Notes under the pieces: model-generated | What the model was told of the DNA's origin: nothing | The model's input: only the letters and a program-made list of their open reading frames with translations | Database searches by the model: none | Position numbers and translations under genes: made by a program | In this document: positions 1 to 50,713 of the stretch, in pieces | Position numbering within the stretch: position 1 is the stretch's first letter | How the letters are laid out: every line of letters begins with the position of its first letter | From: Salisapilia sapeloensis CBS 127946 | Taxonomy: Eukaryota > Protista > Oomycota | Direction of reading: 5' to 3' | DNA length: 50,713 bases | Assembly (NCBI GenBank): GCA_023334545.1 | Contig: JAADVB010000133.1 | Span: forward strand, 1-50,713

Positions 1-10
1 ATACGCAGTC

Positions 11-41
11 GGACATTTGGACATTGGACATTTGGACATTT
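11..41 (+). repeat. GGACATT(T) tandem repeat, 4 copies, with degenerate copies to ~60; lies in the SWEET intron
   Basis: ggacattt-ggacatt-ggacattt-ggacattt read directly from the sequence. Confidence 0.85.
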
Positions 42-67
42 GGGCATGCAGACACTTGGAGACGTAC

Positions 68-231
68 CACATGTGATTGACGATCCAGAGCGTGGCGAGC
101 GGCAGGATGGACACTCGGTCCGTCGACTTGGTCCGCAGCACTGAGTACATCGACCGGCCTGGACTGAGTGCCAGGAGCAGCGCCGCGGTGGAGGCGAGGG
201 TTTCGACGATAACGAGCGCAGTGTCCGTCAT
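68..231 (-). CDS. SWEET: SWEET (MtN3/saliva) sugar transporter, first exon only; gene runs off the window start
   Basis: Not in the ORF track (<60 aa). ATG at 231 gives MTDTALVIVETLASTAALLLALSPGRSMYSVLRTKSTDRVSILPLATLWIVNHM(W), followed by donor GTACGT at 67. This matches the MtN3 repeat-1 pattern (hydrophobic helix, SP, KST..VS.LP, N..W). Confidence 0.85.
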
Positions 232-739
232 TTCGAGCAGGAGACATAGGGATTGTCAACTATTCGACCACCTGAATACCACATCATGGGCAACTCTCAA
301 ATCATTCATGCGAATGCTCCATTGAATAAATAGAAATGTTTCGACTCACTCGGACAGAGCACTTACATGGTATGCTGTCGTAACGGCGTTCAAGACACAA
401 CATACTTGACACTTCATTCCTCCCGGAAGTGATGGACATCTTTCGTACACTCAAATTTAATTTTGACCCACCAAAGCGACATTTATGCAAATCACACAAA
501 ATTCTAATCTATATTTCAATGTTCCATCTCTTCGATAACCGAGTACAAACAAGCATCGACGCATATCCCCCATGTAGAAAATAAGTACCTCCTCTTCCTT
601 TTAACAATTTACTCTACTAATTCGTACCTTTTAAGTAATATCTATCTCTGATTGGGTCATTTGAATCAAATTGCCTCCGCCACCCTTTCGAGCTAATAAC
701 ACGTCGGCGGCAAAAGCGACGATCCAGTGCTCTCGTTCG

Positions 740-3700
740 ATGGAGGCGCCTGAAGAAGAGGAACGGTCTCGTTCCGAGCGTTTACTAAAAGGGTTGCAAG
801 AAGCCAAGACCAGGGTCGATCAGGTGCACGTCGAGGACGCTAAACACCCGGATTTGTACGACCAACTGACGACACAAGCAGAGCCACAAAACTACTTTTT
901 CGAGCCATACGCGACGCAGTGGTGCCCACAGGTCGTGAAAAAAGGATCTGTCATCCCATTGCCTTCCGTCGTTGGCAATGCATTAGGAGATGCACAGACA
1001 TTGACGCTTTCAGGACTACTACCTGCTCTCGACGCCGCGTGGACGTCCATCGACACTAAGTTTTACTTGTGGAGTTATCGTGATCGTTCTCGTTTCGCTA
1101 GTTTCCAATTCGACCAAGCTGTTGTATCTGCTGCATTATGTCTACGTCCAAAGCCGGGTGTCTTCACAGACAAGGTGCAGCATGTCATTGCGGTCGCAAC
1201 GACCGTCGAAGTCGTTCTCCTTGCACTCGTCTTTGACGGAGATGACCCGGAGAAGGGAAACTTTAAATTGCAACGGACGAAACTTAGTGTGAGTACGGAC
1301 GACTGCCTCGTCCGACGTCTATTGCCTACACGTAACGGCCGAATCTTCTTTGGTGGCTCTGACGGTGGTCTCTACGAGCTTCAGTACGGCTCCGACGCTT
1401 CTATCAAGGGCGCAGGGTACATTACGAGCTTGCTTCCCCTCTCTTTCTTACACAAGCCGTGCCGTAAAGTCGCTCATACGTCCACGTACGCCAACTACTT
1501 GCCTTCTTTCCTCATGGCCTTGGCGGGTGCTCCAGGCAAGCTTCGGGACTTTGCGCTTGACGACACTCGTCAGATCTTGTATGCTCTGCACGAGTCTGGA
1601 CAGGTGACTGTCTTTGATTTAGGTGTTGACGGCATGCAGACGAAGACGGTCGGATCGTTGGATTTATTGGCTGCGAGTGCCAAGTATGCGCGTCAGAATC
1701 GACGTACGCATGTGTCTTGTCCGGATGAACGTCTGTTCCAGAATGGGAGTATGCAGGTCGTGTCTCTAGCGGTGATTCCAACGGATGAGTCTGCCTTTGT
1801 GACGCTTGTTGCGACGACCTCAAATAGTTTGCGCTTGTACATGACTGTGTATGCTCGACACGCGTACTCGATGGGTAGCAGCATTCCCATTACAGTGCGT
1901 CCTTCGCGCATCGAAGTGGTGCACGTGCGTCTACCTCCACCTTCCATCCAGCTAGCTGACGCGCCTCCGTATCACAGTAAAGAAGGCATGCAGCCTGGTG
2001 TGGCACCAGGAAAGACGCCGTCCAACGTTCACGTGACGTTCCATCGCCACGGCGTCTTCCTCGTCGTGGACGGGCGAAAGGACGACGAAGACCAATTGGT
2101 AGAAATCGCACATGATCCAGTCGCATCTACGTCCGTCGCATCTACTAGAAAGACAGCTATTAGAGAGTCTGTCTCGACGGACTCTTGTGCTGGTAAAGTC
2201 GTCGATATCCAGGAACTTCCCATCACATTCCATCGAGCTTCCTTTGCTGCATCCATTGGTCCTGTGACTGGTAAAAAGCGCAACTTTGACGAAATGTCTA
2301 GTACAGCTACGACGTCAGGCGAGTCAGTCGAGATTCTAGGTGAAATGGCGCGACAGTTCTACGAACCATCGAGGCACTTTTTGTGTCTAACGCACGCCGG
2401 CATTCAACTCATGAAGAAAGTGCGTCCGATTGATCAGCTCCATCGGACGTTAGTCGAGTCTCGAGGTGGCAATCTACGCGTGACGCTCGCACCGTTCGTT
2501 CGTAGCTTTGGAGAGATTCAAGTCGTTAGTATGCTGCTAGGACTCGCGTGTGGTGTCTCGAGCGATCCGCTGACGAATGAAGCTGCGACAGCGTCTTTGA
2601 TTCATCGTCGAGGAGGCTTTAAAAGCGACGAATACATCTTTGCAGCCGCGGTGCAAGGTATCTTTGAATGCTGCCAAGGTCCTTCCACGACGTCCGAACA
2701 GCCGACGCAGACGCATGAAGCTGATGCATCCAGCACTCGTATCGTCCTCACGACGGAATTAGGTATGTCGTACCAACACGATGGACTGCTTGTCTTTGTC
2801 AGTCGCGTCTTGCGTCCTTTGTGGAGGCCCAAGACTGTTGGCATCAAGACTCCTGCCGGTGTCTTTGCTCCACGTCAATCGGCGGACGATCTGGATGAAA
2901 CGCGTGAAGTCTTGTACCAGCTCCGACAGCTTCTAGAGCGTAGTGGCCCGTATGCTGTGGCGATTGGAAATGCATCGATGAATGATCAGAGTCACATGGA
3001 AGGTGTCCACGACTCGAACGGAGTGTCTCGCGTCGCGCAATTAACGATGAAGCACCAGCAGTCTCGTTCTGAAGACCAGCTCCGTCGTGAGCTTCGTGCC
3101 AAGTCGGAGCAGCAGTCGCTCTTCTGTATTTATCGCCTTGTCCTTCGATCCATCGAAGCCATCTCGTTGCTACGTCTCTCGATGCAGTACAGCGTTCCTC
3201 TAGATGAATCTCTTGCGAATCTTGCGTTTGGAGACTTTGTCGCATCGAATGATGGGTCCATGGCATGCAAAGGCATGGTCAAGGCGTTAATGAAGGGCAG
3301 AGAAGAGAATAACGAGTACCTCGTGAAACAGCTTCGTGAGCAGTGTCCGTCGTACTTTAGCGTCAGCGATTTGTACCACTACCAAGGCTACAAGAGTCTC
3401 GCGAATGCCAAGTTGAGTAACGCTGGACAGCGATTAACACTCGCACAAGAGTCTTTGACACAGTTTTTGAACTCTTGTCATATGTGGGACTCGGAAGACT
3501 GCGTTCCGGTGTTACAGTCCATCTGTGAAGACTATGCGATGCTCCAGTTCTACGAAGGTGTCGTTAAGCTGTCGCTTGCTTGCGCCAAGAACTTTGATAA
3601 GGGCGAGGACTTGAGTGGCGGGAAAGTGACATGGAAACGAAATTGCTTTGGCGTGATCTTGCTAGCGCTGCAGCGACTCTTGTCAGGCGAAGCGAGTGTT

Positions 3701-5119
3701 CGGCAGAGCCCGCAAACTGTGGATGAGCTCGTGCGTCTGGATGATGAGACGAAAGAGCGTTGTATCAGCGACGTCTTCCTCTACTCGCTAGCATCGGACG
3801 ATCAGGACTTTCATGAACTCTTGTACACGTGGCTGTACGAGAACAATCACCACGAGAGACTGGTGAATCTAGACTCGACGCACGTGGAAGAGTTCTTAAA
3901 AGCGAAAGACCAGGACCTGCTCATTCGACTCTACATGCGCCAGCGCAAGTACCTTGAAGCAGCCAAGGTCTGGTGGGCGAGAGGCATTGCGGATAGTGTG
4001 AATGGCAGTCCGGATCTACCGAAGAGACAGTACTATTTGACCAAGTCTCTCGGATGCCTGAAGAGTCTGGAGGAGACGGGCAAGGTCGCGGATGCTTTGA
4101 ACGCCGTGCGAGGAGCGTTGGAGCTGCTGCAGCTCCAGATGCGCGTGCTACAGAGTCTGGAACAGAGCACGAGCGACTTACAGGCGGCTGGTGGATCTCC
4201 TGACGACATTCGTAGCCGCCAAGAAGATCTGAAACGACTCATGCTGGAACAGGTAGATGCATCGGCGCTCTACAACGAATTCGCGTATCGATACGACATG
4301 TGGTCGGAGTGTCTCCACATCATCCACTCGTGCCAATCGGAAGAAGAGGACGTTGTCCATACGCTCTGGCGTAAAATCATCTTTAGCACCGTGCCTGGAT
4401 CCACTAACTCGAGTGCGTTCAATGCGTGGCGGACGGAGCAATGTGGACTCGCTGGTATCTCGACGGATTATGCTGGCACGAGTTCCTTTGAAGGTGGCGT
4501 CTGGATCGGACAGCTTCAGTCCAAGCTACTGCATTTGGGTAAAGCTCTGCTGAGTGATGCGTTTGATCGGCATTCCGCATCCAACTCGAGTACACCTGGC
4601 GTTGTTTTCCCTGTGAGCTTCTTGGCGAAAGAGCTGGAGCACATTTCGTCGTGGTACTTGAAACTGAGCGACCTGCCATCCTTTGCGTCGCCGACATCGT
4701 CCTTGGACTCAGCCATGTTCAACTGGGTGCTAAAGCTCTTTTTGGACGTTGGTGTCGCCCACCGAGACTTGTTGAATTATTATGAACAAATCTATCGGGA
4801 ACAAGGATCCGTCCAATGGACACTCCACTTGCTTCGCTCGATTTACACCATTTTGATCCAGTGGAAGAAATTCGCGAGTTCGCCAAGGGCTGGCAAGGAC
4901 AGTCTAGACGACTTTGTCGCTTGCTGCCCGCACATGGTAAACCTGTGTGACGACTTTATCATTGATTTACAAGCCCTCCCACAAGGTACTTTTGTTACTA
5001 GACGTAGGAAGAATGTGTTTTCTGATGCAATTGTAGATGATGGCACGTTGACAAGCAATTTGCTGGACCAGTACCGCCGATTTAAAAAGGAGTTGCTTCA
5101 TTTAGGTCGAAGCATGTAG
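740..5119 (+). CDS. NUP155: Nucleoporin Nup155/Nup170
   Basis: ~1450-aa ORF. The ORF-track start at 671 is TTG; the first ATG is at 740. It has the N-terminal beta-propeller motifs (AWTSIDTKFYLW, KPGVF, GRIFFG, LYELQY) and an alpha-solenoid C-terminal half. A probable in-frame 51-nt intron lies at 4986-5036. Confidence 0.93.
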   Translation: MEAPEEEERSRSERLLKGLQEAKTRVDQVHVEDAKHPDLYDQLTTQAEPQNYFFEPYATQWCPQVVKKGSVIPLPSVVGNALGDAQTLTLSGLLPALDAAWTSIDTKFYLWSYRDRSRFASFQFDQAVVSAALCLRPKPGVFTDKVQHVIAVATTVEVVLLALVFDGDDPEKGNFKLQRTKLSVSTDDCLVRRLLPTRNGRIFFGGSDGGLYELQYGSDASIKGAGYITSLLPLSFLHKPCRKVAHTSTYANYLPSFLMALAGAPGKLRDFALDDTRQILYALHESGQVTVFDLGVDGMQTKTVGSLDLLAASAKYARQNRRTHVSCPDERLFQNGSMQVVSLAVIPTDESAFVTLVATTSNSLRLYMTVYARHAYSMGSSIPITVRPSRIEVVHVRLPPPSIQLADAPPYHSKEGMQPGVAPGKTPSNVHVTFHRHGVFLVVDGRKDDEDQLVEIAHDPVASTSVASTRKTAIRESVSTDSCAGKVVDIQELPITFHRASFAASIGPVTGKKRNFDEMSSTATTSGESVEILGEMARQFYEPSRHFLCLTHAGIQLMKKVRPIDQLHRTLVESRGGNLRVTLAPFVRSFGEIQVVSMLLGLACGVSSDPLTNEAATASLIHRRGGFKSDEYIFAAAVQGIFECCQGPSTTSEQPTQTHEADASSTRIVLTTELGMSYQHDGLLVFVSRVLRPLWRPKTVGIKTPAGVFAPRQSADDLDETREVLYQLRQLLERSGPYAVAIGNASMNDQSHMEGVHDSNGVSRVAQLTMKHQQSRSEDQLRRELRAKSEQQSLFCIYRLVLRSIEAISLLRLSMQYSVPLDESLANLAFGDFVASNDGSMACKGMVKALMKGREENNEYLVKQLREQCPSYFSVSDLYHYQGYKSLANAKLSNAGQRLTLAQESLTQFLNSCHMWDSEDCVPVLQSICEDYAMLQFYEGVVKLSLACAKNFDKGEDLSGGKVTWKRNCFGVILLALQRLLSGEASVRQSPQTVDELVRLDDETKERCISDVFLYSLASDDQDFHELLYTWLYENNHHERLVNLDSTHVEEFLKAKDQDLLIRLYMRQRKYLEAAKVWWARGIADSVNGSPDLPKRQYYLTKSLGCLKSLEETGKVADALNAVRGALELLQLQMRVLQSLEQSTSDLQAAGGSPDDIRSRQEDLKRLMLEQVDASALYNEFAYRYDMWSECLHIIHSCQSEEEDVVHTLWRKIIFSTVPGSTNSSAFNAWRTEQCGLAGISTDYAGTSSFEGGVWIGQLQSKLLHLGKALLSDAFDRHSASNSSTPGVVFPVSFLAKELEHISSWYLKLSDLPSFASPTSSLDSAMFNWVLKLFLDVGVAHRDLLNYYEQIYREQGSVQWTLHLLRSIYTILIQWKKFASSPRAGKDSLDDFVACCPHMVNLCDDFIIDLQALPQGTFVTRRRKNVFSDAIVDDGTLTSNLLDQYRRFKKELLHLGRSM

Positions 5120-5297
5120 ACACGTTATCTGGACGATGGACAGGATGATCCGGTGGGAGTAATAAATAGGAGCTCGGTTGGACCTCAGACACTTTTCCTC
5201 AAGTCGTTTTTGTATATTCCAAGCTACAATTAAACACTACTTCTCTCCTTTATGGGGCTCTTAACTATCCACATCGGGTGCGTCTAGTATATATCGA

Positions 5298-6516
5298 CTA
5301 AAAGCGCTGCATGGATAGTTTCATGTGCACGGCGCCCGTATCGACCATCTCTGGCTCATTCTCAGACCCGCGCTTCTTGCCAGCACCAACCGACATGGCT
5401 GAGTGTCGGACCATCGAACCGAAACCTCGTACCGGTCGCGAGACAACGCCGACCATACCTGCTCCCATGCCTTTCGCAAGTCCTCCAATACCATTCGCCT
5501 TAGCTCCGTTCACAGGTTCTTTCCATACACCCTTGATTCCTTTGTAGAACCCTCTACCAACACCTTCAGCCCCTGCCATCAAGTGCTCACTAAAGTTGGA
5601 AGCCCACTCTTTTGGCATTTGCAAAGGTATCCATTCATCTCTTGCTGTATCGCCTGTGGGGTCATCACTGGACACTTGGGAAGGGAGTTCTTGGAGCATA
5701 GCTGTGGTCACGACGCCAGTGCCCATCAGTCGATCGGAACGTAGTTTATGCCGATCAAGCACTTCGATTAGAAGAGGCGACTTGCCATCCCATGACAGCA
5801 TCAGCTTCTGGTTCGCCCATCGAGGATTAGCATCCTTGTGGACGTGAGGACTAGAGATGGATTGCTCGCCTAGACTTAGACGTACGTAGGGGCTAGATTT
5901 GTCACTGACACCCACTGGTACGAGGTTGGCTGCTTCGATCAAGTCGATGACTACGATACCGACGTACTCGACCATGCCGTGAGATTTGGCGGTAGCACTT
6001 GAACTTTTCCTACGATTCGGAGAAGAGGATCGCCTCATGCTAAACGGAGATTGTGGAGATTTTGCAAATGACTGCGCGTGCTGTGGACTACCAGTCTGAA
6101 AGTATCGATGCTGGTACTTGTCGACGATAAAGCTTTCCCTTTGGTCACGAGTAGACCTTTCATCCGGTTTCATCGCTTGTGACGGGAGGTTGGACTCAAG
6201 GAGACGATTGACCTCAGCATTGCCCACTTGGTCGACTTTGTCAATTTGCTCTGCCTATGTTCTCGTCCGATTAGAATATCATACACAGAAATCTAAAGGA
6301 ATGGACTGTACGCACGGTCCACTTGTCGAGAGTGCAGCTTAGGACGAAGGAGATGTGCACGCCGAGTGAGCGATGCACACCGGCGCATTGGGTGCATATG
6401 AAGCAGCCAAGAGATACGGAGGCCCATTTCGGCATTTCGGCATTGCAGTCCGCGCAATGGGTATTCTCCGGTCGAGACAGTATTTCTGAAAGTCGTGCTT
6501 GATAACTTGCGTCCAT
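5298..6516 (-). CDS. ArfGAP + C2 domain protein (AGD12/ZAC-like) with a C-terminal ATG2/VPS13 'ATG_C'-like Gly-rich amphipathic segment; 385 aa
   Basis: Exons 6316-6516 and 5298-6254, with a 61-nt GT-AG intron. ArfGAP CADC-x16-CTQC...HRSLGVHIS...LDKW is joined across the intron to AEQIDKVDQVGNAE. C2 domain: VGIVVIDLIEAANL...SSPYV...LMGTG. C-terminus: GAEGVGRGFYKGIKGVWKEPVNGAKANGIGGLAKGMGAGMVGVVSRPV. Confidence 0.88.
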
Positions 6517-7143
6517 CCCATTACCAGGTGACGTCGTGGTCGGTGTCGAAGATGCAGTCGTGTCTAGCGTTTCTATTGCGTAATTATTGTAGGAGGAAGG
6601 AGAGATGGTACAGAGTATGGGAGGAACCGTTGTCAGTGTCACAAGTATTTCTTTCGAGGTCTTCCTGGCGTCCTGCCATTCTTATCTATGGAGTACTAGC
6701 GTCCTCAGACTGTACCCACTCTGCCAATCAGACTGGACGGAACGAAAGGGGGTATTGCCCATCAAGATAATAGAAAGGGTGGTACGTCATTGGAAAATAG
6801 TAAAATGTTCATGAAGAAACGTACAATCCTATCTACACTTGCTGCATGACCTACCAACATCTCGTATCATCTTCTTAACAAATTATATTCGCCACCTCGG
6901 CGGCAGAGAAACCCGGCTGAAAAACATCTTATTTGTTTCGCCCGTTCGGATTGAAAACGGACGCAAGTGGCATCTTGGCAGCCGCTCTGGATACTTGCCA
7001 TCTTCTTCTCAGTCGATTTCACGTGCATTTACACCAGTCCAAGTGACTCTTCGGAACGCAGCATCGCAATTTATTTGACTAGACTATTGCAAAGAACTGG
7101 AGATAAAGAAAGCTGACAAGGACGTTGAGTGAAAGAGAAAAGC

Positions 7144-10100
7144 ATGAGCAGCGAACATGTACAGCCCCACCGGAAGAAGCGACGCTTGGACGACATGGAG
7201 CCGTACTCGTACTCGAGCCCGAGGGTACGACGTCTCTCAACTACGCATCGTCCTCGTAGCTCGCTCGATGAACGCATCGGACTGCCGTTGCCAAGTACAC
7301 CTACTCAAGATACACCATCGTTTCCAGCTATCTTTATGCCTTCCTTCGGTATCACGGAGCAGACTACAGCTAGCAATGCCAATGCACCAGAAGCAGTTTC
7401 TTTACCGACGTATGACCACTTGCAAGTCGTAGAGAAGATCGACAATGCGACTACCGTGCAAGATGAAAATGAGAATCCACCAGTAATGCCACAACCATCG
7501 GAACTAGAGAAGACTACGGGCAATCCTACATCAAACACAGGTGAGGGAGAGATACAAAAGTCCAAACAAAAGCGGAAAAAGACAGCGAATTCACCAGAGC
7601 GACTGGTACGTCCAGTTCCTAAACGACTTCGATCGCTCTCCTACCCGACACCCGTACCTGCTCAGATCTTTCAATCCTCTTATTCACATGTACCCAGTTC
7701 TTCTTCTTGTTTCTGTGTAATAGTCTAACGCTATGGTGATAGAGACCAACCGTGAATAGTAATAGTACTTGGAATGATGAAACACTCTCCATCTCGTCTA
7801 GTGCTGTCATACTCCAGCACAAGTCTCATAGTCCGTTAAGCAAAGCTGAATCTGCTCCAATATCCACAATGCATGATAAAACGCAGGAGTACGAGGCCAA
7901 AGTAGACGCGATGAGAAATCCAAATAACAAGCTATCGGAGCCTATGCTTGCAGCCAAAGAGAGTGTCTTAAATGATGAACCGACTCTTATTGATGACCAA
8001 AACAACGACGAGGACGAGGAATTAAAGGATTCACAGGACTGCTTTAAACAATTGAGTGTATCTCCAGGTCCATCGGAAGGTCTTAATGGACCACTACAGT
8101 TCGTACTAGGCGAATCAATCATGTCTACCTTGTCAGATGAACAGAAGAAGATGATAACGTCCAAAGGATTCAATCGATTCGACGTTTCTGAACCTGGTAC
8201 TTCCATGTCCATTGGCCGAGCAGACTTTGAAGGCATCTTGGCTGGCGGAAATGAGCGACATAGGAAGTTACTCGACCAATTAAGTTTGTCGCATGCTGTG
8301 ATCCACGTGTCTGCAATCGAAGGAGCGTCTGACACGAACCAAGTCGTTGTCCAAGTAGAAAACACAAGCTCCTTTGGTGTTCTTATCAATTCCGACTCGC
8401 AAGTGCCTCGAGGTGAACGAAGAGCAATTGATTTGAATGACATTGTGACACTTGCAGCCGTGCATGGAGAAGGTGACGACGTTCTATCGCTAAGTCTCGT
8501 CTTGCAACAAGTAGAATCGCCGTCTCGACCGCCATTCCTTTCGCCTATGCTTGTCAAGCCAGAAGTCGACAATCGCTCCGTGTCGACAGTGAAGACGGAA
8601 GTAGCTTCTTCAGACCAGACCATACTCGTCAGTCTGCCTTTGCGTCCAGGGCATCCTGCACCTGACTCACAGACAAGTGCTCTTGCAGGCATACCATCTA
8701 GTGCTTCCTTGAGTCAGAGCGGATGTGATGACATGCAGATGTTGAATGCTGTATCCGTCCGGAAGCTTTCTGTAAATGTACTTGTAGCAGATCCATTCAC
8801 ATCCATTGGAAAAGGGAAGAAGGGTGAGTCGACAGGGCATAAGGCGGAACATCAGTGCTATCGAGAGGCAGTGGAAGGACTCTTGTCACCATTCGCTTCC
8901 ACCAGTACGATTGACATTAACAGCAACGGATGTGCGACCGAGTCGGCACTTGGGAACGCTTTAACTGATGGAAGTGACATTACGGTCTACGCAGGTGATG
9001 GCGACAAATGCAAGATCATTGCAGAGGATGTGAATGGACTTCCGAAGCCACTGCGGAAACCAGAGCTATTGCAATTAGTGACACAAGCAACTTCCACGAG
9101 TTTACCTGGGAAGAAAGTGATCATCGTCTTTACGACGAATGCGCTTGCTGCCAACTTACTTGCAGAGTATGCGTTAGCTCATGTCATCTACATCAATTCT
9201 TCCTCCTCGTGTCGTCGTCGAGCGAGTGCTTTCTTACGAGCTTTTATTGCGTCCGTCGCTCGAGGGTATTCTGTCGAACGTAGCTACCGACTAGCGGAAT
9301 CGGTTGCTCTGTACGACACACTTTGCGACCTTCGAGCAGAAAAGAATCTGTGCAAGTTAATTGGAAAGACGAGTGAATCGCTTGGAAACGTCTTAGGTGA
9401 AAACGAGGAAAGTATGACACCACTTGGATGCGCGGAAAATGTCGCTGCGATGGATGCACTCTTAATTCCGTTGCTTACACCTCATTTCGTTGCGAGAGAA
9501 AAGGAAATGGGGAAGGTGATATCGAGCTTAAGGGCAGATAGGGAACAAGTGGTCGTTTTGCATGGAGAAGGAGGTATAGGGAAGACGTCGTTGGCGACCA
9601 AAGTAGCTCGATATGCAAGTGATCGAAAGTGGTATCGGAATGGTGTTCACTACATTTCATTGAAACAGCACGTAGATGACGTTCGAAGTGGTCGGAAAGG
9701 TGGGAAGAAGAAAAAGATTGGAGATGCCATGGAAGATGAAAGCATTGCTGAAGAAGCCATGCGGCGTGTTTTCAATGAAGTTGGAGGTTTACTATGGCTT
9801 GCATCAAGGTACTGGTGTTCTATATTATCTATCTGAACATACTAACTCTAGCGCATTGTAGTTATACACAGGATCCATCTAAAGCTGAACACAGCTACTC
9901 TACGCTACTAGTACTCGATGACTGTGATGAAGTCACGCAGAGTACGTTACGACAATTCACAGAGCAATTGACTGAATGTGATAAGGAGCTTCAGCTGCTG
10001 CTTTTATCCACGACGACACCTCGATTTGGACTCGGTCCAAAGCCTCGATCCAATGTCGCGAGACAACGTGTAAAGGGACTGTCATCTCGAGATGCAGCGG

Positions 10101-10374
10101 AGCTCTTTCTCACACTAGCTCAAAAGTTTCTTCCAAGAGAACGTATTCAAAAAGGTATGGGGAAGAATGTATGCTTTGAACTATAACATCTAACAAAGTA
10201 TATGATGCACTAGTCTTGACAGACGATCGGTTGAAGACAGTTGCCAAGCTACCTGCGTTATGCAGCTTGAAGGGCAATCCACGCAATATCTGTCTTCTAG
10301 TACACAAGTGGAAGGATGGATCGGACCTCCAACTGGAAGCACATGCGTCGGAAGTATTTCAGATGATCAAGTAG
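7144..10374 (+). CDS. NLR-like protein: disordered N-terminus, FHA domain, degenerate CHAT/caspase-like domain, NB-ARC-like STAND NTPase; 1021 aa
   Basis: Exons 7144-7689, 7743-9808, 9862-10154 and 10214-10374; introns of 53, 53 and 59 nt, all GT-AG and frame-preserving. FHA: IGR...SLSHA...NTSSFG. CHAT-like: ATESALGNAL...ITVYAGDG...IIAEDVNG...AHVIYI...AFLRAF...GYSV. NTPase: Walker A GEGGIGKT, Walker B LLVLDDCD, LSSRDAAELF, GNPRNI. Confidence 0.8.
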
Positions 10375-10386
10375 GCTTTCTATCTC

Positions 10387-11604
10387 TTAAGACGGCAGCT
10401 TATCCATGTGCCTCCCCATGATGGCAAAGTGAACATGAACAACCCCCGTCGCGACGGTGGCAAGACGACTCCTATCTTCCCATGCATTGGTGAAGAGCGT
10501 TGTGTCCGAGACGAGTTCGATCGTCTTGCCCATGAGCGTCGCTTGCATTTCTTCTTTGACGCTACCCATCGGTCGCCACAAATGAACCGTCTGGGCGTAT
10601 TCTCCACTAGTGAAAGGTAGAGGCAAAAAACCATAGCCGACGACATGCGTTGCCATGCTAGCGAGATCCACTTGCCATACTTGTAGGAAAAGTCTCGGCC
10701 AGCCATTAAAGCTTGTAGTTGCATAGTGCAAGTCGAATGGATGACTCCATAGGCTGTACGGTCCGTTCTTATCGGAAGTCGTGAGTGCGACTTGAGTCTC
10801 TCCACTCGTGTCACCAGCAATGCGCTCCCATGCAGATCCATTGTCGAGCCTCCACTTGCAGGTAAAGGCTCCTCGTCCAAATTGTTGACCACTTCGAATC
10901 TCTCCCATGACATGAAGCTCCGGTTGATGCGTTGGACGTGTGCACTCAGGAGGGTTTTTTAGACTAGGCTCTTGGACCTTTTGGGATTGAGAAGGCTCAG
11001 TCGTTTTGGAGATGGATTCCTCAGAGCTAGACGAGGAAGAGGAGTCGTCATCATTGGACTGGGAAGGGGAGACACTTTTTTCCTGCTTCACCTCTGGACT
11101 CTGGTCTATAGGTGGAGAGGCACTTGCTGACTCTTGAGACGCCTTGGGAGTAGATGGAAGTTTCTCTTCTTTCGTGTTATTACCATCTTTCTCCTGACGA
11201 AAACCCTTGAGAGACTTGAGCAAGTGCGGACGTTTGATTGGACTTCTCTTCTTATTTGGACTGGATGCCTCTGATGGCTTGGGTCGAAGTGAACTACGCC
11301 TTGAAAGCATGCTTTTTGCTCGATCAGCGAGTTGCTTACGCGGAGATCTGCTTGTGATAGCTTTTGAATACAATAACAAGACAAAATGACGAAATTGCTT
11401 ACCTCTTGCCTCGTGGAAGCTGCCTTTTATCTTTGTTGATCATATTGTCCTCATCATCGGCATCGTCACTATCCGAGCTACAGTCTGATCTTTAGTGTTT
11501 CGTACGACGACATTCGGTGCTAATGGAAACCTAGACTGACGCCCGCTTGTCCCTGTATGTCGTCCAGACCTGTTCGACGGAGGTGACCGAAGACGTCGTA
11601 GCAT
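10387..11604 (-). CDS. B9D2: B9 domain (C2-like) ciliary transition-zone protein, B9D2-like, with a long Ser/Lys-rich N-terminal extension; 370 aa
   Basis: Exons 11531-11604, 11403-11477 and 10387-11350; introns of 53 and 52 nt restore the frame. B9 motifs: PELHVMGEI, SGETQV, WSHPFDLHY, GWPRLFLQVW, VGYG, LWRP. Confidence 0.85.
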
Positions 11605-11908
11605 AGTCGTTTGGAATGAAAAGTCACGCGAGGAGACTGCCGAGATCTTGAAGTCGGTTGTGAATATTCGCACGTGGCGAAACCACTTTTGCATGGGCAG
11701 GAAGAGTTCAGTAAAGCGGCGTTTCGACGTGTCCAGGATACAACGAGCGTATGAGCATCAGAAATAGGAATAAGAGTCGCCCCAAAGTCTTTTATTGCGT
11801 TTATGATCTTCCGCATCGATAGGTTTTCTAGTGTTTCTAGTCCATCTTTTGATTGATGCCAAAGTACAGTTGGAGAAAACAAGCCTGTACGAGTACTTGA
11901 GCGTACAC

Positions 11909-12424
11909 TTAGTTCTTCTTCGTACGATAACGCACGGCCTTCCTACGCTTCCGGTGCTTGTGCTTGTTCATCTTCTTCCGTCGCTTCTTTACCACACTGT
12001 CCGCCTGGTACGTGAACGTGCGTTCCATGTCGTCGAGCAGCTCGTCCACACTACGGTCGCCAGAGTCACGCAGCGGCATGTCGTCGTTCAGACCGGTCAA
12101 CATGCCCGCCATGTCCCATATTTCCTCCGACGAGGAGAGACCTAGCGCTTCGTCCGTCTCCTCTTCTTCCGGAAGAGGGAAGTTACCCACACGCCACAAG
12201 TCCATGGGAGCTGCTTGGGAGTACTTTTCCAACAGCTCCGTCGGGTCCTGCGGTCCCGTTCGTGCACCAGCAGCAGGCTGCACGGGGAAAGAGGGTGCCG
12301 AGAACAAGTTGGACGCACCAGAGGACATGAGTGCACGTCGCTGCTGTTGACGCAGGAAGGCAGAGGTCGTGCATGGGACCTTGTTCGCCTGAGCGAGCAC
12401 GCGTTTCGCGACTCGCATCGCCAT
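11909..12424 (-). CDS. COX24: Mitochondrial small-subunit ribosomal protein mS38 / COX24 / AURKAIP1 family (DUF1713)
   Basis: Basic presequence-like N-terminus; C-terminal ADSVVKKRRKKMNKHKHRKRRK signature. Confidence 0.88.
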   Translation of the reverse strand: MAMRVAKRVLAQANKVPCTTSAFLRQQQRRALMSSGASNLFSAPSFPVQPAAGARTGPQDPTELLEKYSQAAPMDLWRVGNFPLPEEEETDEALGLSSSEEIWDMAGMLTGLNDDMPLRDSGDRSVDELLDDMERTFTYQADSVVKKRRKKMNKHKHRKRRKAVRYRTKKN

Positions 12425-12565
12425 ATCGATAATCTACCTCGAGTAAGTTCAGGAAGCGCTTCCGCCACTCACACTTTCTCTTTGTTTGTGCCCGTTTCTC
12501 TTTTTCTTACTGGTACTGTACCATATCTGTACCTCGCATAGGGATGCCAACCAGTCGGGAGAAAG
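12425..12565. promoter_or_regulatory. Putative bidirectional promoter between mS38/COX24 and CPSF3 (141 nt between ATGs)
   Basis: Head-to-head geometry, with a pyrimidine-rich tract. Inferred from position only. Confidence 0.55.
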
Positions 12566-14764
12566 ATGGCGAAGCGAGCATTGGAAGTGAGCGCTGAGGA
12601 CAGTGCGGATGAACGCCATGTCATGCGGATCATGCCGCTTGGTGCAGGCAATGAGGTCGGTCGATCTTGTATTATCCTAAAGTTCCAAGGACGCACGATC
12701 ATGCTGGACTGCGGCGTCCATCCAGGATACTCGGGTCACGGCAGCCTACCATTCTTTGATGGCGTGGAAGCCGAAGAGATCGATTTGCTCCTTATCACGC
12801 ACTTCCATATTGACCATGTTGCTGCTTTACCTCATTTCACCGAGAAGACGAATTTCAAAGGTCGTGTGTTCATGACGCACCCGACGAAAGCTGTTATGCA
12901 GATGATGCTACGAGACTTTCTACGTGTCTCGAACATCTCGGTCGATGATCAGATCTACGATGATCAAGATCTGAATAACTGCGTCTCGAAAGTCGAGATC
13001 ATTGACTTTCATCAGGAGAAGACGCATAATGGAATTAAATTCACGCCGTACAATGCTGGTCACGTCCTCGGTGCATGCATGTACTTAATTGAAATCGGTG
13101 GCGTCAAGGTGCTCTACACAGGAGACTACTCGCTCGAGAACGACAGACACTTGATGGCAGCAGAGATGCCTGCCTGCTCTCCTGACGTGCTTATCGTCGA
13201 ATCCACGTACGGCGTCCAAGTCCACCAGTCCGTCGTGGAGCGTGAAGGTCGATTCACAGGTCAAGTGGAGGCGGTCGTGAGACGTGGAGGTCGCTGTCTC
13301 ATCCCTGTCTTTGCTTTGGGACGTACACAAGAGCTGCTGCTGATTCTGGACGAGCACTGGCAGAAGCATCCGGATCTCCAGGACATTCCCATCTACTTTG
13401 CATCGAAGCTAGCGGCCAAAGCCTTGCGTGTGTATCAGACGTACATTAACATGATGAACGAACGCATTCGTAAGCAGATCGCGATTGCAAATCCCTTCCA
13501 ATTCGAACACATTTCGAATCTGAAGAGTCTGGATGACTTTGATGACGCTGGACCGGCAGTCGTGATGGCGAGTCCAGGTATGCTCCAGAGCGGAGTGTCA
13601 CGACAACTCTTTGAGCGCTGGTGTGTCGACAAACGGAACGCTTGTTTGATCCCAGGGTACGTCGTGGAAGGCACATTAGCTAAAAAGATCTTGAGCGAAC
13701 CATCAGAGATCGTCGCATTGGACGGACGTGTCTTACCCATGAACTGCACGGTCGAATACATATCTTTTTCAGCTCACGCCGACTTTGTCGGGACGAGTGG
13801 CTTCGTCGAAACCCTTGCACCTCCGAACATTGTCCTTGTGCATGGCGAAAAGAATGAGATGATGCGTCTCAAGGGTGCGTTGAATAAGAAGTTCAATAAC
13901 GCGAAGGGATATGATCCGAGTATCTTTACGCCAGCGAATATGAATGAGATCGTACTTGAATTCAAGGGTGAGAAGATCGCGAAAGCTATTGGAGGATTAG
14001 CTAAAGATCAGCCGAAGCAAGGAAAAGTCGTGTCGGGACTTTTAGTGGAAGTTGATTCACAGACGCATTTGCTGGAAAAAGAAGACTTGAGTACGTACAC
14101 GACGCTCGTGGCAGGTACCATCTCCCAACGTCAGCATGTGCCGTTTGAAAGTGCTTCGATGGACGTACTCGTCGCCTTCTTGCGTCAAATGTTCGACAAG
14201 ATTGTCGAGAATAAGAACCAGGTCGTCGTTTGTGAGCAGGTAGTCATCACGCCCATGCAAGGAAAGCTGCTTGTAGAGTGGACGACGTCTCCTATGGCAG
14301 ACATGATCGCTGACTCAGTCATCGCTCTAACGATGCATGCACAGGCAAGTCCGGCAGGATTCAAGCTCAGTGGCCACCCCACCGCTGCTTGTCCGCATGA
14401 CCACTCGACAAAGAAGGAAGAAGAGCCTGCTGAGAAGCCTTCAGAGACTTCGGATAAGCCTTCGGACAAGACGTCAGAGCTCCCTGAGAATGCTTCGGAG
14501 CTGGAGAAAGCAGCACATGAGCTTGGACAGACGGATCAGGATGCTCTAAATCTCGTGATTGTCTATCGTACGCTGAAAGATCAGTTTGGAGACGTGGAAC
14601 TCGAGCTCGAGACGAATATGATCCACGTGCGAACGCCAAGTGGTGTGTCCGCGACAGTGGACTATGCGAATGCCTCGATCGAATGCAAAGACGAAGCGTT
14701 TAAGAACAAACTACAAGACACGGTGCAACGCGTAGAAACTGCGCTCCAGCCTTTGCATACATAA
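12566..14764 (+). CDS. CPSF3: Cleavage and polyadenylation specificity factor 73-kDa endonuclease (CPSF73/Ysh1)
   Basis: PLGAGNEVGRSC, MBL motif THFHIDH, AGHVLG, beta-CASP PVFALGR...ASPGMLQSG, SFSAHAD, and a CPSF73-100 C-terminal region. Confidence 0.97.
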   Translation: MAKRALEVSAEDSADERHVMRIMPLGAGNEVGRSCIILKFQGRTIMLDCGVHPGYSGHGSLPFFDGVEAEEIDLLLITHFHIDHVAALPHFTEKTNFKGRVFMTHPTKAVMQMMLRDFLRVSNISVDDQIYDDQDLNNCVSKVEIIDFHQEKTHNGIKFTPYNAGHVLGACMYLIEIGGVKVLYTGDYSLENDRHLMAAEMPACSPDVLIVESTYGVQVHQSVVEREGRFTGQVEAVVRRGGRCLIPVFALGRTQELLLILDEHWQKHPDLQDIPIYFASKLAAKALRVYQTYINMMNERIRKQIAIANPFQFEHISNLKSLDDFDDAGPAVVMASPGMLQSGVSRQLFERWCVDKRNACLIPGYVVEGTLAKKILSEPSEIVALDGRVLPMNCTVEYISFSAHADFVGTSGFVETLAPPNIVLVHGEKNEMMRLKGALNKKFNNAKGYDPSIFTPANMNEIVLEFKGEKIAKAIGGLAKDQPKQGKVVSGLLVEVDSQTHLLEKEDLSTYTTLVAGTISQRQHVPFESASMDVLVAFLRQMFDKIVENKNQVVVCEQVVITPMQGKLLVEWTTSPMADMIADSVIALTMHAQASPAGFKLSGHPTAACPHDHSTKKEEEPAEKPSETSDKPSDKTSELPENASELEKAAHELGQTDQDALNLVIVYRTLKDQFGDVELELETNMIHVRTPSGVSATVDYANASIECKDEAFKNKLQDTVQRVETALQPLHT

Positions 14765-14801
14765 TACCTAGTGGTCTTTGCAATGCAAAGCGTTTTCTTT
14801 A

Positions 14802-15881
14802 TTATAAGTTTGCTCCTTCTTTCTCTTTCTCTCGCAAGCGTTCACGAGCTGCCTCGACTTCCTCCATATTCAATTCCGACCCATCTGATGCGATCACAGG
14901 CTCCGTCAGAGCTTTACGATACCATGTCGATAGTCGACCACAGGAATCGTCTTTGCTCCGGATCTCCAAGGACGCGTCTGCTGCAACCTCGAGCTCAGCA
15001 TCGGACGATACGCCTGGTTTGACCTGACGTCGTGGCATGGGCAGGCTGTTGGGAAAATCTTGTGAGACAGGGTCGTAGCCAAAGCCTTTCAACGGGAGCT
15101 CGGCGGTCTTCCGAATGTACTCGAACTGTTCGGGCGAGTAGTGTCGGAAGGACGCGCCGATCTTGCCACTACGAGGCTTATACGGCCCACAGTTGTCACT
15201 TCCTTTCGTGATGAGCTCATCGATCTTTTCTTCCCATTGTGTGCCTTCTAAAGAGGATTTGTGGGTGAGGAAGAGGAAGACACGACGAAGTGTTTCTCGT
15301 CGGTGCATAAGTAGATCTTCATATCGGACGATCATGATCGGGATGTCGACTTTGGAGGTCCAGAACCGATGGAATCGCATCCATACGTCGATCTCGTTCT
15401 TCAACAGACGATCCCAACGCTTGGCAAAGCGTGTGTACTGGTCTTCACGCAGACTCTTGTTGTGCGTGTTCGTTAAGGTCATGTTAAAGTACGAATCGAT
15501 GGCATCCCATGGATTGCGGACGACAACGATCGCTCGCTTGGCTGAGAATGGTTTGTACCCGACGCGTTCCGGAAAGTGGGTCTTGACGAACCAGACTGAG
15601 TCGTCCACAACGCCTTCGCCTTTCATACCGTACTGCTGCAGCTCACGACTGAGCGATCGGTCGGGTCGAGTGTCGCAACCAGTGTAGACACCAGTGATAG
15701 ATTCCAAGAGACCACGCATGAGCGAATTACCTGAACGAGGGTAGCTTACGATGGCAATGCGCTCGCCATCATGTTCGCCTGGAGCCAGCCATCGGAGACC
15801 AGTTCCTGGATCTGGGATAGAAGACCGGCGAGCAGCTTCTTGCTGTATGTTTGAGTTTTCTTGTTCAGATTTTTCGGCCAT
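14802..15881 (-). CDS. Sulfotransferase-domain protein (P-loop PAPS-binding fold)
   Basis: 5'PSB-like SYPRSGNS, VKTH, 3'PB-like VVRNPWDAIDSY, and IVRYEDL. Confidence 0.85.
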   Translation of the reverse strand: MAEKSEQENSNIQQEAARRSSIPDPGTGLRWLAPGEHDGERIAIVSYPRSGNSLMRGLLESITGVYTGCDTRPDRSLSRELQQYGMKGEGVVDDSVWFVKTHFPERVGYKPFSAKRAIVVVRNPWDAIDSYFNMTLTNTHNKSLREDQYTRFAKRWDRLLKNEIDVWMRFHRFWTSKVDIPIMIVRYEDLLMHRRETLRRVFLFLTHKSSLEGTQWEEKIDELITKGSDNCGPYKPRSGKIGASFRHYSPEQFEYIRKTAELPLKGFGYDPVSQDFPNSLPMPRRQVKPGVSSDAELEVAADASLEIRSKDDSCGRLSTWYRKALTEPVIASDGSELNMEEVEAARERLREKEKEGANL

Positions 15882-16423
15882 ATCTGGTGCGAGGAGCAGT
15901 CGATGGACAAGCTTGCGGGCGACGATAAAGAACGGATTATAGTACCAATTGAATTCGACGCTATTTGTTCATTTAGAGGTGATTTAAGTTGAACCGAGAA
16001 GCAAATGAGCTAGGATGCATATGTGAGAGTCTTACATGACGCGAGGTACGTATAGCACGACACGCACGTACAAGCGCAGGAGATATAAAGTGGTCTCCGC
16101 CAAACGATTCTCCATCGATGTTGATTTTGTGTGAAATCTGTTATTAGAACGACCTTCGAACGACCGGAAAGCAGATAGCTACAAGACAAATAACGCTCTG
16201 AAACTACTTGGGCATGCTTCATGCTCACAAAATATAGAGTTCCAACTTCCTACTGCATGTGCATGAATATTGAATATGCACAAGTTTGTAGTTTGAGGAA
16301 GAATACAACTTGACTGCATTGGGAGATTGTAGCAACTCTGTATGATCTGTGACTGTATCAAATGCATTCGGATGAACAGATGTTGCATACTGCTACAACG
16401 TATCCAGGTCATTTTCACGTATC

Positions 16424-18335
16424 ATGCGATCGTCACGAGCACTCCTCCGCCTAGCTCTACCAGCAGCTTCTTCACTCCTGGCATTCCATTCCCCAGCCCG
16501 GTGCGAAGGAAAGGGACCTACACATGAAATGCCATCCTTTGAGGAGCGTGTCGTGGGCAACTATGAGAATCGCATTCGTCGATTTTCAGCTCCAGAGCGC
16601 GTGTTTGAATACTTTTCGTCCATTGAGCTCGATGGAGAGTTTTACATGACTCGGGAGGACCTCGCAAGAGCCCTCACACCTTATACGTATCGTCGTGGTG
16701 CACCGTTGTCTTCGAAAAATGCCAAATACAATTTCCAGGCATTGAAAGACAAACCTTCCAAGGTATGATCATGATCACGTCGTACCAGAATAGATGATTT
16801 ATTTATTCAAACGCTGCTAGGACACGGTACAAGAGTACAAGAATAAGATCCAGACAGTCTTTTACTCTGAGCAAGCGAGCTCAAGTGATATGCAAGACCT
16901 ACTGGCTTTCCGAGAAGCCAAATTCATCGATGATAATGTACTTGAGCTGCCATAATCAATGAGCTTTATATGTGCTCATTATATATATATATATAGACTC
17001 ATCTCAATGCGCTTCGCGAGCTTGAACTTACCCATGCAGACTATGAAAAGTGTCTTGAGGTACATCGCTATTATTTTCTTTTGATACATGTTACTAAAGC
17101 TTTGCTTACAGTACTACAATCTTCCCCTCCCTCGCAAGACATTCTTTGAGCTAGTGGATGCGGATGGAGATGGCCTCATTTCGTACCCCGAGTATCTCTT
17201 CTTCAACACCATTCTCGCCAGTATGGTTTCTATCTTTCAAGGTACCCTTTATCTTCTAATCGACGGATAGTTCCGGAGCGTCAATTCGAACTAGCCTTCA
17301 AGATGCTTGATTCCGACGGAAATGGAAAGTTAGACCGTCGAGAGTTTAAACAGATTCTACACCTCCTTCGTCAGCAAACGCCTGCAGGAAAGCAAAACCG
17401 CGCACTTACGGACGGAGATTCGATTCCAATTTTCAAACATCTTTTCGGGAAACTCGGCACGTAGGTATACCTTTGTCCAAGCTTTGGATCAGATACACTA
17501 AAGATGTGCAACGTAGGGAGAATTTGACGTTTTCCGAGTTCCAGGCATTCCGTCGGGAACTTCGGGAAGAGATCATGTTGCTCCAGTTTGAACAGTTTGA
17601 TGCAGATGCAAGTAAGGAGCTGTCTCCACGAGAGTTTGGCATGTACCTCATCTCTTACGTCGATCCAGTACGTTTCCAATATCTAGTATCTGTATAACAT
17701 TTACTAATGCATGATTGTAGTCTGAAATGACAAGCTGGGTCCAGCGTCTAGACATCTTGGATGACATGGAGGTACTGTAATTATCAACTTGTTCCTACAT
17801 CTATGTACTCATCCCGCATAGGGAAGCATCTCTTTGAAAGAGTTTATGCACTTTAGTTACTTTTTGGATTGCTTGGACGAGATTAAAGTGGCCATGGATC
17901 TCGTCGTACAGGGAAAAGGCTTGAACAAAGGTTTGGACTCTTGGACGTTACTTTTGGAACATGGACTTACATGTTGGAGTAGAGCAATTCCAACGAGCAG
18001 TGAAAGCAGCGCTACGTGGCGGAGAGGCCGCGAACTCCGTTACGCCAATCCAGATCGACATTCTTTTCCGACTCTTTGATACCGATGGTACGTCTATTTT
18101 TCGTTCGTATTGAAGTATCCAGTGGCTGATCTTTGGTAGGTGATGGACATCTATCTGCGGAGGAGTTCTTGCATGTGATGAAAAAGCGTCAGGACAATGG
18201 ATTTAACGAGGTGTGTAGATCAATCAGCTATTGTCTAGTCTAGATACGACTAACATGTATAAATCATAGCGACGTGACATGGGCATACTGGACTTTATGA
18301 CGAAAATTTACAATTGTGGCAAAGACTGCATCTAA
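16424..18335 (+). CDS. MICU1: Mitochondrial calcium uptake protein MICU1-like EF-hand protein; 11 exons, 456 aa
   Basis: Exons 16424-16762, 16821-16937, 16997-17059, 17112-17220, 17271-17460, 17517-17667, 17721-17771, 17822-17930, 17983-18087, 18140-18210 and 18270-18335. Motifs: FEERVVGNYENRIR, and EF-hands DADGDGLIS, DSDGNGKLD, DTDGDGHLS. Confidence 0.9.
16979..16995 (+). repeat. (AT)n microsatellite in MICU1 intron 2, abutting the splice acceptor
   Basis: ...cattatatatatatatatatag read directly. Confidence 0.8.
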
Positions 18336-18486
18336 CTTTCTTTTTTACAAGAATAAACCCATGATGATCCCATTTCCCACTCTACCTTGCGTTTCGTCCA
18401 TTCCGTCACACTTTCACTCTATCTATTGCATCCATTCCATTCACATCAAAACACATTGAATCACATCGTATTGGCACAAAGAACTA

Positions 18487-20724
18487 ATGATCGTCCGGTG
18501 GGAGCACTTGGGGGATGCTGCCTTGGGTACAGGCCCTCCGGCCATCAAGAACCACACTGCCACGGCCATATCATCGCATGAAATGCTCGTCTTTGGTGGT
18601 TATGACGGAAGAAGGAACCATAACTCGCTGTACATGTACGATTGTCGATCGAATGCATGGCACGACTGCTCCAATAAGACACATGGAGAGACTCCAGCAG
18701 GGCGCAACGGACACACTGCGACGCTGGCAGAAGGACGTATCTATGTGATCGGTGGATGGCTTGGCAGCGGCCCCTTTGCCGCCGCCGACCTCCACGTGCT
18801 CGATCTGAGCACAATGACGTGGTCCCAGCCGCCCGTCCAAGGAGCTCCACCAGGTCTAGAACTACTATCTTCCAACGTACTATAGATTGATAATGCTGAC
18901 TAAGGATCTGTTTGCTTATAGGTCCTTGCAACATGCATACAGCAGAGTATGTTCCTCATTTACGAAGCATTCTACTATTTCGAGGTGGAGACGGACGAGA
19001 GTATCTGAACGATTTGTACGCACTAGCTATTGATACGCTCGAGTGGAGTCCAGTGGCTGCAGAAGGCCCTTGTCCATCGCCGCGAGCAAACCACAGTGCT
19101 GCCATCGTACCACATGACCAGTCTCTATTGATCTTTGGCGGATGGGACGGTCATCATCGACTCAACGACATCTATGCTCTCGATACGCACCAGCTCGTCT
19201 GGTCTCGAATCGACCCACCTTCTCCATCTCCATACCCAATGCACGGCATGTCGTTGGCAGCCTATGGGGACAATCTATTCGTATTCGGAGGATCTGGACC
19301 TGCAGGCAAGTACTACAACGATCTTCATGTATTCGATCCAGTAGACAACGTATGGGTGCAAAAGCTAGCGATTGATGAAGAGGAAGAACGGAAGTGTGTG
19401 ACGGCGGAAGATGAGTCCGATCCGTTCCGAACATCTGATCAATTCGGAAATCATCGAGTCTCTATCATGGAACAACAGCTACTAGACTATGGCTTTTACG
19501 ATGGAGACGGTGATGCCAATCCGAATGAAACGCCACGACAGAACCACATTGTGGTGCTTGGTGATAAACCCAGTCGTCGAGCAGGACACACATGCACTAT
19601 GCTAGATAGAAAGTTGTTTATCTTTGGTGGATCCCATAGCAACGAGTACTTGCACGATTTAATTGCACTGGACATGGACCCAGCACCACGAGCCTGTATC
19701 TCATACGCGTCATCCACGCAGACACTACAAAGGTCTTTACGACGGTTTCTAGACTCGGATGAGTTCTCCGACATTTCTTTCGTACGTTCCTTTCATGCTT
19801 TGTACAGTCTATTGTACTCATGTGGATCTCTAGTTGGTCGATGGGCACGTCGTGTATGCGCACAAAATCATCTTGTCATTACTAAGCGAACGCTTTCGTG
19901 TGATGTTCACCTCTGGATTCCGAGAAGCAGAAGAGAAGATGATTCCTATTCCTGATATCAGTCATCGAGCGTTTGTTAAGATGCTAGAATACTTGTACAC
20001 AGGTCAAGTCGTGGACTGTATTGGTGGTAGTAGTCGTGGCAGTTCTCTCCTGAGAACGTCTGGTCGAAAGCAAGTCCACTCGCAAGCACCGACGTTCGAA
20101 TGGTGTGAAGAGCAGAGCTCTTTATCAGCAGATGACGATGGTGACTCTCATAGCTTTACATTTGATGGTGAGGAAGACAACACAAGCGGTGCTGGTGGTG
20201 CATCGGATGACGGATTGGAATTAATGTTGGAACTACTTGTGGCTGCTGATCAGTTTATGCTGGACCATCTAAAGCAGGTGTGTGAACAGGCTCTGCAGTA
20301 TGCCGTCTCTGAGGAGACTGTCGGAGACATTTTGTACGCTGCTGATCGGAGCAATGCTCTACAGCTCAAGGCTGTATGCATCCACTACTTGCGCAACCAT
20401 GACAGTGTTAGAGCGCGACTATCGTGGCTGGAGACGATTCTTGACGTAGAGGAGCATGACAAGAGTGATGGTGGGACAGAGAGGGCAGGAGAGAACGAAG
20501 GGGTGGATGGTGAAGGTGAGGATTCGGATGACGACGACGAGATTGATGGACGCGAGGAAGGAGAATTAAAGGACTTCACTGATGTTGGCGTGAACGTGGA
20601 TGACTGCGTGATGGAGCACAAGGTGGACTGTGATGTGGATGATGAGATTGACGGACGAGAGAGTGAAGACATCTACTTTGATGCTTTCGACAGTTCCAGT
20701 GAAAGCACAGGTACTGATCTGTAG
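18487..20724 (+). CDS. Kelch-repeat + BTB/POZ protein (LZTR1-like Cullin3 adaptor) with an acidic tail; 705 aa
   Basis: Exons 18487-18853, 18922-19781 and 19834-20724. Kelch repeats (HTA...VFGG/IGG/FRGG, RANHSA, RAGHT). BTB: FSDISF|LVDGHVVYAHKIILS...F..MF...E..IPDI...F..MLEYLYT...ADQFMLDHLKQVCE. Confidence 0.88.
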
Positions 20725-20837
20725 GCATGTACTAGTTGATGTGCTATCGTCAAGTCTAATTGACCAGACGCCTCAACAATTTGCGTTGAAAGTGAATATA
20801 AAAGTAGTCGAGAGTGTTGCAGAATTAAAAGTAAACT

Positions 20838-22609
20838 TTATACTTTATATCTTCCCTTCGCCGATGCTGGTGGCGAGACAAACTGCGCACGTTTTCGACC
20901 ATACCGAAGGTCCCATACAGACATCCCGACGGCTGATGCGAACACTGTTACGATGGAGAAGACGACGAGAGCTTCAAACTGTCTCGGGTCGCTAAAGACA
21001 ATGCCAGCACATTGGATCAAAATGTAAAAGAACTGGTATGTAGCGGTCTGCATCGCGTTGATCGTACCACGTCGACTTGGAGATATCCACTCCTGCATCA
21101 CCTGTGTTTCAGCAAGGTCTGTGCTCCAGAGCCATGCTCGAGATACGACCATGCATCCCAGGATAGCGTAGTCTGATGTTCGAGACTCGCCAACAATCAT
21201 AAACGCGACCACGGCAGGTACTAGACATAACCAGAATAGCCATACGCTCAGCACTGCTACACGCTCTACTCTTCCTAGCACATTCCTCAGCCATGGAAAG
21301 AGGACAGTACCTAGTAGACCAAACACTGCCCCAACACCTCGACTAGAGCCGAGGATCGAGTCAGGTACACCACGCCACTTCAAGTAGGCTGTGTTTAAAG
21401 CTCCACCATCAAGGACTGTCATGTAGAGCGAACAGAAGGCAAAGCTGATGAGGAAAATCGGATGCTTGACGTAGCTGCGCCATTGTTGCAAGTACCGTGC
21501 GAACGTAGAGGACTCCGTACGAGATGATGATGCATCAACCTCCCCGTCTGAGCTATGCTTTTCGGGTTCTTTTATCGCTAGCTCCGGCACGAGTTTATAT
21601 ACGTCTTTGGTCATGTAGTACTCGAGTGGTGTGGATATGAGGTTCCAAATGGCGACTGTCACGGCTCCGATGGCCGCTCGTGTCGTCGGATCTTCACCAG
21701 CAAAGTCCATAATGATGCCAAAGCCAAGTGGAGCTAGGATTTTGCATCCCAAGTCGATGCGACGCATGATGGTGTTGAAGCTAGCTAAGGCTGTGGGGTC
21801 TTCTCCGGCGATGACGACGACCCAGTCGCGTTCGATAGCAAGCGTCTGAGCGTCATTGAGTATTTGGCCGATACCACCGCCGATAAGTGTCGTGATGAAG
21901 AGGAGAGTCATTTTCCATGTCCAGATAGGTTTATGGACACCATCGGCATTCGTGACAAGTAGCATGAGTCCTAGAGCAATGGAACTGAGCACGATCATGG
22001 CATTCTCTGCTACAATGGCGACTTTCATGACCTTCCAACGGTTTGTGACATCCAGGACATTGCCAACGGAAGGAAGAGCGACTATGCAGGCTGCATACAT
22101 GGCGAGAGAGAAGCAGGCACTTGGCAAAAGAGTGTCTACGAACACTTCCATGAATAAGATTGGAATGGCAAATTGCCACATGCGGTCACCCTGTCATACA
22201 CAAGTGATTAGTGACGACCAAAAAGATGATAGGAATAAGATGGATACCCAGGCAGATAACGAATGGCTGCAGTATAGATAGATGTTAACCCTTCTTGGTA
22301 GTTCAGTTTCTCCATCCCTTCTACTACAATCCAAAGATCTTCAGACACTATGACAATAGCAAAACTAAAGATAGATTACAGTAGTCGTAACGTCTCTCCT
22401 CTACACTCATCACGATGGTCCAAGTAGGCTGCTGCGAGGCTAAGCCCAACAGGTACGAGCGTGACACCGCCGACGAGGACCAATACAATGCTGTTCGAAG
22501 TATTCACTAAACAAGTATGCGGCACATGCACTAGGCATGCAGTTCCATCGAGTGCTAGGAGTGCACATCCGATACCAATCGCTAGGTATACAAAGATTGA
22601 TCGTTCCAT
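20838..22609 (-). CDS. SLC40A1: Ferroportin (FPN1/SLC40A1/IREG) iron exporter
   Basis: Exon 20838-22190 is joined across a 57-nt intron to exon 22248-22320, giving YLYCSHSLSAW|GDRMWQFA, the FPN hallmark. Further motifs: AIERDWVVV, RRIDL.CKILAP, and YMTVL. The 5' exon 22380-22609 (59- or 56-nt intron) is less certain. Confidence 0.9.
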
Positions 22610-22770
22610 CTGACGGTTGATTAGAATATTACAGAATGAGCTACCCTCTAATCATAAGACGCGTGCAATGGACCTAGCAAAAATTATAGGTAGCGTGGTA
22701 CTGTCAAGCGTTGTGTGATCGACAGAAACTCCTGGTCGCCCGGCTCTAGAAGATCTCCGACTGGAGTATA

Positions 22771-23967
22771 TTAATCTTCTGACTTTACTTTGGCCTCCTT
22801 TCGCTTTCGTTTCTTCTGCGTCTTCTTTTCGTCCGCTAAGAGTTTTTGTGCCTCTGCTGGAATCTGGGCTTTAAAGACAGGTAGATCTCCTGCAAATAGA
22901 ACCGAGTGAGCCCATCCAGATAGGTATCGAAATCTCGTTCGAAAGTGCTGTCCGACTTGATTGTAAATCGTTGGCGTCAAACTCTTTTGATTCCGAAGTT
23001 TTGGATCAAACTCTCGACATGCAATCTGCCAAACGTGTGTGTCGACTGGAATTGCCTCCAGTCGCTCCAGTGAAAAGAGAGCGACACAATCAGCGACTTT
23101 CCGACCGACACCGGAGAAAACCATGAGCTCATCCTGATACTTGTCTTCCTCCATTTTGGAACGCTGGGTTTCATAGTCATCGTATAAGATAGAAGGGCTA
23201 TTTGCTCGAATGTCTTCAAGATACTGTGCACCACCTAGCTCATCTAGCTGCTTGGCTGTCTTGGTGATGTATGCAGCTCGGTATCCAAATCCTAGTGAAC
23301 GTAACGTGGCTTCATCGCAGTCTTTTGCTAGCGTTTTCGCGGATGGGAAAGCATAGTATTCAAGAGGAGGAGAGTCGTCAAGTGGACCAAGCTGGAGCTT
23401 AGTGCCGTACGTCGTCTTGAGCTTTGTCAGCATCTGCTGGATGCGTTGGATATTGTTGTTGGAAGAGCAGATGAAGGAGAATAGACACTCGACAGGGTCC
23501 TGTCGGATAATGCGCAAACCGGGTAAACTTTGAATAATCTGACTCATCCGGTCGTCCGGTGCTGCCCACTCTTCATACAGCTTGGACGCATCCACCTCTA
23601 GTCGAAAGTAGTCGGATAGTTCCGTCGCTGCAGTAGATGGAGAGACTAGTACATAGTGAGCATGAGATAGATGTTGCGTAGGATACAATCATGAAAGGCA
23701 ACTTGATGGGTATAGACACTGGAAATCAACATGCTCGTCAATCTCTCGAAGCCGAAAGACACGGTGGCCTACAACTCCCGTCCATTCGGCTGTCGTCGGT
23801 GATTTTTGCCATGAAAAGACTTGTCCTGACGCTAACGTTAACGCACAAGACAATTCCTTTGTGCTGCATAATCGATGCCATTCATCTTGCTTTGCACTGG
23901 TAGACAATTGCTTCTTCCCTGCATCAACAGCGTCTTGCGTCCGCTTCCTCCATCTCGTAGCTCGCAT
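22771..23967 (-). CDS. OGG1: 8-oxoguanine DNA glycosylase/AP lyase; 379 aa
   Basis: Exons 23703-23967 and 22771-23645 (57-nt intron). TLASGQVFSW, LRIIRQDPVECLFSFICSSNNNI, HhH GVGRKVADC (catalytic Lys), IPVDTHV (catalytic Asp), and GWAHSVLF. Confidence 0.95.
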
Positions 23968-24054
23968 TCTTGATCTAAGAAAAAGAATTGCCAACACCAA
24001 ATTCTTTTATCAGACCAACAGAATCGCAATACACTGTACCTCGGCTTCTTCGTC
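23968..24054. promoter_or_regulatory. Putative bidirectional promoter between OGG1 and myotubularin (87 nt between ATGs)
   Basis: Head-to-head geometry. Inferred from position only. Confidence 0.5.
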
Positions 24055-26439
24055 ATGAGTTCTAGCGGAGTATGCACCGCTACGACACACACTGGCTCCA
24101 GATGTACATCCGTAGCTGAATCTGGTGGAGTATGTGCCCACCACGCACGAATGGCCCGGATTATGAAGCTAGCACCCGGCTCGTCTTCCCATTCTTCAGC
24201 TTCAGGTCGGTCTTCTCCCCCGCCTAAGGTATACAGCAACCGGGATGATTCGTCTTCAAGCTCTTCTCCATCCTCTTCATCCTCAGCCTCCTTTACGCTT
24301 TCCAGCAGCGATCGGTCGTACAACCTTTTCTCAGGCGACTCGATGTCGACGGACATGCCATCTTATCTGCCAGGAGAAACCGTAGTGTCCTCCATGAGCT
24401 GCTCATTCTCTTTCCCACACTCTTTACACATGCACGGTGTATCAGGTTCACTCTACATCACCACCTTCCGCCTTCGCTTTGAGCCGACAAAGCAGTCTTT
24501 ACGAACGCCAGGTAAAGTCCATCCGCTTCTGGACGATGCCATGCGAGGTCAACCTCGTGCATGTGTGTCCAAACTAACGTATCCACAGCATCACAAGACA
24601 GCTACTCGACATAGCGATATTAATGTCCCGACAAAGATAGTCGTACATTTTAAAGACTTACGTTCATGGACATTAGATGGAGATATTCATTCGATCATGG
24701 CGACGTTGCATCGTAGTGTCTTTGTCGAATCACCAGTTAGTCTCTTTGCTTTCCAGGGTCTTCCCTCTCGATCGAAAGCTGAGATTGAAAATGACGATCG
24801 AGGACATCGTATCTATGATATACGAGCTGATTTCAAACGCATGGGCGTCGATTTCAACGACGACTTTAGTCCTCTACGCCTCACGGATGTTAATCGCTCC
24901 TACAATGTATGTGCGACGTACCCTCAAGAATTTGTCGTGCCTGCAGGTGTGAGCGATCGGGACGTAGCTACTGTCGCAGAGTACAGATCGAAAGGCCGTC
25001 TTCCTGTCTGCAGTTACATTCACCCGAGCACAAGTGCCTCTATCTGGCGTTGTGCACAGCCGAAGCGAGGGCTGTTTAACTCCCAGAGCTCTCATGATGA
25101 ACAGTACCTGGCCATGCTAGACACGAGCACGGAGAACCGGCAGTCTCGAGGCACACATATTTGGATTGCGGACTGTCGTCCGGAGCTCAATGCGAAAATG
25201 AACAAGTTCACAGGCGGAGGGACAGAGAGTAGTAGCTTGCGTCATGTCACACTTACCTTTTTGAACATTGCGAATATCCATGCGATGCGAGAGAGTATGG
25301 AGAATGTACGGGGTCTAGCATCTATCCATCGCAGCAATGCCGACTTGTCCTGGCTAAGTCGCGTGGAAGACACCAAGTGGCTCGGCCATGTCCGTGGTGT
25401 GTTGTCTGCAGCGTTGCAAGTCGCTGACCGCATTGCCAACCAATCTCTCTCAGTCCTCGTCCATTGCTCCGACGGGTGGGATCGTACGGGACAACTGTGT
25501 GCTCTGGCTCAGATCCTACTTGACAGCCACTATCGTACGATCGAAGGGTTTATGCAGGTAGTAGAGAAGGAATGGGTGCGTATCGGCCACAAGTTTCACG
25601 ACCGAGTTGGTCCTGGCGTCACGGAGAATGATGAGCAGGCACCTATCTTCCTCCAATTCCTTGATTGTGTCTGGCAACTCTGGCGGCAGCATCCTACTTA
25701 CTTTCAGTTCAATGCTAAGCTACTGGAGTACATTGCCGATGCACATTACTCTGGTCAGTTCGGTACATTCTTAGGCAATAGCGATCGAGAACGACATTCA
25801 TGGAACTTGTATGGAAGGACGAGGTCCGTGTGGGCTGATATCGAGCAGAACGAACGTGCGTTTACGAACCCATTCTATCGGGAGAAGAGCCCGAATCTCT
25901 TGCTGCCACCCATGTCGTCCGTCCTGCGGAATGTGACATTGTGGAGCGACTACTACTTTCGAGGATCCATGCTACCATCTTTGTCACCTCCTAATAGATC
26001 TCCACCACTATGGGCAGACTCGGTCGCTGCAAGCTTAGCGGTGTCCAAGACATCGCAGGACGATCTGGCAGGTGCAATGGTCGCAGCAATGCAGCGTATT
26101 ACTGAACTGGAGGAAGAAGTGAAGCGTTTAAAAGGAGAAAGCGATTCGGCAGATGAAGAGGAAGCGGACGTACCGAAGAAGGCGCAGTCGGTGCCGTTAG
26201 ATGGACCGAGGATGGGTCGAAGACCATCCATGTCGGCCAATAACATTGGTGACGACACGAGCTTTGAGCTTTTCCCCTCCACATCATCCGAATCAACTGT
26301 GCCTCCACCAGCTCGACGTAGTGCGAGCGTCTCTAACGTCGATGAAGGCAACTGGACGTGCTCCATCTGCACCAAGTCGAACACGGCACAAGTCGAAAGC
26401 TGTGTCGTGTGCGGTTGCGCGAGACTGACGGAAGCGTAG
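24055..26439 (+). CDS. Myotubularin-family phosphoinositide 3-phosphatase (PH-GRAM, active PTP, coiled coil) with a C-terminal RanBP2-type zinc finger
   Basis: Active-site VHCSDGWDRT, YRSKGRLPV, RCAQP, IANIHAMR, EKEW...GHKF.DR, PIFLQFLDCVWQL, and WTCSICTKSN...CVVCG. Confidence 0.93.
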   Translation: MSSSGVCTATTHTGSRCTSVAESGGVCAHHARMARIMKLAPGSSSHSSASGRSSPPPKVYSNRDDSSSSSSPSSSSSASFTLSSSDRSYNLFSGDSMSTDMPSYLPGETVVSSMSCSFSFPHSLHMHGVSGSLYITTFRLRFEPTKQSLRTPGKVHPLLDDAMRGQPRACVSKLTYPQHHKTATRHSDINVPTKIVVHFKDLRSWTLDGDIHSIMATLHRSVFVESPVSLFAFQGLPSRSKAEIENDDRGHRIYDIRADFKRMGVDFNDDFSPLRLTDVNRSYNVCATYPQEFVVPAGVSDRDVATVAEYRSKGRLPVCSYIHPSTSASIWRCAQPKRGLFNSQSSHDEQYLAMLDTSTENRQSRGTHIWIADCRPELNAKMNKFTGGGTESSSLRHVTLTFLNIANIHAMRESMENVRGLASIHRSNADLSWLSRVEDTKWLGHVRGVLSAALQVADRIANQSLSVLVHCSDGWDRTGQLCALAQILLDSHYRTIEGFMQVVEKEWVRIGHKFHDRVGPGVTENDEQAPIFLQFLDCVWQLWRQHPTYFQFNAKLLEYIADAHYSGQFGTFLGNSDRERHSWNLYGRTRSVWADIEQNERAFTNPFYREKSPNLLLPPMSSVLRNVTLWSDYYFRGSMLPSLSPPNRSPPLWADSVAASLAVSKTSQDDLAGAMVAAMQRITELEEEVKRLKGESDSADEEEADVPKKAQSVPLDGPRMGRRPSMSANNIGDDTSFELFPSTSSESTVPPPARRSASVSNVDEGNWTCSICTKSNTAQVESCVVCGCARLTEA

Positions 26440-26493
26440 AGCTACTTTAGATACATTGGAACACTAGGTAAAAGAGCTTTATACTTTATAACC

Positions 26494-29040
26494 TTATCTC
26501 TTCTCTTCCTTATGCTTTCGTCGACGCTTGGCACAGTCCTGAAGCACATGATGCACCTTGTCGGGAAAGTGATCATCTAGCATCGTCCGAGAGATCTGAA
26601 TCTGATGGAACTGCGCGACGCTTTCCCACGCGTATTCGTAGTTCGATCGATCGGTGCAGCATACACCGCCAGCTCCAGGACGACAGCACACCCAGCAGCC
26701 ACGAGTAAGCGCAGTGGCTGCCATATCTCGCTTCAAATGCACGAGTCGACCAGGTATCGTGAGCTCATTGATCGGTTCCGAGTCTTGAATACGCCGCAGC
26801 GTTTCTCTGTACTTTGCAAGTCGAACGCCAAAAGTGGATCCAGCAGTTGTCGAGAATTCATCGTTAAGTAGGTCTTCAGGTTTACGCCAAGCGATTACTT
26901 GACTCAAAATCTCCGACTTGCTCACTTTGCTACGTCCAATAAGATCAATCACTTGGTCTCGAAGCTCCTCCGCAGACGTCAGTGACGATCGAGCAATGAT
27001 GTCGTAGCCCACGACAACGGACGTCACGAACGATTCACAGCTACGAGCAAGTTTCGGAGACAATGTACAGCCTGGAGGACTAAAGGCTAGGCAACGTAGA
27101 TTCGGATACTTTGGACGTAACATGATAGAAAGCAAGACGGCTGTGCCTGCACCTAGCGAGTGTCCTGTGAGCATCAGACCGTAGTCCTTATACGCTCCAG
27201 TAGCACATTCGTTCAGGTTATCTCGATCGATATTGGCCTTGGTATCTGGATTAAACAGCATCTCGAGTACGCCTAGTTTGTTTAATTCGTGATAGACACC
27301 TTCGGCACAGGCAAGGAAGCCTTGGTGCGCATACTCTCCCTGACCTTCACAGCCAAAGCGATCGGCGATCTCATCCATGGACATGCCATAGGCAATAGCG
27401 TCCGTAAGACAGTCCTCGAGCGACAGCGTGCCTCGAATCGACACGACAACCTTCTTCTTCTCATGATCTAGAGCAACGCAAAAGGCAGGACGACACACTT
27501 CATTCTTAAAGCTCGCGAACACAATGTCATGGGCTCGGAGCTTGGTCTCGAGCTGCAGTGCTGCTTGACTCAGCCTGAAGAAGTTATCGCCGTGAATGTA
27601 ATGCCGCTCGCGCTTAAGACAAGTGAATGCAAGACTAAAGGTACCAATCCACGGGTGGGACCAAACGTAGAGCATCCAGCCATAGATACCGACTGCATAG
27701 CGAGAGTAGTGGGCGAGTTCAGTGATGCACTCAGTCAGTTCGTTATCGTCGAGTGGACCAAGTTCGGAGACGGGACCTCGACCTGCTTCTTGGCTGTCGA
27801 GGTTCCAGTCTTGCGGGTGGCTGATGGAGGAGAAAGATGGAGGTACGCTGCTGTCGTTGCTTGATGATTGGGTGGACGCCACTACGCTGTTGTCCGATGG
27901 AGGCGGCTGGAGCCGTTGACGAAGCTCCTTGAGTGTGTCGGTCGAGTCGTACGGCCCAACGTCTTCGTCATGGGATTGGACAGCAGCTAGAAGGATAAAG
28001 CCAGCGACAATGTCGGATACGACAAGGTCGGGGCTGCCGTAGAAGAGTCGAGCGATTACGTTCGCGACAGTCGACATGGAGTCATGCTGCGTTCCGGCAC
28101 CTCCAAAGAGATTGCAAGTAAAGCAGCGGACGCATGCGCAGCAGTTATTACACCTTCGCTCCCACCTCTGCTGATGCGGGACGTAGACTTCCGACGATGG
28201 CATGGATCTCTCTTGTTCTATTAGATACCACTTAGTATACATACGCTTTTACATCGAGTATATGTGCAGAGGAATGGATCATTCGGAATGATTTCATGGA
28301 GGAAGAAAATATCCGATAGGAAGGATGTTGAATATACAAGTCTTGGTACGACCGCCAGCCTTTGTATCCTCCATGAATCATCCATCATGTTATTAAAAAG
28401 GGTATCTCCTCCTCCACAAGGCTTCAGGTCAATACCATCTAATAAAGAGCGACGTTCGCAGTCAGAAGTACCGTCCGAGTCGATGAGCCCTTCTTCTTCA
28501 AGATATGGCGCTCCAACTAGGACACACATGCCTAATGTCGTTGAAAAACCGACTTCAGCCACCATCGCACCAGCAAGTACCTATTTATACAGTCAATACG
28601 AAAAAGAAACTTGCATCATGATAGACGAAATGTACCAAGACAAAGTGTGCATCCGGTTTGCATAGATCCGAATTGTACCAGAAGATGAGACCGGCAACGC
28701 CATACGCGAAGACGAGTACGGACCAAGTAACGTGGACATGCAAAATGCGAGGCATAATAATACGCGCTTCATGGTCGATGATCGTGCCTCGCGTCGAGAC
28801 GCGCATGACCATGAGGTCGATGCACGCCATAAAGAGCTGCATGGGGATGGCACCTACGAGGTACCAGAACGGAAGGCCGTCCCATGAGAAGCTTAATGAA
28901 GAGCATCGCCGCTCATGCGCGACGTACACGACGCTGAGGATGACCATCGGTATCTGGACGAGGAGCAGGATGAGCGCTGGGATGTACAAGTCATCGCTGG
29001 CGATGCAGCTCCTTCGACCGAACAGAACGAGGGCAGGCAT
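26494..29040 (-). CDS. DAGL: sn-1 diacylglycerol lipase (DAGL alpha/beta-like): N-terminal TM helices plus Lipase_3 domain; ~757 aa
   Basis: Exons 28636-29040, 28436-28580 and 26494-28217 (introns of 55 and 218 nt; the second donor is less certain). MPALVLFGRR...SDD N-terminus, VVSIRGTLSLEDCLTD, GHSLG nucleophile, AFSPPG, DIIAR and DHFP. Confidence 0.9.
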
Positions 29041-29236
29041 TATGTTCTTATAGACAGAATGACGTGAATGCCGAATGCCTCGACGGAGGTCAGTACTGTC
29101 GTTTCCGTCTGATTCCTTATTGGACCTCCGTCGGTTTTTGTCTCTGCCTTGGGTACTTGTACCGGCATTGTGCCAAGGAGCTATCTTTCAACGGCGAACT
29201 GATTTGGTGCGTACTATCAGACCAGTCCATTGCTAT

Positions 29237-29984
29237 CTAGTGGCTCCTTGTAGCGAAATGTGGGTGCTTATTGCTGTCAAGATGGCTAACAGATTGATGG
29301 TATAAGTGTTGGAAAGGAAGATTGTGCAGTTGCTTAAAGGTGGTGGAGATATGAGAAACTTGGAGAGCTCCTTTATTTGAAGCTACGAGGTGATCATAGA
29401 GTTCAGATGTTTCCCGATTACCTTCGTTCTCCATCTGGAGATAGCGATGGACACACCGACTATATCTACGTAAAAGCTGGAAGCAAGATGCTAATCCGCT
29501 CAGATCCTGCCTACAAACGGACGCACAGTCAAGATAGACATTGGAAACTTGGTCAAAGGTCTCCGTCTCAAGCTCTTGGTTGACTTGTGCTTAATGATAA
29601 CCAATCGCAAGCAAGTTATTTCGAATGATAATATTGCAAATGAATAGAAGTGGAAGTGGTACCGTACTACATGTGCTAGGAGCTGTAAGCTGTAGATACC
29701 TGGATGCAGAGAAGCCCGCAGTAGTATAGCTATATGAGCAGAAAAGGATACATTTGGAAATGAATGCCTACTAAAAGAAGAGTAATCTAGTATGTACCGT
29801 AGGAGAGATTAAAGAATCCATAGAAAGTTTTCTGGTAGAAACGGACAGCTTTGCTAGCCTCTTCTAGAAGCTGAAAGCAAAGTTGGACTTCATGAATACG
29901 AACGCTGGCTTCACTATTCTATCAACGAAATGGATATGAGGCTACGAGCAGGATGAAGTTGCCAAATATACCCGAGTCAAGCAT
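29237..29984 (-). CDS. Possible unannotated spliced orphan gene (~166 aa)
   Basis: Stop-free frame of ~118 codons at 29237-29590 behind an AG acceptor. A protein-like exon at 29798-29908 ends in donor GTACAT. Tentative model: 29972-29984, 29798-29908, 29700-29729, 29237-29583. No family recognised. Confidence 0.35.
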
Positions 29985-30230
29985 GGCTGTAATTACCAAA
30001 GAATGCAAAGATCGAATTTGTATCAGCCTCCACGATGGACGCAACAGAAACAGTATCACATTTCAGATTGCACATAGATTCAGTCGACATAGATAGATAC
30101 TCTCTCGTCAATCTACACACTACTGAACATCGTGTAACTAGCATCCTAAGACAAATCTTTTCCGCCGTGCGTTTAAACTTAGTAGAAAAAAGAAAACTTC
30201 CATCCATGAATAGTGCAAACAAAGTCCTGC

Positions 30231-31402
30231 TCAACCTTCACACGGATAGCAAGTGAGGTCTATAATGAGCACAGTCACGTTGTCTGGCGTCTTTCGGTCC
30301 ATCGCCAGCTTCAATAATGCATCTGCTGCCTCCTGCGGCGAATTGCATTTACTTGCTACCTTTGCAGCTTTCCGAGTCGAGACAACGTCCCACAGTCCAT
30401 CTGTAGCCATGATCAGGTAGTGGTCGTTGCTCCGAAGTGGGTGTGTCGTGATCTCCGGGTCGCACGTAATGTAGTCTTTTAAGGCAATGTCACCGACAGA
30501 CCTCGACATGGCTAAGGCACCATTCACGCGAGGCACGTCTAGGAATTTATAGAATGGCCAGAGATGGTACAAGAACCATGTGTGTCCTGTCACGGTTGCT
30601 CCCTTCGCTTCCAAACGTTCTCGTTCGTCTGGACGAGACGGTTTTTGATCTGTAGCAAAGCAACGTTATTCCTTTGTTTAGTTACATTCAAACGGTGTGG
30701 ACGCACCTCTTGATAGCCACTTTGCTTTTCCGTCTCGTGTGGCAAGAATTGCTCGAGAATCACCGACGTTGCCGACGTATAGTATCTTGCTGCGCACGAC
30801 TGCTACGAGTGCTGTTGTACCGTCCTCTAGCTGGTGCACGTGGGAAGTGCCTTCTCGCATAGATGCTTGGAAAGAAGTTCCTCGATCGTTTGTCGTGCCG
30901 ACAGACTGCCGTGCGACGCCGATGAATTCATTATCTACGCTTTTCATCAATACTTCGACTAGACGTTTTCTATGGAAATATGTACCAATATCTCGAACAG
31001 CGGCAACGATAGCTTCATCGACTTTGGAGCTGTTGTCAAACTCTTCTTGGATTTTGCTGAACAAGTTTTCGGCGCAATATTTGGATGCTCGATCGCCACC
31101 ATGGCCGTCAAAGACACCAAAGCAGCCGACCATGGAGCTCGAATAGCCATTTAAGGTCATGCGTTCTGGCAGACTGCTCCCGATAAAGTATGCATCCTAC
31201 ACGCGACATCAGTGGGAATATAGCCGTGTGACTAGCGACAATCGGATCAAACCTCTTGACTGGGTTTCCCGCCTCGGTGGGTAGCGACACCGACAGGTCG
31301 ACAGTCTTCATTGCCTAGTACGTCTGTCTGGGCACCACTCGCGACTTCATCTTTGCTCGACGTTCCTTCTGGACTTGTCCGACTCTTACTTGGGCTCTCC
31401 AT
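30231..31402 (-). CDS. Protein phosphatase 2C (PPM family); 335 aa
   Basis: Exons 31253-31402, 30986-31196, 30707-30934 and 30231-30649. GGKPSQE|DAY, FGVFDGHGG, DGTTA, NVGDSRA, D.KP.RPDE, LAMSRSVGD, ATDGLWDV and DNVTV; the metal-binding Asp residues are intact. Confidence 0.93.
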
Positions 31403-31862
31403 GCTCTGAATCGAATATGCGTTATGTGTGCTCGAAGCAGTTACGTGAGCTTTAATTTTTCCCGTCGTCAACGTGATCGTGATTGGACAAAAGCGAGGCC
31501 GGAGGCGATACTAATGGGACTGCGGCCGAATGATGGTTCGTGTTTAGTTCTATCCTGGCTTCAGTATAGACAGGGGCCCATGTGGCGCATGAAGTATAGG
31601 TAATACCCTTCAGCTGGTGCGGGATCAGGACTTGAGTTCAAGCAATTTCCGTTTCCACGATCAGGAGCTTGCATGGATTTATACCTTCGAGCATAGATTT
31701 TAATCGAATGTCCTTCGGTCTAGTCTCACGATGAGGAAAATTTCAAGCTGCAAGAACTCATGTCTCCTCGGCGTACCCATTTGTCACTGCTTCAACCTAC
31801 ATCGGATATAGAATAGAGCTACTTCACACTGATAGACCACTTTCTAGCACGAGAACGACGAC

Positions 31863-33270
31863 ATGCCTGCATTCGATGACCTTGCGTTTAATCTGCCTCC
31901 TTCTCGATCTGTACCTTTTCCTGTGCATCCGAATGATGATGAAACACCTACATGAACGCTGTGTAATTTATAGAGAGCTCTGTTGCGTGACTACTGCGTC
32001 CAGTGCGAAGAGATCGTGACGCTCGTCACACGAGGTGATGTCTGTAGCTGCACTTTGTATGGCCAATTGCATACTCATGGCAGGATAGACCGACAGCGTT
32101 GTCATGCATGCAACACAGAGCTTCAACGACGTCCCGATGACGACTACGATACGCATGTAAGCACCATCGCCTTCGACATGTGCCCTCGAACTCAATCTAT
32201 GCATTATAGACAAATGATCCACCCTTGGAGATAATTGATTTTAACCAAGAACCCGAAATGCGAGAGATAATCACAGAACTGATTCGTGAAGGTACTATTA
32301 CGGCTGAGATGCGTACTAACGAACGACAGCCTGCATCCGAACAAGCGAGTATACCCATATTTAGTCGTCTTTACAGAATATATTCTTTTATATTCATGCA
32401 CAAATAGTCTCAAAGCTTAAGCGCTTTTCAGCTGATGCTGCTTCCACCGTCGAAGTCGCAATCACCACAAGCGGCATTAAAGGAGAGGTGTGTTTTTACT
32501 TTGTACAGTGCTATCAAACGTGTAAGAGTATGACGGTTTTGACCTCTTATGAACGAGTCTAGGTCGTTGCCATTCCAGCGAATTTTGGTCCGCATAAGTC
32601 CGTTCCAAACGCTATTGTCGAGATTGGCGATCCGTTAGATGGCGCGGCACCATTCGAAAATGCTGGAAAGCTACAAGATAAAATCGTCCTCCTAGAGCGT
32701 GGGGGATGCACCTTTGTCCAGAAAAGTCTACGAGCTCAGGAAGCAGGAGCAGTTGCGGTGATCATTAATCAAACCATGCATGTCTGGCCTTACACCATGA
32801 CGGACTCGAAAAAGGAAAGTAAAGACCTCGACATTCCAGTTTATATGATCAGCCGGCAGCATGGGCGCGGGTAAACTTTTGAGCTCTCGTAGCATGCTCC
32901 GTACAGTAACTAGATATTGGTGTAGGTTTCTCGACTATCTACGTACTCACTCGGATCAAGAGGTGACTGCTCATATCACCGTCCGTGATCAAGGACATGA
33001 ATGTGTAATCTGCCAGGTCGGTTTGGAAATCGGAATGGACGTCATGCGTATGCCTTGCCAGGTACTTGTAAAGACTATTATATCGGTGCTTGAGCTCAAT
33101 TTGACATGTCCCAGCATCTCTTTCACGCGAACTGTTTGCTCGAGTGGCTTAAAATTGGGAACTCCTGTCCTATCTGCCGTGTCGAAATCGAGAGTGAAGA
33201 TGACTTGGGAAGACCACGACCTACTGCACAGGCCCGAGGCGACTTCCAATGGAGCGAATGGTTCTCGTAA
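31863..33270 (+). CDS. RING-H2 E3 ubiquitin ligase with an N-terminal Cys-rich segment and an internal PA (protease-associated) domain; 349 aa
   Basis: Exons 31863-31910, 31974-32156, 32210-32348, 32408-32487, 32563-32870, 32926-33061 and 33115-33270. PASEQAISKL; PA domain IVLLERGGCTFVQK...AGAVAVII; RING-H2 CVIC...MPCQHLFHANC...W...CPICR. The 5' exon is less certain. Confidence 0.85.
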
Positions 33271-33366
33271 CTACTTTTGTGAATAACATCAATTACTTTT
33301 GTGTTTCTGTATAACTCTTTTGTGACGGTTGGATGGCTACAATCCACAACTTCCTATCAAAACGTC

Positions 33367-33794
33367 ATGGAGTTCTTTACAGCCCATGCCAAGACCACTG
33401 GACCGGCATTCTGTCCGCACTGTGGTACCATCCTCGATCTGCCAGACACGAACAACATTGTCTGTTCTGCTTGCAGCTACAGATGTCACTATGAAGGTAC
33501 TTTATATGCTGTCGGATTAGCATATCGTGTCGCTCACATTCGTCTCTAGACCTGCCATCGCTGTCGACAGTAACCTACAGTGAAGATAAGCCTGTGCCCC
33601 AATGGCTCAAGGTGGATGCGAACGCCGTGAGTGAAGTGAAGGGTCCGGCGAGAGCAACGGTCGAAGAGCCATGCCCAAAATGTGGCAACCCAGAGATGGA
33701 CTACTATACGATGCAGCTTCGATCGGCAGATGAAGGACAGACTGTCTTCTACGAGTGCAAAAAGTGTGGTCACAAGTATTCTGTGAACAATTAG
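33367..33794 (+). CDS. RPA12: RNA polymerase I subunit RPA12 (TFIIS-like); 124 aa
   Basis: Exons 33367-33496 and 33550-33794. FCPHCGTIL...CSAC N-ribbon; CPKCG...QLRSADEGQTVFYECKKC C-ribbon. Confidence 0.93.
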
Positions 33795-33951
33795 AAACAT
33801 GCTGCATATCACCCTTGACTCCTGACAGACACTCTTGTGCGTTTGATACCCTCGTTATTGTATTTTTATTGTTCCTACTAGAATACAAGTGCAGCAGACG
33901 CTCGCTCCAATCGACCACGTACTCTACGGCAAGGGTTTGCATCTACATGGC

Positions 33952-36486
33952 CTATTGCATCGTAAAGCCTGTGATCTCCATGTTGATCACGAGCGTCAAG
34001 TACGTCTCTAGCTCATCACACGATTTGTACTTGGGCAAGTCGAGTCGGTTAAAGCACGTGTGGGCCTTCGGATAGAGCCGTACGCCGACTGTACCTCTCG
34101 GTATGATCTGGATATTGAAGCGACGGACACGTCCATCGTTGCTGAGTAGAGCCTTAAAACCTTCTACCGGTACGCGAGAAGTACCGGTGACGAATTGGAG
34201 CAACCTTGCTCGTTGTTCCTGGCTAAATCGACCGACGACCTGCCAGAACCACTCAACGACCTTATCTTCTGCCTTGGTCGGGAAGTCGACGTCGATGTGC
34301 GTGACATCGGTGTGCTTCTGCCAGTCCTCGACGTCAATCTGCGGGACGCCGCAGAGCAAGAGTTCGAGCTCTTGGTAGTCAAAGACAGCAAGGAGAGGTC
34401 TCGGTATGATATCGTACACACCCTTGATGATAGCAGACACCTGTTGCTGCACACTTGACAGCAGCTTGTGCTTCATGAGCAGGTCCAAGTACTCGGTCTT
34501 GTTGTCATCCGTGACGACAATGTCTTTTCCTCCAGGTTTTAGCTCTTCCGTCACGACGGATCCATCCGCATCTCGTCGCTGGACAGTAAAGTCAAGACAG
34601 AGCGCATCGACCTGCATGTTGTCTCGAACCCACACAGCATTACGATAGAGCTCTTCGTCCATGAATTCCAAATCCGAGAAGGAGATCGGGACGCCAAGCA
34701 AATGCTTTAGTAGAGGAAGAGAAAAGTGGACAGTGAGTAGCTGTCCTTCTAGTAGGGACTTGGCAATCAGTCGGCCGACGAACTGGTAGCAGTTGAGATG
34801 ATCTGCATGCGTCTGCTGAGAGTTTGGATTGATCCAGTAGCCTGCATTAGCAGCTTGCGTCGGCTGAAAGAGTCCGTACTGCTCATCAAAGAGTTTCTCA
34901 CACATGAGCAGGACCCACTCACGCATTAAACCTCCAGCATCCAAACCAGGCTCATTCATAAACTCAATGCGCAGTCGTTGACGCAAGTCTTCCGGCGGGA
35001 CGACCATGAGCAAGTGCATGGACTCGGCCAACATGGCTTCACGTCGAATTTTCAACAGCAAATGACCTTCTTCCCATGGCACAGCAACCTTATCGAGCTC
35101 TTGTAAGAACCAACGCGTTTTTTGACGGAACGATAGAGCTGCGACGGCTTCAAAGTCGATCTCGGCAGTCACACGAGGGAATTCCTCAGCGTCAATGACA
35201 TGCGCTTCACCTTCGATTTTATCTGCTGGGACCCACTCGACGTTACCATCGGCATCTTCCTGACGGACGTAGCCGACGGAAGCTTCTGCAATGAAGCCAC
35301 TGTGGGAATGAGATAAGGAAGAATCGCTCTTGGACAAGACACGAGAACGGCCGTACTTTGGAGCACTTTCACCTCTCTTCCGGATGGTTGGTGTCATGGC
35401 AGAAGGGTGGTTGGTCGAGTGACTCATGGACAACTCGGTCTCGACACCTATGCTACGATCGAAGTTACTGTTCAGACGTCGGCTGCGGACAAGTGGGTCC
35501 TCTTCATCAAAGAGGTAGTTGACGTCTTCCACGGTTCGCACCGGTGTATTGCGACCGTCGAGATCTCGGAGCTCCAACCCAGAATGGGAGGATGCTGGTG
35601 TCAAGGCGCTGGCTGGTGTCGAGGCACTGGCTGGTGTCGAGGCACTGGCTGCTTGGAGATCATTTAATGTGAGGTTACTGAGTCGGGTCGCTCTTGGCTC
35701 ACAGTCGTCGACTCGAACCCAACGATATTGATTGTCGTCTGTCTTCTCTCGCTGCCACATGTGACGTCGACGAGCTCCTCGTTGGCGCTGGTTTAGGTTC
35801 TTCGCATTCAGTCGACGTACGTGGAAAGAGCGATTGCGAGCGGCCATGAGCTTCTTGCCATCCGTTGAAAGATGGGCTTTCAAGTCATGCCATGATGTAG
35901 CCGTGGGCGAGGCCTTGGCCTGGTTCGAGATTACTACATGCAGTTGTGTTAGATGGAGACCGGTGGATGGATGAACGGTGAAACATACCTTGTGGAGTAC
36001 CACACATGATACATTCTTGCTTTGCAGGGTGATTCTCATGATAACAGACAGAGCACTGCCATTCATTTTGTCCATCGCCGACGAAACTGTAGTATACGGT
36101 TAGGACGGCAAGTGGGTTGGACTGGAGGTAGAGGCGTACCTGTCGATAAGCGAATAGCGCTGCATATTGTTGTTAGCATTCTCAGCTTCCATTCGGAGCT
36201 GCACTTGTTTCCGATGGTGTTGGTAGTACAGCACGCCTGCAATCAGGCAGGCAGCGAGTACTCCGAGGAAGACATAGACGTAGGTCACTGGAGTCATGTC
36301 AAAACAATTAGACCATCCGTCATCAATTTCTTTCGTGTAGAATACATGCTTACTGCTTGTATCGTGGCTGTCACTTCCATCTCCAACATCAGGGTTTCCA
36401 CTGTCGCTACCAGACCCATTTGCCTCCAACTTCGATCCGATGGTGTTCAGACCAATGTCCTGTGCCGCACGGAGTCCTCGGTGCAT
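33952..36486 (-). CDS. HECT E3 ubiquitin ligase (NEDD4-like HECT) with an N-terminal TM helix and a RanBP2 zinc finger; ~786 aa
   Basis: Exons 36354-36486, 36140-36287, 35989-36086 and 33952-35933. TM YVYVFLGVLAACLIAGVLYY; WQCSVCYHEN...CIMCG; HECT EPGLDAGGLMREW...ELELLLCG...FVTGTSRVP...PKAHTCFNRLDLP with the catalytic Cys. The ORF-track N-terminus (MDKMNG...) is an artefact of reading through a 55-nt intron. Confidence 0.9.
35594..35651 (-). repeat. 18-bp coding tandem repeat, ~3.2 copies (S/L-T-P-A-S-A) in the HECT linker
   Basis: gctggtgtc(a/g)aggc(g/a)ctg x3 on the + strand. Confidence 0.85.
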
Positions 36487-36740
36487 CTTGTGCACCTATT
36501 CAGAAATTCACAAATGGCAAGACAGACAAGTGTCTTGTGGAAGAGGCTGGTATCATGCCCGAATTGCTCGTAAGCAACAAGTGGTCAGGGGAGGTACTGG
36601 TCCTTTCAGCCATCACCACTATACAAGAGTTCAGACCATGCCAGCAGATGTGTATCCACTTCAAAAATAAAAATTCAAGTGGCTGGCTCTCGAAAGAAAA
36701 GACTTGCAAAGAAAAGAAAATACAAGACAGAACAAGCGCC

Positions 36741-38846
36741 ATGGCGGACGACGCGACGCTACCTCCACGCAGTCGCGAACCGTCTCCAGCGCCACCACAT
36801 TTATCTCCGCTGTCCCCACCACAGCCTCCACCTCCTTCGTCGCCACCACCACCGCCACCGTCTTCTTCTCCTCCACCTCTGCCTGCTGCCACCACCAACG
36901 ACGAAGATGAGGCCGTGGTGACACGATCTATGCCTAGTATGAAGACAAACAGTGTACAGGAACAGACGAATATGATCCCACCATGCCCGGAGGATATACC
37001 TACATCTCCGACGGTGACAGCATCTCCGGATTATCAACCGGATCTCGGAGATGACCAGGCAGAGCTCGAGAATAGTAATCAGGAAAGGAATGACGCAGAT
37101 GCACCGACGTCATCTCCGCCTCCTCCACCTCCCACGAACTCACCACCACCTCCGCCGCCCCCATTATCGCCTCCGAATCCTTTATCGACAGATTATATGA
37201 ACGAAAGCGACCGTCAGAGCTTTTCTAGTCAAGATGCGACGTCGAATAATGCTTCCCAGATGACGGAGAGTGCTGGATATAGTAGTCAGGTCTATACTTC
37301 CGAACAGGAAGAAGATGCGCCAACATTGGAACGGAAGCCATCGCTTGGAGGAATGTATTCTGGCATGACGCCAAGCTCGACGGAGCAGAAGAAGCCTGCT
37401 GGAAGTCTCAATTCAACGTCACAAGCATTACGGAGGGAGATTACGGAGCGAGAGATCATGGCAGAAGATTTTTCTCCATCCATTGCTCCCGTGGACAGAC
37501 CTCGATTCTATCTAGGCGATATCAATAGCTACACGATCATCGGCAAAGTCGGGTCAGGTACCTATGGGTATGTCTTACTTATCTCTACACTTGGTATTTA
37601 TACTAAAGTATTGGTCTAGCGAGGTGTTCAAGTGTCAGCATAAAGTCACCAAGGACATTGTCGCTTTAAAAAAGCTTCGCTTGGACATTGAAAAGAACGG
37701 AGTACGTATCCTCTTGTAGGATTCAAAGGTGTATGTACTAAGCAGTGTGATTCTAGTTTCCATTGACGTCTATTCGGGAGATGAAGATCCTGCGAGTATT
37801 AAAGCATCCGAATATTGTCGGCATCAAGGAACTCGTGTCGTCTCCAGGTATTATGTCTCTCTAACACTCGCCTTCCAAACCTTCTTACAAATTCATCGGT
37901 AGTGTCCGTGCCACGTGATGGAAAGAAGCCGTCTCTATACATAGCATGCGAGTACATGGAGCACGATCTCTCTGGTCTCTTAACTCACCCGAAAGTTCGT
38001 TTTTCTCGCACACAGATACAATGCTACATGCGGCAGCTCCTCTGTGGCGTAGCGTTCATGCATCGACATAAGATTGTCCACCGAGATATTAAAGCATCTA
38101 ACCTCCTTCTGAACAACCAAGGGATGCTCAAGGTCGCTGACTTTGGTCTCTCTCGCTTCTGGAACGAAGTCGCGGCGAAGGCTGGGCGGTATACGAATAA
38201 AGTGGTGACGCTATGGTATCGTCCGCCTGAACTCTTGCTTGGATCCACTTCGTACGATCTGAGTGTTGATATCTGGTCAATTGGATGCATCTTTGCGGAA
38301 CTCTTGACGGGAAAACCGATTCTCCAAGGCAAGAACGAGATGGAGCAACTGCAGCTCATCTTTGGTTTATGTGGGAAGCCGACGGAAGAGAACTGGCCTG
38401 GATTATCCAAGTTGCCGCATGCTGCCAACTTATCCGTCGATGACAAGTACGTGTATAAGCTCAAGGACCGGTTCCAGGGCTTGCCGCCTTTAGCGGTGGA
38501 TCTCTTGGAACGACTGCTGACGCTGGACCCGGAGAAGCGGATTTCGGCTGCGGAAGCCATGAACCACGATTATTTCTGGCGCGTACCGACGTGCAAACCA
38601 CGAGACTTACCTAAGTTTGCGGTCGCATCTAGACACGAGTATCAGAGTAAGAAGAGGTATCAGGAGGATATGGCAGCAAAGGCTTCGGACGGACAGCGAA
38701 ATGTCCGACAGCGGTCGTATCGTGATCAGCCACGAGGACGTCAATACGATCGATCAAGGGAAAGGTCGAAAGGATCACACCGGCATCGAGAAAGTGGTTA
38801 CGATAATCGGCCGAATGGACGGGATCGGTATCAAGGAGGTAGATAA
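36741..38846 (+). CDS. CDK9/CDKC/CDK12-like transcriptional cyclin-dependent kinase with a Pro-rich N-terminus and an Arg-rich C-terminus; 647 aa
   Basis: Exons 36741-37567, 37620-37701, 37757-37847 and 37903-38846. GSGTYG, VALKK, cyclin-binding helix FPLTSIRE, HRDIKASN, DFG, YTNKVVTLWYRPPELLLG. Confidence 0.92.
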
Positions 38847-38967
38847 GATGAATTGAATACTTTTATTCTACTTGTTTCGTTGTTGATTGGTAGAAAAGAG
38901 TGTTCTAGTGCTTTGATTGGATGAAAAAGAGATGCGAACTTCAAATACACATAAAGACATCCGAAGT

Positions 38968-39970
38968 ATGAAGTGGCTTGGGCTGCTCGTGACGGCGCTG
39001 TGCTGCTGCATGGGGGTATCCGATGCTGTCTACTTTTATGTCCGTAAGGAGGTCAGTTGTGTGGCATATATATGGAGGTTTTAATTGCCGTAGAAATGAC
39101 GATGGTGTACTTGATTAGGATGATCGCTGCTTTGTCGTCGATATTCCTGCTGATACATCCTTCCACGTCGAATACGAATCTCCTGATACCACAGATACAC
39201 TCGTATGGATAGATATGTATGCCAATACGTCTTGTATGTATCTAAGTAGCAATACAGAAATCTGTCGTACAGATCTCGGCTCCTGATGCGGATGCCCCGG
39301 GACAAACGAAAGTGGCGAAGAAGCAGATCATGGCAACCAAGGTATTTCATCAAGTACAAGTTGAGTGTAATTTACTTCACAGATATTGCATAATAGGGAG
39401 CTATTCCGTTCACTTCGACGGAAAGCGGTCTTCACAAAGTATGCGTCGATCTCGATTCGATGGACTTTGCCCTCCCTAGCACTGCTTTCATGGTATTGGC
39501 CTCAATCTTACTTGCATTATAAGTAGACTGGACAGAGCTCATTGCAATGTGTACATCATAGCGTGTATCGCTTCGAATCGCCATGGGTGCTCGCCATGAA
39601 GACTATCAGGACATAGCTCGCAAGAGTAACATGGACGACCTCCAGCTCTCGATACTCAAGCTACGAGACCGAGTCCGAGCTATTCTACGCAATCAGGACT
39701 ATGCCAAGGTACTCTTCATAAGCCGATCGATGTATATTGATATAAATACTGATTTTGCAAACTAGGAAAAGAGCTTGCAGCTGCAAAAGTCGATCGAGAG
39801 CAACAATAACGAAACGACTTGGGTCTCGCTCTTCCAGGTAGACACATCCTCTCTGTAGTATGAACCAACACCAGAATTATAACGATATTTAGATTGGCCT
39901 GCTACTGTTTACTGGCGTATACCAAGCTCGTCACTTGAAAGCGTACCTTCATACGAAGAAACTTGTGTAG
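38968..39970 (+). CDS. TMED9: p24/TMED (emp24/gp25L) cargo receptor, TMED9-like; 214 aa
   Basis: Exons 38968-39051, 39119-39202, 39258-39341, 39397-39492, 39562-39708, 39766-39837 and 39893-39970. Signal peptide, GOLD domain, coiled coil, TM helix, and dilysine tail KKLV. Confidence 0.88.
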
Positions 39971-40060
39971 ACATTGTCACGGCAGACAGAACGAGCAACT
40001 TGTAGTCTCGAACGAAATAAAATGGATTGACACTTGTGCTCATGATGAGTTCTATTGACG

Positions 40061-40494
40061 TTACTCGGTGGAAGATGTCGGTTCGGACGAAGAGCTCGCT
40101 GCGCCCTGCTGTCGTTCCTTTTGCAAAGCCAATTGGAGCGAATTGTGGATCAATCGGCAGTCCTGCGTGTATGGCACCGAGTAGTCGACAAACGAGCCTA
40201 CATCCACTATTAGACGATCGCATAGAGATAAACGGAGTGAGACATACCGAGAACGCCTAACACAGCAAAGGGTTTGTACGATTTCTGCTGGATGCTAATC
40301 GGAATCCCAATCAACACGCCACCGACACATGCCTACGAATGGTCCATTAATCAATCCAAGACAATAATCTCTTTCTATATTCAAATTACCAAGATCTGAC
40401 GGTTGATCATGCAAGAAGTAAGCATCTTCTGCAATTCCTGCGAGTCTTCATGGCCCTGGGGCTTCTCCTGATCACTCACCCGTCCGAGCAGCAT
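40061..40494 (-). CDS. Small two-TM hairpin protein, 108 aa; possibly mitochondrial inner membrane (Mic10/COX20-like, unconfirmed)
   Basis: Exons 40390-40494, 40248-40332 and 40061-40197, with strong 57- and 50-nt introns. Translation: MLLGRVSDQEKPQGHEDSQELQKMLTSCMINRQILACVGGVLIGIPISIQQKSYKPFAVLGVLGSFVDYSVPYTQDCRLIHNSLQLALQKERQQGAASSSSEPTSSTE. Not shown in the ORF track. Confidence 0.7.
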
Positions 40495-40873
40495 ATTGCA
40501 ATGGTGGTATTCTGTGAATTCAAAACACACTACTGTACATCAAACGAAAAAGCATGCTGGAATCAGTCCCGCAGCTCTTCCCAGAGCTTGGTCCAGCTCT
40601 CAATGCGTTCATCGTCACTCTCCTCGGTCTCCATCTCCTTGCACTTGTACTTATTCAGCATATTTGCCTTTTTAGTTTCATATTGACCAAGATCTAATGG
40701 TATGATAGACATATTGGCTCCTTCATTGCATCCACGACAGTCGCAAGAGCACTCCGAAGCGCTTTGGCGATGATAAGAAGTGGCAGTAAAGAGTGCTTGC
40801 AGAGGCCAACGTCGTACAAGTGTATGCAAGTAAAGAAAACAACAAATCATCGTGTTTTGAGCACATACTCGCT

Positions 40874-43800
40874 CTAGTCTTTAAAGAAGATCCGAGCTCC
40901 ATTGAGCGTCCAGTCGAGCAAGTCAAACTCGCGCCGATTGAGCTCAATCCGTTTCGCGGTCAGCTGTAGTGAATGCACCTCTTCTTCATCGTCAATCAGT
41001 TCCGCAGTCGTTTCCTTCTGCTGTCGCTCCGCCTGCTTCTTCTTCCGCTTCTCCCGCTCTGCTTGTTTTTCCTATCATCATCATCAGAATCTCCACCATA
41101 TCCATCACTAAATCAAGAATTCTACCTTGTAGTCTTCTTCATCTGCCTTGTACTTTCGTCTGACTTCTTCAAACCAGTGCAACGAGTCGAACGCGTCGCC
41201 TTGGTTCAAGATCGCCAGGATGTACGCGACGCCAATGGCAAAGCCGTCGTCAGTAAAGTAAGACTCTCGGCGCCTCGTGTTCTTGTACATGAGGTCCTTG
41301 GCCTGAACAGTGTTGTCGACAAAGTTGATCGTGAGCGCTGGTAAGATCAGATAAAAGTTGTTTAGATGCTTCTGTGCTTCACTGTCCGTCACGTCTTGGA
41401 AGATGCGGACGAGGAGTTGGAAGTAGTCGTTGTTCTCGCTAAAGTTCTTGGCCAGTGTCGCGATGACGCTGTCCAAGTTCTTGGCTGCGACGACAGATTC
41501 CACCGATAGATTCGCTCCTTTCACTTCTTCCTGTCCACTCTCCTCGTCTTTCGGCACACCTTCCCCAGCGTACTGAGCAAACTTGAACTGCGCTCGATTC
41601 AAGTCCGGAACGAACTTGATAGCGTTGCTGCAGTAGTTCATGCCAGCCGATCGGACCATGCGAACATACCCGAGCGCATTCCCGATCTCGGTAATCAACT
41701 GTCGGAACTGATCAAGGAATGTCTTCCCAGCGTCCGACACGCCGAGTTTACGAATATCTTTATTAAACTGCAAAGCTCTAGTGTGTGGGTACTTGTTATC
41801 TACATCTTCATCGTCCCGATGCTTCTTATACCAGCGTTTCTCTCGTTGCAAGAAGCTTTTAATGTACTCGTCAAAGAGGAATTGAGAGAAGATGTCAAAC
41901 TTGCGTGTCAGGAATTGATACGTAAAGTTCACTGTAGTGTTAAGGATGCCCATGCCATGCGTTCGTACGGAACTAGCGATGGAATGGATGTTGATTGAGT
42001 TCAAGTGTCGAGATCCTTGGTCCGACCGACGTTCAATGAAGAACTGCTGGTTCAGATTGTAATTGTACTTGGAGACAAACACCTGGATGTTCCGCATGAT
42101 CTGGAGAATGTCGAGACCTTGATCGAGAGATCCCATGGGCAAATGGTTATCAGCGAGTGCTAGTCCGTACTTGTCATTCGCGAGATTCCGCATTTCGCCA
42201 TACGTCTTCCAGTCATGTAATGCGACGGTCGTGAGGTTATAGAACGTCTGCTCGAGGTAGTGCGTCACTTCTCTCCTCAAGTCGATCAACTTGCCATAGA
42301 CACGAATGGGATGTAGATCCAAGTAGTGATGCAAGACACGAAAGTCAGCACTCTTGGGATTCGGCGCTTCCATGTGATCTAAATGAACTGAATGAACATG
42401 CAGTCGCAAGTCGTTCTCTACATCCTGACACAACGGTTCGACTACTTCTTCATTCACAACGTTCTCGACAAAGTCTCCAAAGTGTGTGAGGAAAGGTAGT
42501 GTGTCATCTTCATGCTTGACAGCTCGAAGCAGTCGCATCGAGTCAAGGAAACCTCCGACGACATACTGAATCCGACGCGCCTGCTCTGGATGCTTATACA
42601 AGTCCTGTAAAAACGGATTGAGTAGCTCTTTACTCCAGTAGAAGAAAGAGCAGTCGCAAGCGTCTCGGATCTGTCGTTGAAAGTCACTCCACAGACGGAG
42701 CTTCCACATGACTTGAACGAACTCATTCGCGTTTTCTAACCCGGCAGGAAAGTGTCCATCCTCCACCTTCTCTTCTTCTTCCTCGTCCTTGGACTCTTGC
42801 TTGTCCAGACCGAGTCTCTCAGCCGAGATAAGTGCGATCTGTGCAGCTAGATCCAGGACAGTCAGACGCGTGTATGACAGCGACTCACCTTCACCTGTGA
42901 GATCATCGATGACAGTGAGTGCTGCCAAGACATCGAGTTTAGTGTCATCAAAGCGACGACTAGCCTCCAGCCTCGCTTTGAGCGGTCGGAAGAGATTGGC
43001 AAAACGCTGTTGCTCTAGACGAAAGACGAGAGCCGTGGACTCTGCGACGATCGGACCTTTGCGAGCGAGCATGAACTCGACAGCTTTGAGCACTTCGACA
43101 CAAGTATACAACGGGCGTACGACACGCTTGGGCATTGGTGTATTCAAAGACAAGTGAAGGTTCACGAGCGAATGCATCTTTGTCTGCACCTTTTTCGCGA
43201 GCAAGAGGCCACTGAGCAGCAAGTTGCCTCGGATACGAAGCGTCTTGGCGGTGCCGTTCGTACCTCTTGTCGTCGGTTGAAAGAATGATTCCATACGTAC
43301 GAGCCACGCGTCGAGTTCTAGCTTTGCGCTCTGGACGTCATCTGGAAAAGTGCTGTCGAGGTCCTTGAGATAATCTTCTCGGAATTGTGGCAGGTCGGAA
43401 GGTTCGAGCTTCTTGGATTGCATCGGTACGTGGTGCATGAGGAAGTCGGAGAGGTACCACACGGTCTTGCCTCCTAAAGTGACGCAAGGAGCTTTGGTCT
43501 GGAGTTCCCACAGACGTTTGTAGATCTTCGGGTCAGCACCGACGTTGGAAGGCAGTAACTGACGATGGAGAACGTAGAGTCCGGCTGTACCGACAAGTCC
43601 ATCCCTCTCGGTCGTCTCCGTATTCGAGCTGATAGCGTCTTCTGCGACGCCGAGTCGAGCACTAAGGCAATGTAGAAATTCATCCAGGAAGACTTTATTC
43701 GTACGAATGTCAATCCTTGCTTCACTATCGACACGTGTGCTTTCATCATCATACTCGTACGGCGCGTTGTACTCATCTTCATTCTCTAAAATCGAAAACT

Positions 43801-45010
43801 CTTCAAACTTTTGCTCGACACAAGACGAGAATACTTGTGCGTTCATGATCGTCGAGTCTAGATTCACTAACAGGCGTTCAAATTGTTTAACACGATCGAC
43901 CGTGAGGTTGTATCGAGGTGGATCGGATCGAACGTATTGCATCATACGCTTGTATCGATCCCATGCGAGAGCGATCTGAGGATTATCACGAACGATCGCA
44001 TCCAATGTGATCATCAGTTGCAACAGATCTCCTAGTGCGTCAAAGACAGGGTATAGATGCACGAGTTTAAACGTCGATTTCCACAGCTTTTGGAAGCTTT
44101 GGTACAGACTCGCGAGCTGCTGAATCAAATTAACAACGATCGAGTTGCATCTTTCGACAAAGTTGGACAAGTCCTGGAAGAACGACAGCATTCGGCCCAT
44201 TTGCATCTCTGGATCACCTGGCTGCACCGTGTCGTCTTCCTCTAGGTTAGATGGCTGACCGAACATGATGAGTGTTGGGTAGAAAATGTTCTCTGCAGTC
44301 AGTTTAAGCTCAGAGATTTCATCGCACAAGACGGTGAAGACCGTCAGGACTTTATTGAACAGCTCATTGTCCGTCTTGACCAGGTCTTGGACGTCCACAC
44401 GCTCTGTCGAGTGCAGGAAAAGCTGTACTGGATCCGCCCAGTAGCCCCAGACTTCCGACATGGATGAAGTGATTGCATCTTCCACTTCTTTCAATTTGCT
44501 CGTGTGCGTATTGATGATCTCCAAGGCTCTTTCCACTTGCTCATTAATGGGCTGGTCTTGTGCTTCGAGGTCTGTGCCCAGTGCTTCATCCAGTTCTTCA
44601 TCAGGGATATTCCAGTGCTCTGTAATCGTCGATAGAGCAGCGTTGCTCTCCCGACGTTTCTTCGTCGGACCAAAATTGGACACGAAGGAAGACTGGCGAG
44701 ATCTCGAAGCGTGCGATCGAGATAATCGGCTCGAAACAGAGGACACGCTCGAGTTCGAGCGAGATCTGCCTGAATTTCGTTGTCCCCGAGTCGAACCCTT
44801 TTTGTCCGTCAATGCTGTGAGGCGCAGGTCGCGATCGGAAAGCTGGGACGCTCGACTGTCCGCTCGGCCCATATCGAACCGCGTCGAGTCTGCCCATGAC
44901 ACATCTGATGCGTCACTAGAAGCACTTATGCTCCCCCGTCTCGAAAACTCCTCTTTTTCCTCCTTCTCTTCCTGCTTTGCCTTGCTCTTACGATGCTTCC
45001 GGCCGCTCAT
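40874..45010 (-). CDS. WASHC4: WASH complex subunit 4 (SWIP/KIAA1033); 1360 aa
   Basis: Exons 41126-45010 and 40874-41071 (54-nt intron). NLTTVALHDWKTYGEMR, QGLDILQIMRNI, YNYNLNQQFFIE, RTHGMGILNTTVNFTYQFL, FTDDGFAIGVAYIL, and EFDLL...ARIFF. Confidence 0.95.
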
Positions 45011-45510
45011 CACGCACTCGAAGTTCTTTCGGATCCCGACGTAGCGATATACAAAGAAATGTTACTTTTCTTTTCTTTACTTTTCTCTCTTTCATGTTCT
45101 TTTGTAATCTTTTCTTTTAAATTTCAGCAATCGCGAGGCGGTTGATTACCAATGCCATAGACCGGACAGCGTTCCCGATGTTGGCATTATGAGAACATAG
45201 ATGCTTCGTGAGGAATAAATCCAGTATAGATCGAAGCATGGGTGTGGATTCTAAGTGTGGAGAGGATGCTTCATGCTGGAGAGGTTGGGTACAATACAAT
45301 GCGAATGCTCTTCATCCATCCAAAATCTCATGATAATTCTTCAGCTGGGTACACTGATGGCTATCAAGACGGGTAGGATTGTTTAACCAGCTTTTCGCAT
45401 ACATGTGGATCTACCCAATATTTGTGTATTCTATCCACCTCTGCAGGTGGTCTTCTCAATCTTAATTCTTCGTTGAGCCACACAAGTCCTCTCTCTTCTC
45501 CTCAACCAAT

Positions 45511-46314
45511 ATGCTTCGCTCGCTTTTCACTGCCGGTATTGCTGCCAGTCTCTCTCTTGCTGCTGCCCAGACGACATACACGTACTCGTTTGACCCGGAG
45601 AATGCTGCTGGTATCGATGGCGCTATCCTCGTTACGTACGACGGACAGGAACCTTCGGACTATGACGAAGCTCCGACGAATAAAGTGACCATCAAGGCTG
45701 CGCTCGACTTTTCCAACGCCGATATGTCTTCGTTGCAAGACGGAGACGATGACTGTCCGGCGGAGATCACCGAGTATAAGTGGCACATCCACACCAAGTG
45801 GTCTTCAAATAAGACGAGTGCCTCTTTCGACGGATGCTCCCTCGCAAATGTTGGTAACCACTTCGACCCGACATTTGCCTGTGGTCCCAACTCGGAGCAC
45901 AACAAAGATGAAGAATGTGAAAATGCTAAAGGTGACTACAGCTGCAGTCCTGTGAACTACCTGAAAGACTTGACGTCCTGTGAACAAGGCGATCTGTCCG
46001 GTAAACTTGGTTCCTTTAAACTCGACAACGATTCGCTTGTCATCGAAGAGTGGACCGACCCATTCTTCCCTGCCGAAAGCTCACAGACGGATGGATGGAA
46101 CATTGTCGTCCACGCTAGTTGCAATGGTTCTGCTCCTCGTGTCGCATGCGCCAACATTCGTGAAGTTGACGTCAAGACTGAATACACCGAGGAGAGTGGC
46201 TCTATGGACAGCTCTTCCAGCGATAAGAGTGTCTCTGTGGGAGACACTTCTGGTAGCGAGGAAAGTGGCTCGATGGAAGACAATACCAGTGTTGAGGCAG
46301 GTAGCTCCGAATAA
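45511..46314 (+). CDS. Secreted Cu/Zn-SOD-fold protein with the Cu-only (SOD5-type) signature
   Basis: Signal peptide; Cu ligands WHIH, GNHFDP and IVVH; CEQGDLSGK instead of SOD1 HVGDLGN; RVACANI; acidic Ser-rich tail. Confidence 0.82.
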   Translation: MLRSLFTAGIAASLSLAAAQTTYTYSFDPENAAGIDGAILVTYDGQEPSDYDEAPTNKVTIKAALDFSNADMSSLQDGDDDCPAEITEYKWHIHTKWSSNKTSASFDGCSLANVGNHFDPTFACGPNSEHNKDEECENAKGDYSCSPVNYLKDLTSCEQGDLSGKLGSFKLDNDSLVIEEWTDPFFPAESSQTDGWNIVVHASCNGSAPRVACANIREVDVKTEYTEESGSMDSSSSDKSVSVGDTSGSEESGSMEDNTSVEAGSSE

Positions 46315-46382
46315 AAAGTAGATAAAGTAAATGCAAATGCTGCATATCCAAACGACTCTTTTCCATTTGCTTTTACTTTGAT

Positions 46383-47633
46383 CTAGTACTCCTTCTTGAT
46401 CATCTTGGCAATCGTGTCCAATTGCATGAAGCTCGTACCTTCGTAGATGCTTCCGATCTTGGAATCACGCAAGTACTTTTCAATGATCAAGTTCTTGGAG
46501 AACGCAATACCACCGTGCATCTCAATACACTTCGATGCAGTGTTCTCTGCCACTCGCGAAGCATACAACTTGGCCATTGCAGCTTCCTTGACGAAAGGAA
46601 GACCACTGTCCTTGAGTCTCGCGGCGTTGTACGTGAGGAGACGAGCAGCTTCGATCTCCGTTGCAAGACCTGCATACTGGTGCTCCATTGCTTGGAAGTC
46701 GCCAACGGCAGTGCCGAACTGCTTGCGGTCGAAAAGGTACGGCATCGTACGGTCAAAGACACCTTGGGCGAGACCGAGCATCTGGGCTGCGATACCGATA
46801 CGACCTTCGTTCAAAGTACCAATAGCGACCTTGTATCCCTTACCAACCTCTCCCAACACATTCTCCTTCGGAACCATCACGTCTTCCATGGTCACGGTAC
46901 AAGTGGAGGAGCAGCGGATACCAAGCTTGTCCTCCGGCTTGCCAATCTCCAGTCCCTCCGACTCTCGGTCGACGATGAAGCACGTGATGCCCTTGTAACC
47001 CTGGGAAGGGTCGACGTTGGCAAACACGAGGTAGACACCAGCCCAGCCAGAGTTGGAGATCCACATCTTCTGTCCGTTTAGCTTGTAGTGACTTCCGTCC
47101 GAAGACAGCTCCGCACGGGTCTTGAGGGAGAAGGCGTCACTGCCGGCGCCAGCTTCCGTCAGACAGAAGCTTCCGATCATGTCCGAACAGAGTCTCGGGA
47201 GGTACTTGTTCTTCTGCTCCTCCGTTCCGTACATGAGGAAGACGTTGTTCACGATCGTGTTCTGCAAGTCGCACAAGACCGCGACGGCCGGATCCACCTT
47301 GGACAGCTCTTCGATGGTCAAACAAGCGTTCATGAACGAAGTCTCTGTACCACCGTACTCGGCGGGGATTTCCATGGCCATGAGGCCGTTCTCAAACAGA
47401 CCTTGCGTGACGTCCGAACGCATCTCGCTCGATTCATCCATCTCACGCACGTGCGGCTCAATGACATCGGCAGCAAACTTGGAGACAGTATCTTTGAACA
47501 TGGTCTCTTCTTCAGAAAGCACCGTGAGAGGGGCGCCTTCTGTGCTAAAGTGCTGTCGAAGTGGACGGGAGACTTGACGCCGCGAGGCGTGGAGCACGCG
47601 GCGGGTCGTGAGCATGGCGAGTCGGCTTGTCAT
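46383..47633 (-). CDS. ACADSB: Short/branched-chain acyl-CoA dehydrogenase, mitochondrial
   Basis: Presequence; [45 protein letters not shown], and IYEGTS (catalytic Glu). Confidence 0.95.
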
Positions 47634-48028
47634 CGTGGGAGAAAATTGAGGAATTGCGTCTCCAGGCCAAAGCGCTTGAAGTAGAAAGTTTCAAATCGCT
47701 GAATCCAATCATACCAAGCGTAGGGACGTGATTCGTGTCGAGGCCAGAAGCTCCATCCTTCATGCGTATCTGCTAATCAACTTGAAGTTCCAATGATCTC
47801 ATCTAATCTGTTCTCAGATGCGCTAAAACACAGGTTTTAATGGATAGTTCAAGTGGTTTTAGCTATTTACTCTACTTGAAGTTGTAAAATTTAGGTTTAA
47901 AGAGAGAATTATATATTTTATGAATAGCTTGTATGGAAGGGAAGATCCAGTGTACTTGTAAAATGCACGAAATAAAAGTTAATCCATCGTCGCCCATAAA
48001 GCTGCCACATCAATCGAGCATCTTGGCC

Positions 48029-50440
48029 ATGCAATCGCCGGACGTGGACTTTGGGGTCAAGCGGTCGAGCTCCAGCTATGGACGCTCAGACCAAGTGTTT
48101 GGAGGTTCTGTCGGTGCCACTCTCGCCAGTATATCACGTACATATGGACGTCGATCGGCCTTGCAACGTCCTTTGCTCATCGTATCCGTCATCGGCGCTT
48201 TCTTCATGCTCTTTTCGTCTGACTTTCGACCGATCTTTATGGTCTTAACTATCTGTGGCTATGGTGCTATCTTTTCATTCTACCTCTCTGCCTCCGTCCT
48301 GCGTGCAGATGAAGGTACGCCTGAAATGCAAGAGGTTGCGAACCCGATTCGAGAGGGTGCAGAAGGCTTCCTACGCATCCAATACTCTGCGATCCTTCGT
48401 ATTGCTATTGGAATTGCTGCACTTATCTTCTTTAGCTATGCACTACGTCCTGCCAGTACCTTGTCGGAAGGTGTAGAGCAGCTAGGCAATACGACTTTAG
48501 GTATATTGGGCTCGCTCTCGTTCTTAATCGGTGCTGTATGCTCCGCAGCAGCAGGGTACATTAGTATGTGGGTGTCTGCCCAGTCGAATATCCGCGTGGC
48601 AAGTGCAGCTCGTCGATCCTATGGCGAAGCTTTGCTTCTATGCTTCCGTGGTGGCGCCTTCTCCGCCGTCCTGGACATTACGTTATGTGTTGCTGGCGTT
48701 AGCCTGCTCTACCTCACTCTCTACTTCTTCTTCTCTTCTTACTTGAAACCTACCGATATCCCATTACTCATGGTCGGATACGGCTTCGGCGCGTCCTTCG
48801 TAGCGCTATTCATGCAGCTTGGAGGTGGCATCTACACCAAAGCTGCTGATGTCGGTGCTGATCTTGTTGGCAAAGTCGAGGTCGGTATCCCAGAGGACGA
48901 TCCACGTAACCCAGCCGTCATCGCGGATCTTGTCGGTGACATGGTAGGCGATTGTGTTGGTAGCAGTGCCGATGTCTTTGAAAGCGTTGCTGCTGAAATC
49001 ATTGGTGCGATGATTCTCGGAGGCACACTGGCTAGACAGACGAACATGTCGTCTCCAGTCTCATATGTCTTCTTCCCTGTCGTTGTCCATGCCTTTGACA
49101 TTGTCGTTAGCAGTGTTGGCATCATGTCTGTGAAAGCACCCTCCGACTCTCGTACGAACGACAACCCTATGAGCACGCTTCAGACAGGATACAACGTCTC
49201 GCTCGCTTTAGCACTCGTTGCCTTTGCATTCACCACTCGTTGGCTGTTGTACCTAGACGAACATCCCACTGCATGGTTCCACTTCTTCCTCTGTGGCGTT
49301 GTGGGTATGCTTACAGCCTATGTCTTCGTTCGTTCTACGCAGTACTACACAGATTATGCTTATGAGCCCGTCCGCAGTATTGCTAAAGCTAGTACCACTG
49401 GCCACGGGACGAACATTATCACTGGTGTAGCAGTCGGCATGAAGTCCACTGTCATCCCGACTGTCTCTGTCAGCATCGCTGTCACGGCTGCGTACCACCT
49501 AGGCGCCACGTCTGGTGTCGGCGGTGAAGCCAACAGCCGCAACGCTGGTCTCTTCGGCACAGCTGTGGCGACGATGGGCATGCTGTCGTCCGCTGCTTTC
49601 GTGCTAGCAATGAACAACTACGGTCCGATCGCGGACAATGCTGGCGGCGTTGCAGAGATGAGCCAGCAGCCAGAGCATGTGCGTGACGCGACGGATCGAT
49701 TGGACGCGGCCGGTAATGTCACGAAAGCCATCACGAAAGGATACTCCATCGGTAGTGCTGCTCTCGCGTGCTTTGTCTTGTTTGGAGCCTTCATGGATGA
49801 GTTCTCGGAGTTTGCTGGGACGCCATTCCGGACGGTTGATATCGCCACGGTCGAAGTGCTTGTGGGTGGACTCTTGGGTACGATGATGGTGTTCTTCTTC
49901 ACTGGTCTAGCTGTTGCCGCAGTGGGTGACACTGCCGGAGAAGTGGTCAACGAGGTTCGCCGCCAGTTTGAAGTGTACCCTGGTATCATGGAGTACAAGC
50001 AGAAACCAGATTACCGTACGTGCGTGGCGTTGGTGACTAAAGCTGCTTTGAAGCAAATGCGTTTCCCAGGGCTCTTGGCAGTCTTGTTGCCAGTCACAGT
50101 AGGACTTGTATTCCGAGTCGTGGGAGACTACCAGGGAAAACCATTGCTAGGCGCGGAAGCATTGGCTGGGTACCTCATGTTCGGTACAGTTACTGGTATC
50201 ATGATGGCGCTCTTCCTGGACAATGTCGGCGGCGCGTGGGATAATGCGAAGAAGTATGTCGAATTGGGTAACTTTGGTGGCAAGAATAGTGAGGCGCATA
50301 AGGCGGCTGTGACTGGTGATACGGTTGGAGATCCATTCAAGGACACGGCCGGACCAGCGTTACATGTAGTCATCAAGCTCTTATCCACGACAGTACTCGT
50401 CTTTGGACCGCTGTTCGTGTCACGAGTGACAACCGAGTAA
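48029..50440 (+). CDS. H+-translocating membrane pyrophosphatase, K+-independent type II (AVP2/VHP2-like)
   Basis: GGGIYTKAADVGADLVGKVE...EDDPRNP..IAD.VGD.VGD, GNVTKAITKG (Lys at the K+-dependence determinant), GGAWDNAKK, and GDTVGDPFKDTAGP. The start at MQSPDV (48029) is preferred over 47933. Confidence 0.95.
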   Translation: MQSPDVDFGVKRSSSSYGRSDQVFGGSVGATLASISRTYGRRSALQRPLLIVSVIGAFFMLFSSDFRPIFMVLTICGYGAIFSFYLSASVLRADEGTPEMQEVANPIREGAEGFLRIQYSAILRIAIGIAALIFFSYALRPASTLSEGVEQLGNTTLGILGSLSFLIGAVCSAAAGYISMWVSAQSNIRVASAARRSYGEALLLCFRGGAFSAVLDITLCVAGVSLLYLTLYFFFSSYLKPTDIPLLMVGYGFGASFVALFMQLGGGIYTKAADVGADLVGKVEVGIPEDDPRNPAVIADLVGDMVGDCVGSSADVFESVAAEIIGAMILGGTLARQTNMSSPVSYVFFPVVVHAFDIVVSSVGIMSVKAPSDSRTNDNPMSTLQTGYNVSLALALVAFAFTTRWLLYLDEHPTAWFHFFLCGVVGMLTAYVFVRSTQYYTDYAYEPVRSIAKASTTGHGTNIITGVAVGMKSTVIPTVSVSIAVTAAYHLGATSGVGGEANSRNAGLFGTAVATMGMLSSAAFVLAMNNYGPIADNAGGVAEMSQQPEHVRDATDRLDAAGNVTKAITKGYSIGSAALACFVLFGAFMDEFSEFAGTPFRTVDIATVEVLVGGLLGTMMVFFFTGLAVAAVGDTAGEVVNEVRRQFEVYPGIMEYKQKPDYRTCVALVTKAALKQMRFPGLLAVLLPVTVGLVFRVVGDYQGKPLLGAEALAGYLMFGTVTGIMMALFLDNVGGAWDNAKKYVELGNFGGKNSEAHKAAVTGDTVGDPFKDTAGPALHVVIKLLSTTVLVFGPLFVSRVTTE

Positions 50441-50668
50441 GCAAACGAACGAACGTAATGGAAATCACAATTCACAACTTTTCGTTTGATCAAAGATACT
50501 TTGGCTGACTACTTATCGAGCAGGATCAGATACACCAACAAGACGAAATGACAAACGAAGGATATTGTTCACCGTATCTTGGTTATACTGAAGACAAGAG
50601 AATTGATATTGAAGTTCGCGCCAGGCGGCGGTGTGCATTTAGATAAATACTATGTACAGATATGCTAC

Positions 50669-50713
50669 TTAGCCGAGGACGGCGATGGGCGGTGGCGCCG
50701 CGACCTCTGATGC
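50669..50713 (-). CDS. Possible 3' end of a minus-strand gene entering from beyond the window (...ASEVAAPPPIAVLG*)
   Basis: GC-rich, coding-like 15 codons ending in TAA, followed by AT-rich UTR-like sequence. Too short to identify. Confidence 0.3.
   Translation of the reverse strand, partial: ASEVAAPPPIAVLG

Follow-up and report, generated by a model that had tools for sequence, protein, structure and literature searches.

In bacteria and fungi, CHAT-STAND proteins form modules of effector, switch and sensor, and SAVED-CHAT is an active protease triggered by a cyclic oligonucleotide. Proteases of the caspase fold are, as a textbook rule, activated by dimerisation and regulated by pseudo-caspases such as cFLIP. 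cFLIP, other pseudo-caspases and the bacterial pseudo-orthocaspases have kept the caspase fold after loss of the catalytic dyad and act as regulators or scaffolds; to our knowledge, none of them is fused to an FHA domain or to an NTPase. Truncated plant NLRs of the TIR-NB and CC-NB types have an NLR-type ATPase but no sensor repeats; they work together with partner proteins and belong to large polymorphic families.

An initial annotation of contig JAADVB010000133.1 from the oomycete Salisapilia sapeloensis CBS 127946 (50,713 nucleotides, hereafter the window) had described an NLR-like gene with an FHA domain and a dead CHAT domain. The architecture of the encoded protein is FHA, catalytically dead CHAT and a shortened STAND NTPase, without C-terminal repeats. 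We put at roughly 0.55 the probability that this protein descends from a CHAT-STAND protease and serves, in dependence on nucleotide, as a scaffold or adaptor and not as a receptor. Coordinates are those of the window, and the gene lies on its forward strand.

The closest relatives are the CHAT-NB-ARC and CHAT-NACHT(-TPR) proteins of bacteria and protists (PF12770 with PF00931 or PF05729), with which the oomycete protein shares a contiguous homologous block of CHAT domain, linker and P-loop NTPase. These relatives were found by an exhaustive phmmer search (whole-block E 1e-9 to 1e-10; the CHAT part alone reached E 1e-22 with hhalign); a word-indexed protein search with exon 2 matched nothing. 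Most of them carry long C-terminal tails, with TPR in the two that were examined (P0011 and P0013), whereas the oomycete protein lacks the catalytic dyad, the tail and the winged helix, and has an FHA domain in front. In nine of the CHAT-NTPase relatives, including at least one from a protist, the N-terminus is extended at length and the C-terminal tail is short; SPRY-SAM, receiver or discoidin domains were detected in the extension in five of the eight scanned with Pfam. The earlier proposal that an N-terminal domain stands in place of the sensor fits the pattern of these nine proteins.

Other known systems resemble single parts of the protein. In structure, the middle domain comes closest to SAVED-CHAT (8tl0), but at 13-14% identity; SAVED-CHAT has a SAVED domain where the oomycete protein has an NTPase, and the oomycete domain is without the dyad. 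Apaf-1 (3sfz), CED-4 and the ZAR1, NRC and WRR4A resistosomes are the best structural matches of the orthologue NTPase and share the Walker A and Walker B motifs and the GxP helix with it, but the oomycete protein has no winged helix, MHD His, second helical domain, WD40 or LRR. The Walker B motif of the orthologues, DGCD, resembles NACHT more closely, and the Pfam assignment shifts between NACHT and NB-ARC. Pseudo-caspases share the fold of the oomycete CHAT domain and no sequence relationship beyond it. TIR-NB and CC-NB proteins differ in their N-terminal domains, and the oomycete gene, unlike those polymorphic families, appears to be a conserved single locus. The same FHA and CHAT pair occurs in cyanobacterial proteins of 408-543 aa (ESM Atlas clusters), which gave the top three feature matches for the stretch from FHA to CHAT; their scores of 0.85-0.88 lie within the chance range and constitute a lead only, and such short proteins leave little room for an NTPase. 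Further proteins with an FHA domain and a CHAT fold, and one CHAT+SH2 protein, are present in AFDB.

The gene model is established by RNA. Contigs from four RNA runs, 100% identical to the window, contain all three exon joints (7689|7743, 9808|9862 and 10154|10214), each corresponding to a GT..AG intron, and the assembler word depth of 34-100 indicates that the gene is expressed. Exon 1 (7144..7689, 182 codons from the ATG at 7144) is followed by intron 1 (7690..7742, 53 nt), which has a CTAAC branch-point-like motif and whose joint occurs in all four runs. An alternative donor for this intron at 7606, giving 993 aa, was ruled out by the joint 7689|7743. Exon 2 (7743..9808), also present in the ORF list, encodes a short SQ/LSV motif, the FHA domain, the CHAT-like domain and the first part of the NTPase, and is followed by intron 2 (9809..9861, 53 nt), exon 3 (9862..10154), intron 3 (10155..10213, 59 nt) and exon 4 (10214..10374). 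The spliced coding sequence of 3066 nt yields 1021 aa with a single terminal stop, reproducing exactly the four exons and the length initially predicted. RNA runs colinear beyond the stop codon (10372-10374) with no further exon, and the orthologues terminate at the same alignment position, so the predicted absence of C-terminal sensor repeats was confirmed. The 3' end is bounded by a separate, convergent B9-domain gene on the reverse strand (10387..11379; ORF list, 48% identity to the B9-C2 gene that has the equivalent placement beside the Pythium oligandrum orthologue), the two stop codons being 12 nt apart.

The product of exon 1 is a disordered N-terminus with basic, NLS-like clusters, and no Pfam family matched this region. 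One such cluster, RKKRRLDD (7171..7194), corresponds to R/K-K-R-x-L/I-D/E in the N-termini of the orthologues in the family alignment; judged from the motif itself, it might direct the protein to the nucleus. The short linear motif E-L-K-D-S-Q-D-C-F-K-Q-L-S-V (8016..8060) then follows about 45 aa upstream of the FHA domain, and its S-Q and L-S-V are invariant throughout the family (alignment columns S278, Q279, L285, S286 and V287). FHA, CHAT and NTPase come after it in that order.

The FHA domain (8085..8519) is extended at its N-terminus, and a helical insert separates its GR and SxxH motifs. An AF2 model of the region has pLDDT >90 across model residues 1-145 and shows the FHA beta-sandwich, matching the FHA domains of Mek1, Pml1, Chk2 and Rad53 in Foldseek (E 2e-5 to 7e-4). 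Pfam FHA (PF00498) does not match the Salisapilia copy even at E<=10, and is significant in seven of eight orthologue clusters (21.7-34.9 bits; cut-off 20.7). The domain had been recognised from the G-R near 8214, the S-x-x-H and a replaced Asn, and all of these were borne out: G-R (8214-8219) and S..H are retained, SRRH has become SLSH (Arg to Leu), and TNG has become SFG (Asn to Phe). The orthologue domains align with the canonical phosphothreonine-binding set of G-R, S-x-x-H and (S/T)-N-G. The suggested role of the FHA domain as a phosphorylation input thus divides: phosphothreonine input is plausible for the orthologues, but predicted binding is doubtful for the Salisapilia copy because the conserved Asn and the SRRH Arg are lost, and phosphopeptide docking may not apply to that copy.

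The region that follows (8748..9407) is a CHAT-like, caspase-fold pseudoprotease domain. Pfam CHAT (PF12770) found no match in the query or in the middle regions of eight oomycete proteins at E<=10, and PDB sequence searches with the whole protein or with a middle-region profile gave nothing meaningful. Compared with the relatives as a single sequence, the region reached E 0.4-7 at library size, which is not significant, and its CHAT identity was settled only by profile comparison: with hhalign, the oomycete middle-region profile matched the relatives' alignment (78 members, 74 of them with Pfam CHAT) at 99.5% probability and E 1.1e-22. AFDB CHAT clusters were matched as well. The AlphaFold model of the domain, as the initial annotation had anticipated, matched caspase-type structures in Foldseek, led by SAVED-CHAT 8tl0 (E 2e-8, about 210 aligned columns) and including caspase-4, -1, -8 and -7, CED-3 and metacaspases, with the caveat that the AF2 input alignment included CHAT proteins.

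The catalytic site is dead, as had been read from the sequence. hhalign column mapping places Asp (8997..8999) where CHAT proteases have their catalytic His (YAGDG versus fsGHG) and FTTNA (9129..9143) at the vsAChS position, where the column of the catalytic Cys is a gap between two Thr. The orthologues have Gly, Ser, Ala or Glu at the His position and none has Cys at the other, so that both dyad residues are missing from all of them; about 95% of the CHAT-NTPase relatives retain them (His in 75/78, Cys in 74/78). Another family member, P0005 from a Logan contig, is likewise without the dyad. Non-catalytic CHAT motifs are retained (A-T, L..ED, the HV-strand and the final helix), and the invariant residues of the domain within the family are A, T, K, V, A and A. 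The distribution of residues indicates that the His-Cys dyad was lost before the sampled oomycetes diverged.

The C-terminal part (9459..10371, spanning introns 2 and 3) is a STAND-type NTPase made of a nucleotide-binding and a first helical domain, as judged from Pfam, AF2 and Foldseek. Walker A (GEGGIGKT, 9564-9587) and Walker B (LLVLDDCD, 9905-9928) lie where they had been reported, the GNP equivalent of the GxP motif is at 10273-10281, and the Walker A Lys and the Walker B Asp are retained in all orthologues. When the exons were scanned directly with Pfam and NCBIfam, the P-loop region alone was matched; the Pfam families were NB-ARC, AAA_16 and nSTAND3, and the NB-ARC match (24.8 bits; cut-off 23.5) covers only the first 59 profile positions of a domain that is split by introns. 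The orthologues score 29-32 bits for NACHT (cut-off 26.7) and slightly below the cut-off for NB-ARC. The NTPase module of the P. oligandrum orthologue, to which the Salisapilia protein aligns without large gaps, was modelled by AF2 at pLDDT 91, and in Foldseek Apaf-1 3sfz (E 5e-8), CED-4 and the resistosomes of plants came before AAA+ proteins of a generic kind.

This NTPase had been called a complete NB-ARC, which it is not: it ends within the first helical domain or directly behind it, and no winged-helix domain (ARC2) or MHD motif was seen at the sequence end, in the alignment or in the orthologue model, whose last elements are the short helices of that helical domain. The protein stops 30 aa after the Pro of GNP. 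Without the winged helix and MHD, the canonical ADP-locked NLR switch cannot run as it does in Apaf-1 or plant NLRs, and it would be unsafe to presume the usual STAND cycle of autoinhibition and activation. Some orthologues lack the sensor-1 Arg, and ATP hydrolysis may therefore be weak.

The genes for CPSF73, FHA-STAND, B9, COX24_C, ArfGAP-C2 and Nup155 occur together in P. oligandrum and in the window. The Salisapilia gene is thus the positional orthologue of the P. oligandrum gene and belongs to a family that extends across the peronosporomycete oomycetes. The survey of oomycetes proposed earlier recovered the same architecture and C-terminal end in the Plasmopara, Phytophthora, Pythium and Albugo lineages, in addition to Salisapilia. 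Public orthologues are labelled only 'FHA domain-containing' (with or without NACHT) or 'hypothetical protein', and a literature search of limited coverage, which does not prove absence, found no paper on the family. Identity to P. oligandrum is about 26% for the FHA-STAND protein versus 56% for Nup155 and 48% for B9; such fast evolution would also fit a gene in genetic conflict. The Nup155 protein of the window is 57-60% identical to its counterparts in Globisporangium, Pythium and Lagenidium, 52-55% to those in Phytophthora and Peronospora, 44% to that in Albugo and 32% to that in Aphanomyces, values that place the organism among the peronosporomycetes but in none of the genera sampled. A tree of the CHAT-NTPase relatives shows the oomycete clade as monophyletic, apart from the active relatives, on a stem of 1.69 changes per site (SH-aLRT 100) and with no resolved sister group, so that transfer and descent are both candidate origins. 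A shift in function would agree with the long separate stem.

The searches found a single cluster in each species, and this, together with the conserved six-gene neighbourhood, points to a conserved signalling component and not to an expanded family of immune receptors. Scaffold, decoy and helper, the roles named in the initial annotation, are all candidate roles. A conserved part of a signalling pathway, which may be nuclear, is more likely than a receptor for pathogens. As a scaffold or adaptor, it would descend from a CHAT-STAND (NLR-like) protease and would itself cleave nothing. The ATPase would bind ATP and drive self-association, the N-terminal FHA domain would dock the protein on a phosphorylated partner, and the pseudoprotease would offer a surface for protein binding or dimerisation.

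The precedent of cFLIP suggests a different role, in which the dead CHAT domain would pair with the catalytic CHAT of active CHAT-STAND paralogues of the same cell and the short ATPase would co-assemble with them, tuning a protease-driven death or defence response in either direction. The dimerisation rule for caspase-fold proteases agrees with such pairing, intact-dyad relatives are common, and AFDB has the additional FHA+CHAT-fold and CHAT+SH2 proteins, but P0005, the one further family member inspected from a Logan contig, is also dyad-less, and we consider this role unlikely. A function unrelated to immunity, as a nuclear checkpoint or DNA-damage adaptor whose ATPase would oligomerise in a regulated way in the nucleus, appears rather improbable. 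It would explain the conserved RKKRxLD-type motif and the invariant S-Q...L-S-V, the S-Q being read as a site for PIKK (ATM/ATR-type) kinases upstream of an FHA domain as in Chk2 and Rad53, and it agrees with the structural match to the FHA domains of Chk2, Rad53 and Mek1 and with the conserved positional orthologue. However, FHA domains prefer phosphothreonine to phosphoserine, there is one S-Q only and no cluster, and fast sequence evolution is unusual among core checkpoint proteins. More speculative, and quite improbable, is a picture in which the gene is an ancient single-locus pseudoprotease NLR relic that acts as a cFLIP-like brake or platform of CHAT-protease cell death, active FHA-CHAT-STAND and CHAT-STAND-SH2 paralogues being the executioners and phosphothreonine and phosphotyrosine providing the wiring instead of repeat sensors. 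If true, it would reveal a stramenopile NLR-like death or defence pathway with kinase marks as inputs.

The retained fold and the several non-catalytic CHAT motifs might be taken to mean that the protein is still an active protease or executioner working through non-canonical catalytic residues, but no orthologue has a conserved His or Cys near either catalytic position and the column for Cys is empty, which makes this very improbable. The missing dyad, winged helix and repeats, along with the degenerate FHA residues of the Salisapilia copy, could recall a decaying relic or an annotation artefact; such a reading is scarcely credible, given a frame of 1021 codons that stays open over four exons and whose correct splicing is seen in all four RNA runs, an architecture and C-terminal end kept from Albugo to Phytophthora, and confident structure models. 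A pseudoprotease scaffold or adaptor remains the preferred explanation.

The family thus represents a stable oomycete derivative of the CHAT-STAND module, kept at least since the split of Albugo from Pythium and Phytophthora, in which the protease is dead, the switch consists of the first two subdomains and the sole candidate input domain is the N-terminal FHA. Routine annotation does not see its pseudoprotease domain, and a gene of major plant- and animal-pathogenic oomycetes is hereby re-annotated. Taken with the relatives that begin with SPRY-SAM, receiver or discoidin, it suggests a class of proteins in which an N-terminal input precedes CHAT and a short NTPase, an arrangement that departs from the classical NLR one, and it offers a tractable case for the role of a STAND ATPase that has no winged-helix lock.

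The gene at window 7144-10374, on the forward strand, encodes an FHA domain, a catalytically dead CHAT domain and a shortened STAND NTPase, and it is expressed and spliced. Logan contigs from four RNA runs of the same organism, with zero mismatches against the window, skip exactly three GT..AG stretches (7690-7742, 9809-9861, and 10155-10213), thus placing the exons at 7144-7689, 7743-9808, 9862-10154, and 10214-10374, the last with the stop codon at 10372-10374. The spliced coding sequence is 3066 nt long (1021 codons plus stop), and the four exons and 1021 aa of the initial annotation were borne out by these contigs. A donor for intron 1 at 7606 was ruled out, since the contigs skip 7690-7742 instead. 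All introns are 53-59 nt long and start with GTA, and in each a CTAAC branch-point-like motif is found 12-25 nt upstream of the TAG acceptor. From the stop codon the RNA contigs continue colinearly into a convergent B9-domain gene, with no further exon spliced on; 12 nt separate the two stop codons (window 10372-10389). Single contigs span both genes, so either the 3' UTRs overlap or antisense transcripts were merged by the assembler.

When 1.8 billion cluster representatives were searched exhaustively with phmmer, eight close clusters emerged, at 27-34% identity to the window protein. Wherever the source is named, it is an oomycete (Plasmopara, Phytophthora cactorum, Peronospora, Pythium oligandrum, P. 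insidiosum, or Albugo candida), and a Phytophthora ramorum member was gained by profile search; a word-indexed search with exon 2 found no match. The named clusters are labeled "hypothetical" or "FHA domain-containing protein" in the databases, and a full-text literature search found no description of the family. The P. oligandrum orthologue is accompanied by genes for CPSF73, B9-C2, COX24_C, ArfGAP-C2, and Nup155, and this six-gene set is shared between window 665-13000 and the P. oligandrum locus L002:6945-23416, with one rearrangement. The window gene is thus the positional orthologue of the P. oligandrum gene. Microsynteny is kept despite a Nup155 identity of only about 56%. The FHA-CHAT-STAND protein changes faster than its neighbors, with an identity between the two species of about 26%, as against 91% for a CPSF73 fragment, 55-56% for Nup155, 48% for B9, and 40% for ArfGAP-C2. 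By its Nup155 identities, the organism of the window belongs to the peronosporomycete oomycetes and falls outside the genera sampled.

The CHAT identity of the middle region was supported by both profile and structure. A further 86, more distant phmmer matches align as a single block spanning the middle region and the P-loop; for 78 of these the CHAT portions were aligned, 74 with a Pfam CHAT hit. The oomycete middle region matched this alignment in hhalign with a probability of 99.5% (E 1.1e-22, 206 columns). The CHAT-like part of an AlphaFold2 model (window:8085-9458, input alignment of 91 rows) has a pLDDT of about 85-95, and among PDB structures it most resembles the SAVED-CHAT protease (8tl0, E 2e-8) and, next, caspase-4, -1, -8, and -7, CED-3, and metacaspases. 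In the AFDB, oomycete FHA proteins rank first, followed by clusters named CHAT. No oomycete member has a direct Pfam CHAT or PDB sequence match, which explains why routine annotation overlooked the domain. ESM-Atlas features independently indicated bacterial FHA+CHAT proteins, as a lead only.

The loss of the catalytic dyad, proposed earlier for the window copy, proved to be family-wide. In hhalign, the catalytic His of G-H-G aligns with the Asp of YAGDG (window 8997-8999), and the catalytic Cys of sAChS has no counterpart, its column being a gap flanked by two Thr (window 9132-9137). Whereas His is retained in 75 and Cys in 74 of the 78 aligned relatives, both are absent from every oomycete orthologue. 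The non-catalytic motifs persist there (A-T, L..ED..G, the KLIIV strand, HVI, and the final F.RA...G..i..s...A helix), indicating that the dyad was lost before the oomycetes sampled here split and that the fold has been kept since. A protease with non-canonical catalysis and a gene relic are both improbable readings of this protein.

Pfam FHA is significant in seven of the eight orthologue clusters; in the window copy, Pfam and NCBIfam recognized only the start of the STAND NTPase and no FHA. The FHA part of the model (pLDDT >90) matches the FHA domains of Mek1, Pml1, Chk2, and Rad53, and the predicted fold is thus that of an FHA domain. In the family alignment the motifs GR, SRRH, and TNG of the orthologues correspond to GR, SLSH, and SFG in the window copy, with the conserved Asn and a phosphate-side Arg both gone in this species only; the RNA contigs agree with the window at these residues and elsewhere. 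The FHA domain and GR motif of the initial annotation stand, and a recruiting role is doubtful in this copy.

The NTPase had been described as a complete NB-ARC. In the window copy, Pfam reports NB-ARC (24.8 bits, cut-off 23.5), AAA_16, and nSTAND3. Walker A and Walker B are unbroken throughout the oomycete family, Walker B being a NACHT-like DGCD in the orthologues, where Pfam calls are split between NACHT and NB-ARC; the sensor-1 Arg is absent from some members. The corresponding P. oligandrum module, when modeled (orthologue P0002:718-960, pLDDT 91), matched Apaf-1 (E 5e-8), CED-4, and the NLRs of plant resistosomes ahead of generic AAA+ proteins. It has a nucleotide-binding domain plus a first helical domain of short helices, after which the protein ends. 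The alignment of the window protein to this module shows no large gaps, and the window protein ends 30 aa beyond GNP. Neither the alignment nor the orthologue model leaves a winged-helix domain, an MHD motif or a repeat region in the window protein, so the STAND fold and Walker motifs hold, completeness does not, and the predicted lack of C-terminal sensor repeats agrees with the transcripts. Between Walker A and Walker B, the nucleotide-binding domain contains a Lys/Gly-rich insert, GRKGGKKKKIGD (window 9680-9740), specific to the window copy; orthologue lengths vary there.

Long C-terminal tails occur in 54 of the 86 relatives, and 20 stop 180-290 aa past the P-loop, nine of these with long N-terminal extensions. 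A Pfam scan of eight of the nine identified SPRY-SAM in two, a receiver in one, discoidin (F5/8 type C) in one, and no known domain before CHAT in four. The receiver-headed relative, P0015, belongs to a cluster including a protein of the chlorarachniophyte Norrisiella. The layout of N-terminal input, CHAT and short NTPase thus exists outside the oomycetes too. P0054 has an LRR ahead of CHAT and a longer tail. In P0015, P0054, P0014, P0037, and P0079 (the last four from metagenome or Logan contigs), SPRY-SAM, receiver, LRR or discoidin precedes CHAT, a layout inverted relative to classical NLRs, and most stop right past the NTPase. A tree built from the CHAT+NTPase block unites the oomycete proteins in a single clade with a long stem (SH-aLRT 100) and no supported sister group.

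AFDB clusters W4FLM1, W4G468, A0A485LIE7, and D7FQY1 comprise further proteins with an FHA+CHAT fold, 537-764 aa long, and one with a CHAT fold and an SH2 name; these folds and names point to stramenopile families of paralogues, FHA-CHAT and CHAT-SH2. In the window protein's own family, N-terminal basic motifs are conserved and an S-Q...L-S-V motif is invariant in the alignment, which hints at nuclear, kinase-linked signaling. Less probable rival readings of the window protein are a cFLIP-like regulator of active paralogues and a checkpoint adaptor.

The observations of the initial annotation were thus confirmed, and its interpretation only in part. The protein probably derives from a CHAT-STAND protease without being catalytic itself, and would act as a nucleotide-dependent scaffold or adaptor, in which the pseudoprotease may offer a surface for binding or dimerization and the FHA domain, in the orthologues, may serve for recruitment. 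CHAT-STAND NLR-like proteins are an already known class, and the window gene is a variant new to it.
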